Shown piece by piece: positions 1 to 31,117 of a DNA stretch of 31,117 nucleotides (positions are counted from its first letter, which is position 1; every line of letters begins with the position of its first letter). The notes beneath the pieces are model-generated. The model ran no database searches, was not told where the DNA came from, and saw only the letters and a list, made by a program, of their open reading frames with translations. The stretch comes from a virus (taxonomy: Duplodnaviria > Caudoviricetes): IMG/VR virus record IMGVR_UViG_3300037044_000084, positions 1-31,117 of that record, one strand, 5' to 3'. The position numbers were made by a program, and so were the translations under genes.

Positions 1-1
1 G

Positions 2-437
2 ACGATTTCCTGCGTCGAGGAGCGTGCAGGGGTCTCGCGCAAGATCTGCGGCTTTGTCCTGCCGCTGGGCGCGACGGTGAACATGGATGGCACCGCGCTG
101 TACGAATGCGTCGCAGCGATGTTCGTCCTGCAGACCCAGGGCATTCACCTGGGATTCGGCGAGCAATTCCTGATCGTGATGCTGGCGCTGCTGACCTCCA
201 TCGGCGTGGCGGGCATCCCCTCGGCCAGCCTCGTGGCCATCGTCATCATCCTCAACGCCGTCGGCGCGCGCGTCGGTCGGCGTCCCCATCGGACTTGAGG
301 CCTTCGCCATCATCCTGATCATCGACCGCCTGCTCGACATGTGCCGCACCACCGTCAACGTCTGGGGCGACACGTGCGGCGCCGTCCTCATCGCCGTCAG
401 CGAGGGGGAAAAGCCGTTGCAGCGGGAGCCGTCCTGA
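2..437 (+). pseudogene. Dicarboxylate/amino acid:cation symporter (DAACS, GltP/DctA family), 3' part, frameshifted
   Basis: The frame open from base 2 reads [18 protein letters not shown]...[14 protein letters not shown]. Homology continues in another frame ([20 protein letters not shown]) to TGA at 435-437. A tandem GTCG-GTCG at 272-279 shifts the frame. Confidence 0.85.
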
Positions 438-442
438 CCCGC

Positions 443-1852
443 TCAGGGCTCACGGAACGTGCGGTTCTCCTGATCGGCCGCGATTTCCTCGGGCCAGAGC
501 CTGCGGTACAGGCCGACCGGGAAGGTGAAGGCGCGCAGCGGGCCCATGCCCCGCATCTCGCTGAGAACGCGAAGGGGGCTGTGGGAGGTCGGCTCCTTCA
601 CCCGCCACAGCAGCAGCAGGCAAGAGAGGCGCAGGAAGATCGAGACGAAGAAGAGCAATTGGTAGTTGTTCCATTGGCGTCCGGCCAGGACCACCTGAAA
701 GCCATTGAACAGCTCCAGGAAGAAGCCGCCGGCGAGGGCGCCGATGCCGCCACAGACCCCGGCCAGTCCGGCGATGGCGGCAATGAACATGGAGCGGTTC
801 TCGCGCGGGGCGATCTTCAGCAGGTAGCCGTTGCCGGCGATGTCGTTGCCGGCATTCCAGATGCCGTCCAGGAAGAACGCCACGGCGAGGACGGGAACGG
901 CCACGGCGGGGGTGACCAGGAACAAGGCAACGACAATGAACGGCTTGCAGGCGTCGCAGATGACCATGACAGGCTTGTGGCCATGGCGGTCGGCCATGCG
1001 GCCCCAGACCCGGGCGGCGAAGGCGTTGGCGATTCCCCCGAGGCACCAGATCAGGGTGGCCTGCCAGAGCGGGACCGCCAGGACCTTCAGGACGTACAAC
1101 TGCATGAACGAGGCGGCGAACATCACGCAGAAGGACCAGGCGCACCGGAAGATCAGGTACGAACGGAACTGCACGTGGCGCAAGGGGGCCAGCAGCACCT
1201 CGAGAACCGGGGTTTCCGGGAGCATCTGGTTGGGCGGCTCGTCGATCCAGATGAAGAGCAAGATGTCGATCACCCCGGCAATCACGCCGACGGTCGCCAC
1301 CAGGGGGTAGGCGTGCAGGACCGGCATGGGATCGAGGTACATGAACAGGGTGATCGCCACCAGTCCGGCCACCCAGGTCATTTGCAGGCGGAACTGGCGT
1401 TGCCCCCAATAGCGGTTGAGCACCTGCTTCGGGACCAGGTCGGCCAGCCAGGAAAAGCAGAACGGCGGCGACATGTGCCCGAGCAGGTTGCTGATCGAGA
1501 GCAGGACGACGATCAGGCTCACCAGCGGCCCCGGCCCCCACTCCGGAAACAGGAGCGGCAGGAAGGCGACGGGCAGGATGAGCAGGCGGGAAACGATCGT
1601 GAGGATGACGAAGGTCGGCTTTCGCCGGGAAACACGATTGACCAGGAAGGCCCCGACGAAGTTCATGAACATCATCGCCATCGGCACGCCGCCGAGGATG
1701 CCGAAGTGAAGCTCCGTCGCGCCGATGGCGCGGAAGAATTCCGTCTGCAACGGGCACGAAACGCCCGTCACGAAAACCATGCACAGGCAACCGCCCAGCG
1801 TCACCAAGCTCAGGGAACGCCGCAATCGCTGACCGGAGATCGTTTTGCTCAT
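443..1852 (-). CDS. MFS transporter
   Basis: 469 aa with about 12 hydrophobic segments and the MFS motif WGRMADRHGHK. Confidence 0.9.
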   Translation of the reverse strand: MSKTISGQRLRRSLSLVTLGGCLCMVFVTGVSCPLQTEFFRAIGATELHFGILGGVPMAMMFMNFVGAFLVNRVSRRKPTFVILTIVSRLLILPVAFLPLLFPEWGPGPLVSLIVVLLSISNLLGHMSPPFCFSWLADLVPKQVLNRYWGQRQFRLQMTWVAGLVAITLFMYLDPMPVLHAYPLVATVGVIAGVIDILLFIWIDEPPNQMLPETPVLEVLLAPLRHVQFRSYLIFRCAWSFCVMFAASFMQLYVLKVLAVPLWQATLIWCLGGIANAFAARVWGRMADRHGHKPVMVICDACKPFIVVALFLVTPAVAVPVLAVAFFLDGIWNAGNDIAGNGYLLKIAPRENRSMFIAAIAGLAGVCGGIGALAGGFFLELFNGFQVVLAGRQWNNYQLLFFVSIFLRLSCLLLLWRVKEPTSHSPLRVLSEMRGMGPLRAFTFPVGLYRRLWPEEIAADQENRTFREP

Positions 1853-1985
1853 GGCCCAACACTGGCGGAAAAGGAAAAGCCCGGCGCCAACCAGACCCCG
1901 GGCGGTTCACCGCTTGCTGTCAGCATAGCGGCATCTGCCGACAAGCGCAACCGCGCGCGATGTTTTTTCCGTCATTTCAGCCCTG

Positions 1986-2327
1986 GTGATGAGTGGATTT
2001 TCGCTGTCGGCCCTGTTCACCTCGGACTACATCGAGGGGCTGCAGTGGAAGAAGCCGTTGATCCTGCTGGGCTTCTCGCGGTTCTGCGAGATGGTCAGCC
2101 ACAACGTGTATTCGATGGAAATCGCCCCGGCCCAGGGACGCCTCGCCCTGATCAACGTCTCCGCCTTCCCCGGCATGATGCTCGCCGGAATCACCGGAGC
2201 CGTCCTGTGGCAGGCCTTCGGCAACTTTCAGCTCCTCAATCTCGCCACCGCCGTCACCGTCGCCCTGTCCTTCGGCATTGTCCTGACCCTGCCGGAGCCG
2301 CGAGGCACGCCTTTCCCGCCCGCATAG
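1986..2327 (+). pseudogene. C-terminal fragment of an MFS-type transporter
   Basis: Three hydrophobic helices, a YSMEIAPAQGR loop and an LPEPR terminus resemble the last helices of MFS proteins. There is no N-terminal half. Confidence 0.5.
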
Positions 2328-2406
2328 GCATCGCGCGGTGCGAAATGGCTGGCTCGGGCATGAGGATCAAATTCCCGCCCAGCTCCGGCGTCCCGCCGGG
2401 CTTCGG

Positions 2407-3342
2407 CTAATTCCTCGGCAAGATTGGGGCAAGGACAACACGAAAGCCAACGAGGTACTGCGGGAGCGGTGGGTAATCGTCGCGAATGGCCGCACGGCAA
2501 CTATTGGCGGAGCTGTACCTGCAGCCCCCGCGGAAAACGCGAAAAAAGCCTCTGGAAGACCCGCACGGATTGGTCACCGCCTCCAATGGGTAGTCATCGT
2601 ACCAATCCAAGCACCACTCCCTGACGTTCCCGTGCATGTCATGCAGGCCCCAAGCGTTCGGGAGCTTGATCCCAACCGGATGGGTGATGCCGCCGGAGTT
2701 GCCATTATACCATGCGATCTCCCCCAGGTCGGCCTCAGTGTCGCCGTTGGCGAACCGGGTGGTCGAGCCGGCCCGGCAAGCATATTCCCATTCTGCTTCG
2801 GTCGGCAAGCGGTACTCGGTGCCAAGCGCGAGATCTCCCCCCGCGCGTTCAAGATCGGTGAGTTGCTGACAGAACTCGACCGCCCTATCCCAACTCACAT
2901 AGTACATCGGGCAGTCATCCTCCACGCCATGCAGGGGCCAACGATCCTCTCCGAAAACAAATTTCTTAACAGACTCAACCCAAATCTGTATCAATGTCTG
3001 TGTTGTATAGATGACAGTGCCGGGAGGATGCGCCTTTTGCGCCTGGTCGCGCTGCTGCTGGATGGTCGTGCCCATGACTTCGCGCCACTGCCGCTGGGTG
3101 ACCTCGGTCTTGCCCATCTTGAAGGGGTAGGTGATCTTCACCAGGTGCTGGGTCTCGTTGGCTTCACGTTCCGCCTCGGACGCCGGGCTACCCATCAGGA
3201 ACCTGCCGGGTGGAATCTCGACCAGGGGGATTGGCACGGTGAGGCCCATGGGCACCGGAGGCGCAGCCTTCCCGCAGCCGGACGCCACCATGGCCAGCAG
3301 CCCCGTCACCAACGCCCCAAGCATGATCCGGTGGCGCTTCAT
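2407..3342 (-). CDS. Formylglycine-generating enzyme (FGE-sulfatase/SUMF1) domain lipoprotein
   Basis: Motifs FLMGS, TEVTQRQW, YRLPTEAEWEYACRAG, PNAWGLHDMHGNVREWC and GFRV. Signal peptide with lipobox ASGC. Start placed at ATG 3342 because the longer ORF runs through the tRNA. Confidence 0.92.
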   Translation of the reverse strand: MKRHRIMLGALVTGLLAMVASGCGKAAPPVPMGLTVPIPLVEIPPGRFLMGSPASEAEREANETQHLVKITYPFKMGKTEVTQRQWREVMGTTIQQQRDQAQKAHPPGTVIYTTQTLIQIWVESVKKFVFGEDRWPLHGVEDDCPMYYVSWDRAVEFCQQLTDLERAGGDLALGTEYRLPTEAEWEYACRAGSTTRFANGDTEADLGEIAWYNGNSGGITHPVGIKLPNAWGLHDMHGNVREWCLDWYDDYPLEAVTNPCGSSRGFFRVFRGGCRYSSANSCRAAIRDDYPPLPQYLVGFRVVLAPILPRN

Positions 3343-3391
3343 GGGGCAAACCTTCCCTGCCGACGCGGGCTTGGCCAGCGTCTCGAAAATG

Positions 3392-3474
3392 TGGTGCGCG
3401 GGGCGGGAGTCGAACCCGCACCCCGAAGGACAGGATCCTAAGTCCTGCGCGTCTGCCAGTTCCGCCACCCGCGC
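3392..3474 (-). tRNA. tRNA-Leu (anticodon TAG)
   Basis: Acceptor stem GCGCGGG/CCCGCGC, anticodon arm CAGGA-CTTAGGA-TCCTG, variable arm, GGTTCGACTCC T-arm, discriminator A and encoded CCA. Confidence 0.97.
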
Positions 3475-3481
3475 AAATCGC

Positions 3482-4552
3482 TTATGTTGAATTAGTTATG
3501 GCTTGATTTTTGCTTCCCGAATCCGTGCCTTGGCTACGGTTTGGCACCGGTGCCAGCTCGGGATAGGCGTCGAGGCGGACGGACTCCGGGGAGTCGATGT
3601 AGTGCGTCGTCTGGGAGGCGTTGGTGTGGCCCATGACCGCCCGGAGGTCGTCGAGGGGAATGCCTGACCGGCGGGCGCGGGTCGCGAAGGTCGCCCGCAG
3701 GGAATGGTAGCCGACGCGGGAGACGCCGTCCTCCCCCGTCACCTTGGCGCGGGACAGGATGCGCGAGAATTCCGGGCCCAGGGTGCGGCGCCCTTGCTTT
3801 TCGACCGCTTCGGGGAACAGGCTGGCGGCAGGGCGCTTCAGCCTTTCCAGCTCGCGGCCCAGGGCGGGATGCACGGGGATCCAGACGGCGCGCCCGGACT
3901 TCATGGTCTTGGCCGGCCGCAGCTCGATGTGGCGCAGGCCCTCGCCGAACATCGACCAGCGGAGGGTGGCGGCGTCCGAGATCCGCAGGCCCGTGTAGAA
4001 CCCGACCAGGATCAGGGGCCGCCACCAGGGGGCGACCTTCGCGGCCTCGGCCAGGACGCGGACAACCTCGTCGTCGGTCAGTGGCCGGAAAGGGATCGTC
4101 TTGCGGGGGCGGGTGCGGCACTGTCCCCATGGATCCGGCAGGCCGACGGTCTTCCAGACGTGCGAGAGGACGCCGCGGGCGAGATTGGCCGTGCGCGGGG
4201 CCTTGGAGCGCATTGAATTGAGGTACTGCTCGGCCACGGCCTGGGTGACGCGCTCGGCGGTGGCCACCCGGGCCCAGCGGCAGAACAGGGAGAGGATGCG
4301 GTGGTACGACTCGACGGTCTGTGGCTTTAGGTCGGACGAGGAGAGGAAGGCGGGCCAGAGGTCGTCGAGCGGCATGGGCGGCGGGGTGGCGACGGCGCGG
4401 ATCACGTCCGGAAGGTTGCCGTAGCGGATGCGGGCCGCCCGGGCCTCGGCCTCGCGCCGGGATTCCGTGCGCAGGGAGATCCAGCGCTCCCGGCCCCCGG
4501 AGTAGAGGCGGATGTACCAGCTCGGGCGGTTGGGGCGGCGGAAGATGCCCAT
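3482..4552 (-). CDS. int: Tyrosine recombinase / phage integrase
   Basis: Catalytic motifs TGLRISD, K, HSLR, MGH and HY. N-terminal WYIRLY arm-binding-like segment. Start most likely ATG 4552 (ORF is open to 4603). Confidence 0.95.
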   Translation of the reverse strand: MGIFRRPNRPSWYIRLYSGGRERWISLRTESRREAEARAARIRYGNLPDVIRAVATPPPMPLDDLWPAFLSSSDLKPQTVESYHRILSLFCRWARVATAERVTQAVAEQYLNSMRSKAPRTANLARGVLSHVWKTVGLPDPWGQCRTRPRKTIPFRPLTDDEVVRVLAEAAKVAPWWRPLILVGFYTGLRISDAATLRWSMFGEGLRHIELRPAKTMKSGRAVWIPVHPALGRELERLKRPAASLFPEAVEKQGRRTLGPEFSRILSRAKVTGEDGVSRVGYHSLRATFATRARRSGIPLDDLRAVMGHTNASQTTHYIDSPESVRLDAYPELAPVPNRSQGTDSGSKNQAITNST

Positions 4553-4569
4553 GGAGGTTGACCCGGTGT

Positions 4570-4598
4570 TTGCAAATTCAATGGCTGACCGGTAAGTT
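4570..4598 (+). promoter_or_regulatory. Candidate sigma70 promoter for the 4635-5416 operon
   Basis: TTGCAA-N17-TAAGTT upstream of ATG 4635. Confidence 0.45.
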
Positions 4599-4634
4599 AC
4601 CATTGGGGAAGAGAAATGGAAAGGGCGAAAAAAA

Positions 4635-4877
4635 ATGAAGCTGAAGGCGGAATTCGAGTATTACCGCGCCCACCAGGCTGAGCTCGTGAAGCGATATGGC
4701 GGCAAAGTAATCGCCATCATCGGCGAGGAAGTCTTCGGCCCGTACGAGTCTGACCTCGCGGCCGTCAATGCCATGCTTGGGATGGGCAGAAAGCCCGGCA
4801 CGTTCTTTATCCAGAGGTGCGAGCCGGGCGAGGAGAACTACACCCAGCACTTCCGGTCCCGGGTGTCCTTCGCATGA
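4635..4877 (+). CDS. Small DUF5678-like protein
   Basis: EFEYYRAHQAELVKRYGGKVIAI pattern. Its stop overlaps the next ATG (ATGA). Confidence 0.7.
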   Translation: MKLKAEFEYYRAHQAELVKRYGGKVIAIIGEEVFGPYESDLAAVNAMLGMGRKPGTFFIQRCEPGEENYTQHFRSRVSFA

Positions 4878-5416
4878 GTCATGCCTTCACGGTCAACGGC
4901 AAGGGGCTGTTCAATGTCCTGAAGACGCCGGTGAAGGTGTCCCAGGCGTTCGATCCAAGGACAATGCCGGCCGACAAGCATCCGGAGTCCAGCGAGTTCA
5001 TCGCCATCTGGGACACCGGGGCAACGTCTTCCGTCATCACCGGAAATGTCGTCGCGGCGTGCGGGCTGGAGCCCGTCTCTGTGGTCATGGCCGAGCACGC
5101 GCAGGGCCGCCAACCGACCAACGTATACCTGGCCAACATCTTGCTCCCCTCCGGCGTGGGATTTTCCAGCCTGCGGGTCATCGAGGGAAAATTCTCCGGC
5201 GCGGATCTGCTGATCGGCATGGACATTATCAGTCGCGGAGATTTCGCCGTGACCAACAAGGACGGCGACACGACGTTCACCTTCAGAATCCCATCCGCAG
5301 ATCGGATTGACTTCGCCAAGAAGGCAGAGCCCTACAGGGCGGATACCATTCCGGCGCGTAACAGCCGATGCCCGTGCGGATCCGGGAAGAAGTATAAGCA
5401 GTGCTGCGGCAAGTAG
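4874..5416 (+). CDS. Retropepsin-like (clan AA) aspartyl protease with C-terminal SEC-C motif
   Basis: WDTGA catalytic motif, LLIGMDII motif and terminal RNSRCPCGSGKKYKQCCG. Confidence 0.88.
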   Translation: MSHAFTVNGKGLFNVLKTPVKVSQAFDPRTMPADKHPESSEFIAIWDTGATSSVITGNVVAACGLEPVSVVMAEHAQGRQPTNVYLANILLPSGVGFSSLRVIEGKFSGADLLIGMDIISRGDFAVTNKDGDTTFTFRIPSADRIDFAKKAEPYRADTIPARNSRCPCGSGKKYKQCCGK

Positions 5417-5585
5417 CCGCCCACATTATCGCACTGCGTGTATCCACCTTCCTTCCGACAACCACCGCCCCGCGAGGAAGCACCCCCACGAGGCCAGCAG
5501 CATGGATTCGGCCCCGGCGATGGCGAGAAGGCGGACGCCTGGAGGGTTGGCGGCCGTCGCCGCCCACATGCCCGGCGGCGCGGCA

Positions 5586-6188
5586 TCATCTCGACAGCCC
5601 GGCTCGACGGCCTTCCTCTTCCTCAATCTTTTTCCACCTTGCGTAATTTGCTTCGTCATTAGCTTGAAGATATGCGGCACAAACATATGATGCCGCCGAA
5701 TAAGCAGCAATTGCGTCCCCGTTTCTCTTGGCTATCTCGTATTGCTTAACGGCATCTTCTGCAACATCTTTTTCAATACGCCGTATGCTCTCTTTTGCGT
5801 CTACCTCAACTTGTCTCATATTTTTTTGTTGTTCCGCCTTGCCTGATGATGCAATTTTAGGCTCAAATACATGCCATGCCCAGATTAAAAAAACACATAT
5901 GAATACAGCAATGAATGAAATAGACAGGCACCCCATTGTCCTTACTGGATTAAATTCTAATGGATTTTCTTTGAAAACAACAGGCTCTCGCGAAGGCTTT
6001 GGTATACTTGAGGGCAAAATGGCAGGTTCACAATTAATGCTTTCTGATTTGTTGTACCCTTCAGGAAACGGAACATACGTTTCGTTTTTACATTTTGGGC
6101 ACTTGACAAAGTTGTTGAAATTATGCTCGCCAACAACCTCAAAAGGATGCCGACACGATTCGCATTCGCATTTTGATATTACGCTCAT
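5586..6188 (-). CDS. Zn-ribbon + single-TM membrane protein (low-GC accessory gene)
   Basis: CESC...CPKC at the N-terminus, one TM segment (ISFIAVFICVFLIWAW) and a helical C-terminal domain. AT-rich and co-oriented downstream of the repressor. Confidence 0.75.
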   Translation of the reverse strand: MSVISKCECESCRHPFEVVGEHNFNNFVKCPKCKNETYVPFPEGYNKSESINCEPAILPSSIPKPSREPVVFKENPLEFNPVRTMGCLSISFIAVFICVFLIWAWHVFEPKIASSGKAEQQKNMRQVEVDAKESIRRIEKDVAEDAVKQYEIAKRNGDAIAAYSAASYVCAAYLQANDEANYARWKKIEEEEGRRAGLSR

Positions 6189-6248
6189 TTATCAACCCCA
6201 TATGCCGTTTTGGATGAAATCATTGCAAGCGGCATTGCCCCGACTTTT

Positions 6249-6617
6249 CTATTTTGGGTTCAGCAACGCCAGTTTCTTTTCAGGGGACAAGTCCGGATCG
6301 TCCATGATTGCCTGCTGGATGGCGACCAACCGCTCCAGCTGCCGGAGCGCCACCTCCGATTCGCGCGGAGCCTCCGCGATCGGGATGCGGCCGTGCGGAC
6401 TGATATGCGGCGTCAACGGGTCGGCTCGCATGTACGGACGAATTACCGGCTCAATACGCCCCCAGTTCGTTTTTCGGATGTTCTTGGATTTGCCGGACTC
6501 AATTCGCTCAATGGTGGCGTGAGACAGGCCAGTGCGCCGCCCAAGCTCTTCTTGGCTAAGCTTGAGCTTTTTCCTTGTTTCCTTTATTGCCGCCTGTATG
6601 TCCGGAGTGTTCCACAT
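6249..6617 (-). CDS. CI-like XRE-family HTH repressor without peptidase domain
   Basis: IKETRKKLKLSQEELGRRTGLSHATIERIESG. GGAGG SD upstream. Divergent from the early operon. Confidence 0.9.
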   Translation of the reverse strand: MWNTPDIQAAIKETRKKLKLSQEELGRRTGLSHATIERIESGKSKNIRKTNWGRIEPVIRPYMRADPLTPHISPHGRIPIAEAPRESEVALRQLERLVAIQQAIMDDPDLSPEKKLALLNPK

Positions 6618-6637
6618 AAAACACCCTCCATGCGTGT

Positions 6638-6666
6638 ATTTTACACCCTTTTTTTGAAAAAATCAA
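6638..6666 (-). promoter_or_regulatory. Leftward (repressor) sigma70 promoter
   Basis: On the minus strand TTGATT (6666-6661)-N17-TAAAAT (6643-6638). Confidence 0.7.
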
Positions 6667-6686
6667 GATTTTTCTTCGTTTGCACC

Positions 6687-6715
6687 TTGCAATGCCGGTA
6701 TCTGCACGTTATAAT
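6687..6715 (+). promoter_or_regulatory. Rightward early (lytic) sigma70 promoter
   Basis: TTGCAA (6687-6692)-N17-TATAAT (6710-6715). Confidence 0.8.
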
Positions 6716-6721
6716 GAGGGC

Positions 6722-6919
6722 ATGAAACAAAAGAGAAACTACCACATCGAGGCCGACCTGGGCCGCCAGATCGACCTGCTCGCCGAGGCTACGCCACTCA
6801 AGAAAGGGGCCATTGTGGAGGAGGCCCTGCGCCACGGACTGCCGCACGTGGCGAAAATTTTTTGCCGAGAAAAGAACGTTAGAACGTGCAATGCCCGCCG
6901 CAAAGGGAGGACCAAGTGA
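6722..6919 (+). CDS. Cro-position ribbon-helix-helix (Arc/CopG-like) DNA-binding protein
   Basis: Alternating strand KRNYHIE, helix ADLGRQIDLLAEAT, then KKGAIVEEALRHGL. First gene divergent from the repressor. Confidence 0.7.
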   Translation: MKQKRNYHIEADLGRQIDLLAEATPLKKGAIVEEALRHGLPHVAKIFCREKNVRTCNARRKGRTK

Positions 6920-7167
6920 ACTGCTGCTGCTGCTGCTGCAACTGCGCCGCCCGGGCCGCCGCCGCGACCGAGCGGACATATCAGGACGCGAGGGTCAGGG
7001 CGCTGTACGGGGCGATCCTCTTCGACCCGGAGCTGACCAATGAAAAGAAGGTCGGCCTGATCAAGGCGTCGTGGGAGATCAGCGACGGGGTGCGGCCATC
7101 GCAGGTGCATGTCCCCGTCGCGGACGCGCCGCCCCTCCCTCGCCGTCGCGCGGGAAAGCGAGGGTGA
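6916..7167 (+). CDS. Small poly-Cys protein sharing the repressor's C-terminal motif
   Basis: GGGAGG SD, GTG start overlapping the upstream stop (GTGA), sequence MNCCCCCCNC...AILFDPELTNEKKVGLI. Confidence 0.75.
   Translation: MNCCCCCCNCAARAAAATERTYQDARVRALYGAILFDPELTNEKKVGLIKASWEISDGVRPSQVHVPVADAPPLPRRRAGKRG
6922..6939 (+). repeat. (TGC)6 in-frame trinucleotide repeat
   Basis: Six consecutive TGC codons, read directly. Confidence 0.95.
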
Positions 7168-7258
7168 AATGAGCTGGGAACATTGGACGATTCTCGTGAC
7201 GCAGTGCTTTGGCCTGGGCCTGGTTGCCGGGATGGCGCTGAGCACGACGCAGATGGGG

Positions 7259-7660
7259 CTAAAGCTTGGCGAGGGCGTCCAGGACGCGATTGATGGCATC
7301 GGCCTGTGGGCAAGAAGGATCAACCCGATGCCCAATCGTCTGGGTGGCGGCGACAATGACGGCCAGGTCGGCGCGAATGACCTTGTTGGCAATGGCCCCG
7401 GATCCATCAATGGCCGCAAGCAGCTTGGCCTCGGAATCGCGGAGGCGCTTGAGGTCAATCATTTGGCCCCAACTGTTGGCGTAGACCAGCTTGAGATCGG
7501 AGAGCGCGGCAATGATGGCCTGGGCGGATGCGTGCCGCAGGCCTCGCTGGTAGATGTCAAGATTGAATCGATACCCCAGCCATACGCCGACCAGCGCCCC
7601 GAGCAGGAATCCCCCGGCGGCGCAACAGGCATGAGCCCAAAACGCAACGATCGCATTCAT
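7259..7660 (-). CDS. Antisense membrane-anchored protein (moron-like)
   Basis: 133 aa with N-terminal TM GGFLLGALVGVWLGY. An extended -10 (TGaTATATT) lies 6 nt upstream of the ATG. Confidence 0.65.
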   Translation of the reverse strand: MNAIVAFWAHACCAAGGFLLGALVGVWLGYRFNLDIYQRGLRHASAQAIIAALSDLKLVYANSWGQMIDLKRLRDSEAKLLAAIDGSGAIANKVIRADLAVIVAATQTIGHRVDPSCPQADAINRVLDALAKL

Positions 7661-7674
7661 GGGAGGAATATATC

Positions 7675-7971
7675 ATGAGATCGCGCGAAAGCTACAACAC
7701 GGCAGGGATGCTGGCTCGTCCACGCGGTCGGCAGGCGGGTGGGGTCGAGCGCGGGCTTGGGCGTCCGCAGGAGATCGCGGCGATCCCGCCCCGGCTGCTG
7801 ACGACGCAGGGGGTGGCGGGATACCTGGGGTGCAGCCGCAGCCAACTCTTCCGCCAGTCGATCCTGCTGACCATCCCGTACATCGCGATCGGTCGGCGCG
7901 AGTACTACGACGTGCGGGACATCGACAAGTGGGTCGACGAGCACAAGCAATTCACGATCCACCCCGAATAG
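7675..7971 (+). CDS. Excisionase-like winged-HTH protein
   Basis: LLTTQGVAGYLGCSRSQL...IPYIAIGRREYYDVRDIDKWV. GGGAGG SD. Confidence 0.8.
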   Translation: MRSRESYNTAGMLARPRGRQAGGVERGLGRPQEIAAIPPRLLTTQGVAGYLGCSRSQLFRQSILLTIPYIAIGRREYYDVRDIDKWVDEHKQFTIHPE

Positions 7972-8030
7972 GAGGCAGGTCGGCACGGGACAAGGATGGA
8001 TGGCAAAACCACCAAGGAAAGGGCAAGGAC

Positions 8031-8210
8031 ATGGAACAACGGATGATGACGGACGGGTGGAGGGTCAGGGACGGGGCCGAGATCGAGCGTGCGCGGCGGC
8101 GCGCCGACCTGGCCGATTTGGTCGGGTATCACGTCGGGGCGGCGATCCGCTGGGGGATCATCCTGGCGGCGATCGTCGTCGGGTCGATGGTGATCGGCGG
8201 TGCGGCATGA
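8031..8210 (+). CDS. Small hypothetical protein with C-terminal TM
   Basis: Purine-rich upstream sequence, hydrophobic end WGIILAAIVVGSMVIGGAA, ATGA-coupled to the next gene. Confidence 0.6.
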   Translation: MEQRMMTDGWRVRDGAEIERARRRADLADLVGYHVGAAIRWGIILAAIVVGSMVIGGAA

Positions 8211-8395
8211 GCGGCGACAAGGACAAGAGGGACATCGCTGTCCTCGACATGATGGACGCGATGCTGACCGCAATCATCCTGCAGCAATCCATCGTCGCCG
8301 AGCTCCGCGACGAGGTGAAGAAGCTGCGGCAGTCATTCGACAAGGTGGCCGCTGGCGTCGCTGGCCCGCTCGCGGTCAAGGGCGGTGCGGCATGA
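8207..8395 (+). CDS. Small coiled-coil hypothetical protein
   Basis: ATGA overlaps at both ends and GC-rich third positions. Confidence 0.6.
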   Translation: MSGDKDKRDIAVLDMMDAMLTAIILQQSIVAELRDEVKKLRQSFDKVAAGVAGPLAVKGGAA

Positions 8396-8724
8396 GCGGC
8401 GGGGTCGGCTCGTTCCACGCCGTGATCCGCCGCCGGGACACCGGCACCGTCGCCTTCATGGGGTTCGGCCGCGACCTGGAGGCGGTAGCCCGCGGCGAGG
8501 GAGAGAACGCGCGCCGCTGGCTGGCGATGATCGCGGGCGATGACGCACTGGGGCCGGTCGAGGTCTCGTACAGGACCACCCCGCCCGCCGTGGGCATGGG
8601 CGAGCCCGGAACAGGACCAGCCGCCACCACGTCCTCGACGGAGATCATCGCCGAGTTGCGGCGGCTCACCAACGAGATGTGCAAGGGGTTTGACCGGTTG
8701 GTCAGGGAGATGAACCGCAGGTAA
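8392..8724 (+). CDS. Hypothetical phage protein
   Basis: ATGA-coupled start, 110 aa, phage-like codon usage. Confidence 0.6.
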   Translation: MSGGVGSFHAVIRRRDTGTVAFMGFGRDLEAVARGEGENARRWLAMIAGDDALGPVEVSYRTTPPAVGMGEPGTGPAATTSSTEIIAELRRLTNEMCKGFDRLVREMNRR

Positions 8725-8835
8725 CCGACCCTTCCCCCGGTCGGGTGGCCGGGGATGGCAGGCAGGCGAGCCACCCATAAACGTCCGCGCCCTGCGCCTG
8801 CCCGGGGCCGGACACCAAGCCAAGGGAGAAGACGA

Positions 8836-9789
8836 ATGGAACAGGGAACCGAGACGACGGCGCTGGCACTGGCACTGCCGGTGCGCAGCATGGAGGACAT
8901 CGCCGTCATTGGCGATGCGATGGCCGCTTCGGGCATGTTCGGGCTCAAGAACAAGGCCCAGGGCATGGTGCTGGCGATGACCTGCCTGGGTGAGGGCATG
9001 ACCCCGGTGGCGTTCAAGCGCAAGTACCATGTCCACGAGGACGGGACGCTCTCGATGCGGGCCGACGCGATGGCGGCCGGGTTCCGGGCGCGCGGCGGGC
9101 GCTACACGGTCCGCGAGCACTCCACGACCCGGGCGGCGGCGCTGTTCGAGTTCGAGGACAGCAAGATCGAGGCGGAATTCACACTCGCGGACGCCGAGCG
9201 GCACGGGTACACCCGGACGAAGGGCGGCAAGGACAAGGACAACTGGGAGAAGCACGCCGAGAACATGCTCTGGGCGCGGCTGATCTCGGAGAACGTCCGC
9301 ATCCTCACGCCGGAGGTCTGCGCCGGGATCTATGTACCAGAGGAAGTGGACTCGTTCGGCGGCGGCGAGCGCCAGGAGGTGGTGGTGACGCCGGAGCAGG
9401 CGGCGGCCAAACTGCCGGGGGCGCGCAAGGAGCGGAAGGCGGCGGCGGCCGCGGTGGATCCGAATGCGGACGCGGTCGAGATCAAGGCGGAGGTGGTCGA
9501 GGACGCCAAGGCCGATACCGCCGCCCCGGTTGCGAAGTCCGCACGGGCGACCGCGCCGAAGTCCGCCGAGCCGACCCCGTTCGACCCGGCTCCCGCCGCC
9601 GATTCACCGCTGGGGATCGACTTCGCCGTCTGCCCGATCCCGCCGTTCAAGGGCCAGCCGTGGCACGAGATGGGCGAGACGGTCCTCAAGCACGCGCTGA
9701 AGACCGTCCACGCAGACCTCAAGGACGGGCACCGGGACGCCGTCAAGGCGATCCTGAAGGCGCGCGCGGCCGCGCAGAAGGGGGGCTGA
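8836..9789 (+). CDS. RecT/Redbeta-like single-strand annealing protein
   Basis: NWEKHAENMLWARLISENVRILTPEVCAGIYVPEE matches the W..(P)..ML..R.....R..(P)....G.Y..EE signature. GGGAG SD. Confidence 0.75.
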   Translation: MEQGTETTALALALPVRSMEDIAVIGDAMAASGMFGLKNKAQGMVLAMTCLGEGMTPVAFKRKYHVHEDGTLSMRADAMAAGFRARGGRYTVREHSTTRAAALFEFEDSKIEAEFTLADAERHGYTRTKGGKDKDNWEKHAENMLWARLISENVRILTPEVCAGIYVPEEVDSFGGGERQEVVVTPEQAAAKLPGARKERKAAAAAVDPNADAVEIKAEVVEDAKADTAAPVAKSARATAPKSAEPTPFDPAPAADSPLGIDFAVCPIPPFKGQPWHEMGETVLKHALKTVHADLKDGHRDAVKAILKARAAAQKGG

Positions 9790-9792
9790 CCG

Positions 9793-10533
9793 ATGCCGAC
9801 CGAACTGCACGGGCTGATGATCCCGCCGCCGAAGCTCCCGGCCAAATTGGAGATCGCGGCGGAGTGGATGCAGGAACGCGACAAGCTGGTGAGCCAGGCC
9901 GCTGGCATCCAGGCCGTCGCGACCCAGGCGGAGTTCACCGGGGCCGAGATCCTGCTGAAGCTGATCACGGCGGTCTCGAACGACGCCGAGAAGGTGCGCA
10001 AGAAGCTCTCCGACCCGTTCGCCAAGGCGGCCAAGGACATCAAGGCGATGGCGGATGGAGCCCGAGAGCCGCTTGAGGCGCAGAAGGAGCGCCTGAAGGG
10101 CATCATGGCCACGTACCTGCGCGAGGTGCAGCGCCGCCAGCAGGAGGAGATGGAGCGGCAGGCGCGCGAGGACGAGGAGCGACGCCGCGCCGAGATGGAG
10201 CGGATCGAGCGGGAGCGCCAGGCGGAGATTGCCGCCGCCGAGGCGGATTCCAACCCGTTCGCCGCCGCCGAGGCCGACGCGAAATTCGCGGCCCAGGCCG
10301 AGGAGGTGGCTTCCGCCCCGGCCGAGATCGCGCCGGAGACGGCGGACACCCGCAAGACCATGACCACCGCGCGGACGGTCTGGCGGTTCGAGATCGAGGA
10401 CGCCACGGCGGTCCCGCGCGAGTTCTGCGTCCCGGACGAGCGGAAGATCCGCGAGCACGTCCAGCGCAACAAGGAGGCCTCCGGCATCCCGGGCGTGCGT
10501 GTCTGGGAGGAGTTGGCGGTTCAGGCGCGCTAG
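9793..10533 (+). CDS. Coiled-coil phage recombination-module protein
   Basis: Long coiled coil and a common phage C-terminus WRFEIEDATAVPREF...IPGVRVWEE. Confidence 0.7.
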   Translation: MPTELHGLMIPPPKLPAKLEIAAEWMQERDKLVSQAAGIQAVATQAEFTGAEILLKLITAVSNDAEKVRKKLSDPFAKAAKDIKAMADGAREPLEAQKERLKGIMATYLREVQRRQQEEMERQAREDEERRRAEMERIERERQAEIAAAEADSNPFAAAEADAKFAAQAEEVASAPAEIAPETADTRKTMTTARTVWRFEIEDATAVPREFCVPDERKIREHVQRNKEASGIPGVRVWEELAVQAR

Positions 10534-10597
10534 GTCTCAATCGCCTTTCGGCTCTGCCAACAATTATACAACATCAAACCAAGGGAGAATGCCGGAC

Positions 10598-10876
10598 ATG
10601 AAGAAGAACGCGCCGAGCATCAGGGAAATCGAGGCCGCCAAGGCGGAGCTGTTTCGGAAAGGGAGCAAGCGCGCCGAAAAGAAGGCCGGTGTGAAGCCGA
10701 GCTACGAGCAAAACCAGGCGTGGTGCGAAAAGCACCCCACGCCCATGCGGCGATGGGACATCCGGTATCACGCGGCCAACAAAACGGAAATCGATCGCGT
10801 CCACGAACTGCTGCTGGCCGCCCGCATGGGGCAGATGACCAGCGAGGAGTTCTACGCCGCCGTCAAGGCATTCTGA
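10598..10876 (+). CDS. Hypothetical basic protein
   Basis: GGGAG SD, fills the gap between 10533 and 10936. Alternative start at 10589. Confidence 0.65.
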   Translation: MKKNAPSIREIEAAKAELFRKGSKRAEKKAGVKPSYEQNQAWCEKHPTPMRRWDIRYHAANKTEIDRVHELLLAARMGQMTSEEFYAAVKAF

Positions 10877-10935
10877 TCCGTAGTTTTTGGAGCAATCCCG
10901 CAACAATCCCGCAACATTGAAGAAGGAAACAGACC

Positions 10936-11445
10936 ATGGGCAAGTGCGAGAAGGAAGGCCAGTTCACGGCGAACATCATGGGCGTGTCGCTGATCGAGCA
11001 CCGCTTCAACCCGGAGGCGCTGGAGATCCGCGTCGACTTCGAGGACGCCAACGACGGCAACACCGGCCGCGTCTACCTCGACCTGAGCGAGGACTACGCG
11101 ACGGCCGGGGCGCGCAAGGGCGAGCGCCAGTGCGACATCGCGGCGGACACCCTGCACCACCTGGGCGTCGACATCAGGGGGCCGCAGGGGCTCTCCGGGC
11201 TGAACACCCTGGACGGCCGCAAGGTCTCCGTCACCGGCAAGGTCAACACCAAGGGTTACCTCAACTTCTACCTCAACACGAGCAAGCCGGAGACAGCCAT
11301 CGACGTGAAGGCGGCGGCGGCGCGGATGAAGGCGTTGTTCGGCGGGGCCCCGGCGGCGGACAAGCCGGACAAGGCCGGGCCCGACGGGCTGTTGCCGCCG
11401 ATCGATCCCGGCGCCGACGAGATCGACGGCCCGAACCCGTTCTAA
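10936..11445 (+). CDS. Probable ssDNA-binding protein (DUF669-like)
   Basis: Beta-rich core, flexible acidic tail ending DEIDGPNPF, located in the recombination module. Confidence 0.65.
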   Translation: MGKCEKEGQFTANIMGVSLIEHRFNPEALEIRVDFEDANDGNTGRVYLDLSEDYATAGARKGERQCDIAADTLHHLGVDIRGPQGLSGLNTLDGRKVSVTGKVNTKGYLNFYLNTSKPETAIDVKAAAARMKALFGGAPAADKPDKAGPDGLLPPIDPGADEIDGPNPF

Positions 11446-11458
11446 GGAGGGGCCGCCC

Positions 11459-11920
11459 GTGCGGATCGTCGTCGATACCCGAGAGCAGACGCCATGGACG
11501 TTCCCGGCCTGGGTGCAGGTCTCGCGCGGCACGCTGCCGACGGGAGACTATGCCCTGGCCGGGGACGGATGGGCGATCGAGCGGAAGAACCTCGACGACT
11601 TCCTCGGCACGGTCTCGACCGGCTGGGACAGGTTCTGCCGGGAGATCTCGCGGATGGACGGGTGGGCGGCGAAGGTCGTGGTCGTGGAGGCCGACTTCGC
11701 CGCCTGCTGCTTTTGCGAGACGCCGGACGGGATCGAGCCGCCGCGCCATTCGCATCCGATGCTGACGCCGCGCTTCGTGGCCTCGCGGATCGCCGAGCTG
11801 ACGATGATGGGGGTCTCCGTGCTGTTCGCCGGGGATCCCGGGCAGGCGGCGGCGCTCGCCTATCACCTGCTGAGGCGCCGGGAAATGGAACTGATGATGA
11901 AGGGAGGACAGGCAACATGA
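11459..11920 (+). CDS. ERCC4-domain nuclease
   Basis: IVVDTREQ, GDY and IERKNLDDF motifs. AAGGAGG SD. Confidence 0.9.
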   Translation: MRIVVDTREQTPWTFPAWVQVSRGTLPTGDYALAGDGWAIERKNLDDFLGTVSTGWDRFCREISRMDGWAAKVVVVEADFAACCFCETPDGIEPPRHSHPMLTPRFVASRIAELTMMGVSVLFAGDPGQAAALAYHLLRRREMELMMKGGQAT

Positions 11921-12813
11921 CCATGACGACGACGGCAGGGGCTGGGCGGGGCGCACAAGTCGAGCTGGCCGCGACGGTCGAGCGGGTGCTGTGCGCGAAG
12001 GAATCCGGCCCGCGCCGGGTGTGGATGATGCTCAAGACCCAGCACGGGATCGCCAAGGGCACGGCGGGCTGGGAGCCGAAGCCCGGCGAGCGGATCACGC
12101 TCAAGGGCGAATGGACAGTCTGGAACGGCGAGCGCCAGCTCAAGTTCGCCTCGATGGTTCCGGACATCCCGACGGACCCCCGCGCCAAGCTGCACTACGC
12201 CTGCGAGATCACGCCCGGCCTGGGCGAGGCGCTGGAGGAGAAGATCTGGGAGGCCCTGGGCGAGGACTGGGAGAAGATCGAGCCGGGCGACGTGAAGGGC
12301 GTCACCGAGGCGCGGTGCAAGGCGCTGCGCGAATCCCTGGAATACATCGCCGTGAACGCCGAGCAGGTGCGGACGGTCTCTTTCCTGATGGCGCACGGCG
12401 CGACCTTCCCGATGGCCGAGAAGGCCTGGGACAAGTGGCGGCAGGAGTCGGTGCCGATCGTCAAGGGCGACTGCTTCCGGCTGGCCGACCTGCCGCATTG
12501 CGGATTTCGCGACGTGGACACCCGCATCCGGGCGCACTTCGGGATCGGTGACAGCGACCCGCGCCGCACCCGCGCCGGCGTCGCCTATGCCCTGCGGCAG
12601 TGCCTTGAGGACGGCTCGACGACGTGCGGCTGGTTGCGTCTCCGCGACCAGGCCGTGAAGCTCCTGGGCGTGTCCCGGGCAATCATCATCGACGAGACGC
12701 GGCGGATGCTCGCCGACGGGCTGCTGGTCGGCTGGCGCGAGACGCTGGCCCTGGCCGACGCCCGGGCGCATGGGCATGAGTCCGCGATATGGGAGTTCAT
12801 CAATGCAGCTTAA
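11917..12813 (+). CDS. RecD2-like helicase, N-terminal non-catalytic half
   Basis: OB-like start, HhH-like PGLGEAL and LADLPHCGFRDVD...DPRRTRAGVAYAL, as in RecD2 N-termini. Confidence 0.75.
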   Translation: MTMTTTAGAGRGAQVELAATVERVLCAKESGPRRVWMMLKTQHGIAKGTAGWEPKPGERITLKGEWTVWNGERQLKFASMVPDIPTDPRAKLHYACEITPGLGEALEEKIWEALGEDWEKIEPGDVKGVTEARCKALRESLEYIAVNAEQVRTVSFLMAHGATFPMAEKAWDKWRQESVPIVKGDCFRLADLPHCGFRDVDTRIRAHFGIGDSDPRRTRAGVAYALRQCLEDGSTTCGWLRLRDQAVKLLGVSRAIIIDETRRMLADGLLVGWRETLALADARAHGHESAIWEFINAA

Positions 12814-13990
12814 TGACGACCAGCTCGCCGCGATCCGGCGGGCCAAGGGCCGACGCCTCTCCGTGATCAACGGCGGGGCGGGCACAGGCAAGACGACGGT
12901 GATCCGGGAGATCGTGCGCGAGATCGGCGGCAATTCACTGCTGTGCTGCCCGACCGGCAAGGCGGCGGCGCGGCTCCGTGAGGCCTCCGGCCTGGACGCC
13001 AGCACGATCCATTCCGCCCTCAAGTACAACGGCGAGGGATTCATGCTGAAGAGCCTGGCGGGCACGTCGCTCATCGTCGACGAGGCCAGCATGGTCGATT
13101 CCGAGCTGATGGCGGAGATTTGCCGACGCGGACCGGCCCGCCTGATCCTGGTCGGCGACGAGGCCCAGCTCATGCCGGTGGGCAACGGCGCTCCGTTCCA
13201 CGACCTGATCCGGCTGCGGCCTGATCTCGTATCCACGCTCAACCAGTGCTACCGCAACACCGAGGCCATCTTCAAGGCGGCCACGGCGATCCGCGCCGGC
13301 CAGGCTCCGCAGAAGTTCGACCAGTCCGCCGGGGAGCTCTGGCGGATCAACCATACCGGGCGGCCCGAGCCGACCCAGGAGATCATCGTGCGCTACTACA
13401 AGGAAGGGCAGGTCGACCCCGCCCAGGACATCGTGCTGGTCTGCCGCAACGGCGAGCGGGGCGACCCGGCCCCGGGCACCGTCCACGCCATCAACACGGC
13501 GGCGCTGGCGGCATTGGGATTTGATCCGGAGCCGCGCTGGCAACCCGGGCAGCGGATCATCTGCCTCAAGAACTTCGCCGCGCTCGACGTGTGGAACGGC
13601 ACGACCGGGACGATCACCGGCGTGAACAAGGACGGGGCCTGGGTGAAGGGCGACATCCCATTCCATGACGCCGAGCAGGATTGCATGGTCGACGAGATCC
13701 AATGGCCGTTGGAGGTATTGAGGTCGTGCCAGCACGCCTACGCCCTGACCGTCCACAAGTCCCAGGGCAGCCAGTACCGCAACGTGTTCTTCGCCTGCTT
13801 CTCGGCGGACGCGCACATGATGCTGTCCCGGCCGCTGATCTACACCGCCGTGACCCGGGCCCGGAAGAACTGCGTCGTGCTGGGCGACGCGCGGGCCTTC
13901 GCGGCCGGGATCGGGATCTGTCCGCAGAAGACGACCGTCCTCCAGGAGCTGGCCCGCGAGGCGGCGGCCGGGAAGGCGGTGGCGGCATGA
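12803..13990 (+). CDS. RecD2-like SF1B helicase, motor half
   Basis: GGAGTGKT, IVDEASM, LVGDEAQL, AYALTVHKSQGSQY and IYTAVTRAR. GGGAG SD before ATG 12803. Confidence 0.92.
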   Translation: MQLNDDQLAAIRRAKGRRLSVINGGAGTGKTTVIREIVREIGGNSLLCCPTGKAAARLREASGLDASTIHSALKYNGEGFMLKSLAGTSLIVDEASMVDSELMAEICRRGPARLILVGDEAQLMPVGNGAPFHDLIRLRPDLVSTLNQCYRNTEAIFKAATAIRAGQAPQKFDQSAGELWRINHTGRPEPTQEIIVRYYKEGQVDPAQDIVLVCRNGERGDPAPGTVHAINTAALAALGFDPEPRWQPGQRIICLKNFAALDVWNGTTGTITGVNKDGAWVKGDIPFHDAEQDCMVDEIQWPLEVLRSCQHAYALTVHKSQGSQYRNVFFACFSADAHMMLSRPLIYTAVTRARKNCVVLGDARAFAAGIGICPQKTTVLQELAREAAAGKAVAA

Positions 13991-16413
13991 GCGACGCGGC
14001 GGCGAACGATGCCAAGAAGGAACCGCAACCGCGCCGGTTCACGCCAAACCCCGGGATTGCCCGCTACTACAGCTTCGAGGAGATCTGCGCGGCGTCTGAC
14101 TGCGTCGACATCGCCCGCGAGATCGGCCTGGCGGTCAAGGAGGACCGCTGCCCGGCAAGCTGGCGCGGCGGAACCAACGAGACCTCCGTGTCCCTGGCCA
14201 AGTCCGGATGGCACGATTTCGCCACCGGCCAGTCCGGCTCCGTGATCGACCTGGTCGCCCTGGTCATGTTCGCCGAGGACACGCAGGCGGCCCAGCAGTG
14301 GCTTGGCGACCGCCTGGCACTGACGCCGAAGATGACGCTGGGGACCGACAAGGCCGGACGGGCCGAGCGTTTGGAACGCGAAGGATATTCCCTGGTCAAG
14401 GCATACCCGTACATCGACCCAGCGACCGGGAAGGCCCGCCACACCGTTGAACGCTGGGAGCACCCGGAGAAGGGCAAGGAATTCGTCCAGCGCGCCGGGA
14501 GCCGCTATTCGCTCAAGGGCATCGAGACCCTGCTCTACCGGCTGCCGGACTGGATCAAGTCCCCCTACGTGATCCTCTGCGAGGGAGAGAAGGACGCCGA
14601 CACCGTGGCCGACGCCCTCAAGATGAAGGCGACCACGAACCCCGCCGGGGCTGGGCGCTGGGAGCCGCACTACAACCAGTGGCTGGCCGGCAAGGACGTG
14701 GCGATCATGGTCGACAACGACGACGCCGGCCGCGCCCGCCTCGCCCACCTGCTCTGGGAGCTGAAGAACGTCGCCAACAACCTCAAGGCGATTCATTTCG
14801 ACGACCTGCCGGAGAAGTCCGACGTGACCGACTGCGTGGCCGCGCACGGCGCGAATGCGACCATCGAGCGGATCCGCGCCGCCGAGGTGATTGACAAGGC
14901 GGCCATCGTGAAGCCGACCGACGACCTCCCGGCCGTGACCGCCGCCAAGGAGGCCAACCGCCACGACCTGCGGAATTTTATCGAGATCAAGGAGGTCGAC
15001 GACAAGGGCAAGACCAAGGTCACGCACAAGCCGCGCCAGATCAACGACCTCATGCGCGACATCCGCACCCGGCTCCTCGGCTTCCCGCACAAGGTCGGCG
15101 ATTCCCTGTTCGACCACGACCGGGACACCGCCGGGATCAGCTTTCTCGACAACCCGGCCGAGTTGTTCTCTTGGATGGCCACGAAGACCGGCCGCAACAT
15201 CCAATGGAAGCGCGGCGAGGGCATGACCCCGCGCGACGAGCTGTTCAGTGGCCTGCGGCAGACGGCCCGCCGGTTCGAGTCCGTGTCGACCATGCCGCAC
15301 TTCCCGCCGCGCGGCGACACCTACTACAGTCATGCCCCCCTGCCCCCGCCCTCCCCTGACCGCGAATGCCTCCAGCGCCTGCTTGAGATGTTCAGCCCGG
15401 CCTCGCCGATCCATGCCATCCTCCTTAAGGCGTTCATCGCGGCGCCGCTCTTCTACATCCGGCACATCCCGCGCCCGGCCTGGATCATCGATTCCGAGGA
15501 CGGCGCCGGGACCGGCAAGACGACCATGGTCGAGGCCGTGGCCCACCTCTACGGCACCGAGGTGATCCGCACGTCCAAGCCGGAAATGCTCTACTCGGCC
15601 GGGGACGTGCTCAAGCGGTGCCTGTCCGGGGCCGGGCGCATGAAGCGCGTCCTGCTGGTCGACAACGTCCAGGGCAACTTCGCCTCGGCATCCTACGCCG
15701 ACATGGTGACGGCCTCCTCCCTCTCCGGCCGCCCGGCCTACGGGCGCGGCGAGGAGACCCGCTGGAACGACCTGACCTACGTCATCACCGCAAACTCCGC
15801 GAACGTCGACAACGACATCGCCCAGCGCTCCTGGACGATCATGTTGCGCCGGTCGAACATCCGGCCGTCATGGAAGGCCGACCTGACCAAGTTCATCGAC
15901 GTCAATCGCCTCCAGATCGTCGCCGACATCCTTGACGTTCTCCAGGCCAACCCGCCGCTCACCGACCAGACATCCACCCGCTACCCCGAGTTCGAGCAGC
16001 AGGTCCTGCAGCCGATGTGCGGCGACATGGACGAATACTCCGAGGCCATCAAGCAGGTCTTCTCCGACCAGCAGACGCAGAACCTCGAGGAGGACGTGGC
16101 CGCCCGGATCTCCGAGACCATCCGCCACAACCTGCTGAACATCGGCCTCGCCCCCGACCAGGAAACCTACTTCCTGCGCTCCGAGGTCATCGACGCCTGG
16201 TTCCGCAACGTCCCCATGCCCGTCCAGGGCGACATCAAGCAACAGATCGTCAACGCCGCCAAGCACGGCATGTTGACCGAGGTTGATAAGACAATCAGAA
16301 TCTGGCCGAACAATGGCGAAAGCCGCCGCCGCGGGTTCCTCTGGAATCGCGGAAAAACAGCCCCCAGGGTGCTCGGGGTCCGCCAAGACGGGAAGGTTGG
16401 GCAGGTCGTATGA
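13987..16413 (+). CDS. Primase-helicase (degenerate Zn-binding domain + TOPRIM + P-loop ATPase)
   Basis: TOPRIM motifs LCEGEKDAD and VDNDDAG, Walker A GAGTGKTT, Walker B-like LLVDN. ATGA-coupled start. Confidence 0.88.
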   Translation: MSDAAANDAKKEPQPRRFTPNPGIARYYSFEEICAASDCVDIAREIGLAVKEDRCPASWRGGTNETSVSLAKSGWHDFATGQSGSVIDLVALVMFAEDTQAAQQWLGDRLALTPKMTLGTDKAGRAERLEREGYSLVKAYPYIDPATGKARHTVERWEHPEKGKEFVQRAGSRYSLKGIETLLYRLPDWIKSPYVILCEGEKDADTVADALKMKATTNPAGAGRWEPHYNQWLAGKDVAIMVDNDDAGRARLAHLLWELKNVANNLKAIHFDDLPEKSDVTDCVAAHGANATIERIRAAEVIDKAAIVKPTDDLPAVTAAKEANRHDLRNFIEIKEVDDKGKTKVTHKPRQINDLMRDIRTRLLGFPHKVGDSLFDHDRDTAGISFLDNPAELFSWMATKTGRNIQWKRGEGMTPRDELFSGLRQTARRFESVSTMPHFPPRGDTYYSHAPLPPPSPDRECLQRLLEMFSPASPIHAILLKAFIAAPLFYIRHIPRPAWIIDSEDGAGTGKTTMVEAVAHLYGTEVIRTSKPEMLYSAGDVLKRCLSGAGRMKRVLLVDNVQGNFASASYADMVTASSLSGRPAYGRGEETRWNDLTYVITANSANVDNDIAQRSWTIMLRRSNIRPSWKADLTKFIDVNRLQIVADILDVLQANPPLTDQTSTRYPEFEQQVLQPMCGDMDEYSEAIKQVFSDQQTQNLEEDVAARISETIRHNLLNIGLAPDQETYFLRSEVIDAWFRNVPMPVQGDIKQQIVNAAKHGMLTEVDKTIRIWPNNGESRRRGFLWNRGKTAPRVLGVRQDGKVGQVV

Positions 16414-16419
16414 GGACAG

Positions 16420-16498
16420 CAATCAATACACACGGGACACACGGCCTTTTCTCAAAACTCAATCAATACACACGGGACACACGGCCTTTTCTCAAAAC
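16420..16498 (+). repeat. 40-bp tandem direct repeat (2 copies)
   Basis: caatcaatacacacgggacacacggccttttctcaaaac at 16420 and 16460. Confidence 0.95.
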
Positions 16499-16673
16499 AA
16501 AATCGCTCAAATGTTCAGAAAATGCCGTGTGTAGCGTGATTAAACAACAGTACACACGGCTACACACGGCTTTTCCTTATTATAGGAGGGTTTCAGGTTT
16601 TTGGGTGGTCAAAAAAAGAGCTGTAACCCTCTACAATGGGAATTTGCCCGTGTGTCCGTGTGTACCCGTGTTT
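16420..16673. other. Putative phage replication origin (ACACACGG iterons around an AT-rich core)
   Basis: ACACACGG at 16428, 16437, 16468, 16477, 16552 and 16562. Inverted CCGTGTGT at 16525, 16648 and 16656, plus a variant at 16666. Lies immediately downstream of the primase-helicase. Confidence 0.75.
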
Positions 16674-16690
16674 CAAAGGAGCCATTAATC

Positions 16691-16972
16691 ATGACCCCCC
16701 CGACCCTTCGCCACGCCCTTCTCCGCGCGCGCCAATCGGTCTTCACGGCCTCCCTTCCGGCGTTCGACGAGACGGCCCGATCCTTCATCGCAGAACTGCC
16801 CAGCCGTCCAACGGAAACAGGAACACTCCTCGCCGAGGCAGCCGAGCTGATCCGGTTCTACCAGACCGATCCGCGCGCCGCCCACCTGCCGCCGATGCTC
16901 TGCCGGGAGGTCTGGGAGCCTGCCGAGGACTACACCGAGCGCATGTACCGCCGGGGAGGGTATCGCCAGTGA
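16691..16972 (+). CDS. Hypothetical protein
   Basis: AAGGAG SD before ATG 16691. Confidence 0.6.
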   Translation: MTPPTLRHALLRARQSVFTASLPAFDETARSFIAELPSRPTETGTLLAEAAELIRFYQTDPRAAHLPPMLCREVWEPAEDYTERMYRRGGYRQ

Positions 16973-17223
16973 GCACCAGCACAACGAGCGCCGAGATTGC
17001 CATGGACCCCCTCCCCCGCCAGACCATCGACCTCCCTTGCCGCATCTGCGGGGACATCGCCACCGTCTGGCTCGACGAGGCAACGTACCGCGTCAGCGCC
17101 AACGAGACCCGCGTCGCCAGGACCTGCATCTGCCCGGCTTGCCGGATCGAGTACGGTCGGCGCATGGATGCTGCGGCCTGCATCGCCAGGCGGCAGGCCA
17201 CCGGCTGGAGGGTGCCCCGATGA
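16969..17223 (+). CDS. Small Zn-finger (CxxC...CxxC) protein
   Basis: CRIC...CPAC, GGAGG SD, GTGA and ATGA coupling. Confidence 0.6.
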   Translation: MSTSTTSAEIAMDPLPRQTIDLPCRICGDIATVWLDEATYRVSANETRVARTCICPACRIEYGRRMDAAACIARRQATGWRVPR

Positions 17224-17774
17224 CCACCACCACGCCCAAGAAACAGTTTCACAAAGTTGAGAAAACAGCCCCGCCGTGTTACGGACGGCACCAAAACGTG
17301 TCACGATGCCGCCGGTGCGAGTTTCGCGCCTCCTGCCTGGAGTACGGCAGGCCGGAGCCCAAGGGATACCCCATGGAGTACCGGGACGACATCATGCCGC
17401 TGGCCGAGGCGGCGGGGGCGCTCGACGCGGCGGGCGACGCCATGGGCCCGGTGCCGATCACGCCGACGGCCGGGGTGATCTACCGCCTGTCGCTGGCCAT
17501 CGTGGACGCGGCGGACGGCAACCCGCTGCGGGTCGGGGTGGTATTCGCGCGGTTGGCCGGCCTGAGCCTCCGGGAGATCGGGGATCGGTGCCGGGTCTCG
17601 AAGCAGGGAATCCACAAGCACATCAGGGAGGTGGCACAGAGGAACAGCGCGCTGGGAGAGCTGATCAGGAGACGGCTTGCCGCGGACGAGGCGTCGGTGG
17701 CGAGGGCGAGGCGGGAGGCATCATCAGTGGCGAAGATCAACCAGGCAACCAGAAAGGCGAGGCGGTCATTATGA
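17220..17774 (+). CDS. Putative late-gene regulator (Cys cluster + sigma region 4-like HTH)
   Basis: CYG...CRRC...C cluster and GLSLREIGDRCRVSKQGIHKHI HTH. Lies between the replication and packaging modules. Confidence 0.65.
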   Translation: MTTTTPKKQFHKVEKTAPPCYGRHQNVSRCRRCEFRASCLEYGRPEPKGYPMEYRDDIMPLAEAAGALDAAGDAMGPVPITPTAGVIYRLSLAIVDAADGNPLRVGVVFARLAGLSLREIGDRCRVSKQGIHKHIREVAQRNSALGELIRRRLAADEASVARARREASSVAKINQATRKARRSL

Positions 17775-17956
17775 ATGAGCACCAAGTTAAGAACCTGGCG
17801 GAGCAGTTCCGGGTCGGTGAGGACATCGCGGCGCTGGAGAAGTCCATGCGCGAGGCCAACCAGGAGGCGCGGAAGCAACTGGCGAAGCTCAACAAGCGGC
17901 TGGCCGAGCTGAAGTGCGAATACCGCGCCGAAATGATCCAGTCCGACCTGTTTTGA
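17771..17956 (+). CDS. Small coiled-coil protein
   Basis: ATGA-coupled start and heptad pattern. Confidence 0.6.
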   Translation: MNEHQVKNLAEQFRVGEDIAALEKSMREANQEARKQLAKLNKRLAELKCEYRAEMIQSDLF

Positions 17957-17993
17957 GTTAACAGGCTCGCCGCAACGCGCAAAGGGAAAGGAC

Positions 17994-18143
17994 ATGGATA
18001 TGGGCACGGGGATGGACACGAGCGCCGAGGTGGCGCTGGAGGCGCTGGCCGCCGAGGTCGACCAGCTCACGGCCGAGGTCGTGGCGCTGGCCGAGGACGT
18101 GGATCGGGTGTTCGGGAATGAGAAAGGCGAGGTGATGCCATGA
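17994..18143 (+). CDS. Small acidic coiled-coil protein (49 aa)
   Basis: Purine-rich SD region, ALEALAAEVDQLTAEVVALAEDV, ATGA-coupled to the next gene. Confidence 0.5.
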   Translation: MDMGTGMDTSAEVALEALAAEVDQLTAEVVALAEDVDRVFGNEKGEVMP

Positions 18144-18418
18144 ATCCCCCAACCGTCAGGACAGACCCGGTGCTGGAGGCTATCGCCCTGAAGCTGTTCG
18201 GTGTCGGCCGGGTTCCCGTGCCGGAGCAGGCCAGGATGATAAAGCGGGCGGCCAAGGCGGCCCGGGACGCCGCCGCGGCCGAGGAGCGGGCGCGGTGCAT
18301 CGCCGCCATCGACGCCGAGCCGGAAATGCCATTGTGCTGCCCTGGAGTCGGAGAGGCCAAGCGCAACATCATAGCCAGGATCAAAACGCCGCGAGGCGGA
18401 GAGGTGGATCATGGCTGA
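18140..18418 (+). CDS. Hypothetical protein
   Basis: GAGG SD and tight packing in the operon. Confidence 0.55.
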   Translation: MNPPTVRTDPVLEAIALKLFGVGRVPVPEQARMIKRAAKAARDAAAAEERARCIAAIDAEPEMPLCCPGVGEAKRNIIARIKTPRGGEVDHG

Positions 18419-18695
18419 CCAGGTGAAGGCGGTGCGGCTGGCGATCAAGCTCGAATCGGCGCTGCATACCATGAAGCGATTGCATGGCGCAAAGTGGAGC
18501 GAAAAGGCCGCGCCATACCGCGCCGTGCTGTCCGGCGTCATGGGCGACGAAGGATGCAGCGTCCTGAGTGCGGCATTGCCAATCGCCAAGGACATGCGGG
18601 CCAATGGCCATAGCCCGGTCATGCTGCTGGCGGTCGCGGCCGAGATGATCGGCGAAGGGCCTCCTGGCCCGGTTGACCACCGGCGTTGTTCATGA
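18411..18695 (+). CDS. Hypothetical protein
   Basis: GAGGT SD. Overlaps both neighbours by a few nt. Confidence 0.6.
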   Translation: MADQVKAVRLAIKLESALHTMKRLHGAKWSEKAAPYRAVLSGVMGDEGCSVLSAALPIAKDMRANGHSPVMLLAVAAEMIGEGPPGPVDHRRCS

Positions 18696-19282
18696 CCAAG
18701 AAGAAGCAGAGCGCGGGCCAGCCTCACCGCTACCAGAAGGGCGAAAACCACCGCGGGAGCCGTCCGCAGGAGTCCATGGAGCTGAAGAAGTCCAAGTTCG
18801 TGGCCGAGTACCTGAAGGACTTCCACGGCGGGCGGGCGGCCCTGGCGGCGGGGTATTCCCGGACGACGGCCAGCACCATGGCATCGAAATTCCTTCGCGA
18901 CCCGGCGGTGATCACAGCGCTCCAGGCGGAGATCGAGAAGGCCAAGACCCCAAACGTGCTCTCGCTCCAGGAGGCGCTTGAGATCCTGACCGCCATCGCC
19001 AGGAGCAGGCTCGGTGAGTACATCAACGAGCGCGGCGACATCGACATCGAGAAGGTGCGCAGGTTCGGCGGCGCGGCCCTGGCGGAGTTCGCGCGGGACA
19101 TGCTGAAGGGCAAGGCCAGGATCAAGCTGCGCGACCCGATCATGGCCATCGAGCGGATCGCCAAGCTGCTGGGATGGGACAGCCCGGAGCAGGTGCATGT
19201 GACCGGCGACGTGGTGGTGATGCTGCCGATGGTTGGCGGCGGCGCGGCGCCCGATGGCGGTCCGCCCAGGCTCCCGGCCTGA
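18692..19282 (+). CDS. terS: Terminase small subunit
   Basis: KFVAEYLKDFHGGRAALAAGYSRTTA...IKLRDPIMAIERIAKLLG. Precedes TerL. Confidence 0.88.
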   Translation: MTKKKQSAGQPHRYQKGENHRGSRPQESMELKKSKFVAEYLKDFHGGRAALAAGYSRTTASTMASKFLRDPAVITALQAEIEKAKTPNVLSLQEALEILTAIARSRLGEYINERGDIDIEKVRRFGGAALAEFARDMLKGKARIKLRDPIMAIERIAKLLGWDSPEQVHVTGDVVVMLPMVGGGAAPDGGPPRLPA

Positions 19283-19284
19283 TC

Positions 19285-20589
19285 ATGGGGGGCTCTCCAT
19301 ACCCAGCCCTCCGGTGCGTGGCCAATCCCAGGCCGCTGACCATCGACGCCAGCGACCCCGGCCTCTACAACGACATCTACCTGCCGCTACTGCACGACAC
19401 GAACCGCTACCTGCTGCTGTACGGCGGCCGGGACAGCGCCAAGAGCTATTTCGCCGCGCAGTGGTGCATCCTGAAGTTGATGCGCGAGAAGGATGCGCGC
19501 GGGGTGCTCATGCGCCGCCGGTTCAATTCGATCCGCGACAGCCAGTTCCAGATGATTCGCGGCATTGTCGATCGGCATGGCCTGGGGCGGTTCTTCAACT
19601 TCACGACCTCGCCGCTGGAGGTGACGTTCAGGCCCACCGGAGCGAAGATCCTGGCGCGCGGCCTGGATGACCCAGACAAGACCAAGTCCATCGCCGATCC
19701 GACCTTCATCTGGTACGAGGAGGCGAACGAGATCACCGAGACGGACTGGCAGAAGTCCACGCTGTCGCTGCGGACAAGCGGCAAGGCCGTGCTCCAGGAG
19801 ATCTTCACCTTCAACCCGGAGATGGAGGAGACATGGATCAACCGGGTCTTCTTCCCGCCAAAGGCCAGCTATGAGCGGCCCGGGGGCGAGTTCCATTTTG
19901 TCCCGTCGATCCGCGACGACGCGACAATCCTGCATACGACCTACCGCGACAATCGCCATTGCCCGCCAGGGCGCCGCAAGCTGATCGAGGGCATCGCCGA
20001 CCAGCACTACCGCGCGATTTATGCCTGGGGGCTCTGGGGCGGCGCGCTCAAGGGGCTGGTCTATCCGGTGTTCGAGATCATCGATTCATTCCCGGAGGAC
20101 GCCAGGAAGGTCGGGCATGGGCTGGATTTCGGCTTCACCAACGACCCATCGGCGCTGATCCGCTGCGGCGTGTGGGACAAGTCGCTGGTCTTTGACGAGA
20201 TGCTGTACCGCCCCGGACTGACCAACCAGGACATCGGCGCGGAGATGAAGCGCCTCGGGATCGGCCCGCACATGCCGGTCTGGGCGGACTCGTCAGAGCC
20301 AAAGTCCATCGAGGAGATCCGGCGCCAGGGCTTCTCCATCCGGGGCGTGACCAAGGGGCGCGATTCCGTCCGCAAGGGCATCGACCTGATGAAGAGCCAC
20401 CCGATCCTCATCACCAGGCGAAGTGTGAACCTGTTGCAGGAGGTGGTGCGCTACAAATGGGAGGAGGACAGATCCGGCAAGCTGACCAATGTGCCGGTCG
20501 ACCTCTGGAATCACGCCCTCGACGCGGCCCGCTATTGGGCCATGATGACGGTTGCCCCGGCCGGCGGCGGGGCGCTGATCCTGGCGTGA
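19285..20589 (+). CDS. terL: Terminase large subunit, PBSX family
   Basis: YGGRDSAKS, IWYEEANE, TFNP, GLDFGFTNDP, WADSSEPKSI and NHALDAARY. Confidence 0.95.
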   Translation: MGGSPYPALRCVANPRPLTIDASDPGLYNDIYLPLLHDTNRYLLLYGGRDSAKSYFAAQWCILKLMREKDARGVLMRRRFNSIRDSQFQMIRGIVDRHGLGRFFNFTTSPLEVTFRPTGAKILARGLDDPDKTKSIADPTFIWYEEANEITETDWQKSTLSLRTSGKAVLQEIFTFNPEMEETWINRVFFPPKASYERPGGEFHFVPSIRDDATILHTTYRDNRHCPPGRRKLIEGIADQHYRAIYAWGLWGGALKGLVYPVFEIIDSFPEDARKVGHGLDFGFTNDPSALIRCGVWDKSLVFDEMLYRPGLTNQDIGAEMKRLGIGPHMPVWADSSEPKSIEEIRRQGFSIRGVTKGRDSVRKGIDLMKSHPILITRRSVNLLQEVVRYKWEEDRSGKLTNVPVDLWNHALDAARYWAMMTVAPAGGGALILA

Positions 20590-20630
20590 CCGGGTTGACG
20601 TGCCGCGTGGAACAAACCCAGGAGAAGAGC

Positions 20631-22115
20631 ATGTCCAGCCTGATCTTTTCGCGCGAGCACCCGCTGTATGCGCTCCAGAAGGAGTCCTGGAAGAGGACGC
20701 AGAAGGCCTATGCGGGCGGCCGGGCGTACATCGATGTGGCGCTGCTGCGGCATGTCTCGGAGGCGGCAATCGAGTTCGACGAGCGCAAGGCCCGCGTCCA
20801 CTACTTCAACTATCCGCGCCGGGTGGCCCGGCTGATCACGCAGTATGTCATGGCGGTCTCGCCCGAGAGGCACAACGCCGCCCCGGAGGCGGTCGAGGAT
20901 TGGAGCCGGTCGGGTCTGCGGACCAACGAGGTCATTCGGCAGCTCTCGACGTTCGTCAATCTCTACGGGCTTGGCTGGCTGTCCGTCGATATGCCGAGGA
21001 TCAACGGGGAGATCACGCTGGCGGCGAAGCAGGCCGGCCGGATCCGACCGTACGTCACGGCCGTGCAGCCATTGCAGGTGGTCGACTGGAGCCACGGGGC
21101 GGACGGGCGGCTGGCCTGGGCCATCATCGAGGACATCGACCGGGCGGACGAGGATCCATTCGCCGAGCGCAAGACCATCGTCCAGCGGCGGCTGTGGACG
21201 CGCGACTCCTGGACGGTGTTCGAGAAGTCCCTGGACGGCGGCGCGCCGCGGGAGATCGCCACCGGCAGGCATCAATTGGGGGCCGTGCCGCTGGTCTGCG
21301 TCTACGAGCCGGACGGCTACGGCGTGTCCACCGAGCATTGGTTCAACGACGTGGTGCGCGTCTCGGACTCGATCCTCAACGCCGAATCCGAACTGCAAAT
21401 GAACATCCTCAAGCAGATGTTCGGGCTGTTGGTCGTGCCGGACTCGTTCTTCCTGCGGGCGACGGAGCGGGTCGAGCGGATGGCGGTCGAGACGGGCGCT
21501 TCCATCGACGAGACGTATGCCATGGTGCTGGCGCGCTCGACGGCGATCACCGAGACGGCCGAGGAGAGCGGGATTTCCCGCTACATCGCGCCGCCGGCCG
21601 ACCTTGCGGAGACGATCCGCTCGGAAATCGGCAACCTTCGGGCCGCCCTGTACGAGGTCGTGGGGCTTTCGTTGTCCAAGGACACGCGCGACGTGGAGAG
21701 CGCCGAGGCCAAGGCGTGGGACTTCCACGCCGTGGCGCAGTACCTGGCCAGCCGGTCGGACATGCTTGAGCAGGCGGAGGTCGCCGCCTGGGCGCTGATG
21801 AACCAGTGGGATCCGTCGATCCCACTGCCGGAGGTCGCCTACAACCGCGACTTCAAGGTCGCCGACCTGAAGGCGGACGTGGAATCCCTGATCGGCCTGA
21901 GCAGCATCCCGACCGGCGAGGAATACACCAAGGAGGTCGAGCAGACGGCCGTGGAGCTGTTGTCCAGGCTGCGGCCGATGTCCCCGGAGCGCCGCCAGGA
22001 GTTGGCCGACGAGATCGCCAACCGCGAGCGGACCGCGCCGACGCCGGAGATGGACTTGGGCGGGGTGGATGAGGACGAGGAAGACGAGGAGGAAGACGAG
22101 GAAGACGAGGAATAA
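20631..22115 (+). CDS. Portal protein
   Basis: 494 aa directly after TerL, YFNY and HQLGAVPLV segments, acidic C-terminal tail. Confidence 0.85.
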   Translation: MSSLIFSREHPLYALQKESWKRTQKAYAGGRAYIDVALLRHVSEAAIEFDERKARVHYFNYPRRVARLITQYVMAVSPERHNAAPEAVEDWSRSGLRTNEVIRQLSTFVNLYGLGWLSVDMPRINGEITLAAKQAGRIRPYVTAVQPLQVVDWSHGADGRLAWAIIEDIDRADEDPFAERKTIVQRRLWTRDSWTVFEKSLDGGAPREIATGRHQLGAVPLVCVYEPDGYGVSTEHWFNDVVRVSDSILNAESELQMNILKQMFGLLVVPDSFFLRATERVERMAVETGASIDETYAMVLARSTAITETAEESGISRYIAPPADLAETIRSEIGNLRAALYEVVGLSLSKDTRDVESAEAKAWDFHAVAQYLASRSDMLEQAEVAAWALMNQWDPSIPLPEVAYNRDFKVADLKADVESLIGLSSIPTGEEYTKEVEQTAVELLSRLRPMSPERRQELADEIANRERTAPTPEMDLGGVDEDEEDEEEDEEDEE

Positions 22116-22129
22116 TGCCGGTTTGTCAA

Positions 22130-22146
22130 TCGTCAACGGTTGACGA
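22130..22146. promoter_or_regulatory. Inverted repeat TCGTCAAC-G-GTTGACGA, candidate operator
   Basis: Perfect 8-bp arms in the portal-scaffold intergenic gap. Confidence 0.45.
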
Positions 22147-22226
22147 CCTGCCTTGATTGTCAATCGCGCCGCCTGCGTCAAGGGCGTCGTTGAGCCAACA
22201 ACGTGAAAAACGGGAAAGAGGTCGCA

Positions 22227-22892
22227 ATGAAGATCAAGGACGTTCTCGCGAAGGTCGCAAAGGGTGAAGACCTGTCCGCCGAGGAGAAGAAGTTCCTCGC
22301 CGAGTACGAGGAGCCGTCGGAGGATGGCCGGATCCCGAAGGAGCGGCTGGACCGCGAGATCGCGAAGCGGGCGGATGCCGAGAAGAAGCTGGCCGACGCG
22401 CAGCAGGCGGCCGAAGAGGCCAAGTCCAAGCTCGACGAGCTGGAAAGCAAGGGCCTGAGCGCGGCGGACAAGCAGACAAAGGAATTCCAGAAGCAGCTCG
22501 ACGCGATGACGAAGAAGGTTGAGTCGCTGACGGCCGAGAAGGAGGCGACGGTGACGGAGCTGGCCCAGACCAAGTTCCGCACGGCCGTTTCCGAGATCGC
22601 AGGCAAGAATGGATTCCTGGATGCGGACTATCTCGGGTTTGTCCTGTCCGGCAAGAAGATCGACGTGGCCGACGCCAAGGCGGTCGACGCCGTGGTCGGC
22701 GACCTCAAGAAGAGTCATGCGGCGCTGTTCAAGGCGCCAGTGGCGGGCGGATCCGGAGGCGCGGCCGGCGGAACCGGCGGCAATGCCGGCGAGCCCGACG
22801 CGCAGAAGAAGTACAACGAAGCCAAGGCGAAGGGCGACGTGCTTTCCATGCTGGAGGCCGCGCCGCCTTCGCCTGAAACCAAGAAGGAATGA
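22227..22892 (+). CDS. Capsid scaffolding protein
   Basis: RIPKERLDREI, long coiled coil, LF followed by a Gly-rich linker. Lies before the major capsid gene. Confidence 0.85.
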   Translation: MKIKDVLAKVAKGEDLSAEEKKFLAEYEEPSEDGRIPKERLDREIAKRADAEKKLADAQQAAEEAKSKLDELESKGLSAADKQTKEFQKQLDAMTKKVESLTAEKEATVTELAQTKFRTAVSEIAGKNGFLDADYLGFVLSGKKIDVADAKAVDAVVGDLKKSHAALFKAPVAGGSGGAAGGTGGNAGEPDAQKKYNEAKAKGDVLSMLEAAPPSPETKKE

Positions 22893-24058
22893 CCGAAATG
22901 CCTCTCTACAGCTACGATCTCGCCAATGCCAAGCGCGACCTGTCGGACATCTTCGACACCGTCGTCGCCGGCGCGCCGCGCTTCATCAGCCGGTTCCGCA
23001 CCAACGGGACGGTCGCGCGGCACAAGAAGCACGAGTGGCTGAACGACCGGATCACCGGCCGCTCGCTGACCGCCGTGACCGTCGCGACGCTGACCGTCAC
23101 CGCCACCGCCGCCGACGTGGCCAAGCTGCTGGTCGGCACGATCCTGACGATCAAGGACGATCCCGTCCTGTTCCGGGTCGACTCCCTCGACAGCACGACC
23201 ACGTTCACGGTCTCGCGCGTGGCGACCAACGGGTCGGTCACGGCCGCGCCGGGCAACGGCAGCACCCTGCTGATCGTCTCGACGCCGATGGTCGAGGGCA
23301 CGGCGAACGGCCAGGGCGAGCAGGGCTATCGCCAGTCCGACACGGACTGGAACGGGGTGCAGACCCTCCGCAAGGAGATCGTCATCCCGCAGCTCGCCCT
23401 GAGCACGAACGTCTACGGCAACGTGGACAACGCCATCAACAAGCACACCCGCGACGCCCTGACCGAGGGCACCCGCGACCTGAACCGCGCGGCCCTGTTC
23501 GGCCGCCGCGTCGAGTCCGCCGCCAACGCGCGCGGCGAGATCGGCGGGATCTACCAGTTCGGGACCGCCGCCGGGGCGCTGGGCGTCAACGCGCAGGCCG
23601 AGCGCTTCGATTCGTTCGTGGTCAACGACGCCTCCCAGGCGATCCTCGACCAGGGCGGCGAGGCCAACCTCATCCTGTGCGGCCTGGGGCAGGCGCGCGT
23701 CCTCTCCTGCGAGTACAAGAAGGAGCTGACCATCGTCCGCGAGGATCAGGCGCGCGGTGCCTATGTCGCGCGGATCGTCTCCGAGATCAACGGCCGCGGC
23801 ATGACCATCATGGCCGAGCCCGACATCCCGGACACCCAGGCGTGGGTCATGGACGACGCCGGCCTGGTGATGGTGCCGTTGGCCGACGACGCGATGCGCG
23901 ACGAGGACGCCACCGAGAAGGGCTTCCATGGCATCAAGCGCGTCGTCTGGGGCAGCTACACCCTGGAGTTCCGGAACGCCAAGCAGCGCCTGTGCCTGGT
24001 GACGAACCTCCAGGCGAGCGCGCTGGCCCTCGCGGCGATCAAGGGCGACGCCAGCTAG
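22889..24058 (+). CDS. Major capsid protein (SU10/DUF5309-like)
   Basis: KRDLSD..., HEWLND, NxxQxxxK and YTLEFRN. Strong codon bias. Start at 22889 or 22898. Confidence 0.85.
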   Translation: MTEMPLYSYDLANAKRDLSDIFDTVVAGAPRFISRFRTNGTVARHKKHEWLNDRITGRSLTAVTVATLTVTATAADVAKLLVGTILTIKDDPVLFRVDSLDSTTTFTVSRVATNGSVTAAPGNGSTLLIVSTPMVEGTANGQGEQGYRQSDTDWNGVQTLRKEIVIPQLALSTNVYGNVDNAINKHTRDALTEGTRDLNRAALFGRRVESAANARGEIGGIYQFGTAAGALGVNAQAERFDSFVVNDASQAILDQGGEANLILCGLGQARVLSCEYKKELTIVREDQARGAYVARIVSEINGRGMTIMAEPDIPDTQAWVMDDAGLVMVPLADDAMRDEDATEKGFHGIKRVVWGSYTLEFRNAKQRLCLVTNLQASALALAAIKGDAS

Positions 24059-24083
24059 GCGAAGCGAACGAGGCTTGAGCTGT

Positions 24084-24159
24084 CCGGCCCCGGGTTGTCA
24101 GGTGGCGAGCTGGCCGCATAAGCGGAGGCCGTCGCGGGCGACACGGGGCCGGTCTTTTT
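24084..24159 (+). terminator. Large stem-loop with U-tract after the major capsid gene
   Basis: CCGGCCCCG (24084-24092) pairs with CGGGGCCGG (24144-24152), followed by TCTTTTT. Confidence 0.55.
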
Positions 24160-24193
24160 CGGGAATATCCACGGCACAACCAAGGAGGATCAC

Positions 24194-24583
24194 GTGGGCA
24201 AGGAATGGAAGCTGGCCGGCACGATCACGGGACCGCAATGGAAGACCGTCCGCTACCGCTGGCGCGGAACCATGACGGCGCTGGTCATCCCGGTCGTCGA
24301 GGATTCCGAGGCGGCGGTCGAAAAGGACGTGGAGCGGCGCAGCGCCCAGTTGCGCCCCAGGACGGCCGCCTGCCTGGCCTGCTCGACGCCGGCGGTTGTT
24401 GCCGTTGCCGAGACGTCGGCCGCGCCTCTCGCCGCACCCTCCCGCGCCCCGCGTCTGGGGATCGCCAGGATGCGCCTCGGCGACCTGGTGACATTGGCCA
24501 GGGAGAAGTACGGGATTGACGCAGCGCCTGAGATGGGACGCGATGCCATCATGAAGAAGATCCGGGAGATCGCACATGTCTGA
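24194..24583 (+). CDS. Hypothetical protein following the capsid gene
   Basis: AAGGAGG SD. C-terminal small helical motif LVTLAREKYGID...RDAIMKKI. Confidence 0.7.
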   Translation: MGKEWKLAGTITGPQWKTVRYRWRGTMTALVIPVVEDSEAAVEKDVERRSAQLRPRTAACLACSTPAVVAVAETSAAPLAAPSRAPRLGIARMRLGDLVTLAREKYGIDAAPEMGRDAIMKKIREIAHV

Positions 24584-24974
24584 AGTCACCGTCGAACAGG
24601 CCGAAGAGTATTTCGAGGAGCACCTTGAGGCGGCGGCATGGGCGGCGCTTGACGAGGTCGCGCAGCAGGCGCTGCTGAACATGGCCGAGCCGGAGATCCT
24701 TGTCCACTTGCGCGGACAGGACGCCATCGATGCCACGGACACCAGGCAGGTCGCGGCCGTCTGCGAGCAGGCGCTGTTCCTGTGGCAAAACCGCCGGGCG
24801 CTTGATTCGGCCAGCATGGCGGTCGCCTCGGGAATCCAGGCGGAGAGCGTCGACGGGCTGGGCTCCCGGTCATTCCGCACCGGCGTCGGCCCGGGGTCGT
24901 TGCCAGCGCTGGCGCGAAATGCGCAGACCCAAATCCGCCTGCTGATGGGCCCGCCGCGATTCGTCAGGGGGTAG
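24576..24974 (+). CDS. Head-tail adaptor/connector
   Basis: TVEQAEEYF...W...QVAAVCEQALFL...GIQAESVDG pattern and position. Confidence 0.8.
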   Translation: MSEVTVEQAEEYFEEHLEAAAWAALDEVAQQALLNMAEPEILVHLRGQDAIDATDTRQVAAVCEQALFLWQNRRALDSASMAVASGIQAESVDGLGSRSFRTGVGPGSLPALARNAQTQIRLLMGPPRFVRG

Positions 24975-24977
24975 GCC

Positions 24978-26477
24978 GTGGCCAAGAACCCGCTCCGCAA
25001 GAAGATCGAGAGCCACGCGCAGGGGCGGGCGTGGATCGAGGCTAACGCCGCTGACATGCGGGAGATCTACTCGACCGTCCGCGCCCGAATGATGGCGAGG
25101 ATCGCGGAACAGGCGACCAGCGGCAAGGTCGGCGTGCCGTTCTCCGGCAAGCACCTGGTGGCGCTCAGCGAGACGATCCAGCGGCAGTACGCCGACCTAG
25201 AGCAGGAGCTTCGCGCCAGGATGCGCCACGCCGTCCCCTACGTGGCGCAGAGCTACTACGCCATGGCGCTGGCGGGCGCGGGCTCAAAGGTTGTCGGCGG
25301 GTTCTCAAAAACGCGCGTGGACGCCATGCTGCAGGACTCGTTCAGCCACATCGCCGGGGCCACGCGAATGATGCAGGACGCCGACATCCGGCACTTGCGC
25401 AACGTCGCCGCCAAGATATTCCGCGAATCCTCGATCACCGGCGACACCCGGCGGCAGGTCTCGCAACGGCTCATGTCCGAGGCAATCAGGCTGCCGGACT
25501 TCGCCTTCGTGGACAAGGCAGGCCGACGATGGGGCAACAAGTCGTATTTCGACATGCTCGGCCGGACGGTGCTGCTCAACGCCAGCCGATCCAGCTACCT
25601 GGACACCTGCGCCGACAAGGGCAAGGATGTCGTGGTCGTGAGTACGTCCGGGGCTCCGTGCCCGAAATGCCAGGTGTGGGAGCGGCGGTTGCTGTCCGTG
25701 ACCGGCAACACCCCGGGCCTGCCGACGGTCGAGCAGGCCACACAGGCCGGGCTGTTCCATCCGAATTGCACCCACTCGATCACCGCCGTCCCGGATGTCA
25801 TCCGGAAGCGGCGATACGACGACAAGGGCCGTCCGACCAGCGGATGGAACAGCAGGGGGCAGGCGGCGACCGATGATGCCGACGCCTGGCGGAAGTATCG
25901 AAAAGAGAATACCAAGACCACCACGCTGCGCAGTCGCGACATCCATGCCGACAAAGAAACTGGGTCGGTGTCAATGACCCACCACAAGTTCAGACAGCTC
26001 AAGGACTCGAACATGCCCATTGTTGACGAGTTGCGCCCCGCCTTCGCGGCGGCGGAAAGCGGGCGCGACGGGTTCGTGAAATTCATCCGGGACACCGGCC
26101 AGAAGACGCAGACAGAATACTCTGCCGTATGGAACGTCAACGGGAATCTGCACGCCGTGGCCAAAGGGGGGCATGACGCGGTGTCGTCGTTGATGCCGGG
26201 GCCGGAATCTACAATAATCCACAATCACCCGAACAATGCACCGTTTTCAGGTGCAGACATCCGGTCGTTCTTTGACAATTCCGTGCGCAAGTCGGAACTT
26301 GTCCTGGATGGATCGGTAATCTCCTTGACGCGAGGCAAAGAAGCGGGTACATTGAATACACAATGGGCAATGGAAAGGTTCGCCAAGATTGGCGTTTCGC
26401 GGGGCGCAGATCCGACAATCGAAGAAATAAGGAGGTTCTGCCATGGGACAGGAATATCTTGTCGCGAGGATGGATGA
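24978..26477 (+). CDS. Minor capsid (Phage_min_cap2/MuF-like) protein with C-terminal JAB/MPN-like domain
   Basis: FVDKAGRRW, CPKCQVWE and GLFHPNCTH, then an extension with E...IIHNHPNNAPFSGAD. Confidence 0.85.
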   Translation: MAKNPLRKKIESHAQGRAWIEANAADMREIYSTVRARMMARIAEQATSGKVGVPFSGKHLVALSETIQRQYADLEQELRARMRHAVPYVAQSYYAMALAGAGSKVVGGFSKTRVDAMLQDSFSHIAGATRMMQDADIRHLRNVAAKIFRESSITGDTRRQVSQRLMSEAIRLPDFAFVDKAGRRWGNKSYFDMLGRTVLLNASRSSYLDTCADKGKDVVVVSTSGAPCPKCQVWERRLLSVTGNTPGLPTVEQATQAGLFHPNCTHSITAVPDVIRKRRYDDKGRPTSGWNSRGQAATDDADAWRKYRKENTKTTTLRSRDIHADKETGSVSMTHHKFRQLKDSNMPIVDELRPAFAAAESGRDGFVKFIRDTGQKTQTEYSAVWNVNGNLHAVAKGGHDAVSSLMPGPESTIIHNHPNNAPFSGADIRSFFDNSVRKSELVLDGSVISLTRGKEAGTLNTQWAMERFAKIGVSRGADPTIEEIRRFCHGTGISCREDG

Positions 26478-26676
26478 CAGGTACAGGACGCTGGGGAGCA
26501 AGAACTGTTCCTATTGTCGTTTTTTCTCTGGCTCCGGTCGTCCGTATTTTGCGGGCAACAACGATGATTGCGAGCACTTCGGGGCAATTCCTCCGGACAT
26601 CTGGAACAACGAAAAAAAATGTTCAAAGTTCGAGGCCAGCAAAAATGACCAAGACAATCCAAGTGACAAGGCTTGA
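26470..26676 (+). CDS. Small Cys-rich protein, candidate immunity/partner
   Basis: CSYC...CEHFGAIPPDIW...C. Overlaps the stop of the minor capsid gene. Low GC. Confidence 0.65.
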   Translation: MDDRYRTLGSKNCSYCRFFSGSGRPYFAGNNDDCEHFGAIPPDIWNNEKKCSKFEASKNDQDNPSDKA

Positions 26677-26896
26677 GGAAATCCGGGCTGTCCGGGTGAT
26701 CTGCGGATCATGTGGAGCGGACTTCTCGATACCGGTCAAGCGGCAATCGGATGCGTTCTTCCACGACTGTCATGCCTGCGGCGCGGCGATCCCGACCAAG
26801 CCGATCTGCGAATCCCTGACCGCCATCGCCAGATTGCAGGAGATGCAGGACAAGCATTCGTTCCGTGTCGTGATCGAGACCGATCCGGCAGGCTGA
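26645..26896 (+). CDS. Zn-ribbon protein
   Basis: CGSC...CHAC. GAGG upstream of ATG 26645. Confidence 0.6.
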   Translation: MTKTIQVTRLEEIRAVRVICGSCGADFSIPVKRQSDAFFHDCHACGAAIPTKPICESLTAIARLQEMQDKHSFRVVIETDPAG

Positions 26897-26918
26897 TCGA
26901 CTTCTGAAGTTGACCGCT

Positions 26919-26950
26919 GCCCTTCGTTGAACCCCAACGGAGGGCTTTTT
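26919..26950 (+). terminator. Intrinsic terminator-like hairpin
   Basis: GCCCTTCGTTG-aaccc-CAACGGAGGGC followed by TTTTT. Confidence 0.7.
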
Positions 26951-26951
26951 C

Positions 26952-27257
26952 ATGCTGGATCACCTGCTGGTCGAGACGGCCACGCTGTACCTGCCTCTCG
27001 GCACCTACACCGACGACGGCCAGCCGGAATACGCCGCCGGGGTGTCCGTGCCTGCCGCGTCCGTGCCGATGACCCAGGCAGACCGGGACGCCTTCGGCAA
27101 CATCACCGCCTCAACGGTCATCCTGGTCAAGTACGACGGGGACATGCCGCATGGCTTGCGCCTGGCGGTCGGCGGCAAGACCTATGACGTCAAGGGAATC
27201 AGGAAGTGCGCGCGGCTGGGCAGCGCCGACGCCGTTGCCTGGCGGTGCGCCGTATGA
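26952..27257 (+). CDS. Head-closure protein (putative)
   Basis: 101 aa, beta-rich, DGQPEY and GGKTYDVKGI, neck-gene position. Confidence 0.7.
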   Translation: MLDHLLVETATLYLPLGTYTDDGQPEYAAGVSVPAASVPMTQADRDAFGNITASTVILVKYDGDMPHGLRLAVGGKTYDVKGIRKCARLGSADAVAWRCAV

Positions 27258-27655
27258 GCTGCATATCCTTCGACGACAGTGAATTTCGCATGAGGCTCAA
27301 TGACCTCATCCAACGGGCCGCGCCGCGCGTGCAACAGGCATTGGAGGAGGTCGGCGACTTTGTCCAGGCGGAGGCCCGCGACCGCGCCCCCATCGACGAG
27401 GGAATGCTGACCGACAGCATCGAGCACGAGGTGTTTATCGGCGACGGCGCGGTCGTGATCCGCGTGCCGATGAATGCCCCGGCCGCCCAGTACGCCGTGC
27501 CGATGCACGAGGACACGGCCTACAAGCTGGGGCCGTTGTCCCAAGGCAAGCAGTCGCGGGTCGGACAACAAGTCGGCCCGAAGTACATCACCCGGGCCAT
27601 CGACGAGAACAAGGAGGCGATCCGGGAAATCATCGCCGAGAACATGCGCAACTAG
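27254..27655 (+). CDS. HK97 gp10-like tail-completion protein
   Basis: ARDRAPIDEGMLTDSI, YAVPMHE and GPKYITRAI. Confidence 0.85.
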   Translation: MSCISFDDSEFRMRLNDLIQRAAPRVQQALEEVGDFVQAEARDRAPIDEGMLTDSIEHEVFIGDGAVVIRVPMNAPAAQYAVPMHEDTAYKLGPLSQGKQSRVGQQVGPKYITRAIDENKEAIREIIAENMRN

Positions 27656-27712
27656 GTTGACGCTGCGAGTTTCGCAGAGGAACAGGAATCGGAAAAGGAA
27701 AGGCAGAAAGCC

Positions 27713-28027
27713 ATGGAAAACCTCATTGTCAGGACGCCGGGCGCGGGAGCGAAGAACGCGCTGAACTATGTCGGGGGAGTGGCCATCCGCGATGCCGACG
27801 CGCGTCAGCGCGCCGCCGTTGCCGTCCGCATCTGGCCGCCGTGCTCGGTCAAGAAGGACTCGACCGCGCCGACCACCACGCTGTACCAGCGGTGGATCCG
27901 TGACGATGTCGGCGAGGTCTACATGGAGAAGGTTGTCACGATCAGCGGCGAGACGGAAATCTACTCGACCGTGGGCCTGTGGGCGGATCGCGAAACCACC
28001 ACGTTTGACGGCGAATCCGAGAGCTAA
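27713..28027 (+). CDS. Hypothetical protein
   Basis: 104 aa with purine-rich upstream region and phage-like codon usage. Confidence 0.65.
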   Translation: MENLIVRTPGAGAKNALNYVGGVAIRDADARQRAAVAVRIWPPCSVKKDSTAPTTTLYQRWIRDDVGEVYMEKVVTISGETEIYSTVGLWADRETTTFDGESES

Positions 28028-28042
28028 AAGGAGCCATCCATC

Positions 28043-28240
28043 ATGCGCAAGTTGAATCCCGAAACGTGCCTGCTGTGCCTGTTGTGCCTGCTGGCGATGC
28101 CCGTCGGCGTCCGGGCGGAAACCATCTTTGACTCGATTCTGGGGGCCTTGCGGCTCAAGGATGTGACCACGGCGGCGGAGGCCGGGGCGGTCGCCGAGGA
28201 GCAGAGGGCGCAGAGGATACTAGGAGTGAACGTACTATGA
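28043..28240 (+). CDS. Small protein with signal-peptide-like N-terminus
   Basis: AAGGAG SD, MRK + CLLCLLCLLAMPVGVRA. Confidence 0.6.
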   Translation: MRKLNPETCLLCLLCLLAMPVGVRAETIFDSILGALRLKDVTTAAEAGAVAEEQRAQRILGVNVL

Positions 28241-28371
28241 AACGATGGCTCTCAAAACTGGTGTCGCTGGCCAAGCGCGGCTATGCCGCCTACCGGGCCA
28301 TGCCGGAGGAGGATCGGAAACGGATCGAGGGGAACGCCAAGAAGCTGACCAACAGGGTGCTCAAGAAATAA
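28237..28371 (+). CDS. 44-aa cationic amphipathic peptide (below the ORF-track cutoff)
   Basis: AGGAG SD and ATGA overlap. MKRWLSKLVSLAKRGYAAYRAMPEEDRKRIEGNAKKLTNRVLKK. Confidence 0.6.
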   Translation: MKRWLSKLVSLAKRGYAAYRAMPEEDRKRIEGNAKKLTNRVLKK

Positions 28372-28383
28372 GGAGACACGGAC

Positions 28384-28956
28384 ATGGACTGGACAGTGGT
28401 ATTTGCCGCGGGCGGATTCGGCCTCGCGCTGGCGGGCGCAATCGGGGCGCTCATGTGGCTGATCATCCGCCTGGCCGTCCAGCCCGTGGCCGACGACGTG
28501 GCAGAACTGAAGAACTCCCTGCGCCCGATGGAGCTGAAGTTAAAGAGCGAGGCCGAGCTGGCCCGCATGATTTCCGCCCAGGTGTGGGATCATAAGGAAG
28601 CCTGTCGCCTCGACCGAGAGAAGAGGGAGGAGAAGGAGCGGGATCGCCAGCGCTTGTCCGCCGGGCACGTCGTCGCCGCCATTGTCGTCGCCGCCCTCCT
28701 GGGCTGGCTGACGGTTGGGTGCGCGTCCTACGAGAAGTGGGAGCTGGACCGGGAGACGGGCAAGATGATCCTGGTGGCCAAGGGCTCTACCGCCGGATTC
28801 TTCCGCGACCTGGAAGAGGACCGCACCTATGACCCGACCACCGGCAGGCTCGTGCGGGAGCGGACGGCCACTAAATCCACCACCAGCGATGTCATGTCTG
28901 CCGCCAACGAGCTGATCGGCACCGCCACCGCGACGGCCGCCAAGGTGGCACCATGA
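28384..28956 (+). CDS. Two-TM membrane protein (holin/spanin-like) with internal lipobox-like TVGC
   Basis: TAAGGAG SD, N-terminal TM, coiled coil, second hydrophobic stretch ending LTVGC. Confidence 0.7.
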   Translation: MDWTVVFAAGGFGLALAGAIGALMWLIIRLAVQPVADDVAELKNSLRPMELKLKSEAELARMISAQVWDHKEACRLDREKREEKERDRQRLSAGHVVAAIVVAALLGWLTVGCASYEKWELDRETGKMILVAKGSTAGFFRDLEEDRTYDPTTGRLVRERTATKSTTSDVMSAANELIGTATATAAKVAP

Positions 28957-29177
28957 TGAAGTGCGGGCGGGAGACGGAGGTGTTTTCACGAGTGTGTGGA
29001 TACCACAGGCCCGTGGCCAGCTGGAACCTGGGGGCAAAAGAAAGCTTCAAGAACAGAAAGCCGTACAAAGTAAAAACCGGGAGCGGCAAGGAGCCCGAGC
29101 CATGGCCAACAAGCCAAACCTTTTCGTCCTCGCCGGCGGCGGGCTCGCCCAGGTCGAAAGCTCCGTCGGCTGCCTGA
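28953..29177 (+). CDS. Stand-alone NrdD C-terminal (glycyl-radical) peptide
   Basis: TEVFSRVCGYHRPVASWNLGAKESFKNRK matches the class III RNR C-terminal pattern SRVxGYxRPVxxWNxGKxxEF. ATGA-coupled start. Confidence 0.8.
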   Translation: MMKCGRETEVFSRVCGYHRPVASWNLGAKESFKNRKPYKVKTGSGKEPEPWPTSQTFSSSPAAGSPRSKAPSAA

Positions 29178-29917
29178 TGGCGTTGCACGAGGCCGGGATA
29201 CCGGTCTGCGGTCATGCCAATGCCGACTGGCGGGGAACGTCTGCCGGGGCCATCGTCGCCGCCGTGATCGCCGCCGGGTGGACGCCGAACAGGATCGCCG
29301 CCTACCTCGCCGAGCGCACTACCGAGGACTTCCTTGAGCGCCGCTGGTGGTGGCCGCTGCGCGTCCTGGCGGGCGGCCCGGCCTACCGGCGCGATGGCCT
29401 CGCTGCGTTCCTGCGGGAGGTATTGCCGGGCCACGCTTTTTACCCGCATGTCACCTGTATTATGACGCGCGCCCGCGGCTGGCGCCGGGTCGAGGCTCCC
29501 GCTTCCTTCGACCGGGTAATGGCCAGCTCCGCCATTGACGGGATATTCGGAGCCTGGCCCGTCGGCGGCGAGCCAATGCTGGACGGCGGTTACACCGACA
29601 ACGTTCCCCTTGAGCCATGGCAGGCGGCCCAGTATGCCCAGGTCTACCTGATCCTCCCCCCGCGCGATCCGGACGCCGACCGCCACGCGCGCACGGCCGT
29701 CGGGCGACTGTTGCAGGGCCTGGACGCCAAGACCAGCCAGGAGACGGACGAGGCGGAGCGGCACTACAGTTCGGGGCTGTTCCCCAACGTGCTGCTGCTC
29801 CGGCCGCCGCCGATCCGGTCGAGCCTGCTGGCGCTGTCGCCGGAGCGGTCGGTGATGTTGCACGCCTACCACTGGACGGAGCGCCTACTGGCGGAGCGCC
29901 GGGAGAGCCTGAAATGA
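29102..29917 (+). CDS. Patatin-like phospholipase
   Basis: Gly-rich loop LAGGG, nucleophile GTSAG, ASSAI and catalytic DGG. AAGGAG SD. Confidence 0.9.
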   Translation: MANKPNLFVLAGGGLAQVESSVGCLMALHEAGIPVCGHANADWRGTSAGAIVAAVIAAGWTPNRIAAYLAERTTEDFLERRWWWPLRVLAGGPAYRRDGLAAFLREVLPGHAFYPHVTCIMTRARGWRRVEAPASFDRVMASSAIDGIFGAWPVGGEPMLDGGYTDNVPLEPWQAAQYAQVYLILPPRDPDADRHARTAVGRLLQGLDAKTSQETDEAERHYSSGLFPNVLLLRPPPIRSSLLALSPERSVMLHAYHWTERLLAERRESLK

Positions 29918-30708
29918 TCGACACCGAAGTCATTGAAAAGGGCCTGTTGGCGATCGTTGCCAACTGGACCGGGCTCACGCCGGAAGCGGAAATTTTCCGA
30001 GGCAAGATCCCGGATGGCCTGACGAGCGGCGTGGCCGTGGCGATCCTGGACGATCCATCTGGCAATGATCCACAGGTGCCGGAGCGAAATGCGCAGGTGA
30101 TTGTCAAGCGCGGCTCTCGGGATGGGGCCCGCTCCGTGGTCGATGCCCTGCTGAACCGCCTCCCGTCGTTTGGCCCGTCCGGGAACGGCGTCCGGTTCCT
30201 TGGCGTGCTGAAGGCCGGCGGCGGGGCCATTGTGCAGGTCGATGACGGCGGGGCGAAATCCTTCCAGTCCACCGTCAAGCTGCTCTTGCAGATGTCGCCG
30301 ACAGGGGCCGACCTCGGATATCAGGACGGCAACTATTTCGCGCCAACGATTCAGCCGTACGTCTATCAGGTGGTCTATCCAGCGGCTGAGATCATCCATG
30401 GCCATCGGGCTGTGCGGATCATGGCCGATGGCGTGCATCATGCGTCATCCGCCGCGCTGGCCCATGCCCAGGGTGTAGCGGGAATATCGATGAACGCGGC
30501 GGCCGTCGGCGATGCTGTCACCGTGCGTATCATGGGGCAGATCAATGAGCCATCCTGGTCATGGATTGACGGATCGTCTGTCTATGTGGGGGTCGATGGC
30601 GTGCTGACCCAGACCCCACCGACGTCCGGGTATATCCGCGAGATCGGCATTGCCGTCGGCCCAAAGTCAATGATTGTCCGGACATTGATGCCCATAACCA
30701 TTATCTGA
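29914..30708 (+). CDS. Tail-terminator-like domain fused to a DUF2190-like decoration domain
   Basis: N-terminal IFRGKIPD...QVIVKR resembles tail terminators. C-terminal AAEIIHGHRAV...VYVGVDGVLTQTPP...IGIA resembles cement/decoration proteins. Confidence 0.6.
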   Translation: MIDTEVIEKGLLAIVANWTGLTPEAEIFRGKIPDGLTSGVAVAILDDPSGNDPQVPERNAQVIVKRGSRDGARSVVDALLNRLPSFGPSGNGVRFLGVLKAGGGAIVQVDDGGAKSFQSTVKLLLQMSPTGADLGYQDGNYFAPTIQPYVYQVVYPAAEIIHGHRAVRIMADGVHHASSAALAHAQGVAGISMNAAAVGDAVTVRIMGQINEPSWSWIDGSSVYVGVDGVLTQTPPTSGYIREIGIAVGPKSMIVRTLMPITII

Positions 30709-30720
30709 GGAGAAACGACC

Positions 30721-31117
30721 ATGGCCGCCCCAAAGTACCTGAAGCAGAATGCCGGAAGCATTGAGGAAGTCGTTGCCGCGACCACCGGCGGAGCCCCCGA
30801 TGCCGAGAAGATCCCCAGCCTGGATGCCAACGGCCGATTGACGGCGGCTATGATGCCCGTCGGCATCGGGGCCGAAGTGAAGGTCATCGTGGCGAGCGAG
30901 GCGCTCGGTGCTGGCGATTTCGTCAACATCTGGGACGACTCGGGCACCCTCAAGGCCCGGTTGGCCGATGCCTCCGCCGACAAGCCCGCACACGGCTATG
31001 TCATCGCGGCGGTCGAGAGCGCGGCCAATGCCACGGTCTATTGCGACGGCATCAACGACCAGCTCACCGGCATGTCCGGCGGTCCGTTGATGTACCTGTC
31101 CGGGGCCGTCCCTGGCG
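30721..31117 (+). CDS. Virion structural/decoration protein (partial, runs off the window)
   Basis: GAGGAG SD. Open frame MAAPKYL...LDANGRL...ASEALGAGDFVNIW...ARLADA...AHGYV...YLS. Confidence 0.75.
   Translation, partial: MAAPKYLKQNAGSIEEVVAATTGGAPDAEKIPSLDANGRLTAAMMPVGIGAEVKVIVASEALGAGDFVNIWDDSGTLKARLADASADKPAHGYVIAAVESAANATVYCDGINDQLTGMSGGPLMYLSGAVPG

What the first reader, a model, noticed from the sequence alone, without database searches (positions are those of the whole stretch)
6249..7167. Early poly-Cys protein mimics the repressor's C-terminal domain: candidate SinI-like antirepressor switch
Seen: the repressor (6249-6617) ends RLVAIQQAIMDDPDLSPEKKLALL. The second gene of the divergent early operon (6916-7167) contains RVRALYGAILFDPELTNEKKVGLI. 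They share R-x-x-A-x3-AI-x2-DP-[DE]-L-[ST]-x-EKK-h-x-L with no gaps. The small protein has no HTH, and the repressor has no LexA/S24 autocleavage domain. Known: in Bacillus SinR/SinI, a small protein copies the XRE regulator's C-terminal oligomerisation helices and inactivates it by forming heterodimers. Inference: this prophage is induced or locked into lysis by a self-derived decoy of its repressor's oligomerisation hairpin, giving positive feedback independent of RecA cleavage.
Basis: partly seen in the sequence, partly recalled or inferred. Interest (0 to 1): 0.82.

Follow-up and report, generated by a model that had tools for sequence, protein, structure and literature searches.

The report
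Headless repressor-tail copy in a prophage
A prophage from groundwater carries a small early gene that repeats the two-helix tail of its own repressor but lacks the DNA-binding head, so it likely pairs with and disables the repressor to lock in the lytic cycle, though it was found in this phage only and binding is untested.

Summary
The 83-aa ORF (6916-7167) and the repressor tail match over 27 ungapped residues with 12 identical (0 of 20,000 shuffles). The ORF looks coding, and 7 of the 12 shared residues use different codons. Both segments are predicted as in-register helix-loop-helix. The repressor belongs to an unnamed Lentisphaeria XRE family with a C-terminal hairpin and no S24 domain; sister prophages carry the same HTH joined to S24. 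Some relatives carry Ant/Rha genes in the same second early slot.

Against this: the ORF has no homologue. None of 45 family loci showed a divergent headless copy. A larger family profile no longer recognises it. The AI..DP.L[ST].E.K motif is a generic helix cap in unrelated viral proteins.

Best reading (0.5): a SinI/AimX-like decoy. Because it sits inside the operon the repressor likely silences, it would be a commitment (feedback) element rather than the inducing trigger. The principle is published (AimX-AimC), and this scan noted similar mimics on other DNA. Verdict: new variant of a known kind, singleton, moderate interest.

The parts
6249..6617 (-). 122-aa XRE repressor: HTH (res. 5-62), disordered linker, C-terminal two-helix hairpin; no S24 domain
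   Evidence: Pfam HTH_3 E 2e-9, no S24; AF2 helices 86-106 and 112-119 at pLDDT >90; Lentisphaeria family
6261..6341 (-). Repressor tail segment (res. 93-119) that matches the small ORF
   Evidence: family profile built without window proteins scores it E 1e-4 in the window
6634..6646 (.). Candidate operator O1, palindrome GTGTA-N3-TACAC over the -10 of the leftward promoter-like site
   Evidence: TGYA-N3-TRCA occurs exactly twice in 31 kb, both in this intergenic gap; motif chosen after looking; 36 of 3000 shuffles give two like palindromes
6638..6666 (-). Promoter-like site towards the repressor (TTGATT-17-TAAAAT)
   Evidence: consensus match only
6680..6692 (.). Candidate operator O2, palindrome TTGCA-N3-TGCAA over the early -35
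6687..6715 (+). Early promoter-like site (TTGCAA-17-TATAAT)
   Evidence: 10 of 12 matches
6702..6714 (.). Candidate operator O3 (one mismatch) over the early -10
6722..6919 (+). First early gene, 65 aa, Cro-position protein; possibly ribbon-helix-helix (weak)
   Evidence: best coding frame; NCBIfam RelB-like E 0.046; no support from a profile of 20 first-slot proteins of relatives, E 0.51
6879..6891 (.). Candidate operator O4 (two mismatches), 25 nt before the small ORF
   Evidence: weak
6905..6910 (+). Ribosome-binding-like GGGAGG, 5 nt before the GTG that overlaps the previous stop (GTGA)
   Evidence: sequence
6916..7167 (+). 83-aa second early ORF: Cys-rich N-terminus, helix-loop-helix copy of the repressor tail, Pro/Arg-rich unstructured end; candidate decoy antirepressor
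   Evidence: no homologue
6922..6945 (+). Cys cluster (six TGC codons plus one more Cys; 7 Cys in the first 10 residues)
   Evidence: same in contigs of two other runs
6982..7062 (+). ORF residues 23-49, the tail-like segment
   Evidence: AF2 single-sequence helices 6-35 and 42-55, pLDDT about 80 at residues 31-50
3392..4603 (-). Context: tRNA-Leu (3392-3474) and tyrosine integrase (3482-4603), left end of the prophage

Best explanation
The 83-aa early protein carries a headless copy of the prophage repressor's two-helix tail and likely acts as a decoy antirepressor that pairs with repressor monomers through that tail and blocks the dimers needed to hold the operators. Shown: both genes, the ungapped match, the divergent switch layout, the missing S24 domain. 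Predicted: the helix-loop-helix fold of both segments. Inferred: the tail is the dimerisation module (by analogy with SinR and AimC); the repressor binds the 13-bp palindromes over both promoters; the decoy is made only once the early promoter fires, so it gives positive feedback that commits the phage to lysis after infection or after a leak, and is not the first trigger of induction. The signal that induces this prophage was not identified.
For: Match beyond chance for this pair. Protein-level conservation: 7 of 12 identical residues use different codons, nucleotide identity 40/72. The ORF is the best of six frames by codon usage and has an RBS and stop-start overlap. AF2 places the helix break in register in both proteins. 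SinR (1b0n_A) is one of the few solved chains that Foldseek aligns across both domains of the repressor model, 111 columns, though at E 0.03 and rmsd 9 A. The tail is a conserved domain of a Lentisphaeria XRE family; a 15-sequence family profile without window proteins ranks the ORF second of 645 segments, E 0.037. Among 57 tails the ORF scores best with its own repressor (53 against 44) and vice versa (53 against 49) (biased by how the finding was picked). Two sister prophages have Bro-N or P22_AR_N 'Ant' genes in this slot (L118, L158), as do 3 of 22 hairpin-family switches if the Rha-like gene is counted. Sister repressors with the same HTH (42% over 66 aa, 36% over 58 aa) carry S24 instead. 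Mechanistic precedent: SinI-SinR (PMC3163267 passages) and AimX-AimC (bioRxiv 10.1101/2025.11.23.689978 sections 9-11).
Against: Singleton: no homologue of the ORF in 5.8 billion proteins, IMG/VR or the Atlas. Of 45 family loci with at least 1 kb upstream, 39 have no own-tail match above 36, five have tandem HTH-bearing paralogues on the same strand, one (score 39, same strand) was not inspected, and profile scans of these loci list no divergent headless copy. None of 9 repressors from integrase- or ERCC4-related elements has a mimic. A 56-sequence family profile drops the ORF out of the top five of 645, and hhalign of the family profile gives only E 0.005, probability 7%. The motif is a generic helix cap: of 17 IMG/VR matches, 2 look like HTH proteins by eye, none has a second copy nearby, and unrelated proteins score up to 55 with the repressor tail and 50 with the ORF. 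An unrelated XRE protein (P0076) scores 54 with the ORF, as high as the own repressor. 19 of 22 second-slot genes are not Ant-like, so position is weak evidence. That the tail dimerises is not shown for this family.
Confidence: 0.5

Rival explanations
1. The match is coincidence or convergence on a common helix-cap motif; the ORF is a small Cys-rich early protein, likely metal-binding, with a job unrelated to the repressor.
For: Motif found in 15 of 17 IMG/VR proteins with no visible HTH, mostly long virion-type proteins; larger family profile does not recognise the ORF; no second phage with the arrangement; the scan reads very many prophages, so rare coincidences get picked.
Against: Per-pair chance about 1e-4; the match lies two genes from the repressor, covers exactly the family tail and is in helical register.
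Confidence: 0.2
2. The ORF is a true tail homologue and binds, but its target or effect differs: it would disable a host XRE regulator or a co-resident prophage's repressor of the same family, or modulate its own repressor as a co-factor (SlrR- or MOR-like) without switching it off.
For: The tail family is found in 56 of 351 Lentisphaeria genomes at E<=0.05, often as tandem paralogues with different HTHs; P0076 matches as well as the own repressor; TP901-1 MOR acts as antirepressor and co-repressor (PMC11323111 passages, PMC7250872 abstract); trans-acting antirepressors are known (PMC3121763, listing and abstract start only).
Against: Among the 57 family tails the own repressor is the best match; a headless partner cannot add DNA specificity as SlrR or MOR do.
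Confidence: 0.17
3. The ORF is a leftover of a duplicated repressor gene that lost its head and has no current role in the switch.
For: Tandem paralogues and near-exact duplications of repressor 3' ends occur in family loci (L095, L073).
Against: Those fragments are near-identical DNA lying downstream on the same strand; this copy is inverted, 56% identical in DNA yet conserved in protein, with an intact frame, RBS and host-like codons.
Confidence: 0.13

Closest known systems
AimX-AimC-AimL of extended arbitrium systems in Bacillus phages (bioRxiv 10.1101/2025.11.23.689978; abstract and sections 9, 10, 11 read)
   Same: [quoted passage not shown]
   Different: AimX lies beside aimP/aimC under AimR (and sometimes LexA) control and is the trigger; here the gene is second in the early operon, with no arbitrium genes seen among the ORFs scanned and no LexA-type box matched. 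AimX binding is shown by two-hybrid, SEC-MALS and EMSA; here nothing is shown.
SinI-SinR of Bacillus subtilis (PMC3163267, passages read; PDB 1b0n)
   Same: XRE HTH, flexible linker, two-helix C-terminal module; headless partner sharing the apolar pattern of that module.
   Different: Chromosomal biofilm switch; no Pfam SinI hit for any of 49 family tails and no sequence match to solved SinR/SinI chains; the second helix of this repressor is shorter; the partner bears a Cys cluster.
TP901-1 CI-MOR switch (PMC7250872 abstract; PMC11323111 passages)
   Same: Antirepressor transcribed from the lytic promoter that the repressor controls, giving a bistable switch.
   Different: MOR is the first early gene, has an HTH and needs DNA binding; the candidate here is second and headless.
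P22 arc-ant layout and Bro-N/P22_AR_N 'Ant' genes (P22 layout recalled, not from a call)
   Same: Small Arc-like gene followed by an antirepressor-class gene; sister prophages L118 and L158 have this order.
   Different: The ORF has no Bro-N, P22_AR_N or Rha domain; many 'Ant' labels are annotation by homology, not tested function.

Membership tests
SinI-type decoy antirepressor (works like) | Repressor = XRE HTH plus C-terminal two-helix module | tested here: met
   (predicted structure)
SinI-type decoy antirepressor (works like) | Small partner without HTH that shares sequence and helical pattern with the module | tested here: met
SinI-type decoy antirepressor (works like) | The match reflects common origin or selected mimicry, conserved in relatives | tested here: inconclusive
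   for; against:
SinI-type decoy antirepressor (works like) | Module homodimerises; partner forms a heterodimer and relieves repression | not testable with these tools
   needs two-hybrid, SEC-MALS, EMSA or a reporter
SinI/SinR family (membership by sequence) | Match to the SinI dimerisation domain family or to solved SinR/SinI chains | tested here: not met
AimX-AimC-AimL extended arbitrium module | aimR and aimP upstream, aimX downstream of aimP and next to aimC | tested here: not met
   genes around the repressor are a Zn-ribbon membrane protein, an aspartyl-protease/SEC-C protein and the integrase; the ORF is in the early operon
LexA-controlled antirepressor | LexA box upstream of the antirepressor gene | tested here: inconclusive
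   four recalled LexA consensus types gave no convincing match in 6201-7300 (one two-mismatch site at 6608, one one-mismatch site inside the repressor gene); the host's LexA motif is unknown
Lambda CI/LexA self-cleaving repressor | Peptidase S24 domain | tested here: not met
   present in sisters L158, L155, L159
ImmR/ImmA protease-cleaved repressor | Adjacent HExxH metallopeptidase | tested here: not met
   no HExxH in the four neighbouring ORFs checked; the right end of the prophage is missing from the contig
Bro-N / P22_AR_N / Rha 'Ant' proteins | Bro-N, P22_AR_N or Rha domain | tested here: not met

The most novel reading that the evidence does not exclude
A young, self-derived decoy whose seven-cysteine N-terminus gates its activity by thiol redox state or metal binding, giving a prophage whose repressor cannot self-cleave a stress-sensing, RecA-independent feedback switch built from the repressor's own dimerisation hairpin and dropped into the slot where sister phages keep Ant.
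Probability: 0.1. Interest if true: 0.75.

Novelty: new variant of a known kind. Interest (0 to 1): 0.42.

Why it matters
Many temperate phages have short repressors without a self-cleavage domain, and how they leave lysogeny is mostly unknown. If the decoy reading holds, this extends tail-mimic antirepressors from Bacillus to the Lentisphaeria. It would also show a different wiring: the mimic inside the lytic operon as a commitment loop rather than as the signal-controlled trigger. The 1 kb switch (6249-7167) is small enough to test in a laboratory reporter strain. Separately, the work outlines an unnamed family of Lentisphaeria hairpin-tail repressors facing small Cro-position genes. Three literature searches listed no paper on it, judged from titles and abstract starts only.

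Tried and rejected
Complex prediction of repressor tail (49-row alignment) with ORF residues 12-60 gave no verdict: score 0.25, mark 0.32, controls not folded.

Sequencing runs: no RNA holder listed. Five small-share runs (X5-X9) were not used for habitat.

No homologues of the ORF by word-indexed protein search, IMG/VR or the Atlas, and one weak chance-level hit among 50,697 phage records. No close relatives of the repressor or integrase in IMG/VR (L001 was a tape-measure gene). The one metagenome scan, with P0056, returned an irrelevant locus, so P0056's neighbourhood stayed unseen. The family profile found nothing in 5 of the 16 ERCC4-related viral records searched whole.

A second stand-alone copy was considered in a Mu-like early operon (L071/L112, 58 aa, E 4e-4 per genome among 351 genomes). 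It was not accepted: it has an N-terminal membrane helix, a weak Rz-like PHROG hit, and no repressor on its contig. The other short-frame hits inspected (L072, L073, L095, L058) look like repressor 3'-end fragments or contig edges, and L074 overlaps another gene.

The ribbon-helix-helix call for the first early gene got no profile support. No second att copy of the tRNA was found (the contig ends in structural genes). No Rfam match near the switch other than the tRNA. The host could not be pinned down: a flanking MFS gene matched only at 21-35% in 4 of 5 genomes tried; Lentisphaeria is inferred from where the prophage's relatives lie. A second 7-residue likeness (IPIAEAP/VPVADAP, E 0.096, order swapped) was left aside as weak.

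Rows left out: P0076 and L089 were not in the 56-tail set; P0076 was scored afterwards. How many of the 45 family loci are intact prophages was not established. Supplements of the bioRxiv preprint (AimX alignments and models) were not seen and may hold further mimic examples.

Full report
Setting. The window is one 31,117-base record. Host-type transporter genes are followed by tRNA-Leu (3392-3474), a tyrosine integrase, a leftward repressor operon, a rightward early and replication region, then terminase, capsid and further late genes, cut off at the right end. It is a prophage. Its relatives lie in genomes of the class of Victivallis vadensis, so a Lentisphaeria host is inferred, not shown.

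The observation. The two quoted segments are there and align without gaps: 12 of 27 identical. The score of 53 is reached by 0 of 20,000 shuffles and is the best non-self score among 645 six-frame segments of the window. Among all pairs of 35 picked genes it is the best pair, but only at E 0.02. In 1.36 million residues of six-frame sequence from related loci, 1 of 22,343 segments reaches 53 with either query; that background is mostly non-coding and so understates chance among real helical proteins. The ORF has an RBS and overlaps the previous stop. Its frame is the best of six by codon usage, most clearly over the hairpin, and 7 of the 12 shared residues use different codons. Contigs from three other runs repeat the DNA without differences. 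The repressor has no S24 domain and the ORF has no family hit.

The repressor. A full HMMER search gave five proteins that align from the HTH through the tail; four were used to seed profiles. These found the HTH subfamily in 171 and the tail in 56 of 351 Lentisphaeria genomes. The tail consensus is a two-helix hairpin at the C-terminus after a low-complexity linker. AlphaFold2 with 49 sequences models an HTH, a disordered linker and helices 86-106 and 112-119 at pLDDT above 90. [quoted passage not shown] No family tail matches Pfam SinI or a solved SinR chain by sequence, so this is shared architecture, not family membership. Sister prophages that share the replication genes carry the same HTH joined to S24 (L158, L155). 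The intergenic gap holds two back-to-back promoter-like sites overlapped by 13-bp palindromes; the exact pattern occurs twice in the window, both times here (motif chosen after looking, 36 of 3000 shuffles).

The small ORF. Folded alone it gives helices 6-35 and 42-55, with the break in register with the repressor's (mean pLDDT 60, about 80 over the hairpin). A 15-sequence family profile without window proteins ranked it second in the window (E 0.037), but a 56-sequence profile did not place it in the top five, and hhalign gave E 0.005 at 7% probability. Its best match among 57 tails is its own repressor, yet an unrelated XRE protein left out of that set scores as high (54). Exact-motif scans of IMG/VR gave 17 loci; 2 look like HTH proteins by eye, most are long unrelated proteins, and none has a second copy nearby. 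The motif is therefore a common helix cap, which keeps coincidence alive.

Relatives. It could not be shown. The ORF has no homologue. Of 50 family loci, 45 had at least 1 kb upstream; 39 had no own-tail match above 36, five had tandem HTH-bearing paralogues, one same-strand score of 39 was not inspected, and profile scans listed no divergent headless copy. None of 9 repressors from integrase- or ERCC4-related elements had a mimic, and a 401-genome phylum sample added none. The second early slot is variable: Bro-N in the nearest sister L118, P22_AR_N in L158, and Ant- or Rha-like genes in 3 of 22 hairpin-family switches. This is mild positional support only. It also shows that most hairpin repressors work without such a gene.

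Mechanism. The most likely reading (0.5) is a SinI/AimX-like decoy. Shown are the genes, the match and the layout; predicted are the folds; inferred are tail dimerisation, operator binding and heterodimer formation. Because the gene follows the promoter that the repressor is inferred to shut, it cannot be made in a tightly repressed lysogen. It would act as positive feedback at infection or after a first leak, like MOR of TP901-1 in position (PMC7250872 abstract, PMC11323111 passages) but like SinI in mechanism (PMC3163267 passages). What starts induction is open: no LexA-type box of four recalled kinds and no HExxH protease were found nearby. Rivals are coincidence (0.2), a true homologue with another target or a modulating role (0.17), and a relic (0.13).

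Novelty. Tail-occupying small antirepressors in phages are in print: AimX binds the AimC oligomerisation domain and the authors liken it to SinI (bioRxiv 10.1101/2025.11.23.689978, abstract and sections 9-11; supplements not seen). Earlier notes of this scan report similar mimics in other genomes (unchecked here, they gave the lead to the papers), and none covers this sequence or record. New here are the host group, the unnamed repressor family, the position inside the lytic operon and the Cys cluster. With no conserved second example and no binding evidence, interest is 0.42. The boldest reading not excluded, a thiol- or metal-gated decoy, has probability about 0.1 and would deserve about 0.75.

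Noticed in passing
window 5440-5580 (minus), protein P0056: A hydrophobic reading frame after the Zn-ribbon gene matches, almost letter for letter, the C-terminal extension of the related repressor P0056; likely a small membrane gene of the immunity operon, truncated here. No Rfam or phage-record match.
   Followed up: partly
L095:1225-1314 and 2447-2510; L073:32-160 and 1067-1249; L072:2426-2632: Near-exact DNA duplications of a family repressor's last 20 or so codons lie about 1 kb downstream with a cargo gene between, suggesting that the repressor's 3' end serves as a site for cassette gain.
   Followed up: partly
L091 (G297:C39), L092 (G172:C63), L093 (G329:C1), L094 (G167:C222), L065: Tandem clusters of two or three hairpin-tail repressors with different HTHs; they could form mixed dimers in the manner of SinR-SlrR.
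   Followed up: partly
family loci, e.g. L056, L078, L099, L101, L107, L108: A recurring Lentisphaeria switch: hairpin-tail XRE repressor facing a 50-65 aa Arc-like gene (strand-helix-helix pattern by eye; mostly no PHROG hit), with a variable second gene.
   Followed up: partly
L158:5044-5763, L155:9856-10569 versus window 6249-6617: The same HTH subfamily is joined to S24 in sister prophages and to the hairpin here: C-terminal domain swapping among repressors.
   Followed up: partly
window 4635-5416 (+): An 80-aa gene and a retropepsin-like aspartyl protease with a C-terminal SEC-C motif sit between integrase and repressor operon, on the opposite strand; a protease this close to a non-self-cleaving repressor could be a candidate inducer, untested.
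   Followed up: no
window 7259-7660 (-) and 7170-7678 (+): A 133-aa predicted membrane protein gene lies antisense within the early operon, overlapping a plus-strand frame that starts right after the candidate decoy.
   Followed up: no
window 11917-13990: RecD2-like helicase split into two overlapping genes (HHH part and ATPase part); the same split is in L118.
   Followed up: no
L112 (G105:C91): Mu-like prophage early region in a Lentisphaeria genome (transposase A and B, Gam) with a 58-aa membrane-anchored ORF that weakly matches the tail profile.
   Followed up: partly
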